64,000 bases of DNA from an uncultured Pelagibacteraceae bacterium (GTDB lineage: Bacteria; Pseudomonadota; Alphaproteobacteria; Pelagibacterales; Pelagibacteraceae): NCBI GenBank assembly GCA_902591755.1, contig CACJBX010000005.1:18114-82113 (forward strand), given 5' to 3'. The position numbers were made by a program, and so were the translations under genes. The first letter of the stretch is position 1, and the number at the start of each line of letters is the position of its first letter. Positions 1 to 64,000 of this stretch are shown piece after piece. The notes under the pieces were generated by a model that worked only from the letters and a program-made list of their open reading frames with translations, searched no databases and was not told the DNA's origin.

Positions 1-1
1 A

Positions 2-2827
2 CCATCTAAAGAAGATCAATCAAAAATGTTAAAAGAATTAAATTATAAATCACTAGATGATTTAATTGACAGCACAGTACCAGAAAAAATAAAGTTTAGA
101 GGTGAATTAAATATTGGTGAATCAAATTCAGAATATGAAGCTTTGAGAAAATTAAGAGCAATATCAAAAAAAAATCAAGTTTACTCAAATTTTATTGGTA
201 TGGGTTATTATGGAACTTATACACCTTATGTAATTTTAAGAAATATATTAGAAAATCCAGGTTGGTATACTTCATATACGCCTTATCAGCCAGAAGTAGC
301 TCAAGGAAGACTTGAGATGTTATTAAATTTTCAACAAATGATTGTTGATTTTACTGGAATGGATATAGCTAATGCCTCTTTATTAGATGAGGGTACAGCA
401 GCAGCGGAGGCTATGGGCTTAAGTCATAGATTGAACAAAAAAGATAGTAATTTAGTTTTTGTATCTGAGGATTGTCATCCTCAAACAATAAATGTAATTC
501 AAACTAGAGCTGAACCGTTGGGTTTAAAAGTATTGGTTGGTAAAGAAGATGAGGTTCTAGACCAGTTAAAAGAAGATTTAGTTTGTGGAATTTTACAATA
601 TCCTGGAACTTTAGGAGATATTAAAGACCCAAGTGAAGCAATTAGCAAAATTCATAGAAAGAATGGTAAGGCTGTATTAGCTTGTGATTTGTTAGCATTA
701 GCAAAATTAAAAACACCAAGAGAACTTGGTGCTGACATAGCAGTTGGAAGCTCACAAAGATTTGGTATCCCAATGGGATATGGAGGTCCACACGCAGCTT
801 TTTTTGCAACAAAAGATGAGTACAAAAGATCAATGCCAGGAAGAATTGTCGGTGTGTCAGTTGATAGACACGGTAACAAGGCATATAGATTGTCCTTGCA
901 AACGAGAGAGCAACACATCAGAAGAGACAAGGCGACAAGCAACATTTGCACCGCTCAAGCTCTATTAGCAATTGTATCAGCAGCTTATTCAATTTATCAC
1001 GGCCCAGATGGAATTAAGAATATTTCTGAAAGAGTCTCACAATTAGCAAAAAGTTTTGCCGATAAAATAAAACAGTCTGGATATGAACTTTATTCTAATT
1101 ATTTTTTTGATACTGTCACAATCATTACTAAAGAAAAAACTGATCAAATTTATAAAAATGCTTTAAATCAAAAAGTTAATATACGTAAAGTAAATTCTGA
1201 AATGCTTGCAGTTTCTTTTGATGAAAGAAAGAATGTTTATAGAGTAAATCAACTGTTAAAAATTTTTAACGCAGCAGAATCAATTAAAAAAGAGGATCCT
1301 TCAGTAAGTTTACCTAATCTTCCAAAAAACTTATTGAGAACCTCAAAATATTTAGAACATCCAGTTTTCAACTCATACCATTCTGAAACTGAAATGTTGA
1401 GATACTTAAAAAGATTAGAAGATAAAGATATAGCATTGAATAGAACAATGATTGCACTTGGTTCATGCACAATGAAGCTAAATGCTGCCGCTGAGATGAT
1501 CCCAATTTCATGGAAAGAGTTTGCAGAACCTCATCCATTTGTCCCAATTGAACAAATGGAGGGATTCAGAGATCTATTTACTGATCTAAAAAATTGGTTG
1601 CGTTCCATAACTGGTTTCTCGGGTGTTTCTCTTCAACCTAATGCAGGTGCTCAAGGTGAATATGCGGGATTAATGGTTATACGAAAGTATCATTTAGATA
1701 GGGATGAGGCTAATAGAAACATATGTTTAATTCCAAGTTCAGCACACGGTACTAATCCGGCAAGTGCACAAATGTCTGGAATGAAAGTTGTTGTTGTTAA
1801 TTGTGATAAAGAAGGAAATGTTGATTTCGATGACTTAAAGAAAAAAGCAGAACAACATTCTGAAAACCTTGGGGCATTAATGGTAACTTACCCATCCACT
1901 CATGGAGTTTTCGAAGAAAAAATATCAGATATTTGTGAGTTAGTTCATAAACATGGTGGTCAGGTTTATATGGATGGTGCAAATCTAAATGCATTAGTGG
2001 GAATTGCTAAACCAGGAAATTTTGGTCCAGACGTTTGTCATATTAATTTACATAAAACGTTTTGTATTCCTCATGGTGGGGGAGGACCCGGAATGGGACC
2101 AATTGCTTGTAAAAGACATTTACAAGTTTACTTGCCCAACCACCCAGTAATAAAAGATTGTGGGCCAACTTCTGGAATTGGAGCAGTTTCTGCAGCCCCT
2201 TGGGGAAGTTCAAGCATTTTATCAATTTCTTGGATGTATATTAAAATGATGGGATCAACTGGATTAAAGCTTGCTACCCAAGTTGCAATATTGAATGCAA
2301 ATTATATAGCTCATAGATTAAAAGATTACTTTCCGATTTTGTACAAAGGGTCAAATGGCAATGTGGCACACGAATGTATTATTGATATTAGAAAAATTAA
2401 ATCAGAAACAGGAATAACGGAGGAAGATATTGCGAAAAGGTTAATTGATTATGGTTTTCATGCACCAACTATGTCCTGGCCTGTTGCTGGCACAATGATG
2501 ATAGAACCAACTGAAAGTGAAAGTCTTACAGAAATAGACAGATTTTGCGAAACTTTAATTAAGATTAAAAAAGAAATCGATAAGATTAAGTCCGGCGAGT
2601 TTGATAAAGTAGATAATCCAATTAAGAATGCACCTCATACTGATCTTGAACTGTCTTCTGACGAATGGAAACACAAATACTCAAGAGAAGAAGCAGCTTA
2701 TCCATCTAAATATTTAAAAACAAATAAATTTTGGCCTCCTGTTGCTAGAGTTGATAATGTTTATGGAGATAAAAATATATTCTGCACTTGTCCAAGCATT
2801 GACGAATTTAAAGAAGATGCAGCTTAA
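2..2827 (+). CDS. gcvP: Glycine dehydrogenase (decarboxylating), glycine cleavage P protein; 5' end lies outside the window
   Basis: Motifs YTPYQPEVAQGRLE, REQHIRRDKATSNICTAQ and PLP lysine in HINLHKTF. The frame is open upstream of ATG 26 (PSKEDQSKM), so the true start precedes base 1. Confidence 0.97.
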   Translation, partial: PSKEDQSKMLKELNYKSLDDLIDSTVPEKIKFRGELNIGESNSEYEALRKLRAISKKNQVYSNFIGMGYYGTYTPYVILRNILENPGWYTSYTPYQPEVAQGRLEMLLNFQQMIVDFTGMDIANASLLDEGTAAAEAMGLSHRLNKKDSNLVFVSEDCHPQTINVIQTRAEPLGLKVLVGKEDEVLDQLKEDLVCGILQYPGTLGDIKDPSEAISKIHRKNGKAVLACDLLALAKLKTPRELGADIAVGSSQRFGIPMGYGGPHAAFFATKDEYKRSMPGRIVGVSVDRHGNKAYRLSLQTREQHIRRDKATSNICTAQALLAIVSAAYSIYHGPDGIKNISERVSQLAKSFADKIKQSGYELYSNYFFDTVTIITKEKTDQIYKNALNQKVNIRKVNSEMLAVSFDERKNVYRVNQLLKIFNAAESIKKEDPSVSLPNLPKNLLRTSKYLEHPVFNSYHSETEMLRYLKRLEDKDIALNRTMIALGSCTMKLNAAAEMIPISWKEFAEPHPFVPIEQMEGFRDLFTDLKNWLRSITGFSGVSLQPNAGAQGEYAGLMVIRKYHLDRDEANRNICLIPSSAHGTNPASAQMSGMKVVVVNCDKEGNVDFDDLKKKAEQHSENLGALMVTYPSTHGVFEEKISDICELVHKHGGQVYMDGANLNALVGIAKPGNFGPDVCHINLHKTFCIPHGGGGPGMGPIACKRHLQVYLPNHPVIKDCGPTSGIGAVSAAPWGSSSILSISWMYIKMMGSTGLKLATQVAILNANYIAHRLKDYFPILYKGSNGNVAHECIIDIRKIKSETGITEEDIAKRLIDYGFHAPTMSWPVAGTMMIEPTESESLTEIDRFCETLIKIKKEIDKIKSGEFDKVDNPIKNAPHTDLELSSDEWKHKYSREEAAYPSKYLKTNKFWPPVARVDNVYGDKNIFCTCPSIDEFKEDAA

Positions 2828-2833
2828 AATTTA

Positions 2834-4075
2834 ATGAAAATTGCTGTAATTGGGTCAGGAATTTCTGGATTAAGTGCAGCATATTTTTTATCAAAAAAAC
2901 ACAAAGTTGATCTTTTCGAAAAAGAAGATCGTTTTGGTGGTCATTCCCACACTTTAGATATTTTAACAGATAATCAAAGTAAAAAAAAAATTCGTGCAGA
3001 TATTGGATTTATTGTTTTTAACAAACATACTTATCCAAACTTAATTAACTTTTTCAATGAAATCGGCGTAGAGATAGAAAAAAGCAATATGAGCTTATCA
3101 TTTTTGGTAGAAAAAAAGAATTTAGAATACAGCGGTAAAGGAGTCCGAGGTTTATTTTCTTATAAAAAAAATTTATTTGATCCTAATTTCCTAAAAATGT
3201 TTTATGAGATTATAAAGTTTTATAACAAGAGCTCTAAACTGAATGATATAGATGAAAATTTAAACCTTGGATCATTTCTTCAAAAAGAAAAAATGTCAGA
3301 TTTTTTTATCAATTATCATATTTTACCAATGGTATCAGCTATATGGTCAATGCCACCCGATAATGCAAAAAATATGCCTATTAAGTTTTTTTTAAAATTT
3401 TTTCAAAATCATGGATTATTCAAGTTAAATAACAGACCTCAATGGTACACTGTAAAAAATAGAAGTATTGAATATGTAAACGAAGTAATAAAAAAAATTA
3501 GTGGAGAGCACTTTAAAAATTATAAAATTAATAAAGTTACAAGATCTGGTAGCTCTACACGCGTCTTTTATGGGGGAGAAAGCGAATATTTTGAATACGA
3601 TAAAGTTGTGATTGCTACGCATGCAGATGAAGCTTTATCTATAATCGATGAGCCCTCTGATGATGAAAAAAGAGTTTTGAGTAACTTTAAATACAAGAAA
3701 AACTTAGCAGTAATTCATTTTGATGAAACTGTTATGCCAAAAAAAAAGATTAATTGGAGCGCATGGAATACTTTTGTATCAGAAAATAATGATAGTTCAG
3801 TTACTTACTGGTTAAATTTATTACAGAATTTAAATATAGAAAAAAATATCTTTTTAACTTTAAATCCTCATTTCAATATTAATGAAAAACTCATTATTGA
3901 TAAAATTCAATTTAGTCATCCGTATTATGATCATGATACTTTAAAAAATCAAAAAAAATTAGATTTATTACAAAATAAACAAAATATATTGTTTTGTGGA
4001 AGTTATCATGGTTATGGTTTTCATGAAGACGGTATCAAATCAACATTAAATATGCTTAAATTCATTAATGATTGA
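2834..4075 (+). CDS. FAD/NAD-binding amine-oxidase-like protein (COG2907 type; UfaD-like fatty acyl desaturase candidate)
   Basis: N-terminal GSGISG Rossmann motif, GGHSHT, DIGFIVFN, WSAWN and GYGFHEDG motifs; directly upstream of DUF1365 and cfa-like genes. Confidence 0.8.
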   Translation: MKIAVIGSGISGLSAAYFLSKKHKVDLFEKEDRFGGHSHTLDILTDNQSKKKIRADIGFIVFNKHTYPNLINFFNEIGVEIEKSNMSLSFLVEKKNLEYSGKGVRGLFSYKKNLFDPNFLKMFYEIIKFYNKSSKLNDIDENLNLGSFLQKEKMSDFFINYHILPMVSAIWSMPPDNAKNMPIKFFLKFFQNHGLFKLNNRPQWYTVKNRSIEYVNEVIKKISGEHFKNYKINKVTRSGSSTRVFYGGESEYFEYDKVVIATHADEALSIIDEPSDDEKRVLSNFKYKKNLAVIHFDETVMPKKKINWSAWNTFVSENNDSSVTYWLNLLQNLNIEKNIFLTLNPHFNINEKLIIDKIQFSHPYYDHDTLKNQKKLDLLQNKQNILFCGSYHGYGFHEDGIKSTLNMLKFIND

Positions 4076-4835
4076 AAATTCATTTATATATACGGGTGAA
4101 GTCATTCATAAAAGATTTAAACCAAAAGAGCATTTTTTTAAATACAGTGTATTCTCTTTATTAATCGATCTTAACGAAATAAGACTTATAGATAAAAAAA
4201 TTCCATTTTTTTCTTACAATAAATTTAATGTTCTAAGTTTTTTTAATAAGGACCATGGTGAGAGAGATGGTTCTGATTTAGGAATATGGGTGGTAAAAAA
4301 ATTAAAAGAAAAAGGAATTACTTCAGAAGATATTAAGATTAAAATACTTTGTTACCCTAGAATTTTTGGATATGTTTTCAATCCACTAAGCATTTTTTTT
4401 ATTTATAATAGAACTGGTGAACCAATTGCAATTTTTTATGAGGTAAAAAATACATTTGGAGAACAACACACCTATATATTTGAAATTAAAAATTCAACCC
4501 CACAAATTAAAAATGATTGCAAAAAGAAGTTTTTCGTATCTCCCTTCATGGACCTTCAATCAGAATATTTCTTTAAAGTATTATTACCTAATGAAAAATT
4601 ATCTGTAATCATTGATCAAAGAGATAAGGAAGGTAAGCTTCTGTTTGCATCCCAGGATGGAATTAGGCATGATTTAACCTTAAAAAACTTATTATTTTGC
4701 TATCTAAAGCACCCACTAATGAGTTTTAAAGTAATATCAGCTATACATTTTGAAGCATTAAAATTATGGATCAAAGGCGTTAAGTTGATCAAAAAAAACA
4801 TTAAAATAAGAAATAATACGACCTTTGAAAACTAA
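4068..4835 (+). CDS. DUF1365 family protein (UfaO-like)
   Basis: HKRFKPKEHFFKY, PRIFGYVFNPLS, EVKNTFGEQHTY, KKFFVSPF, IHFEALKLW motifs; overlaps neighbours on both sides. Confidence 0.88.
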   Translation: MIENSFIYTGEVIHKRFKPKEHFFKYSVFSLLIDLNEIRLIDKKIPFFSYNKFNVLSFFNKDHGERDGSDLGIWVVKKLKEKGITSEDIKIKILCYPRIFGYVFNPLSIFFIYNRTGEPIAIFYEVKNTFGEQHTYIFEIKNSTPQIKNDCKKKFFVSPFMDLQSEYFFKVLLPNEKLSVIIDQRDKEGKLLFASQDGIRHDLTLKNLLFCYLKHPLMSFKVISAIHFEALKLWIKGVKLIKKNIKIRNNTTFEN

Positions 4836-6010
4836 TGATAAATAAAATTTCAGATAAAATTGTCTTTTCCGGTTTAAAATTAATAAAGTACGGCAAGTTA
4901 AATGTTACAACTTTCCAAAACAAAGAATTGCAGTTCGGAAATGATGGTAATTTAGAGGTAAGTATTAAAATTAATAAGCCAGACTTTTCAAAAAATATAA
5001 TTTCAAAAGGTAGCGTTGGTTTAGCAGAATCTTATATGAGAGGTGATTTTGAAACGGATGACTTATCTAAGTTAATCGAATTAAGCGCTAAGAATATAAA
5101 ACTAGTTCATAAATTCTCTGGAATACTAGATTTAACATATTTAAATTATTTTAAAAAATTTATTAATCGAAACACCAAAACAAAAAGTAAAGAACATATT
5201 TCAAAACACTATGATCTTGGAAATGAATTCTTTTCTTTATGGCTTGATGATACACTAACTTATTCAAGTGCAATTTTTGAAAATGAGAAATCAAATTTAT
5301 ACGAAGCACAAATAAATAAATATAAAAAACTTTCAAATCTACTTAAACCAAGGTCAGGTGATAGGCTACTAGAAATTGGATGTGGCTGGGGAGGATTTGC
5401 AGAATACATTGGCAAAAACCATGACGTAAATCTTGATTGTATTACGATATCAAAAAAACAATATGAATTTGCTAAAAAACGCATTCATGATGCTGGTCTT
5501 AATGAAAAAATTAATATTGAAATGAAAGATTATAGAGACGTAAAACAAAACTATAATTCTATAGCCTCAATAGAGATGATAGAAGCTGTAGGAAAAGATT
5601 ATCTAAAAAATTACTTTCAAACAATTAAAAAAAATCTTGTTCCGGGTGGTAAGGCCGCAATCCAAGCCATTACAATTGATGATAACTTGTATAATAGATA
5701 CAAAAGGAAAGAAGATTTTATTCAAAAATATATTTTCCCTGGAGGCTTTTTGCCATCTAAGAAGTCAATATTAGATTATGTAGAAAAAACTGGACTTAAC
5801 TTTGATCAATGTAATTCTTACGGTCTTCACTACAGCAATACGCTGAAAATTTGGAGAGACAAGTTTTCAGAAAGATGGGAAGAAATTTCAGATCAAGGTT
5901 TTGATAATACTTTTAAAAGAATGTGGAATTTCTATTTATCCTATTGTGAAGCAGGATTTAAATCTAAGAATATTGATTTAATTCAATTTTCTTTAACTAA
6001 TAAAGCGTAA
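4835..6010 (+). CDS. cfa: Cyclopropane-fatty-acyl-phospholipid synthase family SAM methyltransferase (UfaM/CfaS-like)
   Basis: HYDLGNEFF, TYSSA, LEIGCGWG, SIEMIEAVG, FIQKYIFPGG, YLSYCEAGF motifs. Confidence 0.9.
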   Translation: MINKISDKIVFSGLKLIKYGKLNVTTFQNKELQFGNDGNLEVSIKINKPDFSKNIISKGSVGLAESYMRGDFETDDLSKLIELSAKNIKLVHKFSGILDLTYLNYFKKFINRNTKTKSKEHISKHYDLGNEFFSLWLDDTLTYSSAIFENEKSNLYEAQINKYKKLSNLLKPRSGDRLLEIGCGWGGFAEYIGKNHDVNLDCITISKKQYEFAKKRIHDAGLNEKINIEMKDYRDVKQNYNSIASIEMIEAVGKDYLKNYFQTIKKNLVPGGKAAIQAITIDDNLYNRYKRKEDFIQKYIFPGGFLPSKKSILDYVEKTGLNFDQCNSYGLHYSNTLKIWRDKFSERWEEISDQGFDNTFKRMWNFYLSYCEAGFKSKNIDLIQFSLTNKA

Positions 6011-6015
6011 TAAAG

Positions 6016-6549
6016 ATGAAAATAATAAATTCAATTTTGTTGATAATTACTTTAGCTTTAGTTACAAGCTGTTCTAATAATATGAAACCAGAAGACTTTA
6101 AAAACACAGAGCCAACTCTTTTGATTGAAGAATATTTTGACGGGAAGGTTAAAGCTTGGGGAATTTTACAAGACCGAAGTGGAAAAGTTACAAGGCAGTT
6201 TAAAGCAGATTTAGTTGGATCCTTTAAAGAAAATGTCATCACTTTAGATGAAGATTTTTATTGGACTGATGGTGAAAAACAAAAGAGAACATGGAAAATA
6301 AAAAAAATTGATGACAACAATTATGTTGGAACTGCTCCAGATGTAGTTGGAGAGGCTACAGGTGTTCAATATGGATCAGCATTTAAATTTAAATACGACT
6401 TAATGGTGCCTTTTAAAAATAAAAATATCAAAATTTCATTTGATGACTGGATATTCAAACAGGATGAAAAAGCTGCGATTAATCGTGCAACGCTTACTAA
6501 ATTTGGATTTAAAGTTGGAGAACTTACTGTATTTTTTATGAGAGACTAA
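6016..6549 (+). CDS. DUF3833 family lipoprotein
   Basis: Signal peptide with lipobox-like VTSC; EEYFDG-x-AWG, FDDWIF and KFGFKVGE motifs; typical companion of the cfa/DUF1365 cluster. Confidence 0.78.
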   Translation: MKIINSILLIITLALVTSCSNNMKPEDFKNTEPTLLIEEYFDGKVKAWGILQDRSGKVTRQFKADLVGSFKENVITLDEDFYWTDGEKQKRTWKIKKIDDNNYVGTAPDVVGEATGVQYGSAFKFKYDLMVPFKNKNIKISFDDWIFKQDEKAAINRATLTKFGFKVGELTVFFMRD

Positions 6550-7304
6550 TCTTTAATTCGCTTCATCCCTTTTTCAAGAATCTTAAAATATAAACCATTT
6601 GGAAGCACCTTAAGGACCTTCATAATTGTTGTGAAAGACTTAGGAAAATGAATTTCAAAACCTTTACTTTTTGTTAAGCCTTTAAACATTTGTTCTGCAG
6701 CAAACTCAGGAGATTTTATCATTGGCATTGGAAAATCATTTTGATCAGTCATAGGCGTTTTTATAAATCCAGGACTTACAAGAGATACTCTTACGTTACT
6801 TCTCTTAAGGTCAAAATATAAACTTTCAGCAAAACTAGATAAAGCTGATTTAGATGCACAATATGCTCCCGCCGCAGGAAGACCTCTATAACCTGCCACA
6901 GATGATACTATAGATATTTGCCCTGATTTTTTATTTTTGTAATACTCATAAACTGCATTTATAGAGTTCACCGTTCCAAAAAAATTTACTTCCATAATTT
7001 TTCTTACTTTTTCAAGATTTAATGTTTTTTCAGATTTTGGATCATGAATCCCTGTACAGAAAACAGATATATCAACTTCTCCAAGCTTTTCTTTCACTTG
7101 CGAGAATACACTTTTACATTTTTCGTTGTCGGTAACGTCTAAAGGAAAAGCAATAATATTCTCATTAGATTTAGATATTTCATCTAATAAATTTTCTCTT
7201 CTTGCAGAAATGGCAACTTTCCATCCTTCTTGAGCAAATTTTTGCGCCAAGGATTTTCCTATACCACTGCTAGCTCCTGTAATCCAAATTGTTTTATTAT
7301 TCAT
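6546..7304 (-). CDS. Short-chain dehydrogenase/reductase (SDR)
   Basis: TGASSGIG cofactor motif, YCASK catalytic motif, PGFIKTPMT. Confidence 0.92.
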   Translation of the reverse strand: MNNKTIWITGASSGIGKSLAQKFAQEGWKVAISARRENLLDEISKSNENIIAFPLDVTDNEKCKSVFSQVKEKLGEVDISVFCTGIHDPKSEKTLNLEKVRKIMEVNFFGTVNSINAVYEYYKNKKSGQISIVSSVAGYRGLPAAGAYCASKSALSSFAESLYFDLKRSNVRVSLVSPGFIKTPMTDQNDFPMPMIKSPEFAAEQMFKGLTKSKGFEIHFPKSFTTIMKVLKVLPNGLYFKILEKGMKRIKD

Positions 7305-7328
7305 ACAAGATTGATGTATAGTATGATT

Positions 7329-7796
7329 ATGCTAAAAAATAAATTTATATCTTTTCTTCTATTTGCAATAGTTACGTATTCAGCGTCTTTTATCGGCAGT
7401 ATAGCGACAATTTCTTACAAAGAACCATGGTACTCAGGTTTAAATAAATCATTTTTAACTCCACCAGATTGGGTCTTCGCACCTGTATGGACTACATTAT
7501 ATTTATTCATGACTATAGCAATATGGGCAGCGTGGCATAAGAATTATAAAAATATAAATCTTGTTTTAATTTATTTTATTCATCTATGCTTTAATACAAC
7601 TTGGAGTATAGTTTTTTTTGTTTTTCATAATATCCTTTTTGCTCTTATAAATTTATTATTAATCATTTTTTTCATAATAGTTTTAATTTTTAAATATAAA
7701 GATATAAACAAAGTAAGTTATTATTTAATGATTCCTTATTTACTTTGGAGTTGTTATGCATTAATTCTAAATTTTAGTTTATTAATATTAAATTAA
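7329..7796 (+). CDS. tspO: TspO/MBR tryptophan-rich sensory protein
   Basis: WYxxLNK-x-PPDWVFAPVWTTLY and PYLLW motifs, about 5 hydrophobic helices. Start is one of the in-frame ATGs at 7314/7323/7329; the track's 7230 start overlaps the SDR gene. Confidence 0.9.
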   Translation: MLKNKFISFLLFAIVTYSASFIGSIATISYKEPWYSGLNKSFLTPPDWVFAPVWTTLYLFMTIAIWAAWHKNYKNINLVLIYFIHLCFNTTWSIVFFVFHNILFALINLLLIIFFIIVLIFKYKDINKVSYYLMIPYLLWSCYALILNFSLLILN

Positions 7797-7797
7797 T

Positions 7798-8901
7798 ATG
7801 GATGATGTCGTTATAGTTGGTGGGGGTATAATAGGAGCTGCAACAGCTTATTTCTTGTCAAAAGAGGGCAGAAAAGTAAAAGTTATTGAAAGAGATCCAA
7901 CATATAGAACAGCATCTTTCCCTTTATCATTAGGCGGTTTCAGAAGACAATTTTTTCAAACAGAAAATATTCTTTTGGGGAAATTTGCTAGAGAATTTAT
8001 TTTTCAAATACCAGAACTTTTAAAAACACAAAAAAATCCCAAACCAACTGCTAGCATGGTGCCTAATGGATATTTGCTTATGTTTGGAGCAGAACATGCT
8101 GAAGAACAATATAAAGCTCTTGAAAATCATAAAGCATGCGATGCAGGGACAAAAAATATAAAAGGTTCTGATCTAAAACAATACTTTCCTTACATAAATA
8201 ACGAAGGCATTGAAACAGCAACTTTTACGGACAACAAAAGTGAAGGCTGGATTGATCCATTTATGTTCCATGGAGCATTAAAAAGTAAAGCTATTGAGCT
8301 AGGTGCTGAGTTCGTGAAAGGTGAAGTAAAATCTTTATCAGAAATAAAGGCTAAGACCATTGTATCAGCGGCTGGATGTTGGACAAAAGAATTGTTGGAA
8401 GATATTCCAGTTGAGCCACAAAAACACACTGTATTTAGAGTTAAGTGTCCCAAACATATTCCTGAAATGCCTTTGACTGGAGACTTAACCACTGGAGTAT
8501 ATTGGCGACCCGAAGGAAAAGAATACCTTGCAGGATCTCCCAAATCTGTTTTTGATGCAAAAGATCTTGAACCTGCATGGGATGACTTTGAAGAATTAGT
8601 TTGGCCAGCTCTTGCTCAAAGAGTTCCGATATTTGAAGAATTAAAACTAACAGGTGGTTGGGCCGGATATTATGATTGTAATAGATTAGATAACAATGCT
8701 GTAGTTGGTAAGCACCCAAAGTTTGAAAATGTTTACCTAGCAACTGGGTTTACAGGAAGAGGGTTAATGCAAGCTCCTGGGATAGGTAGAGCATTAACAG
8801 AATTAATTACGACAGGAGAATATCAGTCTATTGATATTTCCAATATGGCAGTCGAAAGAGTTTTAGGAAAAGAGGCAAGACCTGAGCCTTACGTTCTTTA
8901 A
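7798..8901 (+). CDS. FAD-dependent oxidoreductase, DAO/sarcosine-oxidase-beta superfamily, FOXRED1-like
   Basis: GGGIIG FAD motif; SLGGFRRQFFQTENI, EGWIDP, WAGYYD and ATGFTGRGLMQAPGIG motifs. Confidence 0.8.
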   Translation: MDDVVIVGGGIIGAATAYFLSKEGRKVKVIERDPTYRTASFPLSLGGFRRQFFQTENILLGKFAREFIFQIPELLKTQKNPKPTASMVPNGYLLMFGAEHAEEQYKALENHKACDAGTKNIKGSDLKQYFPYINNEGIETATFTDNKSEGWIDPFMFHGALKSKAIELGAEFVKGEVKSLSEIKAKTIVSAAGCWTKELLEDIPVEPQKHTVFRVKCPKHIPEMPLTGDLTTGVYWRPEGKEYLAGSPKSVFDAKDLEPAWDDFEELVWPALAQRVPIFEELKLTGGWAGYYDCNRLDNNAVVGKHPKFENVYLATGFTGRGLMQAPGIGRALTELITTGEYQSIDISNMAVERVLGKEARPEPYVL

Positions 8902-8904
8902 GTG

Positions 8905-10350
8905 TTAAGTCCCACAATACGTTTGATATTTTTCCTCACTTTTAGGTGGTGGAGACTGATATTTAGTTAAAACCTTTTGATTTGTGTATGGATTTTTCAG
9001 AGCTTGAAGCAAATCATTGAATGGTGTCATATCATTATTTTCAGCTGATTTTAAAACATTTTCAACGTTATGATTTCGAGGAATTATTACAGGATTATTA
9101 AGTTTCATTAACTTTTTGCTATCTTTAGTTAATCTTTTCTGCCATTTTATTTTCCAATTATCAAATTGTTCATTTTGATAATCTTTTTTATCATCTATTT
9201 CATTGTCCATTAAAATTAAAAAAGTGTTTGTGTAGTCTAATTCTTGCTTTTTCATAATCTCTAATAATTCAAATATAAGTAAATTATCTTCATTATAATC
9301 ACCAATTAGACCTAACTTACTTTTCATCATATTTAACCATTTTTTCTCATAAATTTTATCGAATTTATCTATAAGTTCCGTTGCTATTTTAAGAGCATCA
9401 TCTTTTTTTGGATTAATTAAAGTTAATAAACATTCAGCAAATCTAGCTAAATTCCATTTTGTTATAGCTGGTTGGTTTCCATATGCGTATCTTCCCATAT
9501 GATCAATAGAACTAAAACAAGTACCTAGATTATAACTATTCATAAAAGCACACGGACCATAATCTATTGTTTCACCTGAAATCGCCATGTTATCAGTATT
9601 CATTACTCCGTGAATAAATCCTACACGCATCCAGTTCACCACTAATTCAATCTGTTTATCAATTAATTTACTGAGTAAGTCGTAAGCATTATTTTTTGAT
9701 TTTGCTATCTCAGGATAGTGTCTTTTAATTGTATAGTCTACTAAAGCATTAAGCTCATCTAAGTTTTCTCTTGTTCTAATAAATTGAAAAGTTCCAACTC
9801 TAATATGACTTGAAGCAACCCTTGTTAATATTGCACCCTGCAATGGTTTTTCTCTAATCACATTTTCTCCAGTTTTCACAACTGCTAAACTTTTAGTCGT
9901 CGGTATGTTTAATGAGTGCATAGCTTCACTAATTAAATATTCTCTTAACATTGGACCTAATGCTGCTCTTCCATCTCCGTTTCTTGAAAAAGGTGTTTGA
10001 CCCGAACCCTTAAACTGAACATCAAGTCTTTGATTACTTTTAGATATATGTTCGCCTAGCAAAACTGCACGACCATCACCCAACATTGTAAAATGACCAA
10101 ACTGATGACCTGCATACGCTTGCGCTAAAGATTTAGATCCCTTTGGGAGCAAATTTCCAGAAAACATTTTTGCTAGCTGCTCATTATCTACATTAGAAAA
10201 ATTCAAACCCATTTGATCAGCTAGATCATGATTAAAAATTACTAACTCTGGACGTTTTACTGGAACAGGAGAGATCTCATAAATAAAAGATTTTGGTAAA
10301 TTTGAATATGAGTTATCAAAATTCCATCCAATTGTTTTTTCTTTATTCAT
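8905..10350 (-). CDS. selO: Protein adenylyltransferase SelO (YdiU/UPF0061)
   Basis: AQAYAGHQFG, LGDGRA, KGSGQTPFSRNGDGRA, GFIHGVMNTDN, IDYGP motifs; C-terminal YCGT. ATG at 10350 or 10353. Confidence 0.95.
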   Translation of the reverse strand: MNKEKTIGWNFDNSYSNLPKSFIYEISPVPVKRPELVIFNHDLADQMGLNFSNVDNEQLAKMFSGNLLPKGSKSLAQAYAGHQFGHFTMLGDGRAVLLGEHISKSNQRLDVQFKGSGQTPFSRNGDGRAALGPMLREYLISEAMHSLNIPTTKSLAVVKTGENVIREKPLQGAILTRVASSHIRVGTFQFIRTRENLDELNALVDYTIKRHYPEIAKSKNNAYDLLSKLIDKQIELVVNWMRVGFIHGVMNTDNMAISGETIDYGPCAFMNSYNLGTCFSSIDHMGRYAYGNQPAITKWNLARFAECLLTLINPKKDDALKIATELIDKFDKIYEKKWLNMMKSKLGLIGDYNEDNLLIFELLEIMKKQELDYTNTFLILMDNEIDDKKDYQNEQFDNWKIKWQKRLTKDSKKLMKLNNPVIIPRNHNVENVLKSAENNDMTPFNDLLQALKNPYTNQKVLTKYQSPPPKSEEKYQTYCGT

Positions 10351-10522
10351 CATTTCCAATTTTCTTTACATACAAACCTAAAACTCCATTAAAGATTGAA
10401 ACAGCAATTATAATTGATTGACCCTTAAAAGAGTAAAAATCAAAAGTTGGATAAAAACCTATAGCAACACTTAAGAAAAGATAGGTTAAAATAAAAGGTC
10501 TTAAAAATTTCTTTATTCTCAA
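10343..10522 (-). CDS. Small (59 aa) putative two-helix membrane protein, below the ORF-track cut-off
   Basis: Hand translation from TTG: MRIKKFLRPFILTYLFLSVAIGFYPTFDFYSFKGQSIIIAVSIFNGVLGLYVKKIGNDE*. Starts 2 nt after the fdh stop; its stop overlaps the selO ATG. Confidence 0.6.
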   Translation of the reverse strand: MRIKKFLRPFILTYLFLSVAIGFYPTFDFYSFKGQSIIIAVSIFNGVLGLYVKKIGNDE

Positions 10523-10524
10523 TT

Positions 10525-11724
10525 TTATTTTTTCTTATATTTTGCGGCCTCCTCAGAACCACTTGTTGCTGAACCTTTACTGTAAGAATGTGCACCCATC
10601 CCCGCCAATTGTCCATCTTTTACAATAAGATATTGATCTCTAATTGGTTTTTTATCGAAGAAGCATTCTAATATTTCTCTTACACCATCTGCATATCTTG
10701 CTTGAGCTGATAAGGACGTTCCAGATGTATGTGGTGTCATTCCGTGATTAGGCATTGACCTCCATACGTGTTCGTTGGGAGCGGGTTGCGGGAACCACAC
10801 ATCTCCAGCATATCCACTTAACTGACCAGATTTTAGCGCATCTGCTATATCGTTTTTGTTACAAATTTTTCCTCTGGCGGTATTTACGATATATGCCCCC
10901 TTTTTCATTTTACTAATCATTTTTTTATCAAATAAGTTTTCAGTTTCAGGGTGTAATGGACAGTTAATAGTGACTACGTCACAAACTTTTACCATTGACT
11001 CAACAGATTCATGAAACGTTAGATTTAATTCTTTTTCTACACTGTCAGGTAATTTGTGTCTGTCAAAGTAGTGCAAATGTACATCAAAAGGTTTCATTTT
11101 CCTTAAGGCATCAAGACCAATTCTTCCTGCAGCAACTGTTCCAATATGCATTCCTTCAACGTCATAACTTCTGTGAACAGCATCAGCTATATTCCATCCA
11201 CCTTCATTAACAATTCTATGTTGATTATGATAATCTCTAACCATTGAGACAATCATCATAACAATATGTTCTGCAACTGATCTTGAATTACAAAATGTAA
11301 CTTCAACAACATCAATTTTATTATCCATTGCTGCTTGTAAGTCTACGTGATCAGATCCTATACCAGCGGTAATTGCCATTTTTAAGTTTTTTGCTTTTGC
11401 TATTCTCTCTTTAGTTAAGTAATACGGAAAAAATGGTTGAGAAATTACGATGTCTGCATCAACAATATGTTTGTCTGCTTCACATCCATCACCATCTTTA
11501 CTATTAGTAACAATAAATTCATGACCATTACTCTCTAAAAATTTTCTAAGTCCTAATTCTCCTGATACACATCCTAGTAATTGACCTGGTGTAAAATCTC
11601 TTCCTTTAGGAGAAGGTAATGTCATTCCATCAGGATATTTTTCAAGTTTTGGTAAACCGCTCAAAGGATAAGATTTTGGCATTCCACCTTTTGGATCGTC
11701 ATATAAAACGCATAATATTTTCAT
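10525..11724 (-). CDS. fdh: NAD-dependent, metal-independent formate dehydrogenase (D-2-hydroxyacid dehydrogenase superfamily)
   Basis: KILCVLYDDP N-terminus, TAGIGSDHVDL, AAGRIG, YFDRH, NTARG, GDVWFPQPAP and PHTSG motifs; AGGAG RBS upstream. Confidence 0.95.
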   Translation of the reverse strand: MKILCVLYDDPKGGMPKSYPLSGLPKLEKYPDGMTLPSPKGRDFTPGQLLGCVSGELGLRKFLESNGHEFIVTNSKDGDGCEADKHIVDADIVISQPFFPYYLTKERIAKAKNLKMAITAGIGSDHVDLQAAMDNKIDVVEVTFCNSRSVAEHIVMMIVSMVRDYHNQHRIVNEGGWNIADAVHRSYDVEGMHIGTVAAGRIGLDALRKMKPFDVHLHYFDRHKLPDSVEKELNLTFHESVESMVKVCDVVTINCPLHPETENLFDKKMISKMKKGAYIVNTARGKICNKNDIADALKSGQLSGYAGDVWFPQPAPNEHVWRSMPNHGMTPHTSGTSLSAQARYADGVREILECFFDKKPIRDQYLIVKDGQLAGMGAHSYSKGSATSGSEEAAKYKKK

Positions 11725-11741
11725 TTTTTTCTCCTATTAAT

Positions 11742-11770
11742 TTATAAAAGCAATTATCTTGAATTTATAA
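11742..11770. promoter_or_regulatory. Imperfect inverted repeat just upstream of the fdh RBS (operator or leader hairpin)
   Basis: TTATAAA-ag-CAA-ttatc-TTG-aa-TTTATAA. AT-rich, so chance occurrence is possible. Confidence 0.3.
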
Positions 11771-11816
11771 GGAATACTGTAGCACAATAATTAAGCGTCT
11801 AGCAAATAAATAGTGT

Positions 11817-12281
11817 TTATTTTGGATAGTTTTTTTTGAGTATAAATTTGTTTAATACAACCCCAAAAATTATAATAATCACAGAGCCGGTGATAACAGG
11901 GCTCAACAAGTAATCGAATGAGGCAGAACCTATAATTACAATTATCGGATTACCTCCTGCTGGCGGATGAGTAACGTTTAACAAAATCATAAAAAAAACT
12001 CCAAAACCAACTGCAATGGGAATTAAAATGTACTCTGGTAGAGGAATAAATGTTAAAGCAATTACCCCTACAGTTGCAGTTACTAGATGACCAAAAAAAA
12101 TATTTTTAGGATGTGCAAAAGGACTTTCTGGGTAACCATATAACAGCACCATCGTTGAGCCAAAAGATGCAACTAGAAATAGCCCGTAATCAGTTTTATA
12201 AGTCAACAAAGTTAATACACCGATCGTGATAGTAGAAAAAATACCAGCTGTGGCGTTATTGATAATTTTTTTAGTTTCCAT
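11817..12281 (-). CDS. HPP family membrane protein
   Basis: ASFGST, PESPFAHP, FFGH and THPPAGG motifs; about 4-5 TM helices. Confidence 0.92.
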   Translation of the reverse strand: METKKIINNATAGIFSTITIGVLTLLTYKTDYGLFLVASFGSTMVLLYGYPESPFAHPKNIFFGHLVTATVGVIALTFIPLPEYILIPIAVGFGVFFMILLNVTHPPAGGNPIIVIIGSASFDYLLSPVITGSVIIIIFGVVLNKFILKKNYPK

Positions 12282-12672
12282 TTGTTAAACCTTTTTTTAA
12301 AGCATTAAAGGGCAGGAGTATACATTCTTTCCTATTTATATTTTTTGAACTCAGTAATTCCTTATATTTTTTTAAGTTCTCTGATAAGTCACCTTTATTT
12401 TTAAAAAATTCATCGGCACAATCACAAACTTTAATCATTTCTTCAACTTTTTCCCCTTTTGAATTAATTGATAGTAAATTAGCAGAAGCCTGGCAGTAAA
12501 CACAATTTTTACCTTGATAAGAAACTCCAGAAATTTTTCCCTTATTTACTTTAAAAAATAAATGGATTTCATCTCCACACAAAGGATTTTTAGCTTTAGA
12601 GTTGTGGGTAAAATCTAACAATTTTTTTTGATATTTTGTATCAGAGGCTAATTTTAAAATTTTTAGATCCAT
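12271..12672 (-). CDS. SufU/IscU(NifU_N)-like protein
   Basis: KNPLCGDEI, GKNCVYCQASA and RKECILLP motifs. ATG 12672 preferred over the track start. Confidence 0.82.
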   Translation of the reverse strand: MDLKILKLASDTKYQKKLLDFTHNSKAKNPLCGDEIHLFFKVNKGKISGVSYQGKNCVYCQASANLLSINSKGEKVEEMIKVCDCADEFFKNKGDLSENLKKYKELLSSKNINRKECILLPFNALKKGLTNGN

Positions 12673-12723
12673 GTTAAGATTATATGAAATTGGCCTAAAT
12701 TTACTAGTTGATAAGTTAACCAA

Positions 12724-12782
12724 CTCAATTCGGACAAAAATTGTCTTAAATTTTTGTTGTTTAAAATTGAGAATAATAATAT
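12724..12782. promoter_or_regulatory. Nested inverted repeat overlapping a candidate sigma70 promoter of the DMT-amidinotransferase unit
   Basis: ACAAAAATT(12734-42)-N6-AATTTTTGT(12749-57) nested in CTCAATT(12724-30)...AATTGAG(12765-71); TTGTTG(12754)-17 nt-TAATAT(12777). Confidence 0.4.
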
Positions 12783-12791
12783 TAATCTGAA

Positions 12792-13697
12792 ATGCTAGAG
12801 CTTAAAAACGAAAAAGTAGCTATTCCTGTAGTACTGTTAGCCGGTATTTTATGGTCTTTTGGACCTTTAGTTGTAAGACATATTGACCAACCCGAATTAG
12901 TTCCATGGCAATATCTTTTAGGAAGAGGAGTTACAATTTTCTTAATACTTAATTTGTATTTATTCTTTGAAGAGGGATTTTCTTTTTATAAAAATTATAA
13001 AAAAGTTGGAATATCTGGATTAATTGGAAGCTGTGGTTTAGGTATTGCCATGATCACGTTTATTTGGTCAATTACAAACACTTCAGCTGCAATAACTTTA
13101 TTATGTTTAGCGGCTATGCCTTTTATTACCGCATTTTTAGGTTTTTTGTTCTTAAAGGAAAAAATTTCAACAAATGTTTGGATTGCAATAATTATTGCTG
13201 TGATTGGTATAATAATTATAGCATTTGGTAATACTAACAAAGGTTCAATTTTTGGTCTTTTGTTTGGAATTTTATCTGCATTAGGTTTTTCAGTTTTTTC
13301 TGTATCATTAAGATGGAGACCTGAAACTCCAAAATTTACAACAGTTGCGATTGCTGGATTGATTTGTGCAATAGTTTCAATAGTAATACTGGTTGAGACT
13401 GACAGTAGTTTAATTTCTTCAAGCCGAAACCAAGGCTTGTTTTCAGTTCACGGCACTTTAGTTTGTGTGGGATTAATTCTTTATTCATTAGGTTCTAAAA
13501 TGATACAAGCTGCTGAACTTACTCTGTTGTCGTTAACAGAGGTAATTGGTGGAATTTTTTGGGTTTGGTTACCAATATTAGGAATTAATGAAGTTCCTAC
13601 TAATAACACAATTATAGGCGGCTTTTTAATTTTTATCTCAATAATTTATTATAGTTTAATTATAAAAAACAATAGAAGATTTATTGCATTAAACTAA
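12792..13697 (+). CDS. DMT/EamA family transporter
   Basis: About 10 hydrophobic segments, two EamA-like halves (PFITAFLGFLFLKE; EVPT). Confidence 0.9.
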   Translation: MLELKNEKVAIPVVLLAGILWSFGPLVVRHIDQPELVPWQYLLGRGVTIFLILNLYLFFEEGFSFYKNYKKVGISGLIGSCGLGIAMITFIWSITNTSAAITLLCLAAMPFITAFLGFLFLKEKISTNVWIAIIIAVIGIIIIAFGNTNKGSIFGLLFGILSALGFSVFSVSLRWRPETPKFTTVAIAGLICAIVSIVILVETDSSLISSSRNQGLFSVHGTLVCVGLILYSLGSKMIQAAELTLLSLTEVIGGIFWVWLPILGINEVPTNNTIIGGFLIFISIIYYSLIIKNNRRFIALN

Positions 13698-14810
13698 ATG
13701 ACAAATAAAAAAATTGTTAATAGTTGGAATGAGTGGGATCCGCTTAAGCACGTGATTGTTGGAAGAGCAGACGGTTGTTGTATACCAGCACCTGAACCAG
13801 CTTTAGACGCAAAAGTTCCTGAGGACTCAGATATGAAAGGCCAACATGGTCCTCGAACTAAAGATACAGTTGATAAAGCTAATCAACTTTTAAACGATTT
13901 TGCCTCCATACTTGAAAAAAGAGGTATCAAAGTTGATAGACCTATACCTTTAAATCATAATCAAAAAGTTTCTACACCAGATTGGGAAGTTGAAAGTATG
14001 TTTGGTTGTATGCCTGCAAGAGATATAATTTTAACAGTTGGAAACGAAATGTTAGAAGCCACGATGAGTTATAGATGTAGATGGTTTGAATATTTAAATT
14101 ACAGACCTTTACTTAAAAAATATTTCGATCAAGATAAAAATATGAGACACGAGTCAGCTCCAAAACCTCGACTAACAGATGCAGATTATAGAAAGGATTA
14201 TTTGTCTGATAAAATTGATGTAAAAAAAAGACTGGAGTGGACTGAAAAAAAATTTTTTGTTACTACAGAAGAAGAACCATTATTTGATGCTGCGGATATA
14301 TTACGATTTGGTAAAGATTTAATAGTTCAACACGGTTTTACTACAAACTTAAGTGGAATTGATTGGTTAAGAAGACATTTCAAAAATCATAGGGTGCATG
14401 CTGTAAATTTTCCAGGAGATCCATATCCAATTCATATCGATGCAACTTTTACCCCTGTCACCGAAGGTATAATTATAAATAATCCTCAGAGAAAGCTACC
14501 AGTTTCACAACGGAAACTTTTTGAAGATAATGGATGGAAAATTTTAGACTCAGCTCAACCAGCTCATAATACCCCACCTCCATTATGCTATTCCTCAGTT
14601 TGGCTTTCAATGAATGTACTCGTTTTAGATCCAAAAACAGTTTGCGTAGAAAAAAGTGAAATTTACCAAGCTGATCAGTTAGACAAACTTGGTCTTGAAG
14701 TTGTCCCAGTAGAGATGAGAGATGCATATGCTTTTGGTGGTGGTCTTCATTGTTGTACTGCTGATGTATACAGGGAAGGGGACTTAAAAGATTATTTTCC
14801 TAAACAATAA
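13698..14810 (+). CDS. Amidinotransferase (L-arginine:glycine / inosamine-phosphate amidinotransferase family)
   Basis: NSWNEWDPLKHVIVG, MPARD, catalytic triad motifs FDAAD, HIDATF and GGGLHCCT, plus WLSMNVL. Confidence 0.9.
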   Translation: MTNKKIVNSWNEWDPLKHVIVGRADGCCIPAPEPALDAKVPEDSDMKGQHGPRTKDTVDKANQLLNDFASILEKRGIKVDRPIPLNHNQKVSTPDWEVESMFGCMPARDIILTVGNEMLEATMSYRCRWFEYLNYRPLLKKYFDQDKNMRHESAPKPRLTDADYRKDYLSDKIDVKKRLEWTEKKFFVTTEEEPLFDAADILRFGKDLIVQHGFTTNLSGIDWLRRHFKNHRVHAVNFPGDPYPIHIDATFTPVTEGIIINNPQRKLPVSQRKLFEDNGWKILDSAQPAHNTPPPLCYSSVWLSMNVLVLDPKTVCVEKSEIYQADQLDKLGLEVVPVEMRDAYAFGGGLHCCTADVYREGDLKDYFPKQ

Positions 14811-15545
14811 TTAATTTTTAGAAGAATTTTCGACATCAAGGGCCTCTAATTGTTGAGTAACCTCTTCATTATTGTTAGAAAAGTTCGTATCATTGCTTTT
14901 TCTATTACTTTCTCTCATTCTTAATCTTTCTTCTTTTAATTTTTCTTGTTCTTCTTTTGCTTTTTGTTCAAGATCAAATTTTTCTTCCCATTCTTTTAAT
15001 TTAAGCATCTCAAGATTTCTTTTCTCTTGTTCTTTTTCATCTCTTAATTTTTGTTCTCTTCTTTTTCGTCTTGTCTCTTTTAATTCTTTTTGTCTTTGTT
15101 CATCTTCTCTTACTTTTAAATCGATATCTTTACGATTTTGTTCTTCAGATCTAATTTGAAGCTCTTTCTCTCTCTTTTTTAGATCTGATTCTTTATTTTT
15201 TTGTTCTTCTCCTTTAAACTTTAAATTTAACTCTTTTTCTTTTAATGAATTTTCTTTAGTTTTTAATTCATTATCTTTTATTTCTAATTCTCTTTCTTTA
15301 AGCTTTAAATTTTCAAATTTAATCTGTAATTTTTCTTCTTGTTTCCTAAAATTATCTTCTTTAGCTCTTAATTCTTTTTTTTCTAAACTAAGTTTACTAA
15401 ATTCCTGTTTTTTTAAATCTTTTTCTAATTGTTGTTGTTTAACTTTTTGATTATGTTTGTATTCTTTTATCGCACTCGAAGTAAAACTTGCGAGCTTTGA
15501 AAACGCACCGTGTTCAATTTTTTTTCTTTTTTTTCTTTTAGGCAT
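14811..15545 (-). CDS. Hypothetical charged coiled-coil protein with heptad repeat array
   Basis: Fills the gap exactly; basic N-terminus, then K/E-rich helix. ATG at 15545 preferred over the track's start at 15569. Confidence 0.75.
   Translation of the reverse strand: MPKRKKRKKIEHGAFSKLASFTSSAIKEYKHNQKVKQQQLEKDLKKQEFSKLSLEKKELRAKEDNFRKQEEKLQIKFENLKLKERELEIKDNELKTKENSLKEKELNLKFKGEEQKNKESDLKKREKELQIRSEEQNRKDIDLKVREDEQRQKELKETRRKRREQKLRDEKEQEKRNLEMLKLKEWEEKFDLEQKAKEEQEKLKEERLRMRESNRKSNDTNFSNNNEEVTQQLEALDVENSSKN
15078..15392 (-). repeat. Degenerate 21-nt (7-aa) coding tandem repeat, about 15 units
   Basis: LSLEKKE|LRAKEDN|FRKQEEK|LQIKFEN|LKLKERE|LEIKDNE|LKTKENS|LKEKELN|LKFKGEE|QKNKESD|LKKREKE|LQIRSEE|QNRKDID|LKVREDE|QRQKELK. 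Confidence 0.75.
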
Positions 15546-15640
15546 TTTTTTTTGAACGTATTTAAGCAAATAAAATTAAATTCAACAAGATTAAATTTTC
15601 TTTATTGTTTAATTTGAGTTACAACTTTAAATAGAATTAA

Positions 15641-16918
15641 TTATTTGAGTTTTTCTGGCTCCTCAATGGGCTCCGTTGTAGGGTTTAACTCCATTCCAAC
15701 AGGAGTAATCGTCGTAGGAACAGCAACAAACTGAGAGTCAGGATTTTCCTCTGATGGTCTTATTTTCATTCTATAAACCGCAAAAACACCAATTAAACAG
15801 TGGAATATAATAAGAAATACAAAAAATCCATTATTACCGACTAAACCCATAAGCAAAGAGCATAAAAACGGTCCACTGATCGCTCCTAAACCAAAGGCAA
15901 ATTGCAAACCTGCTCCTGCAGCAACAAACTTATCTCTAGTTATAAAATCATTGGTGTGTGCAAGTATCAAAGAAAACATTGGTAAGCTACATATAGAAAA
16001 GGCTATTAAAAAAATATAAAACCAAAGCTTTGAAGACCCCAGACCATCTGGTAAGTACATTGTCCCAACTGAAAAGATTGCAAAAAAAGCAAATAATGCA
16101 GCTCCGAAAGTTGAATAAATAATAACTTTTCTTCTATCAAATTTATCTGAAATGTATCCCACAGGATATTGAGAGACAGCACCTGAAATTGCCAACATAA
16201 AAGTAACTAAAGATATATCAAATATACTAAAATTCATTGCAGCCGCATAAACTGCTAATAAGGTAAACAATGCTGATTGAATTGTTCCGTAAAGAACAGA
16301 GCTTACCATTCCAAGAGGTGATGATGAATATAATTCTTTTAAACTCATACTTTTAATTTTCTTAAAAGTAGGTGGTTTTCTTTTTGTCAATAGAATTGGT
16401 AAGAGCGCTAATGACATTAACACAGATATTAAAATGAAAGGCTGAAAATTCTCAGGACTACTAAAATTTAATAAAAACATTCCCGACCCCATAGATCCAT
16501 ATAAAATAATCATATAAATAGATAAAACTTTACCTCTATTTTTATTACTTGATCTATCGTTCAACCAGCTCTCAGCAATTGTATAGATTGAAACCATTGA
16601 GTATCCTGTAATTACTCTTAATAAAAACCAAGTTAAGGGATTTACAAAAACTGAGTGAACTAGTATTGCAAGTGAAGCTACAGATGCAAAAGCAGCAAAT
16701 ACTCTGATATGGCCAACACCTGATATAACTGAAGGAACAGTTCTCGCACCTATAAAGTAACCTACAAAATAGCCAGACATCATGAATCCAGTTGAGGCAA
16801 GGCTAAACTCTTCAATAACTGCTCTTACTCCTAATAAAGCATTTTGATAACCGTAGGCTAGCATAATCGCACCCATACCCAAAAATAATGCCCAAGAATT
16901 TTTAAATACTTTATTCAT
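15641..16918 (-). CDS. MFS transporter (YcaD-like)
   Basis: About 12 TM segments; GHIRVFAAFAS, ESWLN and GYISDKFDRR motifs. Confidence 0.9.
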   Translation of the reverse strand: MNKVFKNSWALFLGMGAIMLAYGYQNALLGVRAVIEEFSLASTGFMMSGYFVGYFIGARTVPSVISGVGHIRVFAAFASVASLAILVHSVFVNPLTWFLLRVITGYSMVSIYTIAESWLNDRSSNKNRGKVLSIYMIILYGSMGSGMFLLNFSSPENFQPFILISVLMSLALLPILLTKRKPPTFKKIKSMSLKELYSSSPLGMVSSVLYGTIQSALFTLLAVYAAAMNFSIFDISLVTFMLAISGAVSQYPVGYISDKFDRRKVIIYSTFGAALFAFFAIFSVGTMYLPDGLGSSKLWFYIFLIAFSICSLPMFSLILAHTNDFITRDKFVAAGAGLQFAFGLGAISGPFLCSLLMGLVGNNGFFVFLIIFHCLIGVFAVYRMKIRPSEENPDSQFVAVPTTITPVGMELNPTTEPIEEPEKLK

Positions 16919-16976
16919 AAACTGGCAGCTTATTATTTCCGATTTGAGACTAAATCAAGAAATTATTATGACAAAC

Positions 16977-17837
16977 TTATGATTTTTTTAATTTTAAGAA
17001 AGAGTGGGTAGCTATCGTTAATACAATTATAGCACCCCCTACGATTGTTTCAGGCGTAGGCTGTTCTTTAATAATGAGCCAGACCCAAATCGGACCTATT
17101 ATAGTTTCTAACAAGAAAAATAAATTTACCTCTGCTGCTGTTATAAACCTAGGTGCTATAGTAACAAGAACGAATGGTATGGCTACACACATTACACTCA
17201 TTAAAGGAATAATATAGATATCGTTATTATTCAGAGAATAATCTTTTACAAAAAGTATTGCAAAAAGAGCTATGATCAACTTTCCAACCACTGCGGAGGG
17301 AACCAGGTTTAATTTTTTTGCTGATCTAATTATAACAGCACCCACTGCTAGACCCATGGCTGCAACAAATCCTAAAATATCACCAAAAAAATTTCCCAAC
17401 TTAATTGAGTCGTAAAAAATATATAGTGCAGCAAAAAAAGTTATAAAAATTGCTATCCAGGTTTTTTTATCAGGATTTTCTTTAAGGAAAAATGACCCAA
17501 GGATAGCAGATAACATTGGTGCTGTAGCAATCATTATCAAAGTATTAGCAACATTTGTATTTTGAATTGAGACAACAAAAGCAATGTTGGTAACTGAAAA
17601 GGTTAAAACGTAGGCGAAACCATAATAGCCATTAGATCTTAATAAATTAAAAAATTTCAATTTATATATTAAAAGCATTCCAATAAAAACTAAAACAAAC
17701 GGTATGATACCTCTATAAAAAACCAAACTCCAAGTCTCAACATTAGATAGTCTTATAAATAAAGAGTCTGGCGTTATAAACATAACTGCCACAAAAGCCA
17801 TCAAAGACCCTTTTTTTTGGTCAGTTAAACTATTCAT
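16977..17837 (-). CDS. DMT/EamA family transporter
   Basis: About 10 TM segments, FITPDSLFIR, APRFITAAEV; ATGA overlap with the gshB stop fixes the start at 17837. Confidence 0.88.
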   Translation of the reverse strand: MNSLTDQKKGSLMAFVAVMFITPDSLFIRLSNVETWSLVFYRGIIPFVLVFIGMLLIYKLKFFNLLRSNGYYGFAYVLTFSVTNIAFVVSIQNTNVANTLIMIATAPMLSAILGSFFLKENPDKKTWIAIFITFFAALYIFYDSIKLGNFFGDILGFVAAMGLAVGAVIIRSAKKLNLVPSAVVGKLIIALFAILFVKDYSLNNNDIYIIPLMSVMCVAIPFVLVTIAPRFITAAEVNLFFLLETIIGPIWVWLIIKEQPTPETIVGGAIIVLTIATHSFLKLKKS

Positions 17838-18760
17838 GCTCCAAGTTCTTTCCAAAAAGTTTTTGCTAGATTTTTACCTGATAGATCATAGTAAGTTTTT
17901 ATTCCTGTGGGGGATGTAACATTTATATCACCACTAAGTTTTTGATCAATCAAGTCAATTCCAGCAAAAAAAATGTTTTCTTTTTTTAAATCTTTTGCAA
18001 TTAAATTTGAAATTTGCTTTTCTACTTTAGTTAATTTTGTACTGATTACTTTCGCACCCTTACTCATATTGCTTAAAAATGATCCTTTTTTTGGAATTCT
18101 TGAAATAACACCACGTAATTTTCCGTTTATAACAAAAACTCTTTTGTCTCCTTTATTTATTTTTGGAAGAAATTTTTGACACATAATGTGACCATTTTTT
18201 TCAACAAATCTTTTAACTAGATTTGATTTAAATCTGGTTAATAAATGAATATCATTTCCACTGTAACCATGAATAGGTTTTAAGATTACCTTTTTGTTTT
18301 TTTTAAAAAAAGCCTTAATTTCATTAATGTTTTGAGTAAATATAGTGTTGGGCATATATTTTTGATACTTAGACGAGTATAACTTTTCAGAAATACTTCT
18401 AATAGATGTTGGATCATTTATTATTTTAACTTTGGTTTTTATCGAGTCCAAAATATAAGTTGTTGAAATATACTCAAGATTAAACGGTGGATTCTGACGA
18501 ATGAGAATAAATTTACATTTTACAAGTTCAAAAGACTTTTTTTTTAAAATTTTAAAGAATTTTTTTTTATTATAATTAATATTTACGAAATATCCTTTTG
18601 CTATCACTTTTGAATTAATAATTGAAAGATTTTTTGGTTCGTAGTAGAAAATTTTATACCTTTTATTTTGAATTTCATTAGCTAAAAAAATACTAGTATC
18701 TGTTTCAGGATTTAACTTGGAAGGAATATCTCCTTGAATAGCCACAATTCTATTTGTCAT
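17834..18760 (-). CDS. gshB: Glutathione synthetase (ATP-grasp)
   Basis: DTSIFL, RQNPPFN, EKL, KPIHGYSG, GDKRV and INVTSPTG motifs; adjacent to gshA. Confidence 0.92.
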   Translation of the reverse strand: MTNRIVAIQGDIPSKLNPETDTSIFLANEIQNKRYKIFYYEPKNLSIINSKVIAKGYFVNINYNKKKFFKILKKKSFELVKCKFILIRQNPPFNLEYISTTYILDSIKTKVKIINDPTSIRSISEKLYSSKYQKYMPNTIFTQNINEIKAFFKKNKKVILKPIHGYSGNDIHLLTRFKSNLVKRFVEKNGHIMCQKFLPKINKGDKRVFVINGKLRGVISRIPKKGSFLSNMSKGAKVISTKLTKVEKQISNLIAKDLKKENIFFAGIDLIDQKLSGDINVTSPTGIKTYYDLSGKNLAKTFWKELGA

Positions 18761-20045
18761 ATAATTCATCTAAATTTTCATTTTTTGAAAATTTGCTAAT
18801 CATATGATCTGCGTTTGTTATCTTATTATCAATTACTTTTTGTAAGTGGTTCAAGAAAACTGTTTCGTTATTTCCCTTTTTATTTAAAATATCTCTATTT
18901 TCTAAACCTTTTCTAGCCAAATTAAGTAGGATGGAAGACCAATAATATAGATCTTTACCCATTAATTGTGTATTAAACCCTTTTTTTGGAGCCTCCAAAT
19001 AAGCATTAATTATTTTGTCTTTATCCCATTTGGAAACTAATTCGTGAACTTCATCTAAATTTCCGTAAAGCATACCTATGTTCAAAGCGGGTCCTGCACA
19101 CAAACATTCCCAGCCACATGAGTCCATAGATCTAATCTCAATATATTTTTTAAGTCTATTTTCAGTGAAAATTGTACTCAAATGAGTTGCGAAATCTTCT
19201 TGCGTTGGAAGTCTATTGTCAATTTCATCAATTTTTCCTTCCATAAAATCTTTAAAAATATATTTTCTACCGGAAATGTACTGTTCATTATGTTTTAAAA
19301 ATAATATTGGAAAATTTATTACAAAATCTGCATACTTTTCAAAATTTAAATTTTCTAAAAATAATTTTGGTAATCCAGCTCTTGAAGTACTTTGCCAAAC
19401 TTTGGATCTATAAGATAAATAGTAGCTATTTTTTTTTTCAACAATTGATGAATTAGCAAAAAGAGAGATCGCAATAGGGACTATAGAATTAACTACCTTA
19501 AATTTTTTAACAAAATCTTTCTCAGAATTAAAATCTATATTAAGTTGAGTTCCACATGTTCGATACATCATATCTAAACTTAACTCGCCACCTATAGGCA
19601 TATCTTGTGTCATTAGTTTATATCTTTGTTTTGGATTATTGGGAATTTCTTTTAATTTTGATATAGGGTCAAATCCTGCACTAACTATACTCATATTTAA
19701 TTTTTTTGTTACTTGTTTGAGTTCAAATAAATAATTTTGTGACTCTGCGCATGCTTCATGCATATTATTTAACTTATCACCAGATAACTCAATTTGATTC
19801 CCTGGTTCTAAAGTAATATTTCTTCCGCCTTTATTTAAAGCGATAATATTTTCTTTCTCAAAAACAGGATTCCACCCAAATTCCATTAGAGCTGAAAACA
19901 TTTCTTTGATTTTTAAATAGTCAATTCTTTTGTTGTTATTTTTATTGAATAAAAACTTTTCATGCTCTACACCAATCTTAAAATTTCTAGTATTTTTTAT
20001 TCCAGACTTAAAATATTCAATAATTTTTTCTTTTTTGACAAACAT
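18750..20045 (-). CDS. gshA: Glutamate-cysteine ligase (plant/alphaproteobacterial type)
   Basis: IGVEHEKF, TLEPGNQIELSG, PKQRY, MMYRTC, HLSTIF-x-ENRLKKYIEIR motifs. Confidence 0.93.
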   Translation of the reverse strand: MFVKKEKIIEYFKSGIKNTRNFKIGVEHEKFLFNKNNNKRIDYLKIKEMFSALMEFGWNPVFEKENIIALNKGGRNITLEPGNQIELSGDKLNNMHEACAESQNYLFELKQVTKKLNMSIVSAGFDPISKLKEIPNNPKQRYKLMTQDMPIGGELSLDMMYRTCGTQLNIDFNSEKDFVKKFKVVNSIVPIAISLFANSSIVEKKNSYYLSYRSKVWQSTSRAGLPKLFLENLNFEKYADFVINFPILFLKHNEQYISGRKYIFKDFMEGKIDEIDNRLPTQEDFATHLSTIFTENRLKKYIEIRSMDSCGWECLCAGPALNIGMLYGNLDEVHELVSKWDKDKIINAYLEAPKKGFNTQLMGKDLYYWSSILLNLARKGLENRDILNKKGNNETVFLNHLQKVIDNKITNADHMISKFSKNENLDELYDK

Positions 20046-20066
20046 TTTTTTTGAAAACAAAGTTTT

Positions 20067-20624
20067 TTAAAGTGAAGAATATGGTTTTCTAGCAAATATT
20101 CTTTTCACCATCGGTGCAAATTCCTCTAAACTCATGCTTTTGTATTCTGGATCAAAAGAACATTGATCATATTTTTCACAAAAATTTATTGTATCTTGAT
20201 AATACTTGTGATCTTTATATTTTTCTCTTTTAAATCGGTCAGCTCCAAGATGATGAGCATAATAATACATTTGAAATTCACCATGTTTTTCAATTATCCA
20301 ATGAGTTTTTTCAGACACAAAAGGCTTTAATACTGATGCAGCATACTCTGAGTGGTTTAAAGGAGCTAATTCATCTCCAATATCATGTAATAAACACGCA
20401 ACAACCATCTCTTCATTTTCATTATTTCTAAAAGCTCTCGTAGCACTCTGCAACGAATGTTCTAATCTTGTGATTTTATAACCTTCTAAAGTTGTCGTCA
20501 TTCTAGATAAAAAATTTAGTATTCTGTCAGCTGTCTCACCAACATATTCTTTTTCTAATTTGTCTAAAAAAAGATAGTCTTCTTTTGACCCATTTTTCAT
20601 TTCAGTAAAGTTTACTTTTTTCAT
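20067..20624 (-). CDS. HD-domain metalloprotein, PhnZ/MIOX-like (H..HD..H..H..D)
   Basis: RLEHSLQ, LLHDIGD, NHSE, EKHG and YDQ motifs. ATG 20624 or TTG 20630. Confidence 0.8.
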   Translation of the reverse strand: MKKVNFTEMKNGSKEDYLFLDKLEKEYVGETADRILNFLSRMTTTLEGYKITRLEHSLQSATRAFRNNENEEMVVACLLHDIGDELAPLNHSEYAASVLKPFVSEKTHWIIEKHGEFQMYYYAHHLGADRFKREKYKDHKYYQDTINFCEKYDQCSFDPEYKSMSLEEFAPMVKRIFARKPYSSL

Positions 20625-20626
20625 AC

Positions 20627-22108
20627 TCAATTATTAGACTTTGTACTCAATAAAGACAACTGTGTCACTTTATTATCACCTAGGTCATCAATTAATTTTA
20701 CAGGGTAATCACCTGTAAAATAATGATCAGTTAATTGTGGGTACGTTGAGTTTCTTTTTTCATAACCCATTGCTCTATACAAACCGTCAACACTTAAGAA
20801 TTTAAGAGATTTTGCATCTATATATTTGCAAATATCATCATTAGTTTTATTAGCTGCTAAAAGCTCTTTTTTTGTGGGTGTATCAACACCGTAAAAGTCT
20901 GGAAATCTAATTTCGGGTGAAGCAATTCTTACATGAACCTCTTTTGCTCCAAAATCATATAACATTTTTACTATTTTATGTGAGGTCGTACCCCTCACTA
21001 AAGAGTCATCAACCAAAACAATTTTTTTATTTTTGATTGTAGATTTATTTGCATTTAATTTTAATCTGACACCAAGGCTTCTTATCTTTTGAGCTGGTTC
21101 AATAAAAGTTCTTCCCACATAATGATTTCTTATTAAACCAAGATCAAAATTAATTTTTTCATGTTGGCTATAACCGATAGCTGCAGCATTCCCTGAGTCT
21201 GGAACAGGAACTACTAAATCAGCATCAATGCTCGTTTCTTTTGCAAGCTCAACACCAAAATTTTTCCTATACTCATATGCGCATTTTCCATTTAAAATAC
21301 TATCTGGTCTTGAAAAATAGATATATTCAAAAACACACGGCCTAATTTTTTTTAATGGAAATGGTTTTAAACTAATAAGTTTTTTATTTTCAACATAAAC
21401 AATTTCACCATTTTCTACGTCTCTGATATATTTAGCTCCTATAATATCTAATGCACAAGTTTCGGAAGCAAAAACATAAGAGTCTTTAAGTTTTCCTATT
21501 ACCAAAGGTCTAATTCCAAAAGGATCTCTTACTCCAATAAGTAAATTTCTTGCAAGCATTACAAGTGCATAACCTCCTTGTATTTGAAACAAAGCATCAA
21601 TAATTTTGTCTATAACTTTTCCTCTTTTTGATCTTGCAATTAACTGAACAATTGTCTCAGTATCAGACGTAGTATAAAAAATTGCGCCATCTTCAACTAA
21701 TTTTCTTCTAAGAGTTATTGCATTTGTAAGATTACCATTATGAGCTACTCCTATCCCTCCAGTATTAGTATCTGCGTAAAAAGGTTGAATATTTCTTAAC
21801 GTTGTACCTCCAGTAGTACTATATCTATTATGTGCAATAGCAAAATTACCCGGTAGAGATTTTAAAACTTCTTCTTTATTAAAATTATCGCCCACTAATC
21901 CAAATCTTTTTTCTGAGTGATATTTTTTTCCATCAAAGGTTACAACCCCACAACCCTCTTGTCCTCTATGTTGTAAAGCATGTAAACCAAGTGTAGAAAG
22001 TGTTGATGCGTCTTCGTTGTCGCTTATACCAAAAACACCACATTCCTCTTTTACTTTTGGATTAAAGTTCTTGAACTTTTTCTTTAGTATCCTGGTAATT
22101 TTCTTCAT
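20627..22108 (-). CDS. purF: Amidophosphoribosyltransferase
   Basis: Propeptide then CGVFG, LQHRGQ, HNRYSTTG, AHNGN, VDDSLVRGTT. Confidence 0.97.
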   Translation of the reverse strand: MKKITRILKKKFKNFNPKVKEECGVFGISDNEDASTLSTLGLHALQHRGQEGCGVVTFDGKKYHSEKRFGLVGDNFNKEEVLKSLPGNFAIAHNRYSTTGGTTLRNIQPFYADTNTGGIGVAHNGNLTNAITLRRKLVEDGAIFYTTSDTETIVQLIARSKRGKVIDKIIDALFQIQGGYALVMLARNLLIGVRDPFGIRPLVIGKLKDSYVFASETCALDIIGAKYIRDVENGEIVYVENKKLISLKPFPLKKIRPCVFEYIYFSRPDSILNGKCAYEYRKNFGVELAKETSIDADLVVPVPDSGNAAAIGYSQHEKINFDLGLIRNHYVGRTFIEPAQKIRSLGVRLKLNANKSTIKNKKIVLVDDSLVRGTTSHKIVKMLYDFGAKEVHVRIASPEIRFPDFYGVDTPTKKELLAANKTNDDICKYIDAKSLKFLSVDGLYRAMGYEKRNSTYPQLTDHYFTGDYPVKLIDDLGDNKVTQLSLLSTKSNN

Positions 22109-22607
22109 TTGGGAATTCTTTAATTAAATAATTGCTTCCCTTAAGAACATAAGGAAAGGTTATTGATTGGTCAAGATTTATTGGCCACTTATTATGATTG
22201 TATATTATGTCTATTGTTGCAAAAATACATACTGAAATAACATACGCTCTTAAAAATCCAAAAAAGAATCCAAATATTTTGTCTAAAGTGCCTATTCCCG
22301 AGTAACTTACTGCTTTACTGATTCCTTTATTAATCATTAACACAATGAATAAAACAATTATAAAAATACTTAAACCAAGCACAATATCTAAAACATATTC
22401 GTTATCCAATATGTCCTCAACAAAAGGTTTAGCTTTTGGAAACAAGTAAAGAGCAACAACATATGAAAACAACCACTTACTCGCTGACAAAACACTTAAA
22501 ACAAAACCTTTAGAGGAACATTTGATTAAAGACAACATAGTTAAGGCAAGATAAATAAGGTCGAAAAATTGAAATTTATCAAAAAAATTCAAAAATTGAT
22601 CAAACAT
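22062..22607 (-). CDS. cvpA: CvpA family membrane protein
   Basis: DKIFGFFFGFLRA motif, 4 TM segments, canonical position upstream of purF. Confidence 0.87.
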   Translation of the reverse strand: MFDQFLNFFDKFQFFDLIYLALTMLSLIKCSSKGFVLSVLSASKWLFSYVVALYLFPKAKPFVEDILDNEYVLDIVLGLSIFIIVLFIVLMINKGISKAVSYSGIGTLDKIFGFFFGFLRAYVISVCIFATIDIIYNHNKWPINLDQSITFPYVLKGSNYLIKEFPNEENYQDTKEKVQEL

Positions 22608-24999
22608 TTAGTCTTTTTTCAAAAGGCTGTATATACAAAATTAAACTAGGTAATAAAGTGAGTACCAGTATCATAGCTAACAACATTGCAATGCCAGTAA
22701 AAATACCAAAATAAATTGTAGGAATGAAATTTGAAAGAATAAGTATTGAAAAACCAAAGATAATAGTAATAGATGTGTTTAATATTGCTACGCCCACAGT
22801 AGAGTGGCATACTCGTATCGACTCTTCGTAGCTTTTGTTTTTTTCATATTCTTCTTGGAAACGGTAGATATAGTGAATACTATTATCAACAGCAATCCCT
22901 ATCGTTATTGCGGCTATAGTTATTGTCATCATATCAAGCGGGATACCCAAGACTCCTATTAAGCCTAAAATTGAAAATGCAGCAATAAAATTTGGAATAA
23001 CACCGATTAAAGAAATCTTTAAATTTCTAAACAAAACCAAGAACATTGCCATTATTCCACACATGACGAGGCCTAAAGTTAATATCTGAGATTTAAATAA
23101 ACTTTGTAAAAGATTATTAAATAAAATTAAAACACCACCGAGTTTAAATTCCTCTTTACTTAAACCAATTTCATTCTGCATATCAAAATTAATTTTCTTA
23201 ATTAAATCATTTCTTCTCAAATCTTTGGAAGAATCTTTAATTCTTAAACTTATTCTTGCCTCATCATCTTTAATTGAAATGTAAGGATCTATGATTTCAT
23301 TTTTAACAGTTTCAGGAATTTTACTGTATAAAACTCCCATTTCTAAAGTACCCAATTCTTTATTATTGTTTAATTTTGTTGCCACTTGAATAATTGAGGA
23401 AAAAGATAGAACCTTACCAACATGTTCTGTATTTTCTAAATAATTATGTACCTTATTTATTTTATCAATTTTGTCTTTTGTAAACCAATATTTACTTTCA
23501 TCACCATCATCCTCACCCCAGTCTTTGAACTCATCATCATCTCCAGCGGTCTCATCATTTTTTTTTCCAGAAAACCTTAAAATGATTTCTAAAGGTGTTG
23601 TACCTCCGAGTTTTTCATCAATTAACTTCATACCTTGATAAATTTCAGTGTCTTTACTGAAATAATTAATAAAACTATTTTCAACTTTTAATTTTGATAT
23701 CCCAAAAATACTAAAAATTATAAAAAAAATTGAGATGATAAATACCAAATTTGTTTTTTCTATTGAAAGCTTAGAAAGTGGATTTGTTAAAAAAGATAAA
23801 GATTTTTCGTGAATATTTATCTCCTTTGAATAAAAAATTCCTAGCAATGCAGGAAGTAATGTAAAAGTTATTAAAAATGAAGTTATTAATCCAAAAGTCA
23901 TCATCCATCCAAAGTCAATAATTGGTTTAATGCCACTAAAAATTAAGGAGAGAAAAGCACAAATTGTTGTTAATACAGTGTAAAGTATAGGCCAAACCAT
24001 TTTAGATGTTGCAATTTTTAAAAGTTCATTATTATTTAGATCTAAATGAGTTTTAGCTAGCTGAATATATCTTGTGCTTATGTGAATGTTCATAGCCATT
24101 GTAAGTATCAACATCATAGCTATAAAATTTGATGATATAACTGTGACTTTCCAATTCATTAAACCCAAAAATCCAATCATTATTATTACTGCAAAAAAAC
24201 AACTAGAGATTGGAATTATAATCCAAAGAACTTTTCTAAAAACAAACCACAAAGTAATTATAATAAAAGCAAAAACACCGATACCAAAGACAATTATATC
24301 CTTCTTAATAAATGTCATCATATCGTCAGCAATCATCGGTATACCTCCTAAGTGAATTCTTCCAATTTCTTTAAAAGAGTCAATTACATCTCTTATTTCT
24401 TTAATATTTTTATGGTTTTCAGATTTTAGTTTATCTTTGTATTCCTCAAATTCTTTTTCATTATCAAATGCAGTTGACTCTAAAATTTTTTTTCTTTTTA
24501 AATTAACTATTATACCTGTAGTTGTTGCATCCTCACTTATAACCAAGTTTTTAAAAACTGGACTATTTAAAATTTCATTAAATGCCCTGTTTTTATCTAT
24601 ATTTTCATCTTTCAAAGTTCTAAAATTTTTTATTCGATCCATAAGTGGTTCGTCAGAACTTTCAAGTAAAGGCACATCTAATATCGTAATGACACTATGA
24701 ACCCAATCAAGACTCTGTATTTTATATTTTAAACTTAGGATATTGTTAATTGAGCTTTCAGATGTCAAAGCTTCTTTCGGTGTGAATGTAAGAACTAAAA
24801 AATCTTTAGATTTATATCTTTGATTTATCTCTTTTAGGTATTCTAAATCTGGATCCCCTTCTATAAGTAGAGTTTCTGAAGATGCATCAAGCCTAAAATC
24901 TTTGGTATTAATTAGAAAAAAAGAAGTAACTAAAATTAATATTAAAAAGATTATACGTGGATTTTTTAAAATTAGTGATTGGTATAGATTAGAAAACAT
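22600..24999 (-). CDS. MMPL/RND-family (SSD-type) exporter
   Basis: Two repeats of periplasmic domain plus TM bundle; GIAVDNSIH, GGTTPLEI motifs. Confidence 0.87.
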   Translation of the reverse strand: MFSNLYQSLILKNPRIIFLILILVTSFFLINTKDFRLDASSETLLIEGDPDLEYLKEINQRYKSKDFLVLTFTPKEALTSESSINNILSLKYKIQSLDWVHSVITILDVPLLESSDEPLMDRIKNFRTLKDENIDKNRAFNEILNSPVFKNLVISEDATTTGIIVNLKRKKILESTAFDNEKEFEEYKDKLKSENHKNIKEIRDVIDSFKEIGRIHLGGIPMIADDMMTFIKKDIIVFGIGVFAFIIITLWFVFRKVLWIIIPISSCFFAVIIMIGFLGLMNWKVTVISSNFIAMMLILTMAMNIHISTRYIQLAKTHLDLNNNELLKIATSKMVWPILYTVLTTICAFLSLIFSGIKPIIDFGWMMTFGLITSFLITFTLLPALLGIFYSKEINIHEKSLSFLTNPLSKLSIEKTNLVFIISIFFIIFSIFGISKLKVENSFINYFSKDTEIYQGMKLIDEKLGGTTPLEIILRFSGKKNDETAGDDDEFKDWGEDDGDESKYWFTKDKIDKINKVHNYLENTEHVGKVLSFSSIIQVATKLNNNKELGTLEMGVLYSKIPETVKNEIIDPYISIKDDEARISLRIKDSSKDLRRNDLIKKINFDMQNEIGLSKEEFKLGGVLILFNNLLQSLFKSQILTLGLVMCGIMAMFLVLFRNLKISLIGVIPNFIAAFSILGLIGVLGIPLDMMTITIAAITIGIAVDNSIHYIYRFQEEYEKNKSYEESIRVCHSTVGVAILNTSITIIFGFSILILSNFIPTIYFGIFTGIAMLLAMILVLTLLPSLILYIQPFEKRLNV

Positions 25000-25020
25000 T
25001 ACTAAATATATATCTTATAT

Positions 25021-26436
25021 TTAAGTATTTGTAGCGTCATTAAATTTAGTAAACATTTCCTCGAATTCTAATGTAATTTTACCGGTAGGACCATGTCTTT
25101 GTTTACCAATGATCAATTCTGCTAAATGAGAAATTTCATTCATTTTGGCTTGCCATTCTGCATGTTCCACTGTTGCAGGTCTAGGTTCTTTACCCTTTAG
25201 ATAATAGGATTCTCTATAAACAAACATTACAACATCTGCATCTTGCTCAATTGATCCAGATTCTCTCAGATCAGATAATAGAGGTTTTTTATCATCTCTT
25301 GTTTCAACTGCTCTAGATAATTGTGAAAGAGCCAAAACAGGTACAGCAAGTTCTTTTGCAAGAGCTTTAAGTCCTTGAGTAATTTCTGAAATTTCTTGGA
25401 CACGACCCTCTTTAAAATTTGAGGCTCTCATTAATTGTATGTAATCAACCACAACCATATCTAACCCATAAAGTCTTTTAATTCTTCTTGCTCTATTGGA
25501 AAGTGCCGCAATAGTGATTGCAGGTGTTTCGTCTATATAGAGAGGTAACTCAGAAATATTTTTTGATGTTTCCAAAAATTGTTCAAATTGCTCCTCAGAT
25601 ATTTTTCCTCTTCTAATGTCATTTGATTTTATTCTTGATTGTTCAGCTAAAATTCTTGTGGACAATTGTTCTGATGACATTTCAAGAGAGAAGAACGCTA
25701 TGCAAGACTTTCTATTTGTTTTTTGAATATTTGTTGCCGCATTAAAAGCAATATTAGTAGCTAAAGCAGTTTTACCCATAGCAGGTCTTCCAGCAATAAT
25801 TACTAGGTCAGATTTATGTAAACCGCCCAATCGATCATCAAGGTCTCTTAAACCTGTGGGGACACCAACAATCCCCTCTTCATTTTTGTATGCATTTGAG
25901 GCCATATCAATTGTTTGTTTAACAGCTTCATCAAATTTAATTATATTAGAATTAAAAGAACCTTTTTCAGCAAGATCGTAAAGAATTTTTTCTGAGTTTT
26001 CTATTATAGATTTTCCATTTATATTTATGTCATTTAATTTTGCAGTATCAATGATATTTTCAGAAATTTTTATCAACTCTCTTCTAACAAACATATCATA
26101 AATTATTTTTGAGTACTCTATTGCTTGTCTAGATGATGTAGAAAACTTTGTTATCTTTATTAAGTACTCAGGTACATTTAAATCATCACTTTCATTCTCA
26201 AAATAATTTTTAAGAGTGATAGGATTTGCTAATAGTCCTTTGTAGATGAGATTTTGTATAGACCCAAATATTTTTTGATGGAGTGGATCAAAAAAATTTT
26301 TATCTGAAATTATGCCAGTAATTTCATCAAAAATTTCATTTTGAGTTAAAATAGAACCTATTACAGACTGTTCAGCTTCTATATTATTTGGAAGTTCTTT
26401 GAAGTTATTTTGAACGATGTTTAAATTTTTATTCAC
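25021..26436 (-). CDS. dnaB: Replicative DNA helicase
   Basis: AEQSVIG, GRPAMGKT, SLEMS, VDYIQLM, DLRESGSIEQDAD motifs; GTG start; no intein seen. Confidence 0.98.
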   Translation of the reverse strand: MNKNLNIVQNNFKELPNNIEAEQSVIGSILTQNEIFDEITGIISDKNFFDPLHQKIFGSIQNLIYKGLLANPITLKNYFENESDDLNVPEYLIKITKFSTSSRQAIEYSKIIYDMFVRRELIKISENIIDTAKLNDININGKSIIENSEKILYDLAEKGSFNSNIIKFDEAVKQTIDMASNAYKNEEGIVGVPTGLRDLDDRLGGLHKSDLVIIAGRPAMGKTALATNIAFNAATNIQKTNRKSCIAFFSLEMSSEQLSTRILAEQSRIKSNDIRRGKISEEQFEQFLETSKNISELPLYIDETPAITIAALSNRARRIKRLYGLDMVVVDYIQLMRASNFKEGRVQEISEITQGLKALAKELAVPVLALSQLSRAVETRDDKKPLLSDLRESGSIEQDADVVMFVYRESYYLKGKEPRPATVEHAEWQAKMNEISHLAELIIGKQRHGPTGKITLEFEEMFTKFNDATNT

Positions 26437-26503
26437 ACCCTATTTTACAATTTAAGTAGCTAAAAAACAGCGCTAATATTCAATGGGGAAAAAAATGTAT
26501 AAA

Positions 26504-26962
26504 TTATTTAATATTATCATCAGAAATAACTTTTATTTTTATTTCTGCTTGTACCTCCGAGTGAAGATTAATCTTCACCTTAAAGGTGCCCAAAGATTTA
26601 ATTTCATTTAAAGGTTGTATTAAAGAAGGTTTTATATCTATTTTTTCTGACAAATTTATAATTTTTGATATTTCTGTTGGTTTTATTGATCCATAAAGGT
26701 CTTTGTTCTCAGTAGTAAGTTTTTTTACCTCGTAAATTTTATTTTTCAAACTTTCATAAATTTGTTTAGCATTTTTTTTCTTTTCTTGGTCTTTTTTATT
26801 TAGTTCAGTCTTAATTTTTTCTACTTGTTTAATGTTTTCTTTTGAAGCGTACAAAGCCTTTTTGTTTGAAATTAAATAGTTTCTAGCAAAACCTCTTTTA
26901 ACATCGATCACTTCTCCAATAGATCCAATTTTAGCTAAGTTTTCTAACAATATAACTTTCAT
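26504..26962 (-). CDS. rplI: 50S ribosomal protein L9
   Basis: MKVILLE, VKRGFARNYL, LYGSI, LHSEV motifs. Confidence 0.97.
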   Translation of the reverse strand: MKVILLENLAKIGSIGEVIDVKRGFARNYLISNKKALYASKENIKQVEKIKTELNKKDQEKKKNAKQIYESLKNKIYEVKKLTTENKDLYGSIKPTEISKIINLSEKIDIKPSLIQPLNEIKSLGTFKVKINLHSEVQAEIKIKVISDDNIK

Positions 26963-26965
26963 AAT

Positions 26966-27238
26966 TTAGATTAGCGCTAAGTTTCTAGCTCTCTTAATAG
27001 ATAATGAGAGCTCCCTTTGCTTTTTTTGTGAAACATTTGTGATTCTTGAAGGGAGAATTTTCCCATTTTCTGACATAAATCTTTTTAATAATTTTATGTT
27101 TTTATAATCAACTTTTGGAGCATTTTTTACTGATAAAGGGCAACTCTTCTTAAATTTGTACTTGTTTGGTTGAAAAATACTAAGTTTTGAAAAACTGCTC
27201 GTTTTTCCTTTCTTCAAATTGTTTTTTCTATTTTTCAT
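26966..27238 (-). CDS. rpsR: 30S ribosomal protein S18
   Basis: [29 protein letters not shown]; between rpsF and rplI. Confidence 0.97.
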
Positions 27239-27590
27239 TTATTTTTTTTCCTTTTTTTATGTTTTCATCCTCTTCTTTTCCGAAATAATTTTCTTTTAAG
27301 TCAAATTTTTTTACTCTAATAGTGACATATCGCAATAGATTTTTATCTATTCTCTCATTTTTCTCTAATTCTTTTATCAATTCACCGTTTCCTTCAATTT
27401 TAAAATGTATATAGTTACCTTTCTTATTTTTTTTAATTAAATAAGATAAGTTTAATAATCCCCAATCTTGAGTTTGAACTAAATTACCTTTGTTTTCTTC
27501 AATTAACTTAGAATACTTTTCTATTAAACTTTTGATTTGACCAGGGCTTATGTCCTGCCTCGTTATGATAGTATGTTCGTATAGATTCAT
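27228..27590 (-). CDS. rpsF: 30S ribosomal protein S6
   Basis: [15 protein letters not shown]-x-GNY, LLRY motifs. Confidence 0.96.
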
Positions 27591-27622
27591 TATTAGTTTT
27601 ATATAAAAAAAATTGATATACT

Positions 27623-27631
27623 ATTATAACA
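27623..27631 (-). promoter_or_regulatory. Candidate extended -10 promoter of rpsF-rpsR-rplI
   Basis: Minus strand reads TGtTATAAT, 32 nt upstream of the rpsF ATG. Confidence 0.45.
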
Positions 27632-27667
27632 GTTTTATTACAAGACAAAAAAAAGAGTAAAAAAAAG

Positions 27668-28597
27668 ATGTTTTCTATAGTTTTTCCTGGTCAAGGGTCA
27701 CAAAAAATCGGAATGGTTAAAGAATTTTATGAAAAATATGATCTAGCTAAACAAATATTTAAAGATGCAGATGCAATCCTAAATGTTCCAATTACAAAAA
27801 TAATATTTGAGGGTCCAGATAATCAACTTAATTTAACTGAAAATACTCAACCGGCGATATTTCTAGCAAGCTACTGTATTTTTGAGATTATAAAAAAAGA
27901 ATTTGGATATGATTTCAAAAAATTTAAATATTTTGCTGGCCATTCTCTTGGTGAATATTCAGCTTTAGCTTGCGTAGGTTCTATAAGTTTTGAAGACACA
28001 CTAAAAATTCTTCAAAAAAGAGGAAAGTTTATGCAAGAAGCTGTACCAAGTGGTGAAGGAGCTATGTTGGTTGTTCTAGGAATAAGCTCCAAAGAACTTG
28101 ACAAAATTTTAAAGGAAAACAAAGATAAGTATGAGTGTTTTATAGCAAATGATAATTCCCAGCTTCAAGTAGTTGTGAGTGGTCTTAAAAAAGATATCAA
28201 CTTGTTGTCAGAGGATTTAAATAATAAAAAAATAAAGAACTTAAAATTAAATGTTAGTGCCCCATTTCACTGTAAATACATGAGAAAAGCATCTGAAAGA
28301 ATAGCAAGCTTCATTAATGATTTAAAAATAAATGAATTAGAAAAGCCCATAATATCAAATGTTACAGCCAAAGAGACCAGTTCTTCAAAAGAAATCAAAT
28401 TACTCTTAATATCCCAAATTGAAAAAAAAGTGCGTTGGCGAGAGTGTGTTGAGTACATGACAAATAACGGGGTAAAAAATTTTGTAGAAATTGGACCAGG
28501 AAAGGTGTTATCAGGGTTAATTAAAAGAATTAATAAAAATGTAAATGTTAGTTCAATTAATAGTGAACAAGATATAAAGTTGTTGATAAATGATTAA
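27668..28597 (+). CDS. fabD: Malonyl-CoA:ACP transacylase
   Basis: FPGQGSQ, TQPAI, GHSLGEY, SAPFH, EIGPG motifs. Confidence 0.97.
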   Translation: MFSIVFPGQGSQKIGMVKEFYEKYDLAKQIFKDADAILNVPITKIIFEGPDNQLNLTENTQPAIFLASYCIFEIIKKEFGYDFKKFKYFAGHSLGEYSALACVGSISFEDTLKILQKRGKFMQEAVPSGEGAMLVVLGISSKELDKILKENKDKYECFIANDNSQLQVVVSGLKKDINLLSEDLNNKKIKNLKLNVSAPFHCKYMRKASERIASFINDLKINELEKPIISNVTAKETSSSKEIKLLLISQIEKKVRWRECVEYMTNNGVKNFVEIGPGKVLSGLIKRINKNVNVSSINSEQDIKLLIND

Positions 28598-29327
28598 TTT
28601 AAAAGATAAAAAGACTGTTATCACAGGTGCAACAGGTGGTATTGGAAACTCAATCATACAAAAGTTTTTTTCAGAGGGAGCAAAAATTCTAGGCACAGGT
28701 ACAAATGACAAAAAATTAAGCAAACTAAAAGACGATTATGATGGAATTATTTTAAAAAAATTTGATATATCAAAACATAATGAAATAGAAAATTTTGTAG
28801 AGTCCGTTTGTGATGATTTAGGAGGCTGCCCGGAAATATTAATTAACAATGCAGGAATAACAAAAGATAATTTGTCTCTGAGAATGTCACAAACAGAATG
28901 GCAGCAAGTAATAGACATTAATCTCACGTCCACTTTTTTAATATGTAAGTTTTTTTTAAAAAGAATGATTAAAAATAAAACTGGTAAAATAATTAACATT
29001 ACTTCAGTTGTTGGACACACAGGGAATGTAGGTCAAGCAAACTATGCTGCTTCAAAATCTGGTATTGTAGGTATGAGCAAAAGTTTAGCTTTAGAATATG
29101 CTAAAAAGAATATAAATATAAACTGTATTTCGCCAGGATTTATTAAAACAAATATGACTGAAAAAATAGACCCAAAATTTAAGGAATTGATTCTAGCAAA
29201 AATACCATCAAATAGATTAGGTGAACCATCAGATGTAGCCAATGTTGCTGCATTTTTATCTTCAGAAATGTCAAATTATATCACTGGAGAAACAATTCAT
29301 GTTAATGGAGGTATGTATTTGGGTTGA
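28590..29327 (+). CDS. fabG: 3-oxoacyl-ACP reductase
   Basis: TGATGGIG, NNAGITKD, GQANYAASK, HVNGGM; between fabD and acpP. Confidence 0.96.
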   Translation: MINLKDKKTVITGATGGIGNSIIQKFFSEGAKILGTGTNDKKLSKLKDDYDGIILKKFDISKHNEIENFVESVCDDLGGCPEILINNAGITKDNLSLRMSQTEWQQVIDINLTSTFLICKFFLKRMIKNKTGKIINITSVVGHTGNVGQANYAASKSGIVGMSKSLALEYAKKNININCISPGFIKTNMTEKIDPKFKELILAKIPSNRLGEPSDVANVAAFLSSEMSNYITGETIHVNGGMYLG

Positions 29328-29351
29328 CAAAAGTTCTTTTTTATTTATTAA
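29324..29351 (+). promoter_or_regulatory. Candidate internal acpP promoter
   Basis: Perfect TTGACA overlapping the fabG stop, TATTAA 16 nt downstream; AAGGA RBS before the acpP ATG. Confidence 0.5.
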
Positions 29352-29375
29352 GAAAAAATCAAACAAAGGATCAAA

Positions 29376-29615
29376 ATGGCAGAAGATATATCAAGTAAAG
29401 TTAAAAAAATTGTTGCTGACCACCTAGGCATAGATGAAGCAAAAGTTACAGATGAGGCGAGCTTCATTGACGATCTGGGAGCTGATAGTTTGGACACAGT
29501 TGAATTAGTAATGGCTTTTGAAGAAGAATTTGGATCTGAGATTTCAGATAGCGAAGCTGAAAAAATTCTAACAGTAGGCGATGCGATCAAGTTTATTGAA
29601 AACAAAAGTAACTAA
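29376..29615 (+). CDS. acpP: Acyl carrier protein
   Basis: [20 protein letters not shown] phosphopantetheine motif. Confidence 0.98.
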
Positions 29616-29629
29616 TTTTTAAGACCCCA

Positions 29630-30253
29630 ATGAGTGAAGGGATAATGATAATTCTTTCATCTCCATCAGGAGCAGGGAAAACAACCTTAGTAAAACTTTT
29701 ATCCGAAAGAAAAGGTTTTGTAACATCTGTATCTCATACAACGAGAACACCAAGGTCTAATGAGGTGGATGGAAAAGATTATCATTTTATAAGTAATGAG
29801 AAATTTAAAAAAATGATAAACAACAGTGAATTTTTAGAATTTGCAAAAGTTTTTAAAAATTTTTATGGCACAACAAAATCAAATATTTTTGAAGAATTAA
29901 ATAAAGGGAATAATGTAATATTTGATATTGATTGGCAGGGCACAAATCAAATTATCTCTCAAAAATTTAAAAATAAATTGTTGACTTTTTTTATTTTGCC
30001 ACCGAGCAGGAAAGAGCTATTCAAGAGACTTTCAAATAGAGATATGAAAGATAAGTTGATAGCCGAGGAGAGAATGAAACAATTTGATAAAGATGTCTTA
30101 CACTGGAAAGATTATAATTATGTAATTATTAATAATGAACTTGAAGTTTGCTATAAACAAATTTCAAATTATATAGATTGTGAGATCAATCAAAAAAAAA
30201 TTACTTATGATAAAGACTTAATAAAAAATCATATTAAGAAATTAACTTCCTAG
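29630..30253 (+). CDS. gmk: Guanylate kinase
   Basis: [27 protein letters not shown] motifs. Confidence 0.97.
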
Positions 30254-31027
30254 GGATTCATATTCATTAACGATCTTCAAATATTTGATTATATCCACAT
30301 TTTGTGGTCTATCAGAGGGGTTCAAATTAAACTTTTTATAATTAAATTGTAATTTTTTGAATAGAATACTGATAGGTTTATTTATCATTTTTCTTCTTTG
30401 ACTAAAAAAAACTTTTGTTATCTTTTCTAAATTTTTTGGATCTTTGATTGCATGTATTTTTGTCTTTGGTGTAAATTCTAAAACAGAACTATCAATTTTT
30501 GGCTTTGGAAAAAAACTATTTGGTCTAACGTCTGTTATTTTATGAATATCAAACTTCCAATTTGATAAAATTGTAATCCTGCTATATTCTCTTGAATTTA
30601 CATTAGCCAAAATTCTTTCCGCAACTTCTTTTTGAAACATCAATATCATCTTCGATACATTAAGTTTATTATTAAGACACCAGTTTGATAAAATCTTAGT
30701 TGAAATATTGTAAGGAAGATTACCTAAAATTAAAAATTTTTTACCGGAATAAAATTCATCAGGAATTTTAAGAATATCCTTTTTGATGATATTTATTTTG
30801 TTACAATATTGCTTTTCGAGCTCACCTGCAAGACTCTTGTCTTTCTCAACAGCATATATTTTTTTTGGTTTCTGAGAAATAATATATTTTGTTAAGTTTC
30901 CTGTGCCTGGTCCTATTTCCAGCACCTGATCATTTGAAGAAATTTTTGATGCATTAATAATTTTGTGAATAATATTTTTATCATGTAAAAAATTTTGTCC
31001 TAAACTTTTTTTTGGCTTAACTAACAT
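30242..31027 (-). CDS. rsmA: 16S rRNA m6,2A dimethyltransferase KsgA
   Basis: [39 protein letters not shown]. Confidence 0.96.
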
Positions 31028-31976
31028 ATTTTTTTATAAAACTAAAAGCTTGAATTAAGCTGTCTGGTTTAGACTTGTTTAATCCAAACATTTTATAATT
31101 AGGCCCATGATCCGGTGTAATTCTTATAAATGGCAAACCAATTGTAATATTTATTGCATTGAAACCAAAAATTGTTTTCATTGGTGCAAGAACTTGATCA
31201 TGGTACATTCCAACAACAACATCAAATTTTTTCCTGTTTTCTTTTAAAAAAATTGTATCTGCAGAAAGGGGACCTAAAACTTTTATCTTCTTTCTCTTCA
31301 ACACTTTTATTGCCGGTAAAATTTCTTTTTTTTCAATGTTTTTACCTGCAAATGTTTCACAATGAGGGTTAAGACCTGTAACAGCAATATTTGGCTTCAA
31401 ACCTAAAAATTTTTTGTAAAATTCATTTATATTCTTTATCTTTTTGACTATAACTTCCTTTTTAATCTTTCGTGAAACTTTGTTAATAGGTATGTGAGTT
31501 GTCATTGGGCTTACACTGAGCTCTTTGTTAAAAATCAACATCACTTCATTTAAAGACCCAGTTTTAAAAGCTAAATATTCGGTAATACCTTTATATTTTC
31601 CCTTAAGGAAGGTTGTTTTAGAAATTGGACCGTTAATCAAAGCTAATAAATTATTTTTTTTTAGTAAATTAAGCCCTACATCAAAAGATTTTTTTATATA
31701 TTCATTTTTTTTTATTAAAGACAAATTTCCTTTTTTAAGGGGAATATCAACAATATATATTCTATTTTTACGTAAATTAATTTGATTTTCATATTTTTGA
31801 AAATTTATTTTTGTTTTCATTTTTTTAAGTTCATTTTCAAATATTTTTTCTGAACAAACAATTATTACTGGAAACTTTGATTTCTTATAAATTTTATTTT
31901 TTAAAGTTTTAATTAAAATCTCATTAAAAGTACTCTCAGGATCTCCACAAATAATTACAACTGACTTATTTTTCAT
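31017..31976 (-). CDS. pdxA: 4-hydroxythreonine-4-phosphate dehydrogenase, divergent
   Basis: TTHIP, GLNPH, ADTIF, MYHDQ, NITIGLPFIRITPDHG; between surA and rsmA. Confidence 0.9.
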   Translation of the reverse strand: MKNKSVVIICGDPESTFNEILIKTLKNKIYKKSKFPVIIVCSEKIFENELKKMKTKINFQKYENQINLRKNRIYIVDIPLKKGNLSLIKKNEYIKKSFDVGLNLLKKNNLLALINGPISKTTFLKGKYKGITEYLAFKTGSLNEVMLIFNKELSVSPMTTHIPINKVSRKIKKEVIVKKIKNINEFYKKFLGLKPNIAVTGLNPHCETFAGKNIEKKEILPAIKVLKRKKIKVLGPLSADTIFLKENRKKFDVVVGMYHDQVLAPMKTIFGFNAINITIGLPFIRITPDHGPNYKMFGLNKSKPDSLIQAFSFIKKYVS

Positions 31977-32895
31977 TTATTTCAGCGTTATTATAAATTC
32001 TTTTATAAAACAAAGTTGAAAATCTTGTCAATTGTCTTTCTCTCTCAAACTCAATCATCTTTTTTAATTGAGCGTCTTTATCAATTTTAATGCTTTCAGT
32101 TTTAGCATCATTCAACTTTAATATTAAAAAACCACCACTTGTAACAATTGGTTTAGTAAAATCTCCAATATTTATATTGTCAATAACATCTTTTATTTCT
32201 TTTGATAGCTGGTTCTTATAAATCCATCCTAAATTACCACCACTTTTTTTACTATCAGACAAACTATAAATTCTTGCAGTTTCTTCAAATCCTATTTCTT
32301 TGATGCTCTGTTTAATTGACTCATATTTTAATTCTAACTCCTTCTTTTCATTAATTGAAAAAATTATTTCTGAAAGTAGGAGATTTTCAACTTTCTTTTC
32401 GTCAATTTTTTCAAGCTCTTTGCTCATCAGATCTTGATCAATTTCTATTTCATTATTAAAGATTCTTACAATCAAGTCATTCCAAGCGATCTCTATTGCA
32501 ATTTTTTCTTTAACCCTTTTTATATCAACTTCATTTTGAGATAGATAACCTTCAAACTCACTCAAACTTGAAATTCCGATACTAGAATATATATCTGCAA
32601 TTACATTTGAAAGTAATGTTTCATTAGGCTTTATCTCAAAGTTTTTTTCTATCTCAATTTTTTTAATTTTTTCATTAATTAATGAATTTTTTGCATACTC
32701 TGTAATACGTTTGTTATCTAATTTATTCAGGTTTGGGTTTAAAGAGACCAAATACTTTTTTTCGAAGTCAATATCTATATTGGTTATTATTTCTTGATTT
32801 ACCTTAGCAATTATAAAAACATCAGAAAGCGCTGGACTCCAAGAAATCATATTTATAAATAAGATAAGATAAATATTTAATAAAAATTGTTTCAT
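31966..32895 (-). CDS. surA: SurA-like periplasmic chaperone/PPIase
   Basis: Signal peptide, AKVNQEIIT, parvulin motif FEETARIYS...GGNLGW; lptD-surA-pdxA-rsmA synteny. Confidence 0.85.
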   Translation of the reverse strand: MKQFLLNIYLILFINMISWSPALSDVFIIAKVNQEIITNIDIDFEKKYLVSLNPNLNKLDNKRITEYAKNSLINEKIKKIEIEKNFEIKPNETLLSNVIADIYSSIGISSLSEFEGYLSQNEVDIKRVKEKIAIEIAWNDLIVRIFNNEIEIDQDLMSKELEKIDEKKVENLLLSEIIFSINEKKELELKYESIKQSIKEIGFEETARIYSLSDSKKSGGNLGWIYKNQLSKEIKDVIDNINIGDFTKPIVTSGGFLILKLNDAKTESIKIDKDAQLKKMIEFERERQLTRFSTLFYKRIYNNAEINEK

Positions 32896-32897
32896 TT

Positions 32898-35282
32898 TTA
32901 TCTCACACTTGGAGTATTTAAAGTTGTTAGAGGTACAATAGAAATAGCAAAAAATAGTTCCTCTGTAGGTTTTAATTCGTTATCAGAGTAATAGTCTTTA
33001 TTATATTGTATCGAGGCAGTTAAACAATCATTTTTATATTCATATATTAAATTGTAAAATTCAGTAAAGTCAGTTTTTTCGTTTCTTCGGGTCCTGTACC
33101 TAAGAGAATATGCATTACTAAAGTTATATGCAGCTTCATGAGTAAGATAGCTTTCACTTCCAACCTCATCATCTTCTTGTAAAAATTCAAAAGATGTCAC
33201 AAATTTATTTACAGAAATATCTGTTCGAAGTAGATTATAGTTAGAGGACTCAAAGTCGCTATCAACTGAAAAATTATAATCAAATTTAAGATTATTATTT
33301 GGTTCAAAAAATATTGAACCAATAAAATCAGACCCTTTGTTATTTAATGTTGACTTTGTAGGTAAATTTATCTCTTCTTCATCTCTCAAGACTGTTGCTA
33401 AACCTGTTTTAACTATATCTTTGTCATTCTCCTTTCCTTTAAGTATATATTCTCCACCGAGTGTTAAAGATCTTCCACCCTCGACGGAGTCGTCCAAGCT
33501 CAATCTATTTTGTGTAAATATGTTGTTAATATCAATTTTTCTATCAAGGGTTTTTAAGTCTTTATTTGCATTTGGACTATACATTACAGATCCTTTAGCA
33601 GTGAAAAAATTATCAAAAAATTCTCCATTTTTTTTTAATGGATATGAAATATCATAAAAAAAAGATCCATAATTTTCTGAACTAAATTTGTTTTTATAAT
33701 TTGATGAGTTATCACCTTCAGAAGTAATATTTTTAAAAAGTAAATTGAATTTATTTACAAAACCTAATGATGTAATTTTTGGATTTGAAGAAAATTTTAA
33801 GTCATTTATTAAGACTTTTTCGTAAATATTAGTATCGTAATTTTTAATATTTCCACTCGAAATTATCTCATAATTACCATCAAAACTTGATGGAAGTCTT
33901 TTTGAAAATTTATAACTAGGAAAAATATATTCATACTTGTCACTAGATCTGTCCACTGTTAAATCTTCATAGGCCTCAAATTTTGTTTCCAAGTTTATAT
34001 CTCTGCTACTACCTCTGAATATTAAAAAAGAATTCAATAAAGATTGATTATTGTTAATAGCAGAGTTAATGTTATGTGATTTTAAGTAGTTGTCATCAGA
34101 GGTTGTTTCTAAATTTATTTCTATTTCACTTAAATCAAATATATCCATATTAAGTTTAGTTAAAGAATTTGAAAAAAAATGGGTTTTAGATGTCGAGTCT
34201 TTTGTTTTTAAACTAAAGTCTGTAATATGTTTTGAGTTTTTATTAACTTGTCTGTATTCATTTTGAAATAATCCTTCATTTTCTGAAAAGATCCTTGAGG
34301 TAAATGTCAAATCTTTGTTATCACTTATAACTTTATAGTAAGGTAATTTGAAAGAAAGCCCTAAACTTGATGAGTCTATTACTTCTGGCATTAAAAAGCC
34401 TGACTGTCTTTTGACTGTTGGATCTGGATGAAAGAATTTAGGAAAATAGACAATTGGCTTATCATATATTTCAAGCCAAGCATTTTTATAGTTGATAATT
34501 TTTTTTTCTTTATCGTGCTTAATTTCTTTTGCTTTTATTTGCCAAGGTGGGCAGTCATCATTTTTTTTGCAAGTTGTAAAAACTCCCTTTTTTATAATTG
34601 AATTTTTCCCGTCACTAAAAAAATAATTTCCTTTTAGTCTAGGGTCGTTCATTGAGTTCCCAAAAATATTTTTATTAAAATCTATTTTTACATTATCAGC
34701 TATTATTTTATTTTTAGAGAAATCTATAATTGCATTTTCAAAATTATAAAAATTTTTATCAAAATCTAACAATTTTACCATTTTTCCTTTTATTAACTGA
34801 TTTTGTGCATTGTAATTTAACTGTTTAAATTCTATCTGATTCCCCAAATTATCTTTTATTTTAGAAATATGATTAATAAAAATTTCCTCAGAACTTCTTT
34901 CGTAGATTATTTCTTTTGTGTTAAGTGTATAATTGTCTTCAAATTTAATCTCAACATTTCCTGAAGAAATAATTTTTTCTATATTTTTGTCGTAAGAAAT
35001 ATAATCACTATAAATTTTAATATTTTCTATTTTATTTGTAATTTCAATGTTACCATTTGCTTTAAGAAATTTCTTTTCCTTATCATATCTCATTTGATCA
35101 GCATCAATGACTATTTCATCACCTGAAAAAATTTTAACTCCATCTTTTGCAATTACAATCTTGTCCTTATCTATTATCTCGATTGAGCTTGCTTCAAATC
35201 TTAACTCTTCAGAATATACGCTTAAAAAATTTACAAAAAATATTGAAAAAAATAAAAACTTTAAAGCAAAATTACTTTTCAT
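32898..35282 (-). CDS. lptD: LPS-assembly outer-membrane protein LptD
   Basis: OstA-like N-terminus, FTTC..CPPW, PDPTVKRQSGFL, YKNDC in the C-terminal barrel. Confidence 0.92.
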   Translation of the reverse strand: MKSNFALKFLFFSIFFVNFLSVYSEELRFEASSIEIIDKDKIVIAKDGVKIFSGDEIVIDADQMRYDKEKKFLKANGNIEITNKIENIKIYSDYISYDKNIEKIISSGNVEIKFEDNYTLNTKEIIYERSSEEIFINHISKIKDNLGNQIEFKQLNYNAQNQLIKGKMVKLLDFDKNFYNFENAIIDFSKNKIIADNVKIDFNKNIFGNSMNDPRLKGNYFFSDGKNSIIKKGVFTTCKKNDDCPPWQIKAKEIKHDKEKKIINYKNAWLEIYDKPIVYFPKFFHPDPTVKRQSGFLMPEVIDSSSLGLSFKLPYYKVISDNKDLTFTSRIFSENEGLFQNEYRQVNKNSKHITDFSLKTKDSTSKTHFFSNSLTKLNMDIFDLSEIEINLETTSDDNYLKSHNINSAINNNQSLLNSFLIFRGSSRDINLETKFEAYEDLTVDRSSDKYEYIFPSYKFSKRLPSSFDGNYEIISSGNIKNYDTNIYEKVLINDLKFSSNPKITSLGFVNKFNLLFKNITSEGDNSSNYKNKFSSENYGSFFYDISYPLKKNGEFFDNFFTAKGSVMYSPNANKDLKTLDRKIDINNIFTQNRLSLDDSVEGGRSLTLGGEYILKGKENDKDIVKTGLATVLRDEEEINLPTKSTLNNKGSDFIGSIFFEPNNNLKFDYNFSVDSDFESSNYNLLRTDISVNKFVTSFEFLQEDDEVGSESYLTHEAAYNFSNAYSLRYRTRRNEKTDFTEFYNLIYEYKNDCLTASIQYNKDYYSDNELKPTEELFFAISIVPLTTLNTPSVR

Positions 35283-36354
35283 TGATCCTTACCAAATTAA
35301 CCATTGATACTATACCAATCATCAAAAGTGGTACCCAAATAGATACCAACACAGGAACTTTCTCATTTTTTCCAAGTTCCTCAAAAAAGAAGCTTAAATA
35401 ATAAATTATGACAGAAATAAGAATCCCGAATATCATATGGAATATTTTCGTTCTATTTTGTTTAATATTCATCATTATTGTTGCTGACAAAATAGTCATT
35501 AACATTAAATAAAAAGGAAATGAAAAAATTTTTTGGATCGCTGAGTCTACTTCTATAGAAGAATAGTTTATCTCATTATACTTATTTCTCAGCTCATTTA
35601 ATTCAAAGATTGATAGAGAAGTTAAATTAGAAAACAACGAACTGATATCTTGAAAGTCTATATTTGTGCTTAATTGAAAATCGTTAATTCTTTGATTTGA
35701 CTCTTTCTCGTTATTTAAAATAGCACTTTCAGATTTCCATATTTTATTTTTTATATTGACTTTCTCAGCTGATATATTTTGAATAAAATTGAAATCCTTA
35801 TCAAACTGAACTATATCAACATTATTTAAAATATTTCCTTTTAAATCTATTGCATTTATAATACTTGTTATTCCATTTTTCGCATCTTTAATCCAAATCC
35901 CATTTTCAGTAATAACAGCTAAATATTTATTATCCTTCGCATAAGAATTTTTAATATTCAGATAAGAATGTTTAAGATTTGATGATAAATTGTAAAATAT
36001 TGTTACTATTATCACACCAACTAGAAAACTTAAAACAGCTAATAATTTAATAATTTTTGAATTACTCAAACCAAAATTCTTAAATGAAATATTTTCATTC
36101 TGTTCGATTAATTTTATGAAAAAGAATTGAGTTGTAATTAAAAAAATAAAAGGAAAAATTTCAAATAAAATTGATGGAATATTTAAAAAAGTTAAAAATA
36201 CTGGCAACCCGATCGAAACATCTAAATCTTTAAAAAAGTTAATTTCTTCGAAAATATTTAATATAAAAGCAAGTGTTATAAAAATCAAAACTGTCTTAAC
36301 AAATGTTAATAGGAATTGTTTACTTATATAATTTTGATATACTTTAAAGATCAT
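35272..36354 (-). CDS. lptG: LPS export permease LptG
   Basis: YjgP/YjgQ topology (3 TM, periplasmic domain, 3 TM); position between lptF and lptD. Confidence 0.85.
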   Translation of the reverse strand: MIFKVYQNYISKQFLLTFVKTVLIFITLAFILNIFEEINFFKDLDVSIGLPVFLTFLNIPSILFEIFPFIFLITTQFFFIKLIEQNENISFKNFGLSNSKIIKLLAVLSFLVGVIIVTIFYNLSSNLKHSYLNIKNSYAKDNKYLAVITENGIWIKDAKNGITSIINAIDLKGNILNNVDIVQFDKDFNFIQNISAEKVNIKNKIWKSESAILNNEKESNQRINDFQLSTNIDFQDISSLFSNLTSLSIFELNELRNKYNEINYSSIEVDSAIQKIFSFPFYLMLMTILSATIMMNIKQNRTKIFHMIFGILISVIIYYLSFFFEELGKNEKVPVLVSIWVPLLMIGIVSMVNLVRINEK

Positions 36355-37496
36355 TTCGAAGAGGTTAAAGATTTTTTTAAAAATAAAAAATAAAATATTA
36401 TTGATATAAAGACTGGGACTATCATTAACAAGAAACTTTTATTTAAATCGTAAGAAAAAAATTTTGTTAAAATTTCTGAGAAAGAAATTAAAATTACTCC
36501 TGTAATAAAGATTATTATTTTATATCTTGAATATCCCATAGAGTTTTTTGATTTGATTAAAAGCAAAGCAGAGATGATAGCCAAGAGAGGAATATATAAA
36601 GGTTTAAATATTCTACTAAAAAGCTCTTGTGAAAGATTATTCAATTGTTTTGGTTCGTGTGAACATTGGAAACCAAATTCGTTTTTATCACCAAGCATTA
36701 TTTGAGCTCTTTGATCTTTTGGCTGAAACAAGCATTTCGATAAAACGAAAATACTAATCTCCTGTAACTTTGGATACTTAGTAGTTTTTGAACTGTATTC
36801 AGATAAATTTAATTGTGTTTTATTAAAGTTAATGACAGTTGTTTTACCCTTATTGATATTTAAAATTTTCCCTTCATTTAATATTAAAAAATTTTGGTTA
36901 TCGAATTGAGAAAAAAAACCTGTTTTTGCATAAATAATTCTAGAGTCATTATTATTGTATGTATCTTTTATAACTATATTTTTAAATTGATCTAACTCAT
37001 TCTTTTTATCAACATATATTGTAAGTTTTTCTACTGTATCCATAAATTTTTTGGGTTTCACAAGCGAGGGTAAAAAATCAACATTTGATTGTCTTATAAA
37101 AGATCTTGCTTTATCTTGAGTAAAAGGTACCAAAAAAATATTCATTATAGATTGTAAAATTAAAAAAATTAAAGAATATTTAATAATTACATTTAAAAAC
37201 TCACTTTTTTTTATACCATTCGACCAAAATATAAGGGTTTGGTTTTGATCCTCATATTTTACAAGTGTAAAAAAAACAGCAAAGAAAAACATAAAGGGCA
37301 ATATTTCATTAACAATTTTTGGCAAACTTAATAATGTATACATAAAATAAATTTTGAAACCGTGCCCATCTTCAGTCACGAAACCTAAGTAGTTTACAGC
37401 TTGAATTACCCAAACAATAAGTGCGACAGAACTACAAGAAAGTAAAAAAAATATTGTTGTTTCACGTAAAAAGTTTTTAAAAATAATTTTTTTCAT
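36351..37496 (-). CDS. lptF: LPS export permease LptF
   Basis: YjgP/YjgQ topology; divergent from pepA as in other proteobacteria. Confidence 0.85.
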   Translation of the reverse strand: MKKIIFKNFLRETTIFFLLSCSSVALIVWVIQAVNYLGFVTEDGHGFKIYFMYTLLSLPKIVNEILPFMFFFAVFFTLVKYEDQNQTLIFWSNGIKKSEFLNVIIKYSLIFLILQSIMNIFLVPFTQDKARSFIRQSNVDFLPSLVKPKKFMDTVEKLTIYVDKKNELDQFKNIVIKDTYNNNDSRIIYAKTGFFSQFDNQNFLILNEGKILNINKGKTTVINFNKTQLNLSEYSSKTTKYPKLQEISIFVLSKCLFQPKDQRAQIMLGDKNEFGFQCSHEPKQLNNLSQELFSRIFKPLYIPLLAIISALLLIKSKNSMGYSRYKIIIFITGVILISFSEILTKFFSYDLNKSFLLMIVPVFISIIFYFLFLKKSLTSSK

Positions 37497-37552
37497 TGAA
37501 ATTCTATAAAATAAACATATACACGTTTTGGTAGAAAAATGAATAAAAAATT

Positions 37553-39019
37553 ATGATTATAAAAGATAGTTTCTCAAAATTTACAAATATCTCAAAATTT
37601 TCTGGATGTATTGCCTTTTTTACTAACGAGAAGTTAGAAATAACTCATTTGAAAAAGTACCTTAATTTTTCAGACCATAAAAACTTAACTGTGCTTTTAA
37701 AGAATAAAAGTAAAAATAAAAAAAAAGGTTTATTGTCTTTTGATTTAAATCCAAATCAAAAAATAATATTAATTCCTTTAAAAAAAAATCAGAAATCAAA
37801 CGAAACAGAAAAACTTGGAGCAAAGCTTACAGATTTTTTAAAAAGTGAGGGGGCAGAAGTTACTCATATTGTTTCAGATACAATATCTGTAAATTTAAAG
37901 CCAGATGCCATTTATGAGTTTTTACATGGAATGAGACTAAAGTCATATTCTTTTGATAGATATAAATCTAAAAAAGAGTCAAACTCTCTAAAAGTAAATA
38001 TTATTTCTTCAAAAAAATTTAATAAAAAAATCTATGATAAATTCAAAGCAATAGAATTAGGAGTTAACTATACAAAAGATTTAGTATCAGAACCTGGAAA
38101 TATATTACACCCAGATGAATATGCTAAAAGGCTAACTCAATTAAAAAAAATTGGTCTTAAAGTTTCCGTTTATAATGAAAAGCAATTAAAAAAAATGGGT
38201 TGCAACGCACTGGTTGGTGTTGGTCAAGGTAGTATTAGAGGCTCGTATTTAGTAACTCTTGAATGGAGAGGAAAAAAATCAAATTCAAAGCCACTAGCAT
38301 TCGTTGGTAAAGGAGTTTGTTTTGATACAGGGGGTATATCTTTAAAGCCTGCAAGGTTCATGGAAGATATGACTTATGATATGGCCGGTTCAGCTGTCGT
38401 TGTGGGTCTTATGAAAAATTTAGCTTTAAGAAAATCAAAAGTTAACGCAGTTGGTGTTGTTGGGTTAGTTGAAAATATGCCAGGGGGTAACGCTCAAAGA
38501 CCTGGAGATATTGTCAAATCTTATAGTGGAAAAACTATTGAGGTATTAAATACTGATGCAGAAGGAAGATTAGTTTTAGCGGATGCCATAACTTTTACAG
38601 AGAAAAAATTTAAACCTAGTTTGATTGTAGATTTAGCAACACTAACTGGCGCTATAGTTGTTGCATTGGGATCAGAGTATGCTGGATTATTTTCTAACAA
38701 CGATAATTTATCTAAGCAAATTCATGAAGCTGGTGAAAAAGTTGAGGAAAAAGCATGGAGACTCCCATTGCACTCTAATTACGATAAACTTATGAATTCC
38801 AAAAATGCAGACATGCAGAATATTAATTATGTTGGTGGAGCAGGCTCGACTACCGCAGCTCAGTTTTTGCAAAGATTTATTTTAAACAAAACACCCTGGG
38901 CTCATTTAGATATTGCTGGGATGGCTTTTTCAAAATATGCTGGCGCTCTTAATTCAAGTGGGGCAACAGGTTATGGAGTAAGATTGTTAAATAAGTTTAT
39001 TGAGGATAACTATGAGTAA
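37553..39019 (+). CDS. pepA: Leucyl aminopeptidase (M17)
   Basis: GKGVCFDTGG, DMAGSA, NTDAEGRL, ATLTGA, HLDIAG. Confidence 0.97.
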   Translation: MIIKDSFSKFTNISKFSGCIAFFTNEKLEITHLKKYLNFSDHKNLTVLLKNKSKNKKKGLLSFDLNPNQKIILIPLKKNQKSNETEKLGAKLTDFLKSEGAEVTHIVSDTISVNLKPDAIYEFLHGMRLKSYSFDRYKSKKESNSLKVNIISSKKFNKKIYDKFKAIELGVNYTKDLVSEPGNILHPDEYAKRLTQLKKIGLKVSVYNEKQLKKMGCNALVGVGQGSIRGSYLVTLEWRGKKSNSKPLAFVGKGVCFDTGGISLKPARFMEDMTYDMAGSAVVVGLMKNLALRKSKVNAVGVVGLVENMPGGNAQRPGDIVKSYSGKTIEVLNTDAEGRLVLADAITFTEKKFKPSLIVDLATLTGAIVVALGSEYAGLFSNNDNLSKQIHEAGEKVEEKAWRLPLHSNYDKLMNSKNADMQNINYVGGAGSTTAAQFLQRFILNKTPWAHLDIAGMAFSKYAGALNSSGATGYGVRLLNKFIEDNYE

Positions 39020-39422
39020 AGTTGAACAAACTCTTTCATTGATTAAACCTGATGCAGTTGAGAGAAATTTAGAAGAGGAAATAAAACAATTTTTTATTAA
39101 ATCTGGTTTTAAAATTACTAAACAAAAAAAAGTAAAATTAGAAAAAAAGGATGCTGAAATTTTTTATAAAGTACATGAAACAAAACCTTTTTATAATGAT
39201 CTTTGTAACTATCTTTCTTCTGGGCCTATTGTTGCAATGATACTTGAAAAGGTTGATGCAGTTTCTGAAAATCGAAAAGTTATGGGAGCAACTGATCCTA
39301 CAAAAGCAGATGAAGGAACAATACGAAAAAAATATGGAATATCCATTGATAAAAATTCAGTTCATGGTTCAGACAGTATTGAAAACGCTAATAAAGAAAT
39401 TAATTTCTTTTTTAAGATCTAA
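39012..39422 (+). CDS. ndk: Nucleoside diphosphate kinase
   Basis: IKPDAV, SGP, MGATDP, NSVHGSDS; ATG at 39012. Confidence 0.97.
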   Translation: MSKVEQTLSLIKPDAVERNLEEEIKQFFIKSGFKITKQKKVKLEKKDAEIFYKVHETKPFYNDLCNYLSSGPIVAMILEKVDAVSENRKVMGATDPTKADEGTIRKKYGISIDKNSVHGSDSIENANKEINFFFKI

Positions 39423-39981
39423 CAAGTTTTTCTAAAATGATAGGATAAAATTTATTCTCTTCTTTAAGTACTCTTTTTTCTAATTCTTTTAAAGTATCTT
39501 TTTTGAAAATCTTAACTTTCTTTTTTGCAATAATCTTACCAGAGTCTAATTTTTTACTTACATAATGTATTGTGCATCCTGAAAATTTTTCTTTAGCTTT
39601 TAAGGCTCTTTTGTGAGTGTTAAGTCCTTTGTACTTTGGTAATAAAGATGGATGAATATTAATTATTTTATCCTTAAAAAAATTAAGAAAATACGGACTT
39701 AAAATTTGCATAAACCCTGCTAAACAAATAAACTTTATATCTTTTTCAATGAGAATTTTTGCTAATTTTTTTTGTTCAATTTTTAAAAATGATTGGGAAA
39801 TAACTTTAGTTATAATTTTATTTTTTCTTGCAATTTTTAATCCAGCAGCATTCCTTTTATTACTTACAACATATGCAATTTTATAATTACAAGTTTTGTT
39901 CTTTGATCTTAAAATTAAAGCTTTAAGATTTGTTCCCCTTCCAGAGATAAAAACTGCAATATTAGCCTTTTCCTTGATCAC
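39412..39981 (-). CDS. purN: Phosphoribosylglycinamide formyltransferase
   Basis: ISGRGTNL, LAGFM, NIHPSLLP, GCTIH, LDSG. Confidence 0.96.
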   Translation of the reverse strand: MIKEKANIAVFISGRGTNLKALILRSKNKTCNYKIAYVVSNKRNAAGLKIARKNKIITKVISQSFLKIEQKKLAKILIEKDIKFICLAGFMQILSPYFLNFFKDKIINIHPSLLPKYKGLNTHKRALKAKEKFSGCTIHYVSKKLDSGKIIAKKKVKIFKKDTLKELEKRVLKEENKFYPIILEKLVRS

Positions 39982-39982
39982 A

Positions 39983-41008
39983 TTACCAACGTATATTGTT
40001 AGTATATTTTACTTTACTTTTATTTTTAATTATTTCTCCAATTATGTAGGGGCGGTATTTCTTTGAAAAAAACTTTAAAATTTTGTGAAAATTATTTTTT
40101 TTTATTATCAAACAAAAACCCACACCACAATTAAAAGTTTTCAGCATTTCTTTTTGAGAAACACCGTTTTTGTTGATCCAGCTAAAAATTTTATGGGTTT
40201 TTATTTTGTCTAAATCTATTCTTGCACAAAGATTTTTTGGTATTACTCTTTCAATATTGTCACTAATACCTCCACCTGTTACATTTGCACATCCATTAAT
40301 TAGTTTTCTATCAAGCAAATTCATAATCTCTTTTACATAAATTTTAGTGGGTTTTAATATTTCATTCCGTAAAAATTTATTTTTTTTTATATTAATTTTC
40401 TTTTTTTTTAAAACTTCTCTTAATAATGAATATCCATTTGAATGAAGTCCGCTAGAAGGTATTGCTAAAATCAAATTATTTTCTTTTATCTTTTCCTTCT
40501 TTAACACATTATTCTTGTTTACAAGTCCTACAGAAAATCCAGCCAAATCAAATTTATTTTTAGAGTAGGTTCCTGGCATTTCAGCTGTTTCTCCGCCGAC
40601 TAATTGACAGTCACTCATTTTGCAACCTTCATGTATACCTTTAATAATATTTTTTAATTTTGTTAAATTTATTTTATCAATTGAAATGTAATCTAAGAAA
40701 AAAAGTGGTTTTGCTCCAAGTACCAGAATATCATTTACACACATTGCAACCAAATCTATTCCAATTGTATTAAACTTATTTAAAATATTTGCTATTTCAA
40801 GTTTGGTTCCAACACCATCAGTGCTACTTACCAATAAAGGATTATTAAATTTTTTTGGAATTTCGTTAATTGAACCAAAACTACCTATATTTTTAAATTT
40901 ATTTTTAGAATTTCCTTTTTTGGTTAATTTAGATATATATTTAATGAATTGATTAGATGCATTTATGTTTACTCCGCTTTTTTGATATGTAAATTTATAT
41001 TTTTTCAT
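39983..41008 (-). CDS. purM: Phosphoribosylformylglycinamidine cyclo-ligase (AIR synthetase)
   Basis: STDGVGTK, DLVAMCVND, GGETAEMPG, SSGLHSNGYS, TFNCGVG. Confidence 0.97.
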   Translation of the reverse strand: MKKYKFTYQKSGVNINASNQFIKYISKLTKKGNSKNKFKNIGSFGSINEIPKKFNNPLLVSSTDGVGTKLEIANILNKFNTIGIDLVAMCVNDILVLGAKPLFFLDYISIDKINLTKLKNIIKGIHEGCKMSDCQLVGGETAEMPGTYSKNKFDLAGFSVGLVNKNNVLKKEKIKENNLILAIPSSGLHSNGYSLLREVLKKKKINIKKNKFLRNEILKPTKIYVKEIMNLLDRKLINGCANVTGGGISDNIERVIPKNLCARIDLDKIKTHKIFSWINKNGVSQKEMLKTFNCGVGFCLIIKKNNFHKILKFFSKKYRPYIIGEIIKNKSKVKYTNNIRW

Positions 41009-41016
41009 AATTTAAA

Positions 41017-42093
41017 ATGTTTTTAAAAAAAAATTTTTTGAAGCCCTCATCTTATATAGTTTTTACTATATTTGTAATATTTTTTATTTGTTTTATTCAC
41101 ACTAATACTTTTGGCAAAATTTTCAAAATTCAAGACATAGAAATTGAAGAGCCTTTTAATTCAAATTTTAATAAGGAAAAAGTTATCAATAAAGCATTTG
41201 ATGAAGCCTTTGATATTCTTTTAAATAGCTTAATAACCTCCAATGATAAAAATAAAATTAAAAATACACAATTAAAAGATATTAAATATCTTGTCGACTC
41301 CTTCACTATTACAAATGAACAGTTCCTAAATAAAAATTATCAAGCAAATTTCGAGGTAAATTTTGATAAGCCTAAAATTTTAAATTTTTTTGAAAAGAAA
41401 AATATATTTCCATCAATGTACAAAAAAAAAGAATTTCTGACATTGCTTATTCTTATAGATAATGATGAGGACAGCGCTCTCTTATTTGATAGAAATCCCT
41501 TCTATACAAAATGGAATGATAATACAAAAAACTTTTCCCAAATATATTATGTTTTACATGAAGAAGACATTCTCGATCTAAAGTTTATTAACGAAAACAA
41601 AGATATAATTGAAAATTTTAAATTTAATCAAATTGTAAAAAAATATGATACAGAGGATTACATAATTGCAATATATTTTAAGAACAAGAATAATTTAAGG
41701 GTGCTTTCAAAAATGTTTTATGAAGGTAAAGTAAAGATTTCAAATCAAAGTTATAAAAAAGTTGATATTTCGGATGATTTACAACTATTAAATATTATTG
41801 AAAAAACTAAGATTTTTTTTGAAGATACTTGGAAACAAAACAACCAAATTAATACCTCAATCAAACTTCCAATAAATATTTCTGTTAATTCAAAAAAAGT
41901 TAAACAAATTCGATTAATTGAAAATTATTTAGCACAGCTTGATTTGGTTTCAAACTTTTATGTTACAAGTTTTAATAATAATAATACAATTTATAAAATA
42001 ATTTTTAATGGTAATCCAAATCAGTTTTTAACCTTAATGAAAGAAAAAGATATCGACATCGATACTAATCAAGAAATATGGAAAGTAAGATAA
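41017..42093 (+). CDS. Exported hypothetical protein (DUF2066-like)
   Basis: N-terminal signal/TM segment; family guess rests mainly on purM-X-hda synteny. Confidence 0.55.
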   Translation: MFLKKNFLKPSSYIVFTIFVIFFICFIHTNTFGKIFKIQDIEIEEPFNSNFNKEKVINKAFDEAFDILLNSLITSNDKNKIKNTQLKDIKYLVDSFTITNEQFLNKNYQANFEVNFDKPKILNFFEKKNIFPSMYKKKEFLTLLILIDNDEDSALLFDRNPFYTKWNDNTKNFSQIYYVLHEEDILDLKFINENKDIIENFKFNQIVKKYDTEDYIIAIYFKNKNNLRVLSKMFYEGKVKISNQSYKKVDISDDLQLLNIIEKTKIFFEDTWKQNNQINTSIKLPINISVNSKKVKQIRLIENYLAQLDLVSNFYVTSFNNNNTIYKIIFNGNPNQFLTLMKEKDIDIDTNQEIWKVR

Positions 42094-42758
42094 GAGACCT
42101 AAGGCAAGAAATATTTAAATTTGATCAATTATCAAATTTTGATAAAAATGATTTTTTTGTAAGCGAATGTAATTATTTTGCATTTAATTTAATTAAAAGC
42201 TGGCCTAATTGGGAAAAAAAAATATTAAATATTTTTGGTGAACGGAAATCAGGCAAGTCTCATTTATCAGAAATTTTTTTAGAAAACAAAAAAGGTGTCA
42301 AATTTAAATTCAAAGATTTGAATAATAAAATATTTGATAGAATTAAGGGATATGAAAGTATTGTAATTGAAGATTTTAATGAAAGATGTGATGAGGAAGT
42401 AGCTTATTCTTTAATTGATATGGTTGAAAAAGAGAACAAATACTTATTAATAACATCTGTGAGAGCTGTAAATGAGATGCAGACAAGCCTTAAAGATTTG
42501 AATTCAAGGTTTAAAAACATTCTTACAGCGAAAATCGACAAACCAGATGATGAACTTATTCACGCACTTATTGTTAAGAATTTTTCAGATAACCAAATAA
42601 TTTTAGATAAAAAACTAATAAATTTTATCTGTAAAAGAATAACTAGATCTTACGAAAAAATATCTGAATTTATATGTACAATTGACGAAATTAGTTTAAA
42701 AAAAAAAAAACCTATTAATTTGAAAATAATTAAAGAAATTTTAGGAGTATCAAATTGA
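42078..42758 (+). CDS. hda: DnaA-related protein HdaA/Hda
   Basis: N-terminal clamp-binding-like QEIFKF, FFVSECN, GERKSGKS, DLNSR. Confidence 0.82.
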   Translation: MESKIRDLRQEIFKFDQLSNFDKNDFFVSECNYFAFNLIKSWPNWEKKILNIFGERKSGKSHLSEIFLENKKGVKFKFKDLNNKIFDRIKGYESIVIEDFNERCDEEVAYSLIDMVEKENKYLLITSVRAVNEMQTSLKDLNSRFKNILTAKIDKPDDELIHALIVKNFSDNQIILDKKLINFICKRITRSYEKISEFICTIDEISLKKKKPINLKIIKEILGVSN

Positions 42759-44542
42759 ATAAATTTAGAACACATTCTTGTGGTGAACTTACAAAAAAAT
42801 TTACTAAAAAAAATGTAATATTATCTGGCTGGATAAATAAAAAAAGAGATCATGGAAATCTTCTTTTTGTCGACCTCAGAGATCATTACGGTATAACACA
42901 ATGTGTAATTGATAAAGAAAATAAATTTTTTAAAGAATTAGAAAAACTTCAACTTGAAACAGTTATCAAAGTAAATGGAATAGTTATTGAAAGAACCGAA
43001 GAGACAATTAATAAAGATCTTTTAACAGGGGAGATTGAAGTTGCTATTGAAAAATTTGAAATAATTGGAAAAACAAAAGAATTACCCCTTCCTGTTTTTA
43101 GTGATCAGGAATATTCTGAGGAAATAAGACTTAAGTATAGGTTTCTTGATTTAAGAAGAAAACAAATTCATAATAATATTATCTTAAGATCAAAAGTAAT
43201 TTCTTTTATCAGAAAAGAAATGGAGAAGATGGATTTTTTAGAGTTTCAAACACCCATATTAACTTCATCAAGTCCTGAGGGAGCAAGAGACTTTCTTGTT
43301 CCAAGCAGATTAAATCCTGGAAAATTTTATGCTCTACCTCAGGCACCTCAACAATTCAAACAACTAATAATGATTTCAGGATTTGATAAATATTTTCAAA
43401 TTGCACCTTGCTTCAGAGATGAGGATGCAAGAGCAGATAGAAGTCCTGGTGAATTTTATCAACTGGATATAGAGATGTCATTTGTTGAGCAAGAAGATGT
43501 TTTTTCAGTAATTGAAAATCTGTTTCTAAAATTATTTAAAGAATTTTCGAATAAACAATTAGCAAGTGAAAAGTTTCCTAGAATAAAATATTCAGAGGCA
43601 ATTGAAAAATATGGAACAGATAAACCTGATCTTAGAAATCCACTGGTAATTTCGAATATTACAGAAATTTTTAGCAGAGAAGATGTTAAATTTGATATTT
43701 TTAAAAGAGAAGTTTCAAAAGGTAAAGTTGTAAAAGCAATCATTACAAAGAACACAAAAGACAAACCAAGAAGTTTTTTTGATAATATTGATAATTGGGC
43801 TAAGAAAGAAGGTTCAGGCGGTTTAGCATATTTCACTTTTATTGAAGAAAATAATAAAATTGTAGGCAAAGGTCCTATTGGAAAGTTTTTTTCTTCTGAA
43901 GCTTGTGAAAAAATTTTGAAGTTAACTAATTCTAAAATTGGTGACAGTATTTTCATGTCATGCGGACAAAAAAAAGATGTTGAAAAAATTCTTTCTTTAG
44001 CTAGGAACAAAATCGCTGAGGATCTAAATTTAATATCTGATGATATATTTTCATTTTGTTGGATAATTGATTATCCTATGTATGAAATAGATGAAAAGAC
44101 AAAAAAAATAAAATTTAGTCATAATCCCTTTTCTATGCCCCAAGGAGATATAAAAGATATTGATTTTTCCAAACCACTAGAAATGAAAGCATATCAATAT
44201 GATATTGTTTGTAATGGAATAGAATTATCTTCTGGAGCGATTAGAAATCATATTCCGGGATTAATGTATAAACTTTTTGAAATAGCTGGATACAAAAAAA
44301 AAGATGTAGATAGTAAATTTAGTGGAATGATAAATGCATTAAGTTATGGCGCCCCTCCTCATGGTGGAATAGCTCCAGGAATTGACAGGATAGTAATGCT
44401 ACTCGCAAATGAGGAAAATATTAGAGAGGTAACAATGTTCCCAATGAATCAGAATGCTCAAGATTTGATGATGTTGGCGCCTTCAGAAGTCAGTACAGAA
44501 CAATTAAAAGAACTTCAACTCTCAATTACAAAAAAAAAATAG
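42755..44542 (+). CDS. aspS: Aspartate-tRNA ligase (likely non-discriminating Asp/Asn)
   Basis: RTHSCG, RDHG (His typical of ND enzymes), PEGARDFLVP, FRDED, GAPPHGGIAPGIDR; TTG start overlapping the hda stop. Confidence 0.97.
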   Translation: MNKFRTHSCGELTKKFTKKNVILSGWINKKRDHGNLLFVDLRDHYGITQCVIDKENKFFKELEKLQLETVIKVNGIVIERTEETINKDLLTGEIEVAIEKFEIIGKTKELPLPVFSDQEYSEEIRLKYRFLDLRRKQIHNNIILRSKVISFIRKEMEKMDFLEFQTPILTSSSPEGARDFLVPSRLNPGKFYALPQAPQQFKQLIMISGFDKYFQIAPCFRDEDARADRSPGEFYQLDIEMSFVEQEDVFSVIENLFLKLFKEFSNKQLASEKFPRIKYSEAIEKYGTDKPDLRNPLVISNITEIFSREDVKFDIFKREVSKGKVVKAIITKNTKDKPRSFFDNIDNWAKKEGSGGLAYFTFIEENNKIVGKGPIGKFFSSEACEKILKLTNSKIGDSIFMSCGQKKDVEKILSLARNKIAEDLNLISDDIFSFCWIIDYPMYEIDEKTKKIKFSHNPFSMPQGDIKDIDFSKPLEMKAYQYDIVCNGIELSSGAIRNHIPGLMYKLFEIAGYKKKDVDSKFSGMINALSYGAPPHGGIAPGIDRIVMLLANEENIREVTMFPMNQNAQDLMMLAPSEVSTEQLKELQLSITKKK

Positions 44543-45373
44543 TTATTTTTTACCCTTAAGATTTATCCTGATATCAGACAAGTCTATAAGTTTTCTTTTA
44601 TAGTCATTTCTTACAAAACCCTTGCTGGTGATGTCTTTAACTATTTTAATTAATTCGTTATTTTCATCACTCATAATACCTGTATTTGTTTCTCCGATTT
44701 TGTCAGATCTACCAATTGAAGGTGTGTGAGCAAGGTCTTCTCTATTTAAATAGGAGATAGCAAGTTCTCTAAAAATATAATCTAAAATAGATGAGGCAGA
44801 AAGAATTCTATCATTGCCATAAACTTTTCCTGATGGTTCAAATTTTGTATCTACATAAGCGCTAACAAATTCATCTAATGGGACGCCATATTGTAAACCT
44901 AAAGATATAGCTATTGCAAAATTATTCATCAAAGCTTTCACTAGCTCACCTTCTTTACTTGTATCTATAAAAATTTCACCAATCTTCCCATCCTCATATT
45001 CACCTGTATGTAAATAGACTTTATGATCTCCTATGGTAGCTTTTTGAATATAACCTTTTCTTCTGTCGGGCATACCGAATCTTTTATTCACTGATTCATT
45101 AAAGTTTTTGACAAGGTTACTATTCATATTTTTATTATCATCAATTTTGTTTACTTTTTTAATTTGTTTTTCTTTTTCTGAGAGATTATCAACTGTTTTA
45201 AGATTTTTGTCTAAACTCTTGGTTTTTCGATTATCAATTTTCATGTCTAATATTTCAAATTTTCCATCCTCTTTTTTTTCGAGATTTTCCAATTCTTTTT
45301 CATCTATTTTATCTAAGTAGTGACTGACTTTAAAAGTACAGGTATAAAAGGTTTCAACGAGATATTTTGCCAT
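44543..45373 (-). CDS. Stand-alone protein carrying only the C-terminal (TSCPD-type) domain of class II ribonucleotide reductase NrdJ
   Basis: [11 protein letters not shown][23 protein letters not shown], [21 protein letters not shown] match the alphaproteobacterial NrdJ tail. No NPCxE catalytic motif; 276 aa. Confidence 0.8.
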
Positions 45374-45410
45374 TATAATTTCCTTATTTGTTTTGAGTCT
45401 TTGAGATTCT

Positions 45411-45440
45411 ATTGTATATACAAAATTAATTTTTAGTCTA
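45411..45440 (-). promoter_or_regulatory. Candidate promoter of the NrdJ-tail gene overlapped by a perfect 12-bp palindrome
   Basis: TTGTATATACAA at 45412-45423; minus strand TAGACT-18 nt-TACAAT. Confidence 0.45.
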
Positions 45441-45483
45441 ATTTATTTTTTACAATTTAAAATTGAAAAAAAACTAATTTTTT

Positions 45484-45840
45484 ATGTTGACTCTATTTAA
45501 ACAAATTTTTACCTGGTGGAATCACCAAACTTTAGGCACACGGCTTCACACGTTTTTTAAAGGAAGGTTTGTTGGTAAAGATAAAAATGGAAACAAATAC
45601 TATGAGAGTAAAAATGGTAAAAGATGGGTCATATATAATGGGGAAGTAGACTCAACTAAAATACCAAATGAGTGGTTTTCTTGGATTCATTATACAAAAA
45701 ATAAAATAGAAAAAGTTCAAGATCAAAAAAAATTTTCATGGCAAAAATCTCATCAGCCAAATCTAACTGGCACAGACAAAGCCTATCATCCAAAAAAAAG
45801 CGAAAATGAAAATAAAAAGTATAGATCTTGGAAAGAGTAA
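45484..45840 (+). CDS. NADH:ubiquinone oxidoreductase NDUFA12 (17.2 kDa) family protein
   Basis: FTWW, VGKDKNGNKYY, RWVIY, IPNEWFSWIH, PNLTGT. Confidence 0.93.
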   Translation: MLTLFKQIFTWWNHQTLGTRLHTFFKGRFVGKDKNGNKYYESKNGKRWVIYNGEVDSTKIPNEWFSWIHYTKNKIEKVQDQKKFSWQKSHQPNLTGTDKAYHPKKSENENKKYRSWKE

Positions 45841-46207
45841 GATAACAATAATCTCAGTTTTATTCTATCTTTTTACGATATGCATTGTTCATGCTGATGA
45901 TCTTGATTACTTTGGGAAAAAAATTGATATTAGAATTTTAGATAAGCTTAGTTCCAAAAGTAAATTATTAAAATTAAATATTGGTGAAAATTTTTTATAC
46001 AAGAATTTAGAAATTAAAGTTTTGAAATGTAAAAATTCTAAATTCGATGATAATCCAGAAATAACCACATATCTTCAAGTTAAAGATAACAAGATTTCCA
46101 ATAATGATGAAGTTTTTGTCTTCAACGGCTGGACTTTTTCATCTAGTCCGTCAGTCCAAGTTTTTGATCATCCAGTTTATGATCTATGGATCTTAAAATG
46201 TTATTAA
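45806..46207 (+). CDS. DUF2155 family exported protein
   Basis: ILDKLS, FNGWTFSSSPS, FDHPVYDLWILKC. Confidence 0.88.
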   Translation: MKIKSIDLGKSKITIISVLFYLFTICIVHADDLDYFGKKIDIRILDKLSSKSKLLKLNIGENFLYKNLEIKVLKCKNSKFDDNPEITTYLQVKDNKISNNDEVFVFNGWTFSSSPSVQVFDHPVYDLWILKCY

Positions 46208-47541
46208 ACAATTTTTTCATTATCCAACCAAGTTACATTAAATTTTGAATCAATAAATTTTTCATGATTTAATAGTTTTTTATGCAACTTAATTGTAGTT
46301 GTAATTCCCTCTATAACAAATTCATCTAAAGATCTTAGTGTTCGCTGTATTGCCTCTGTTCTGTTTCTACCATGGCAAATCAGCTTACATACCATACTAT
46401 CATAATAGGGTGTTACTTTAAAACCCTGATAAATTGAGCTATCTACTCTAGTTCTAAACCCAGATGGTTGATGACACATTCCGATTAATCCAGGGGATGG
46501 CTGAAAATTTCTACTTGGATCCTCTGCGTTTATTCTACATTCAATAGCATGGCCTCTCGGGCTAATATCACTTTGCTTCAATGCAGTATTTCCACTATAT
46601 GCAATCCATATTTGCTCTTTAATAATATCTATTCCGGTAACCATCTCTGTAACAGGATGTTCAACTTGAACACGTGTATTCATTTCTAAAAAATAAAATT
46701 TACCATCTTCATAAATAAACTCTACTGTTCCAGCTCCTTCATAACCAATTTTTGAAACCATATTAACAGTCCTGTCGAAGAGGTCTTTACGAACTTCATC
46801 TGTTAAAACAGGACTTGGAGTTTCTTCAATTAGTTTTTGATGTCGTCTTTGAACAGAACAATCTCTTTCGTGCAAGTGAACTGTATGATTTTTACCAGAA
46901 AGAACCTGAACTTCAATATGACGTGGATTTTGAAAAAATTTTTCAATATATACTTCATCATTTGCAAAAAACTTTTTAGCCTCTGATTTTGCAGTCATAA
47001 ATAAGTTATCAAATTCCTTTTCAGACCTAACAATTTTCATTCCTTTTCCACCACCACCACCGGCAGCTTTTATAAGTATAGGGAAACCAATTTCTCTAGC
47101 TAACTTTTTACCACTTTCTAAATCTGAAATACCACCTTCAGAACCTTCAATAACAGGCAAACCATATTTTTTCGCAATTTTTTTTGCCTCAATTTTATCA
47201 CCCATCATTTTAATAAGTTTTGAAGAAGGTCCAATAAATTTTATATTGTTTTCTTCTAACATGCTCGCAAAATTAGAATTTTCTGACAAAAAACCGTACC
47301 CTGGATGTACTGCCTCAGAGTTGGTAATTTCTATTGCTGATAATATTGCAGGAATGTTTAAATAACTATTTGCAGGTTGATGTGAACCTACGCAAATACT
47401 TTCGTCAGCCAATTTCACATGCATACTTTCTTTATCTACGTCTGAATGTATTGCGACTGTCTGAATTCCCCATTCTTTACATGCTCTAATAATCCTTACA
47501 GCTATCTCACCTCTATTAGCTATTAAAATTTTTTTGAACAT
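46204..47541 (-). CDS. accC: Acetyl-CoA carboxylase biotin carboxylase subunit
   Basis: ANRGEIA, HPGYGFLSEN, GGGGKGM, EMNTRVQVEHPVTE, YYDSM. Confidence 0.97.
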   Translation of the reverse strand: MFKKILIANRGEIAVRIIRACKEWGIQTVAIHSDVDKESMHVKLADESICVGSHQPANSYLNIPAILSAIEITNSEAVHPGYGFLSENSNFASMLEENNIKFIGPSSKLIKMMGDKIEAKKIAKKYGLPVIEGSEGGISDLESGKKLAREIGFPILIKAAGGGGGKGMKIVRSEKEFDNLFMTAKSEAKKFFANDEVYIEKFFQNPRHIEVQVLSGKNHTVHLHERDCSVQRRHQKLIEETPSPVLTDEVRKDLFDRTVNMVSKIGYEGAGTVEFIYEDGKFYFLEMNTRVQVEHPVTEMVTGIDIIKEQIWIAYSGNTALKQSDISPRGHAIECRINAEDPSRNFQPSPGLIGMCHQPSGFRTRVDSSIYQGFKVTPYYDSMVCKLICHGRNRTEAIQRTLRSLDEFVIEGITTTIKLHKKLLNHEKFIDSKFNVTWLDNEKIV

Positions 47542-47542
47542 T

Positions 47543-47959
47543 TTAATCGATTATTACAAGTGTCTGACCGTATTCAACAGGTTGACCATCTTCAACATTT
47601 ACACTTTTTACAACACCATCTTTAGGGGAAGGTACATGGTTCATTGTTTTCATAGCTTCAACTATCATGACAGTATCACCTTTTTTGATTTTTTTTCCAT
47701 TCTCAACAAATTTTTTTGCCCCCGGTTCAGGAGCTAAATAAGCTGTTCCAATAATTGGGGATTTTATCTCAGTTCCAGATACTGTCTCATCTTTTTTATT
47801 GTTTTTTTCTATTGTAATTGTTGGAGAGATATTTTGACTAGTTTGAATTTTTCTTGATACTTTTATTTTAATATCTTTTTCAGAATACTCCAACTCAGTA
47901 AGTTTAAATTCCTCTAAGTTTTCAACAAGTTCTTTAATTAATTTTTTATTTATTTTCAT
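47543..47959 (-). CDS. accB: Biotin carboxyl carrier protein
   Basis: EAMKTMN biotinylation motif. Confidence 0.96.
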   Translation of the reverse strand: MKINKKLIKELVENLEEFKLTELEYSEKDIKIKVSRKIQTSQNISPTITIEKNNKKDETVSGTEIKSPIIGTAYLAPEPGAKKFVENGKKIKKGDTVMIVEAMKTMNHVPSPKDGVVKSVNVEDGQPVEYGQTLVIID

Positions 47960-48396
47960 TCTTTTAAGAGTTTATGCATTGCTATTATGGCTAAAATATA
48001 TCCTTCACCTCCAAGACCAAAAATTCCACCATTTACAACATCGCTTATTAGTGATTTTTGTCTAAATTCCTCTCTTTTGTAAATATTTGATATATGGACT
48101 TCTATTTTCTTTTTTTTATAAATTTCTAATGCATCCCTAATTGCTACAGATGTATGAGTGAATGCCGCAGCATTTATTATAATCCCATCAAATTTTTCAT
48201 TTGCTGATTGTATTATGGACACTATTTCACCTTCGACATTTGATTGGACAAATTTTACTTCAAGATCAAGATCTTTACATTTTTCTTCACATTTTTTTTT
48301 AAGTTCCTCATAAGTTATAGAACCATATTGTGATTGTTCTCTTTGTCCTAATAGATTAAGATTTGGACCATTTAGAAAAAGTATATTTAAACTCAT
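47956..48396 (-). CDS. aroQ: Type II 3-dehydroquinate dehydratase
   Basis: NGPNLNLLGQRE, QSNVEG, THTSVAIRDA, EVHISN, REEFR. Confidence 0.96.
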   Translation of the reverse strand: MSLNILFLNGPNLNLLGQREQSQYGSITYEELKKKCEEKCKDLDLEVKFVQSNVEGEIVSIIQSANEKFDGIIINAAAFTHTSVAIRDALEIYKKKKIEVHISNIYKREEFRQKSLISDVVNGGIFGLGGEGYILAIIAMHKLLKE

Positions 48397-48408
48397 AAGT
48401 TATACATA

Positions 48409-48627
48409 ATGAAAAAAACTAAAAAAATCAAAATTATTTTGAATGGAAAGTCAAGATCTTTGCAAAAGATAACATCTGTTTATGAATTAATGAGGTCCTT
48501 AAAATTATCAACAGATAAAGTCGCTATTGAATTGAATCAAGAAATAATAAATAAGAAAAAAATAAAAAATTTGTATTTAAAAGATAAAGACAAGATTGAA
48601 ATAGTGCATTTTATTGGAGGAGGGTAA
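48409..48627 (+). CDS. thiS: Thiamine sulfur carrier protein
   Basis: Ubiquitin-like fold, VAIELN, C-terminal FIGGG. Confidence 0.93.
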
Positions 48628-49397
48628 TGAAGGACTTTTTTAAAATTGCAAATAAAAAATTCAAATCTAGATTAATTGTTGGTACTGGAAAATACAAAAA
48701 TTTTTCTGAATGTGCAAAAGCAATTAAATATTCTGGTGCTGAAATAGTTACTGTAGCAGTAAGGAGAGTTAATATAGTTGACAAAAAAAAGCCATTACTC
48801 ATGGATTATATTAATCCAAAAAAGATAACTTATCTTCCAAATACAGCTGGATGCTTTACTTCGGAAGACGCGCTAAGAACTTTGCGATTAGCAAGGGAAA
48901 TAGGTGGTTGGAAACTGGTAAAACTTGAAGTTTTGGGAGATAAAAAAAATTTATTTCCAGACATGATTGAAACTTTAAGGTCGACAGAAATTTTATCAAA
49001 AGAGGGATTTAAGGTTATGGTTTACTGCAGCGATGATCCCTTAATGGCAAAACGTTTAGAGGACTCAGGTGCAGTAGCAATTATGCCCTTAGCTGCCCCT
49101 ATCGGTTCTGGATTAGGAATCCAAAATTATACAAATATTAAGATAATTAGAAGCCAAACTAAATTACCTGTTATAATTGATGCTGGTATTGGCCAAGCTT
49201 CTGATGCAGTCATTGCTATGGAGTTAGGTTGTGATGGAGTTTTGATCAACACAGCTATTGCTAAAGCAAAGAAACCTTTTCAAATGGCTCAAGCTATGAA
49301 ATACGCTGTTATCGCTGGAAGAAAATCTTTTGTTTCTGGAAGAATTTCAAAAAATTTACATGGTATCGCTTCGACAACAAACAAAGGTATTATTTAG
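48627..49397 (+). CDS. thiG: Thiazole synthase
   Basis: [38 protein letters not shown]. Confidence 0.97.
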
Positions 49398-51159
49398 ATC
49401 TTTTAATTTTATTTTTTCGATAAAATTTTTTCTTTTTAAAGTTTTTTGGTTTATATTTAGACTTACTTTTAAGATTTTTTTCTATTTTCTTTTCGATTAT
49501 AATTTTTTTAAGCTCTACAGAGTTTTCTAGTTCTTCAAGAACTTTTTTACTTTTATTTAAAAATTCAATCTTATACTCAGGGACTAAAAGGGATAAATCA
49601 CCATCAATAGAGACTTTAATTTTATTTTTCTTTTCAATATAAAGTATATCTTCTTTAAAGTTTTCAATTAGAAAATTTTTAATTTTTTCAGGTATAGTAA
49701 TTTTAACTAATTTTGCTTTATTTTTAACAGCATTAATCTCAACAATCTTAATAACTTTTTGAGCAAAAGACTCATTTGTTAGCGAAATATTCCATTGAAC
49801 ACTACTCTCTCTTAATCTTTGGCGAGACATTTCAAGTAAACCAAAACTACTAATTCTTCCAATCTGAATTCTTGCCCTATCTTTTCTGCATCTCTCTTTA
49901 AGTCGTCTTTCGACTAGTCTCCTATTACCAAAGCTCATCATATCTATGAAATCAATAATAATGAGCCCAGAAAGATCCCTTATCTTTATCTGTCTTGAAA
50001 TTTCTTCTGCGGCCTCTAGGTTAGTATCTAAAGCCGTGCTTTCAATGTTTTTTTGTTTAATTGATCTTCCAGAATTAATATCTATTGATACTAAAGCTTC
50101 CGTAGGGTTAATAACCAAATATCCTCCGGAGGATAATTTTACTTGCGTATTATAAATATCATTAAGTTTATTTTCAATATTTTCTTTTATGAAAAGTGGA
50201 ATCTTGTCTCTGTATTTCTTAATTTTTTTAACGTGACTAGGCATTAAAATTTTCATAAAGTTTTTTGCTTTTTGATAACCTTGATTACCATCTACAATTA
50301 TGTTCTGAGTTTCATCATCGTATATATCTCTAAGAGTTCTTTTTATAATATCGCTTTCTTGATGAATTAATTTTGGTGCAATCGCGTTCATTGCATTTTC
50401 TTTAATAGTTTCCCATGACTTTATCAAACTTTGAAGATCATAGTTAATTTCATTTTTACTTTTGTTTGAGCCAGCTGTTCTTACAATTAATCCCATTTCT
50501 TTAGGAATGATAATTTCATTAAGAATAGATCTTATTTTTTTCCTTTCACCTGAATTAAAAATTTTTCTTGAAATGCCGCCACCTTTTGGTGTGTTTGGCA
50601 TTAAAACTATATATTTTCCTGCGATAGATATAAAAGTAGTAAGCGCTGCTCCTTTTAATCCTCTCTCATCTTTTAATACTTGAACTAATATAACTTGATT
50701 TGGTTTTATTACCTCTTGAATTTTATATCTTTTGGAAGGAGCTTTACTTTGCTTAAAACTTCCACTATTTTGGTTTTCTACTTCTGGCTTTTTCTCAACT
50801 ATCTCATTATCGTTTTTGTCATTGTCAACTTCTGACTCTTCTTTTTCACTTTGCTTAGCTAGCTCTTCTCTAACTTGTTTTTCCTCCTCTTTTATCTTTT
50901 CTAAATCACTTAAAGGTATTTGGTAATAATCTGATTGAATATCATTAAAAGATAAAAAACCATGTCTCTCTCTACCAAAATCAATAAAGGCGGCTTGTAG
51001 AGATGGTTCAATTCTACTGACTTTTCCCAAATAAATATTGTTTTTTATGAGAGTATTTTTTATACCTTCATATTCATAGTCTTCAATATTTCCGTTTTCT
51101 TTAAGAACAACGCGTGTTTCATCTGGATGCGAGGCATCAATGTATAAATTCTTTTCCAT
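49390..51159 (-). CDS. rne: Ribonuclease E/G family endoribonuclease (short form)
   Basis: NIYLGKV[10 protein letters not shown], [40 protein letters not shown] 51159 preferred. Confidence 0.94.
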
Positions 51160-51240
51160 AAGATTAATATTAAATTTTTCATTTTTTTTTAAATTCCGAT
51201 GCCTTATCTTTAACAAATTCATGAATTAAATGGAACTAAA

Positions 51241-53583
51241 ATGAGTAAGTATTTAAAAAAAACATTACTAATTTTAGCATCATCAATTTTACTATTGTTG
51301 ATTGTAACGGTTTTAATATTGTGGGGTTTTTCTAATGATTTACCTGATTATAAGTTTTTAAAAAATTATAAGGCACCTGTTTCTAGTAAAGTTTATTCAG
51401 GTGATGGTGACTTAATTCAAGATTTTTCATCCGAGAAAAGAATTTTTATACCCTATAATTCAATTCCACCTAAAGTCATAAATGCATTTCTCTCAGCTGA
51501 AGATAAGAATTTTTTTGACCATCCCGGTGTAGATGCAAAGGGAGTTTTAAGAGCAGTAATTAAGAACTTTTCGAATATAATTAATTCAAGAAGATTAGAA
51601 GGCGCCTCTACGATTACACAACAAGTTGCAAAGAATTTTTTATTATCTAATGAGGTCAGTTTAAATAGAAAACTTAAAGAAGCTATACTGGCATTTAGGA
51701 TAGAAAGAAGTCTTAGTAAGGAGAGGATTCTAGAACTTTATTTAAATCAAATTTATTTAGGTCAGGGCACATATGGTATTGCATCCGCAAGCCTGGAATA
51801 TTTTGATAAATCCGTTGACGAACTCGAATATGTAGAAGCTGCATTATTAGCCGCTTTACCAAAAGCACCAAGTAGATACAATCCATATAAAAATAAAAAA
51901 CTTGCCAAATTTAGAAGAGACTTAGTTTTAAAAAATTTGTCTGATAATAATTATATAGATAAAAAAAAGTATGAAGAATTAAAAAGTTCAAAGATTAAAT
52001 TAAAGAAAAGAGAGAAAGTTTTTTTAGAGGACTCTAGATATTATGTAGAAGAAATACGAAAAAATACAATCAAACAACTGGGATATGACAAAGTTTATAA
52101 AGAAGGTTTAAATATTAAAACACCTCTTAATTTAGAACTTCAAAAATTAGCAACTACTTCTTTGAGAGAAGGGATTGAAAAATACGATAGAAGAAATGGT
52201 TGGAGGGGACCAATTCAAAATATTGATCTTAGTATTAAAGAATGGTCTGACAAAATTAAATTAAAAAAACTTGAAAAAACTCTAGACTGGAAAATTGCAA
52301 GAGTTACAAAAATTGGTATTTCAAACTTTGAAATCATTACTTCAAATGGAGATATAGGTTTTATTACAAATGAAAATATTAAATGGACAAGAAAAACAAA
52401 TACCTCTTTTAAAGAGGGTGATATTATTTATGTAAAAAAAAAAGAGGGATCTAATGAGTACATTTTAAAACAACTTCCTGCTGCAAATGGAGCAATCGTA
52501 GTAATGGACCCATACAACGGAAGAGTTCTAGCTCTAAGTGGCGGTTTTAGTTTTAATCAAAGTGAATTTAATAGAGCAACCCAAGCACAAAGACAGCCAG
52601 GATCCGCATTCAAACCTTTTGTTTACGCAGCTGCCTTAGAAAATGGTTATTCTCCATCAACATTAGTTTTAGATGCACCATTAGTCTTAGAACAAGGAAC
52701 AGATTTAAAAATGTGGAAACCTGAAAATTATGGTAAAAAGTTTTATGGACCATCCACTTTGAGAATGGGTCTTGAGAAATCAAGAAATCTTATGACTGTG
52801 AGAATTTCACAAGACTTAGGTCTAAAGAAGATCACTAAAATTTCAAAAGAGCTAGGTATTTATGAAAATCCAGATGAACTACTTTCAATTTCTTTGGGAT
52901 CTGCCGAGACTACTTTACTAAAATTAACAAGTGCATACTGTTCATTTGTAAACGGAGGAAAATTAATTGAACCAAAACTAATTGATAGAATTCAAGACAG
53001 TGAGGGAAATACAATATTTAAAACTGAAGTAAGAAAATGTAGAAACTGCGAGGATGTATCAATACAAAGTAATGACGTTCCTGAAATTAAAGATGACTCC
53101 AAACAAATTTTCTCTCCCCAGACCGCATATCAAATTACATCAATTTTAGAGGGAGCAACTAAAACTGGTACAGCGAAAAAATTAAGGGATTTAAAAATGG
53201 ATCTTGCTGGAAAAACTGGAACAACAAATAAAAATACAGATACTTGGTTTATAGGTTTTACATCAGATTTAGTAATAGGTGTTTATGTTGGTTATGATGA
53301 ACCAAAATCACTTGGAAAATTTGAAACTGGAGCTAAAACAGCAATGCCAATATTTAAAAGTTTTATAAAATCAGCGTTAAAAAAAGAAAATACGAGACCA
53401 TTTAAAGTACCTGAAAACATTACTATGATGGTTGTCGATTCTAAAACTGGAAAAAAAGTGAGCTTTGCTTCTAAGAAAACATTAATAGAGTCTTTTAAGA
53501 GCAATAAAGTTCTTGAAAAAACTAATATTTCGAAAAAAATTAATAATAGATTTAACAATAATAATATATTAAGGTTTTATTAA
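51241..53583 (+). CDS. mrcA: Penicillin-binding protein 1A
   Basis: Transglycosylase EDKNFFDH, GASTITQQ, RKLKE; transpeptidase SAFK, SRN, KTG. Confidence 0.95.
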   Translation: MSKYLKKTLLILASSILLLLIVTVLILWGFSNDLPDYKFLKNYKAPVSSKVYSGDGDLIQDFSSEKRIFIPYNSIPPKVINAFLSAEDKNFFDHPGVDAKGVLRAVIKNFSNIINSRRLEGASTITQQVAKNFLLSNEVSLNRKLKEAILAFRIERSLSKERILELYLNQIYLGQGTYGIASASLEYFDKSVDELEYVEAALLAALPKAPSRYNPYKNKKLAKFRRDLVLKNLSDNNYIDKKKYEELKSSKIKLKKREKVFLEDSRYYVEEIRKNTIKQLGYDKVYKEGLNIKTPLNLELQKLATTSLREGIEKYDRRNGWRGPIQNIDLSIKEWSDKIKLKKLEKTLDWKIARVTKIGISNFEIITSNGDIGFITNENIKWTRKTNTSFKEGDIIYVKKKEGSNEYILKQLPAANGAIVVMDPYNGRVLALSGGFSFNQSEFNRATQAQRQPGSAFKPFVYAAALENGYSPSTLVLDAPLVLEQGTDLKMWKPENYGKKFYGPSTLRMGLEKSRNLMTVRISQDLGLKKITKISKELGIYENPDELLSISLGSAETTLLKLTSAYCSFVNGGKLIEPKLIDRIQDSEGNTIFKTEVRKCRNCEDVSIQSNDVPEIKDDSKQIFSPQTAYQITSILEGATKTGTAKKLRDLKMDLAGKTGTTNKNTDTWFIGFTSDLVIGVYVGYDEPKSLGKFETGAKTAMPIFKSFIKSALKKENTRPFKVPENITMMVVDSKTGKKVSFASKKTLIESFKSNKVLEKTNISKKINNRFNNNNILRFY

Positions 53584-54681
53584 TGAGTGAAGAATTCTTT
53601 CAAAATGTGAATGAAGTCAACAAAGTTAATCAAAGAATAAAGGAGTATCTTTGAAAAGCACGACTTTGAAAAAAAAATAGAAAATTATAACAATTTAATT
53701 TTATCAGAAAACTTCTGGAAGGATAAATCTGAAGCTCAAAAAGTTCTTAAAGAAAAAAAATTCCATGAAACTTTAATAAATTCTTTTACAGAAACTAACA
53801 AATATTTAAAAGAGTTGGAGGAATTTTATAATCTAGCTTTAGAGGAAAATAATAAGAACTTAATTCAAGAAACATTAGAAAATATTAAAAACCTTAAAAA
53901 TACAGTTAGGAAAAATGAGATTAAATGTTTTCTTTCAAAAGAAACTGATAGCAATGATTGTTTTTTAGAAATTCATGCTGGTGCCGGAGGAACAGAAAGT
54001 CAAGACTGGGCAGAGATGCTTAGAAGAATGTATATGAAATGGGCTCAGTCAAAAGAATTTAAAAACCATATTATTAGTGAACATAAAGGTGATGAAGCAG
54101 GTCTTAAATCATCAACTATAAAAATATCTGGTGATTATGTTTTTGGATGGCTCAAAACAGAGTCTGGGATACACAGATTGGTAAGAATTTCCCCTTTTGA
54201 CTCCGGTGCCAGACGACACACAAGTTTTGCAAGTGTTTGGGTTTATCCTGTAGTAGATGAAAATATTGATGTTGAAATTTTAGAAAAAGACCTAAGAATT
54301 GACACATACAGATCTAGTGGCGCTGGTGGGCAGCACGTAAACACTACTGACAGCGCCGTAAGGATTACTCATCTTCCTACTAAAATTGTCGTACAGTGCC
54401 AAAATGAAAGATCTCAGCATAAAAATAAAGAAACTTGTATGCAAATGCTTAAAGCAAGATTATATAATTTTGAATTGGAAAAGAGAGAAAAAGAAAACGA
54501 AAACAAACAGGACTCTAAAAAAGATATAGGGTGGGGTCATCAAATAAGATCATATGTTTTGCACCCATATAGACTAGTTAAAGACAATAGGACCAGTCAT
54601 GAGTCAAGTGATCCACAAAAGATATTAGATGGAGACATAGATAGTTTTTTAGAAAACTCTCTATTTAAAATAGATGCTTAA
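53583..54681 (+). CDS. prfB: Peptide chain release factor 2, expressed through a +1 programmed frameshift (about 365 aa)
   Basis: ATG 53583, 23 codons, then CTT TGA (53649-54); the +1 frame from 53653 is open into the track ORF at 53815, which has SPF and GGQ motifs. Confidence 0.96.
53640..53655 (+). other. prfB +1 frameshift cassette
   Basis: AAGGAG TAT CTT TGA A: internal SD 3 nt before the shifty CTT-T and in-frame UGA. Confidence 0.93.
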
Positions 54682-56878
54682 AAAACTTTCTCAAATATTA
54701 CTAATTGTAATTTTCTTAATAATTACGTTTTGTGTTTATTTAAGTGTTTACGGAATAAATACTGATAAGCTTAATGGAATTATTAATGAGAAAATTTCAC
54801 AGAGAGATAGTGATTTCGATATTAAACTAGATAAGATTAAGATTTTTCTAGATATAGGAAGCTTTAAATTAGAGGCCAAAACAAAAAATCCAATTATACT
54901 CTATAAAAAAAACAAAATAGAGTTACAAAGTGTAAGCACTGCTTTACCTTTGTTATCTATTTTTACTCAAGAAGCAAAAATAGAAAATCTAAAATTTATT
55001 ACCAAAAAAAATAAGGTAAAAGATTTAATTGAGTTTGGCAGAGGCTTTCAAAATACTCCTCAATTATTCATTTTGAAAAAGATGGTGAAATCTGGAGATA
55101 TTTCTATAGAAGCTAAGATAAATTTTTCTGAGGACGGCAGCATCTTAAAAGATTATGTAATAGACGGCGATCTTGAAAATGTTAATTTAAGGTTACTAAA
55201 TAAAGATATTATTGAGAATATTAAATTTGGTTTCATCTTAAAAAATAATGATTATGTTATTTACAATGCCTCATCCTTTTATCAGGATATAAAATTTAAA
55301 TCAGACGAAATTCGAATAAAAGAAAAAGACAACACCTTTTTATTTAACGGTAATATTTCCACATCAAAAGATGATCTTAGTCTTAAAACGATATCAAAAA
55401 TATTCCAACTAGATTTTGAGAGTATTAAGAATGATAAAATTGTATTTTCTTCAAACAATAAGTTTTCTTTTGAATTAAGTAAAAAGTTTAAATTTTCAAA
55501 TATGAAAGCAAATTCAAAATTTAATATAGAAAGCTTGGAATACCCGAACTCTGGCTTAAAAGAATTTTTTCCAGGTTACAAAGATGGAGTAAAATTTGAA
55601 AATAATGTTGTAAATTTAGATTATCAAAATGGAAATTATAAAATATCAGGAGATAGTAAATTAAATATTAATGAAGACATAGATAGCCTTAGTTATTCAA
55701 TTGAGAAGAAAAAAGATAAAATTTTTTTTAATACAGATTTTGAGGTTAAAAGTAATGCATTAAACCTTGAACTTTTGAACTATACAAAAAAAAAAGATGT
55801 TAAAAGCAATCTTATTGTAGAAGGAGTTGTAAATAAGAATAATTCAGTCTTTTTAAATAAAGTAAACTTTGCTGAATCTAAAAATTTAATTAAAATTAAA
55901 GATATCAATTTAAATTCAAAAAAAAAATTAAAAAGGATTGATCAAATTGACATTGATCTCGTAAACAACAATGATCAAATTAGTCAATTGAATATTAAAA
56001 GAAAAAAAAGTAATTATTCAATTAATAGCAAAATATTTGATGGAACAAAAATCCTTGATAGAATATTATTTTCAAAGAGTGACAGGAACTTTTTTGATGT
56101 CTTTGAAAAATTAAACTCTAAAATTTCAATAAACTTTGAAACAATTTATATTACAAATGAAGATTATTTAACTAATTTCAAAGCAGATATGATCGTTAAT
56201 AATAATCAAATTAAAGATTTAATTCTATCCTCACAATTTGCAACTAAAGAAGATTTAAAACTTTCAATAAAAACAAATTCAAACAATGAAAAGATAACGG
56301 ACTTATTTGCTGGTAATGCAAAACCTTTGGTAAAAAAATATGATTTTATAAAAGGTTTCGAGGGTGGTTATTTAAAGTTTGACTCTATTGAAAAAAATAA
56401 AGTCTCAAATTCAAATTTAAAAATTTTTGATTTTAAATTAAAAGAAGTGCCAGCATTAACAAAATTACTTACTCTTGCCTCTTTGCAAGGTATCGCAGAT
56501 CTACTGACCGGGGAAGGTATAAGATTTAATGAATTTGAAATGATTTTTAATAATAAAGACGGGCTTATGACAATCGAGGAAATTTATTCTTTAGGACCTT
56601 CGATATCTATACTGATGGATGGGTACATTCAAAAAGATGATTTAGTCAGTTTAAGAGGAACTTTAGTTCCTGCAACTACCGTGAATAAAGTTATAGGTTC
56701 AATTCCATTAATTGGAGATATACTTGTTGGCAAAAAAGCTGGGGAGGGCGTTTTTGGGGTCAGTTTCAAGATTAAAGGCTATCCAGATGATTTGAAAACA
56801 ACAGTAAATCCTATTAAAACTTTAACCCCAAGATTTATTACGAGAACGTTAGAGAAAATAAAAAAATCTAGCCAATAA
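54674..56878 (+). CDS. AsmA-like (YhdP/DUF3971-type) envelope protein
   Basis: N-terminal TM anchor, long beta-rich body, C-terminal LRGTLVP...IPLIG...EGVFG...VNP...LTP. Confidence 0.8.
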   Translation: MLKKLSQILLIVIFLIITFCVYLSVYGINTDKLNGIINEKISQRDSDFDIKLDKIKIFLDIGSFKLEAKTKNPIILYKKNKIELQSVSTALPLLSIFTQEAKIENLKFITKKNKVKDLIEFGRGFQNTPQLFILKKMVKSGDISIEAKINFSEDGSILKDYVIDGDLENVNLRLLNKDIIENIKFGFILKNNDYVIYNASSFYQDIKFKSDEIRIKEKDNTFLFNGNISTSKDDLSLKTISKIFQLDFESIKNDKIVFSSNNKFSFELSKKFKFSNMKANSKFNIESLEYPNSGLKEFFPGYKDGVKFENNVVNLDYQNGNYKISGDSKLNINEDIDSLSYSIEKKKDKIFFNTDFEVKSNALNLELLNYTKKKDVKSNLIVEGVVNKNNSVFLNKVNFAESKNLIKIKDINLNSKKKLKRIDQIDIDLVNNNDQISQLNIKRKKSNYSINSKIFDGTKILDRILFSKSDRNFFDVFEKLNSKISINFETIYITNEDYLTNFKADMIVNNNQIKDLILSSQFATKEDLKLSIKTNSNNEKITDLFAGNAKPLVKKYDFIKGFEGGYLKFDSIEKNKVSNSNLKIFDFKLKEVPALTKLLTLASLQGIADLLTGEGIRFNEFEMIFNNKDGLMTIEEIYSLGPSISILMDGYIQKDDLVSLRGTLVPATTVNKVIGSIPLIGDILVGKKAGEGVFGVSFKIKGYPDDLKTTVNPIKTLTPRFITRTLEKIKKSSQ

Positions 56879-58100
56879 TTTTTATTAAAACGTGATTTTT
56901 CTTACCATGAGAAAGTTTTAAAACGCCATCTTCAAAGTCAGATACATTAATTGATAAATTTTCATCAGCAACTGTAGAGTTATTTATTTTTAAACCAGAA
57001 TTTTTTATTGTTCTTCTAATCTCACTTTTTGAACTAAACAAATTAGTTTTGATAGAGAGATCAATTATATTTAAACCATTATTAATTTGATCTTTTTTAA
57101 TTTTTATTACTGGTAACTCATCTCCTGAGCCACCCGCGAATGTTTTTTTTGCTGTCTCTGAGGCTTTAACTGCAGCTGCTTCACCATGCAAAAGAGTAGT
57201 AGCCTCATTTGCTAAGAGAGTTTTTAAATCATTTATGTTTTTATCTTTTATACTTTCAATTTCAGAAACATCCATATTTGTAAACATCTTCAAAAATTTA
57301 ACAACATCTCTATCGTCTGTATTTCTCCAAAATTGCCAGTAGTCATAAGATGACAAAAGTTTTTTATCTAACCAAACAGCTCCTTTTTCAGTTTTCCCCA
57401 TTTTTGCACCAGATGCTAAAGTAATTAATGGCGTTGTTAAACCGTAAACTTGCTTACTTGAATATCTTTTTACCAATTCAACACCATTCACAATATTACC
57501 CCATTGATCAGAACCACCAATTTGCATTAAACAATTTTTTGTTTTGTTAAGTTCTAAAAAATCATATGCCTGTAGTATCATATAATTAAATTCCATATAG
57601 CTTAAAGATTGTTCTCTCTCCAATCTAAGTTTAACACTATCAAAACTTAGCATTTTATTTATTGTGAAATGTTTTCCAATTTCTCTTAAAAATTTTATAT
57701 AATTTAATTTTCCTAGCCACTTATAATTATTTACATAAATAGGACGTGTTTTAGGATTTTTGTTATCTAAAAATATTGAAAAAACTTTTTTGATATTTTT
57801 TATGTTCTTTTCAATTTCTTTTTCTGTAAGAATTTTTCTTGTTTCTTCTTTTCCTGAAGGATCTCCTATTCTTGTAGTGCCTCCCCCAAGTAATATAATT
57901 GGCTGGTGTCCGTGCTTTTGCAACAATCTTAAGCACATAATTTGAAGCAAGCTTCCAACGTGCAAACTTTGAGCAGTACAATCGAAACCAATGTAAGCCC
58001 TTATTTTTCTCTTATCCATTAACCCGTTAAGGGAATCTAAATTAGTACATTGATTAAAATACTCTCTTTCATTAAACTCTTTAAGGAATGAATTTTTCAT
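56868..58100 (-). CDS. tyrS: Tyrosine-tRNA ligase
   Basis: YIGFDCTA-x-SLHVGS, GGSDQWGN, KMGKT, C-terminal S4-like domain. Confidence 0.97.
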   Translation of the reverse strand: MKNSFLKEFNEREYFNQCTNLDSLNGLMDKRKIRAYIGFDCTAQSLHVGSLLQIMCLRLLQKHGHQPIILLGGGTTRIGDPSGKEETRKILTEKEIEKNIKNIKKVFSIFLDNKNPKTRPIYVNNYKWLGKLNYIKFLREIGKHFTINKMLSFDSVKLRLEREQSLSYMEFNYMILQAYDFLELNKTKNCLMQIGGSDQWGNIVNGVELVKRYSSKQVYGLTTPLITLASGAKMGKTEKGAVWLDKKLLSSYDYWQFWRNTDDRDVVKFLKMFTNMDVSEIESIKDKNINDLKTLLANEATTLLHGEAAAVKASETAKKTFAGGSGDELPVIKIKKDQINNGLNIIDLSIKTNLFSSKSEIRRTIKNSGLKINNSTVADENLSINVSDFEDGVLKLSHGKKNHVLIKIIG

Positions 58101-58161
58101 TTTTTTATAAAATAAGTCAGTTTCAATATACCTATATTAACTTAATTAAAAAATAAATATT

Positions 58162-59289
58162 ATGTCTAAAAATTACTTTAGCCTTGGGTTAATGAGCGGT
58201 ACATCTGGAGATGGTGTTGATGCATCTTTAATAAATTCTGATGGAGATACAAATTATAAAGAAGAAATTAACAAATATTTCAAATATGAAAACAACTTTA
58301 GTCAAAAGATACACTCACTCAAAGATAAGATTAATACAGTCGCAGATCTTGAGACATATTCCACTGAGCTTAAAGCTTTGGAAAAAGAATTAACTATTTT
58401 TCACTCAAAAGTAGTAATGGACATAGTTAAAAATACAAAGATAAAAATTGATTTTGTAGGTTTTCATGGCCAAACAATATTTCACGATCCATCAAAAAAA
58501 ATCTCAAAACAAATAGGAGATGGTAAACTTTTGTCTCAACTTACTCAGACCACTGTTGTTTATAATTTTAGACAAAATGATATTCAGAATGGTGGTGAAG
58601 GAGCTCCTTTAGCTCCTATTTTTCACAAAGCATTAGTAAAAAAGATTAAAAGTGAGTTACCAGTTTGTATACTAAATATTGGTGGAATTTCTAATATAAC
58701 AATAATAGGTGATTACGAACAAAATCATTTTACAAGTAGAGATTTAGGACCGGGAAATTGCTTAATTGATGCATGGGTTAGAAAAAACAAAAAGGGAAAT
58801 TTTGACAAAGATGGCGCTTATGCAGCAATGGGCAAAACAAATGATTTGATGTTAAACCAAGCACTAGATAATTTTGATAATAGACCTGATAAGAATAGAC
58901 TTTCTTTCGATACCAAAGATTTTGACATAAATTTTTTAAGAGGTGTAAGTTTTGAAGATGGCGCAGCAACTTTAACGGACTTATCAGGGAGAATAATTGG
59001 AGCTGGTTTATTTTCTTTATTGAGCGATGTAAGAAATAAATTATTCAAAGTTTTGGTGTCTGGAGGTGGAAGAAAAAATAAAACTTTAATTCAAAGGATA
59101 AAATCTAGAACATTGAAAAATTTAGTAATCCAACCTATTGATGACTATGGAATAGATGGGGATTATGTGGAGTCCCAAGCATTTGCATTTTTAGCAATAA
59201 GAAGATTCCTCAAATTACCAATATCATTTCCTGATACCACAGGGTGTAAAAGTCCTGTTACAGGTGGAGAAATTGTTAAAAATTTTTAG
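58162..59289 (+). CDS. anmK: Anhydro-N-acetylmuramic acid kinase
   Basis: GLMSGTSGDGVD, GFHGQT, GGEGAPL, NIGGISN, GPGN, GGGRKN. Confidence 0.95.
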   Translation: MSKNYFSLGLMSGTSGDGVDASLINSDGDTNYKEEINKYFKYENNFSQKIHSLKDKINTVADLETYSTELKALEKELTIFHSKVVMDIVKNTKIKIDFVGFHGQTIFHDPSKKISKQIGDGKLLSQLTQTTVVYNFRQNDIQNGGEGAPLAPIFHKALVKKIKSELPVCILNIGGISNITIIGDYEQNHFTSRDLGPGNCLIDAWVRKNKKGNFDKDGAYAAMGKTNDLMLNQALDNFDNRPDKNRLSFDTKDFDINFLRGVSFEDGAATLTDLSGRIIGAGLFSLLSDVRNKLFKVLVSGGGRKNKTLIQRIKSRTLKNLVIQPIDDYGIDGDYVESQAFAFLAIRRFLKLPISFPDTTGCKSPVTGGEIVKNF

Positions 59290-59942
59290 TAAAGAGCGGA
59301 CTCTTTTTTAATATATTTATCTAAAACCTTTTTTAAATTCTCTTCAGATTTTGTAAAAAAGTGATTAGCATCAGATACAGACTCAAATTCAACTTTAATT
59401 CCTTTTTGGGATGATAGTCTTTTATCAAGTTCATTAATATATTCTTTAGGGACTAACTCATCCTTTTTTCCATAAACCATTAGTCCTGAAGTAGGACACG
59501 GTGATAAAAAAGAGAAATCATAGACATTAGGTTGTGGTGAAATAGATATAAATCTATTTATTTCCGGACGTCTCATCAACAATTGCATTGAGATTAAAGA
59601 CCCAAAAGAAAATCCAGCAACCCAACATTGAGAATTATCAAAGTTTTCTCGCTCCAACCAATCAAGTGCTGCCGCTGCATCTGCCAATTCGCCTTGGCCA
59701 TTGTCAAATTCTCCATCGCTTTTGCCTACTCCTCTAAAATTGACTCTACAAACTGAAAAACCGTTATCCATAAAAGCATGAAAAGTATCTACAACAACTT
59801 TATTATTCATCGTGCCCCCATATTGCGGATGAGGTTGAAGAACTAAAGCTATTGGAGATGTAATTTTCTGACTTTTAAAATATTTTGCTTCTAATCTTCC
59901 TGCAGGTCCAGGTATGAAGATTTCTAAAATTTTATTTTCCAT
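59286..59942 (-). CDS. Alpha/beta hydrolase (conserved next to the iscR/suf locus)
   Basis: GPAGRLE, PHPQYGGTM, nucleophile elbow GFSFG, ANHFF. Confidence 0.9.
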   Translation of the reverse strand: MENKILEIFIPGPAGRLEAKYFKSQKITSPIALVLQPHPQYGGTMNNKVVVDTFHAFMDNGFSVCRVNFRGVGKSDGEFDNGQGELADAAAALDWLERENFDNSQCWVAGFSFGSLISMQLLMRRPEINRFISISPQPNVYDFSFLSPCPTSGLMVYGKKDELVPKEYINELDKRLSSQKGIKVEFESVSDANHFFTKSEENLKKVLDKYIKKESALY

Positions 59943-60024
59943 GTTTGTTAATGATTATTATTCTCACTAAAAAACTTTATTTATCATATTGCAGTGTCAA
60001 TTTGCGAGTCTTTTTCTTTAGTGT

Positions 60025-60049
60025 AATCTTGACTATTTTAGTCGGGTAT
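60025..60049. promoter_or_regulatory. IscR type-1 binding box overlapping the -35 (TTGACT) of the iscR-suf promoter
   Basis: AATCTTGACTATTTTAGTCGGGTAT matches ATASYYGACTRWWWYAGTCRRSTAT at 23/25 positions (hand alignment). Confidence 0.85.
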
Positions 60050-60076
60050 ATATATAAGTCCCATAAATTGCGGATT

Positions 60077-60499
60077 ATGAAGCTAAATACTAAATCACGA
60101 TATGCTGTAATGGCACTTGCTGACATGGCAAGGTTTGACGGGAAAAACCCAGTTAGTTTAAGAGATATATCTCTTAGACAAAGTATATCTTTACTTTATC
60201 TCGAGCAGATTTTTCTAAGATTAAAAAAAAATAACATTGTTAAAAGTGTAAGAGGTACAAATGGCGGCTATATTATATCTAAAAACATTAACGACCTGAA
60301 AATTTCAGATATTTTTTATGCCTTAGATGAAAAAGTCAAAACAGTTGGATGTAAGAAGGAGTTAAAAAGAGGTTGTAACGGTAAATCTTCAAAATGCCTA
60401 ACTCACAACTTGTGGGATGAACTTGACTTACATATTAATTCATTTTTTGAGAATAAAAAATTGGGTGATTTAGTAAAGAGAAAAGAAAGCAGAAATTAA
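60077..60499 (+). CDS. iscR: Rrf2-family Fe-S regulator IscR
   Basis: [26 protein letters not shown], three Cys plus His (C..C..CLTH). True start ATG 60077. Confidence 0.92.
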
Positions 60500-61935
60500 T
60501 GAGAGAAAAAGAACTCGAAAAATTAAAAGATTATAAATATGGTTTTTCAACTGATATTGAAAACTTTAAAGCTCCAAAAGGCTTAAATGAAGATGTAATT
60601 AAATTTATATCTAATATCAAAAAAGAACCTAAGTGGCTGTTAGATTGGAGATTAAAAGCTTACAATAGAGTTAAAGTTTTAAAAGAGCCAAACTGGCAGA
60701 AACCAAAATATCCTAAAATTGATTATCAGGACTTATATTATTACTCTGCGCCCAAAAGTTTTAAAGATAAACCAAAAAGTTTAGATGAGTTGGATCCAAA
60801 ACTTATTGAGACTTATAATAAGCTTGGTATTCCGTTAAATGAACAGAAAAGATTAAACGGTATAGCTGTTGATGCAGTGTTTGACTCCGTTTCTGTAGCA
60901 ACGACTTTTAAGGATACATTAACTGAGAAAGGAATTATTTTTTGTTCTATCTCTGAGGCAATTCAGAAACATCCTGATTTAGTAAAAAAATATTTAGGTT
61001 CTGTAATACCCATTACCGATCATTACTTTGCAACATTAAATTCAGCAGTATTCACTGATGGATCATTTGTTTATATCCCACCAGGTGTTAGATGTCCGAT
61101 GGAGCTTTCAACATATTTTAGAATTAATGCTTCTGACACAGGTCAGTTCGAGAGAACTCTTATAATTGCGGATAAAGGAAGTTACGTAAGTTATTTAGAA
61201 GGATGCACTGCGCCAATGAGAGATGAAAATCAGTTACACGCCGCAAATGTTGAACTGATTGCATTAGATGATGCTGAAATAAAATATTCAACTGTTCAAA
61301 ATTGGTATCCTGGAGATAAAGACGGAAAAGGGGGCATATATAACTTTGTTACTAAAAGGGGATTATGTAAGGGAAAAAATTCTAAAATTTCTTGGACACA
61401 AGTTGAAACTGGATCAGCTATTACTTGGAAGTATCCAAGTTGCATACTGCAAGGCGATAATTCAGTCGGTGAATTTTATTCAATTGCAATTACAAACAAT
61501 CATCAAAAAGCTGACACAGGAACTAAGATGATTCATTTAGGAAAAAATACAAAAAGTAAGATTATATCAAAAGGTATTAGCGCAGGTTTTTCTGACATGA
61601 CTTACAGGGGGCTAGTTGATATTTCGCCAAAATCAGAGAACTCTAGCAATTATACTCAGTGTGATTCATTGCTTATGGGAAATAAATGTGGTGCACATAC
61701 AATTCCTTACATAAAAAATAAAAACTCTAATTCTAATATTGCTCATGAAGCGACGACATCAAAAATAAGTGATGAACAGTTACATTATTGCCAACAAAGA
61801 GGATTAAATTCTGAGGAGGCAGTGAGTTTGATTGTAAATGGTTTTTGTAAAGAAGTTCTTCAGCAATTGCCAATGGAATTTGCAGTAGAAGCTCAAAAAC
61901 TTGTTGGTATTAGTTTAGAGGGGAGTGTTGGTTAA
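60499..61935 (+). CDS. sufB: Fe-S cluster assembly protein SufB
   Basis: [32 protein letters not shown]. Confidence 0.97.
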
Positions 61936-62669
61936 TGTTAAAGATCAATAACCTTAATGCAAAAATTGAGGATAAATCAATTTTAAATGGCTTCTCTCTT
62001 GAGATCAAACCTGGAGAAGTTCATGCAATCATGGGTCCAAATGGATCAGGAAAAAGCACGCTATCTAACATTTTATCTGGAAAAAAAGGGTTTGATGTAA
62101 CTGGAGATGTTCTATTTGAAAATAAAAATCTTTTTGATCTTGAAACAGAGGAGAGAGCGCACAAAGGGATATTTTTAGCTTTTCAATATCCTCTAGAAAT
62201 TCCAGGAGTAAATACAAACATTTTTTTAAAAACTTCTTTAAACGCTATTAAAAAGGCTCGTGGTGAAAAAGAATTGGACGCATTAGAGTTTCTCAAATTA
62301 GTGAAAGAAAAAGCCAAAAATCTTAAGTTTGATGAAGATAAACTTAGTAGACAACTAAATGTTGGTTTTTCAGGTGGAGAAAAGAAGAAGAATGAAATTT
62401 TACAAATGTCTATCTTAGAACCAAAATTATCAATTTTAGATGAAACAGATTCAGGATTAGATATTGATGCATTAAAAATTGTTGCTGACGGAGTTAATTC
62501 ATTAAGAAAAAAAGATAACTCTTTTTTAATTATAACCCACTACCAAAGATTACTTAATTATATAAAACCTGATTTTGTTCATGTTTTAATGAATGGAAAA
62601 GTAGTTAAATCAGGAGGACCAGAGTTAGCGCTTGAGTTAGAAAAGAAAGGTTATGAAAACATAAACTAA
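61935..62669 (+). CDS. sufC: Fe-S assembly ATPase SufC
   Basis: GPNGSGKST, FQYP, GFSGGEKK, LDETDSGLDIDAL, ITHY. Confidence 0.97.
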   Translation: MLKINNLNAKIEDKSILNGFSLEIKPGEVHAIMGPNGSGKSTLSNILSGKKGFDVTGDVLFENKNLFDLETEERAHKGIFLAFQYPLEIPGVNTNIFLKTSLNAIKKARGEKELDALEFLKLVKEKAKNLKFDEDKLSRQLNVGFSGGEKKKNEILQMSILEPKLSILDETDSGLDIDALKIVADGVNSLRKKDNSFLIITHYQRLLNYIKPDFVHVLMNGKVVKSGGPELALELEKKGYENIN

Positions 62670-63919
62670 TGCAAAATTTTAAAACAGACTTTGAAAAAAC
62701 ATTAAAAGAAAGCAATTTATCTGAAAAGGAAATTGCTTTCAAAAATCTTAACGCAAAAGAATTTTCAAAACAAGGTTTTCCAAATAGGAAAGATGAAGAT
62801 TGGAAATTTTCGGATATAAATCAAATAATCAAAAAAGAAATCGGAGAATTAAAATTTTACACCGGTCAATCAAAGGAAATTAACATAGATGAAGATGTCT
62901 TACTTAGTGAAATAAAACACAACAAATTGATTTTTGTAAATGGCCAACTAGCACAGACTGATTTTAGTTCTGAAGAAAAAAGTAAAATAGAATTTTTAGA
63001 TAATAAAAATGATACAGAAGATCAATCAGTAGAAAATTCTTTAATAAATTTAAATAATGCTCTAGCAAACAAAAGTTATAAATTATTAGTCAAGAAAAAT
63101 TACCAAATTAAAAATCCACTTATAATCTATCATGTGTCCAATAATAAAGTTGCATCACAAAACATAAATTTGAAAATTAACTTTGAAATAGAGGAAAATA
63201 GTTCTTTAAAGTTAATTGACCTCGTAAAAGATAAAGGTAATAAAAATTTTATAAATATTTTTTATAATTTTTCTTTAGAAAAAAATTCAGTTTTAAAAAA
63301 CTACAAAATTGATCAGTTTGAAAATAATAATATTAGATATATGTTTAATAACATCGAACAATCTTCTAATAGTGTTTCAGAGACATTTTACTTATCTAAG
63401 GGATCAACTTTCTCAAAAAATGAAGTTAAGTGTGATTTAAAAGGAGAATATTCTTCAGCTTTCGTAAATGGTATTTTTTCATTAGATAAAGATAAACACC
63501 ATGAGATTAAAGCAAAAATAAATCATTTAGTTGAAAATACAAAAAGCTACCAGTTAGTGAAAAGTGTTTTAGAAAATAAATCAAGATCAGTATATCAAGG
63601 GAAAATATATGTAGACTCGAAAGCACAAAAAACTGATGGCTATCAATTAAGTAAAGCAATATTGGTCGATGAAACAACAGAATTTAATGCAAAGCCTGAG
63701 TTAGAAATTTATGCAGATGATGTAAAATGTTCACATGGATCTGCTTCTGGAAGTTTAGATGAAAATTCAATATTCTATTTAATGTCTAGAGGTCTAAGTT
63801 ACAAAGAAGCAAGAGAATTATTAATCAATGGTTTTCTTGTGGAGGTTATCAATCAAATAACTGATGAACCAATTAAAAAACTTATTAAAAATTTATATGG
63901 ATTGAAAAATGAATATTAA
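62669..63919 (+). CDS. sufD: Fe-S cluster assembly protein SufD
   Basis: EDWKF, AQKTDG, KPELEIYADDVKCSHG, FYLMSRG. Confidence 0.95.
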   Translation: MQNFKTDFEKTLKESNLSEKEIAFKNLNAKEFSKQGFPNRKDEDWKFSDINQIIKKEIGELKFYTGQSKEINIDEDVLLSEIKHNKLIFVNGQLAQTDFSSEEKSKIEFLDNKNDTEDQSVENSLINLNNALANKSYKLLVKKNYQIKNPLIIYHVSNNKVASQNINLKINFEIEENSSLKLIDLVKDKGNKNFINIFYNFSLEKNSVLKNYKIDQFENNNIRYMFNNIEQSSNSVSETFYLSKGSTFSKNEVKCDLKGEYSSAFVNGIFSLDKDKHHEIKAKINHLVENTKSYQLVKSVLENKSRSVYQGKIYVDSKAQKTDGYQLSKAILVDETTEFNAKPELEIYADDVKCSHGSASGSLDENSIFYLMSRGLSYKEARELLINGFLVEVINQITDEPIKKLIKNLYGLKNEY

Positions 63920-64000
63920 AGATATTAAAAAAGAATTTCCAATATTTGATAATAAGGTCCATAATAATGATCTAGTTTATTTAGATAGCGCTAATTCATC
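63909..64000 (+). CDS. sufS: SufS cysteine desulfurase, 5' fragment (runs off the window)
   Basis: Hand translation MNIKDIKKEFPIFDNKVHNNDLVYLDSANS matches the SufS N-terminus (FP...LVYLD.A). Confidence 0.88.
   Translation, partial: MNIKDIKKEFPIFDNKVHNNDLVYLDSANS

What the first reader, a model, noticed from the sequence alone, without database searches (positions are those of the whole stretch)
12792..14810. Transporter + AGAT-like amidinotransferase: candidate guanidino-compound pathway
Seen: a DMT gene abuts (TAA-ATG, 0 nt) a full-length amidinotransferase with an intact Asp/His/Cys triad. No NRPS/PKS, aminoglycoside or guanidinoacetate-methyltransferase genes are nearby, and the channel loop reads PYPIH where human AGAT has PNPMH. 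Known: bacterial members mostly serve toxin or antibiotic synthesis (CyrA, SxtG, StrB, AmtA), the reaction is reversible, and SAR11 are conditional glycine auxotrophs. Inference: a two-gene scavenging module that imports a guanidino compound (guanidinoacetate, taurocyamine, homoarginine or similar) and transfers the amidino group to ornithine, yielding arginine plus glycine or another amine. The alternative is synthesis and export of an unknown guanidino metabolite.
Basis: partly seen in the sequence, partly recalled or inferred. Interest (0 to 1): 0.72.

Follow-up and report, generated by a model that had tools for sequence, protein, structure and literature searches.

The report
SAR11 creatine-type amidino salvage pair
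The abundant ocean bacterium Pelagibacter keeps a membrane transporter gene fused end-to-start to a relative of the animal creatine-pathway enzyme AGAT, and the pair likely imports creatine-type compounds and moves their nitrogen-rich amidino group onto ornithine, which would give arginine plus the glycine these bacteria cannot make; the chemistry is untested.

Summary
An EamA transporter gene (12792-13697) abuts an intact amidinotransferase (13698-14810) whose closest solved structure is human AGAT (Z 49.7). The enzyme is near-core in Pelagibacterales (51/61 genomes) and the pair is linked in 69/70 Pelagibacter loci, but not in the sister family (0/22).

Context points to creatine-type catabolism. 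A true creatinase sits between the two genes in 21/70 loci (not in this genome), lies next to the enzyme in 4/34 genomes of another family, and co-occurs in 7/8 versus 0/15 genomes of another class. No GAMT (0/34) or phosphagen kinase (0/5) was found, so classic creatine synthesis is unlikely. The PYPIH loop is not diagnostic: glycine-strict CyrA also has an aromatic residue there.

Best reading (0.4): guanidinoacetate + ornithine gives arginine + glycine. Most novel rival (0.25): direct arginine:sarcosine/creatine:ornithine transfer, which would be the unidentified sarcosine-to-creatine enzyme inferred from North Pacific isotope tracing (PMC9321204). Transport direction and substrate are untested. 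This scan reported the pair before on other genomes.

The parts
12792..13697 (+). EamA/DMT membrane transporter, 301 aa, about 10 membrane segments; direction and cargo unknown
   Evidence: only PDB match is LicB 7b0k at E 1e-5; orthologue linked to the enzyme in 26 of 27 genus genomes holding both
13698..14810 (+). AGAT-like amidinotransferase, 370 aa, start codon directly after the transporter stop
14010..14024 (+). M105-P-A-R-D109: clade signature CMP[P/A/S]RD ending in the Arg-Asp pair equal to human R169/D170
14286..14288 (+). catalytic Asp197 (human D254)
14421..14441 (+). 300-flap PYPI plus catalytic His246 and Asp248 (human P299-N300-P301-M302, H303, D305)
14490..14492 (+). Arg265 (human R322; its role in binding the substrate carboxylate is recalled, not read)
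   Evidence: 246 of 246
14592..14597 (+). Ser299-Ser300 (human S354/S355; carboxylate role recalled)
14751..14753 (+). catalytic Cys352 (human C407)

Best explanation
A conserved two-gene unit in which the EamA protein likely imports a creatine-pathway guanidino acid, most likely guanidinoacetate, and the AGAT-like enzyme likely runs in reverse, moving the amidino group onto ornithine to give arginine and glycine. Shown: the two abutting genes, the intact catalytic machinery, genus-wide linkage, the optional creatinase and threonine-aldolase-like partners, and no GAMT or phosphagen kinase found. Inferred: import, direction and donor. The predicted chemistry is Cys352 attack on the guanidino carbon, release of the amine with His246/Asp197, then transfer to ornithine. 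The cell would gain glycine, a genus-wide requirement, and arginine without the carbamoyl-phosphate/ArgF/ArgG/ArgH steps (about 4 ATP equivalents and 2 N, textbook). It would need no urease. Guanidinoacetate could arrive directly or by N-demethylation of creatine by one of the demethylase paralogues (speculative).
For: Nearest relatives with known or evident substrates use arginine and glycine: human AGAT, a CyrA-like protein between PKS genes (sister group at 97/92, unresolved) and a GAMT-fused amidinotransferase. The residues equal to R322/S354/S355, D170 and D305 are kept. A relative, AmtA, is shown to be reversible (PMC4887976 passages). The slot between transporter and enzyme holds a true creatinase (E 1e-159 to 1chm) in 21 of 70 genome loci and 48 of 80 metagenome loci. 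A threonine-aldolase-like gene follows in 12 of 70 and 23 of 80; both lead to glycine. Glycine dependence is genus-wide (bioRxiv 10.64898/2026.04.03.716430 passages), which makes spending glycine in the forward reaction costly. No GAMT in 34 genomes and no phosphagen kinase in 5. Urease in only 8 of 64, so urea from creatinase is mostly unusable, whereas transfer keeps the nitrogen. ArgF and ArgG matches in 5 of 5 (ArgF over the cut-off in 2 of 5), so ornithine is made. In another class, 7 of 8 enzyme-positive genomes have creatinase against 0 of 15 negatives.
Against: There is no assay, and EamA proteins include exporters (recalled). The partner gene is creatinase, whose substrate is creatine, not guanidinoacetate, which favours rival 1. 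No paper read here reports guanidinoacetate in seawater (0 'guanidin' hits in PMC8269262). This genome's lineage lacks creatinase, and no threonine aldolase was found in it. In family f89 the enzyme is mostly a stand-alone gene and is not enriched with creatinase genome-wide (34/46 vs 114/175, p 0.29). The transporter link is missing in the sister family (0 of 22). The clade has its own pocket residues (MP[P/A/S]RD, QHGF, PYPIH), so its specificity may differ from AGAT.
Confidence: 0.4

Rival explanations
1. The enzyme is an arginine:sarcosine (creatine:ornithine) amidinotransferase. It would take the amidino group from imported creatine, giving sarcosine (then glycine through sarcosine oxidase) and arginine. 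It would be a nitrogen-saving alternative to creatinase on the same imported substrate and, being reversible, would make creatine from sarcosine.
For: Creatinase is recruited next to the enzyme at least three times independently. It sits inside the Pelagibacter operon (12 of 14 creatinases directly upstream) and at two different loci in family f89 (4 of 34 genomes within 1.2 kb, about 0.06 expected). A second SAR11 copy lies directly after betaine-type SBP, BHMT-like and DMGDH-like genes (L106, L070), and another is followed directly by a homocysteine S-methyltransferase gene (L182). SoxB is over the cut-off in 12 of 13 enzyme-positive outside genomes. Two complete genomes of a related genus lack the enzyme, the transporter and SoxB. 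Field isotope tracing found 13C3,15N1-creatine from labelled glycine betaine, and the authors inferred an unidentified sarcosine-to-creatine enzyme or reversible creatinase (PMC9321204). DDAH, in the same superfamily, releases a secondary amine (recalled).
Against: No amidinotransferase using an N-methylated partner appeared in the papers read here, and creatine is recalled as not a donor for vertebrate AGAT. Asp248 (human D305), recalled as contacting the leaving NH, is invariant. The closest characterised relatives are glycine enzymes. The field isotopologue could also arise from labelled glycine plus a labelled SAM methyl; the same paper shows betaine methyl reaching SAM-dependent products, although labelled glycine stayed under about 5%. 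There is no background rate for SoxB. The class comparison covers only 5 enzyme-positive families, and its negatives have smaller genomes.
Confidence: 0.25
2. The enzyme runs forward as an arginine overflow or catabolic valve. Arginine + glycine or sarcosine would give ornithine and a guanidino acid that the EamA protein exports. With creatinase present, the two enzymes together would act as an arginase (arginine to ornithine + urea, sarcosine recycled).
For: SAR11 binds arginine with a Kd of 32 pM (PMC11485210). No arginase-family gene was found in this genome or in G004. The sister-family enzyme lies about 2.4 kb from a Lys/Arg/Orn-type ABC transporter in 15 of 16 loci read (binding protein below the family cut-off). 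Creatine is higher per carbon in field samples than in any culture of that study (PMC8269262).
Against: Without creatinase it would discard glycine or sarcosine, the nutrient the genus lacks. Arginase-family genes are present in 3 of 5 genomes tested. Most strains lack creatinase (14 of 61).
Confidence: 0.12
3. The main donor is another linear guanidino acid (taurocyamine, 4-guanidinobutyrate, guanidinopropionate or homoarginine), salvaged to taurine, GABA, beta-alanine or lysine plus arginine.
For: Human GATM forms taurocyamine, guanidinobutyrate and guanidinopropionate (PMC9772407). Neighbours in family f89 include aldehyde dehydrogenases (10 of the loci clustered, six from one syntenic site), an agmatinase-family gene (L162) and class III aminotransferases (L202, L207).
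Against: None of these neighbours recurs in the Pelagibacter operon, where creatinase does. An aromatic residue at the N300 site goes with a narrower range in CyrA.
Confidence: 0.15
4. It is a guanidino hydrolase, or it makes a secondary metabolite as its characterised bacterial relatives do.
For: AoaA releases ornithine from arginine alone. Characterised bacterial relatives serve toxin or antibiotic pathways.
Against: The fold and full residue set are those of transferases (Z 43-50 against 28 or less for hydrolases). No NRPS domain in the genome. No biosynthetic neighbours in 70 Pelagibacter loci. Near-core retention in streamlined genomes.
Confidence: 0.06

Closest known systems
Vertebrate L-arginine:glycine amidinotransferase (AGAT/GATM, EC 2.1.4.1; PDB 1jdw, 4jdw)
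   Same: Fold (Z 49.7, rmsd 1.7, 41% identity); triad D254/H303/C407; R169/D170, D305, R322, S354/S355
   Different: N300/M302 become Y/I; one extra residue before R-D (MP[P/A/S]RD); R269-S270-Q271 become H-G-F. No GAMT or phosphagen kinase was found in the hosts. It is paired with a transporter and, in part, a creatinase, so it probably serves catabolism.
Cyanobacterial CyrA/AoaA (arginine:glycine amidinotransferase of cylindrospermopsin synthesis)
   Same: 43% identity; aromatic residue at the N300 site; the same loop length before R-D; R322 and SS kept; sister group in one tree
   Different: CyrA lies among PKS genes in a secondary pathway; this enzyme is near-core in SAR11, with no such neighbours, and forms its own starred clade.
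AmtA, SxtG, HsvA and StrB1 amidinotransferases
   Same: Same family and triad; reversibility shown for AmtA
   Different: Lower similarity (33-39% for SxtG, HsvA, StrB1). The HsvA-like and StrB1-like rows lack the full R322/S354/S355 set. Their acceptors are lysine, amino ketones, polyamines or inosamine phosphate. AmtA was not aligned here.
Creatinase / sarcosine oxidase route of creatine catabolism (P. putida CreA, PDB 1chm)
   Same: A true creatinase is the recurrent partner gene; SoxB is present in this genome
   Different: Creatinase releases urea, and most of these genomes lack urease; a transferase would keep the amidino nitrogen as arginine. This genome has no creatinase match.

Membership tests
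Amidinotransferase family (pentein superfamily) | Pentein propeller fold closer to AGAT/SxtG/HsvA/StrB1 than to deiminases and DDAH | tested here: met
   Z 43-50 vs 28 or less; Foldseek TM 0.83-0.91
Amidinotransferase family (pentein superfamily) | Asp-His-Cys triad plus the two guanidino-binding Asp residues | tested here: met
   D197, H246, C352, D109, D248
Amidinotransferase family (pentein superfamily) | Amidino transfer to an amine acceptor rather than to water | not testable with these tools
   needs an enzyme assay
L-arginine:glycine amidinotransferase (EC 2.1.4.1; AGAT, CyrA) | Residues equal to R322, S354, S355 (carboxylate clamp; role recalled) | tested here: met
   R265 246/246, S299 236/246, S300 245/246
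L-arginine:glycine amidinotransferase (EC 2.1.4.1; AGAT, CyrA) | 300-flap of AGAT (N300/M302) or CyrA (F245/S247) type | tested here: inconclusive
   Y243/I245: aromatic as in CyrA at the first site, aliphatic as in AGAT at the second
L-arginine:glycine amidinotransferase (EC 2.1.4.1; AGAT, CyrA) | Falls inside a clade of characterised glycine enzymes | tested here: inconclusive
   own starred clade; sister to the CyrA-like row, unresolved; no vertebrate AGAT sequence was in either tree
L-arginine:glycine amidinotransferase (EC 2.1.4.1; AGAT, CyrA) | Glycine/guanidinoacetate as substrate pair | not testable with these tools
   needs an assay
Classic creatine biosynthesis (AGAT + GAMT + creatine kinase) | GAMT and a phosphagen kinase in the same genome | tested here: not met
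   GAMT domain of P0134 matched 0 of 34 genomes; PF00217 0 of 5; some genomes are incomplete
Secondary-metabolite amidinotransferases (CyrA, SxtG, StrB1, HsvA, AmtA clusters) | Located in an NRPS/PKS, ATP-grasp or aminocyclitol cluster | tested here: not met
   contrast
EamA/DMT transporter family | Two EamA repeats, about 10 membrane helices | tested here: met
EamA/DMT transporter family | Assignment to a characterised subfamily with known cargo and direction | tested here: inconclusive
   all NCBIfam matches far below cut-off; LicB at E 1e-5 only

The most novel reading that the evidence does not exclude
This marine clade is the first arginine:sarcosine amidinotransferase. It is a one-step, reversible link between glycine-betaine demethylation and creatine, carried by nearly all SAR11. 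It would be the missing enzyme behind the sarcosine-derived creatine seen in North Pacific tracer experiments, let urease-less SAR11 harvest creatine nitrogen as arginine, and make heterotrophic bacteria both a sink and a source of ocean creatine without GAMT.
Probability: 0.25. Interest if true: 0.85.

Novelty: new variant of a known kind. Interest (0 to 1): 0.6.

Why it matters
SAR11 is the most abundant bacterial group in the sea and needs outside glycine, and a gene kept in 19 of 20 near-complete genomes of such streamlined cells must handle a common compound. If the enzyme salvages guanidinoacetate or creatine, it adds a route for dissolved organic nitrogen into the ocean's dominant heterotrophs. 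It would also show an amidinotransferase working in primary catabolism, whereas the characterised bacterial members make toxins or antibiotics. If it accepts sarcosine, it is new chemistry for the family and answers a question left open in print (PMC9321204). One soluble 370-residue enzyme and a small LC-MS panel would decide between these readings.

Tried and rejected
- PYPIH as proof of a new acceptor: rejected, because CyrA has F/S there and stays glycine-strict.
- The extra residue before R-D as a pocket for an N-methyl group: not diagnostic, since the CyrA-like protein has the same loop length.
- Creatine biosynthesis: no GAMT or phosphagen kinase found. The methyltransferase beside the second copy is METTL27-like, not GAMT. 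Creatininase was not found in this genome.
- Creatinase as a fixed part: it is confined to one half of the enzyme tree with 8 changes and weak support, and urease does not track it.
- Genome-wide creatinase enrichment in family f89: none (p 0.29).
- Sister-family transporter homologue (41-48%): it lies elsewhere among unrelated genes and gave no clue to cargo (7 of 24 read).
- Regulation: no Rfam riboswitch in 9 loci; promoter and terminator matches at chance level.
- Expression: RNA-run contigs from four studies cover both genes and bridge the junction. Contigs cannot show a single transcript and no silent control was laid, so this is not used as evidence.
- Phage copies are distant (22-28%); one viral contig has a 43% copy.
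- Repeated EamA neighbours in other taxa are not orthologues (under 30% identity), and EamA genes are common, so they were not counted as support.
- The AGAT, SxtG and HsvA structure papers could not be read, and the Atlas gave no answer for the enzyme.
- Literature: searches found no study of this SAR11 enzyme. One preprint uses gatm only as a taurine-to-taurocyamine annotation. Subscription papers and bioRxiv supplements were not searchable.

Full report
Observation. The window holds a 301-aa ORF (12792-13697) and a 370-aa ORF (13698-14810) on the + strand, joined TAA-ATG. The first is an EamA/DMT transporter with no subfamily assignment and only a weak match to LicB. The second is an amidinotransferase. 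Human AGAT is its best match by sequence (E 4e-84) and by predicted structure (pLDDT 88.5; Z 49.7, rmsd 1.7). D197, H246, C352, D109 and D248 match human D254, H303, C407, D170 and D305. R265, S299 and S300 match R322, S354 and S355; the carboxylate-binding role of these three is recalled. Named close relatives are Pelagibacteraceae.

Distribution. The enzyme was found in 51 of 61 genomes of the order, and in 19 of 20 that are at least 90% complete. It is rarer outside. Counting distant homologues and the window's own genome, 11 of 401 in the class and 13 of 401 in the phylum matched. It matched 46 of 221 in family f89, probably the Roseobacter family (inferred from named loci). In another class, probably Gammaproteobacteria (inferred), 8 of 380 carry this clade, 7 more carry distant homologues and one genome was not scored. 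Members are 61-98% identical and share CMP[P/A/S]RD, QHGFTTN and PYPIH. They form a starred clade; a CyrA-like protein is its sister in one tree (97/92), while the relation is open in a wider quick tree. No vertebrate AGAT or AmtA sequence was available for the trees.

Linkage. Among 27 genomes of the genus with both genes, 15 have them abutting, 11 have a creatinase between them and 1 has them apart. Of 80 GTDB loci, 70 were at least 80% identical; 69 of these have the transporter upstream, 21 the creatinase and 12 a threonine-aldolase-like gene downstream. The other 10 loci were more distant and had none of these. In 80 metagenome loci the gene directly upstream was creatinase in 48, the transporter in 29 and missing at a contig end in 3. 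The creatinase is genuine (E 1e-159 to P. putida creatinase). It occurs in 14 of 61 genomes (three further weak hits at 27-28% identity dropped as other M24 enzymes); 12 lie directly upstream of the enzyme, 1 next to the transporter at a contig break and 1 unlinked. It is confined to one half of the enzyme tree, and this window's lineage is in the other half. In the sister family the transporter homologue lies on another contig in all 22 genomes with both. There the enzyme lies about 2.4 kb from a Lys/Arg/Orn-type ABC transporter in 15 of the 16 loci read. So the pair is the core in Pelagibacter, creatinase is optional, and the enzyme does not need this transporter elsewhere.

Wider context. 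In f89 the gene is mostly stand-alone (41 of the 46 loci read plus 5 others). Creatinase is not enriched genome-wide (34 of 46 against 114 of 175, p 0.29). It is, however, within 1.2 kb of the enzyme in 4 of the 34, at two distinct sites, where a naive random model expects 0.06. In the other class, 7 of 8 enzyme-positive genomes (5 families) have creatinase and 7 of 8 have SoxB. None of 15 enzyme-negative genomes has creatinase; these were 15 of the 20 negatives listed and have smaller genomes, so habitat and size confound the test. A second SAR11 copy lies directly after betaine-type binding-protein, BHMT-like and DMGDH-like genes. Two complete genomes of a related genus lack the enzyme, the transporter and SoxB, which is one event.

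What the host can do. This genome (85% complete) has ArgF, ArgG and SoxB over their cut-offs and DMGDH-like genes. No creatinase, urease, arginase-family gene, BHMT, creatininase, threonine aldolase, GAMT, phosphagen kinase or NRPS domain was found in it. Across relatives, urease is in 8 of 64 and the GAMT domain of a GAMT-amidinotransferase fusion matched none of 34. A 135-genome preprint calls glycine dependence genus-wide and arginine synthesis retained (passages).

Mechanism. Shown: an intact amidinotransferase tied to a transporter and recurrently to creatine- and glycine-related genes, with no creatine-synthesis or secondary-metabolite partners found. Inferred: the amidino group flows from an imported guanidino acid through Cys352 to ornithine. 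I commit to guanidinoacetate as donor (0.4), because the closest relatives with known or evident substrates use glycine, the clamp residues are kept, reversal has precedent (AmtA, PMC4887976 passages) and glycine is what the cell lacks. The flap does not argue otherwise, since CyrA is glycine-strict with F245/S247.

Rivals. The strongest rival (0.25) is that creatine itself is the donor. It explains the creatinase and betaine-demethylation neighbours more directly. It also fits a field result: after feeding labelled glycine betaine, Boysen et al. saw 13C3,15N1-creatine and inferred an unidentified sarcosine-to-creatine enzyme or a reversible creatinase (PMC9321204; first part of section 8 and passages read; supplements not read). 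Against it, I know no amidinotransferase that takes an N-methyl partner, D248 is invariant, and labelled glycine plus a labelled SAM methyl would give the same mass. Forward overflow (0.12), other guanidino acids (0.15; human GATM is promiscuous, PMC9772407 passages) and hydrolase or secondary metabolism (0.06) remain open.

Literature and earlier notes. Ten searches found no study of this enzyme in SAR11. SAR11 creatinase is noted in PMC3686209 (passages), and gatm is used as a taurine annotation in bioRxiv 10.1101/2024.12.10.627767 (passages). PMC11485210, PMC8269262, PMC12371840, PMC12623156, PMC12324868, PMC11360552 and PMC3684758 were read as passages only. The original AGAT, SxtG and HsvA structure papers were not available. 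Earlier notes of this scan describe the same pair on other genomes with the same general reading. I had reached the creatinase link before seeing them.

Verdict. The feature is real and conserved. It is an uncharacterised, probably catabolic variant of a known enzyme family in the ocean's dominant heterotroph, and a simple assay can decide its substrate. Interest 0.6; 0.85 if it proves to be an arginine:sarcosine amidinotransferase.

Noticed in passing
window 2-2827, 7798-8901, 10525-11724: The pair sits in a glycine/C1 neighbourhood: GcvP, an FAD amino-acid oxidase of the DAO family and NAD-dependent formate dehydrogenase; relatives carry fdhD and moeA here instead.
   Followed up: partly
L215 (G004:C2:18000-29000) and L106 (G004:C4:92000-105000): One genome keeps the transporter directly before the threonine-aldolase-like gene but has no enzyme at that locus. 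Its only copy is a divergent one (74%, S299 to Y) in a betaine-type demethylation cluster with a GbcA-like Rieske oxygenase and a DddP-like gene.
   Followed up: partly
L107, L066; G027: A second SAR11 clade of the enzyme is followed by a different EamA gene, a 2OG-Fe(II) oxygenase and a luciferase-like monooxygenase; G027 has both copies.
   Followed up: partly
L142 7283-15857: A 61% copy heads an ectoine-utilisation-like operon (EutA-, EutB-, EutC-, DoeB-like) and has a changed flap (LIPTH).
   Followed up: partly
L153 2764-8143 (Photobacterium sp. DA100): A 53% relative lies near an EamA gene, a sodium:solute symporter and a divergent AraC regulator, a layout typical of catabolic uptake.
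   Followed up: partly
P0134, P0160, P0142: Fusions of the amidinotransferase with GAMT (694 aa), with an Orn/Arg decarboxylase-family domain (804 aa) and with a sulfate permease-STAS protein (1259 aa, from a eukaryote transcriptome set; may be chimeric).
   Followed up: partly
L160 3998-5143: A giant-virus contig encodes a 43% amidinotransferase near PLP-dependent decarboxylase and PALP-family genes.
   Followed up: no
L123 6026-7225 (G033): A StrB1-like distant amidinotransferase lies inside a surface-polysaccharide island of a Pelagibacter genome.
   Followed up: no
window 14811-15569: A charged, low-complexity ORF with no family match converges on the enzyme's stop codon with no gap; related ORFs occur at this site in 40 of 80 loci.
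   Followed up: no
window 16977-17855 and 20067-20630: A second EamA paralogue (about 30% identical to the first) lies before gshB/gshA-like genes, and an HD-domain protein is distantly like PhnZ/TmpB oxygenases.
   Followed up: no
L180 8644-10401; L162 6128-7117: In family f89 the enzyme lies once beside a urease alpha subunit and once directly after an agmatinase-family gene; the latter site holds creatinase in L178.
   Followed up: partly
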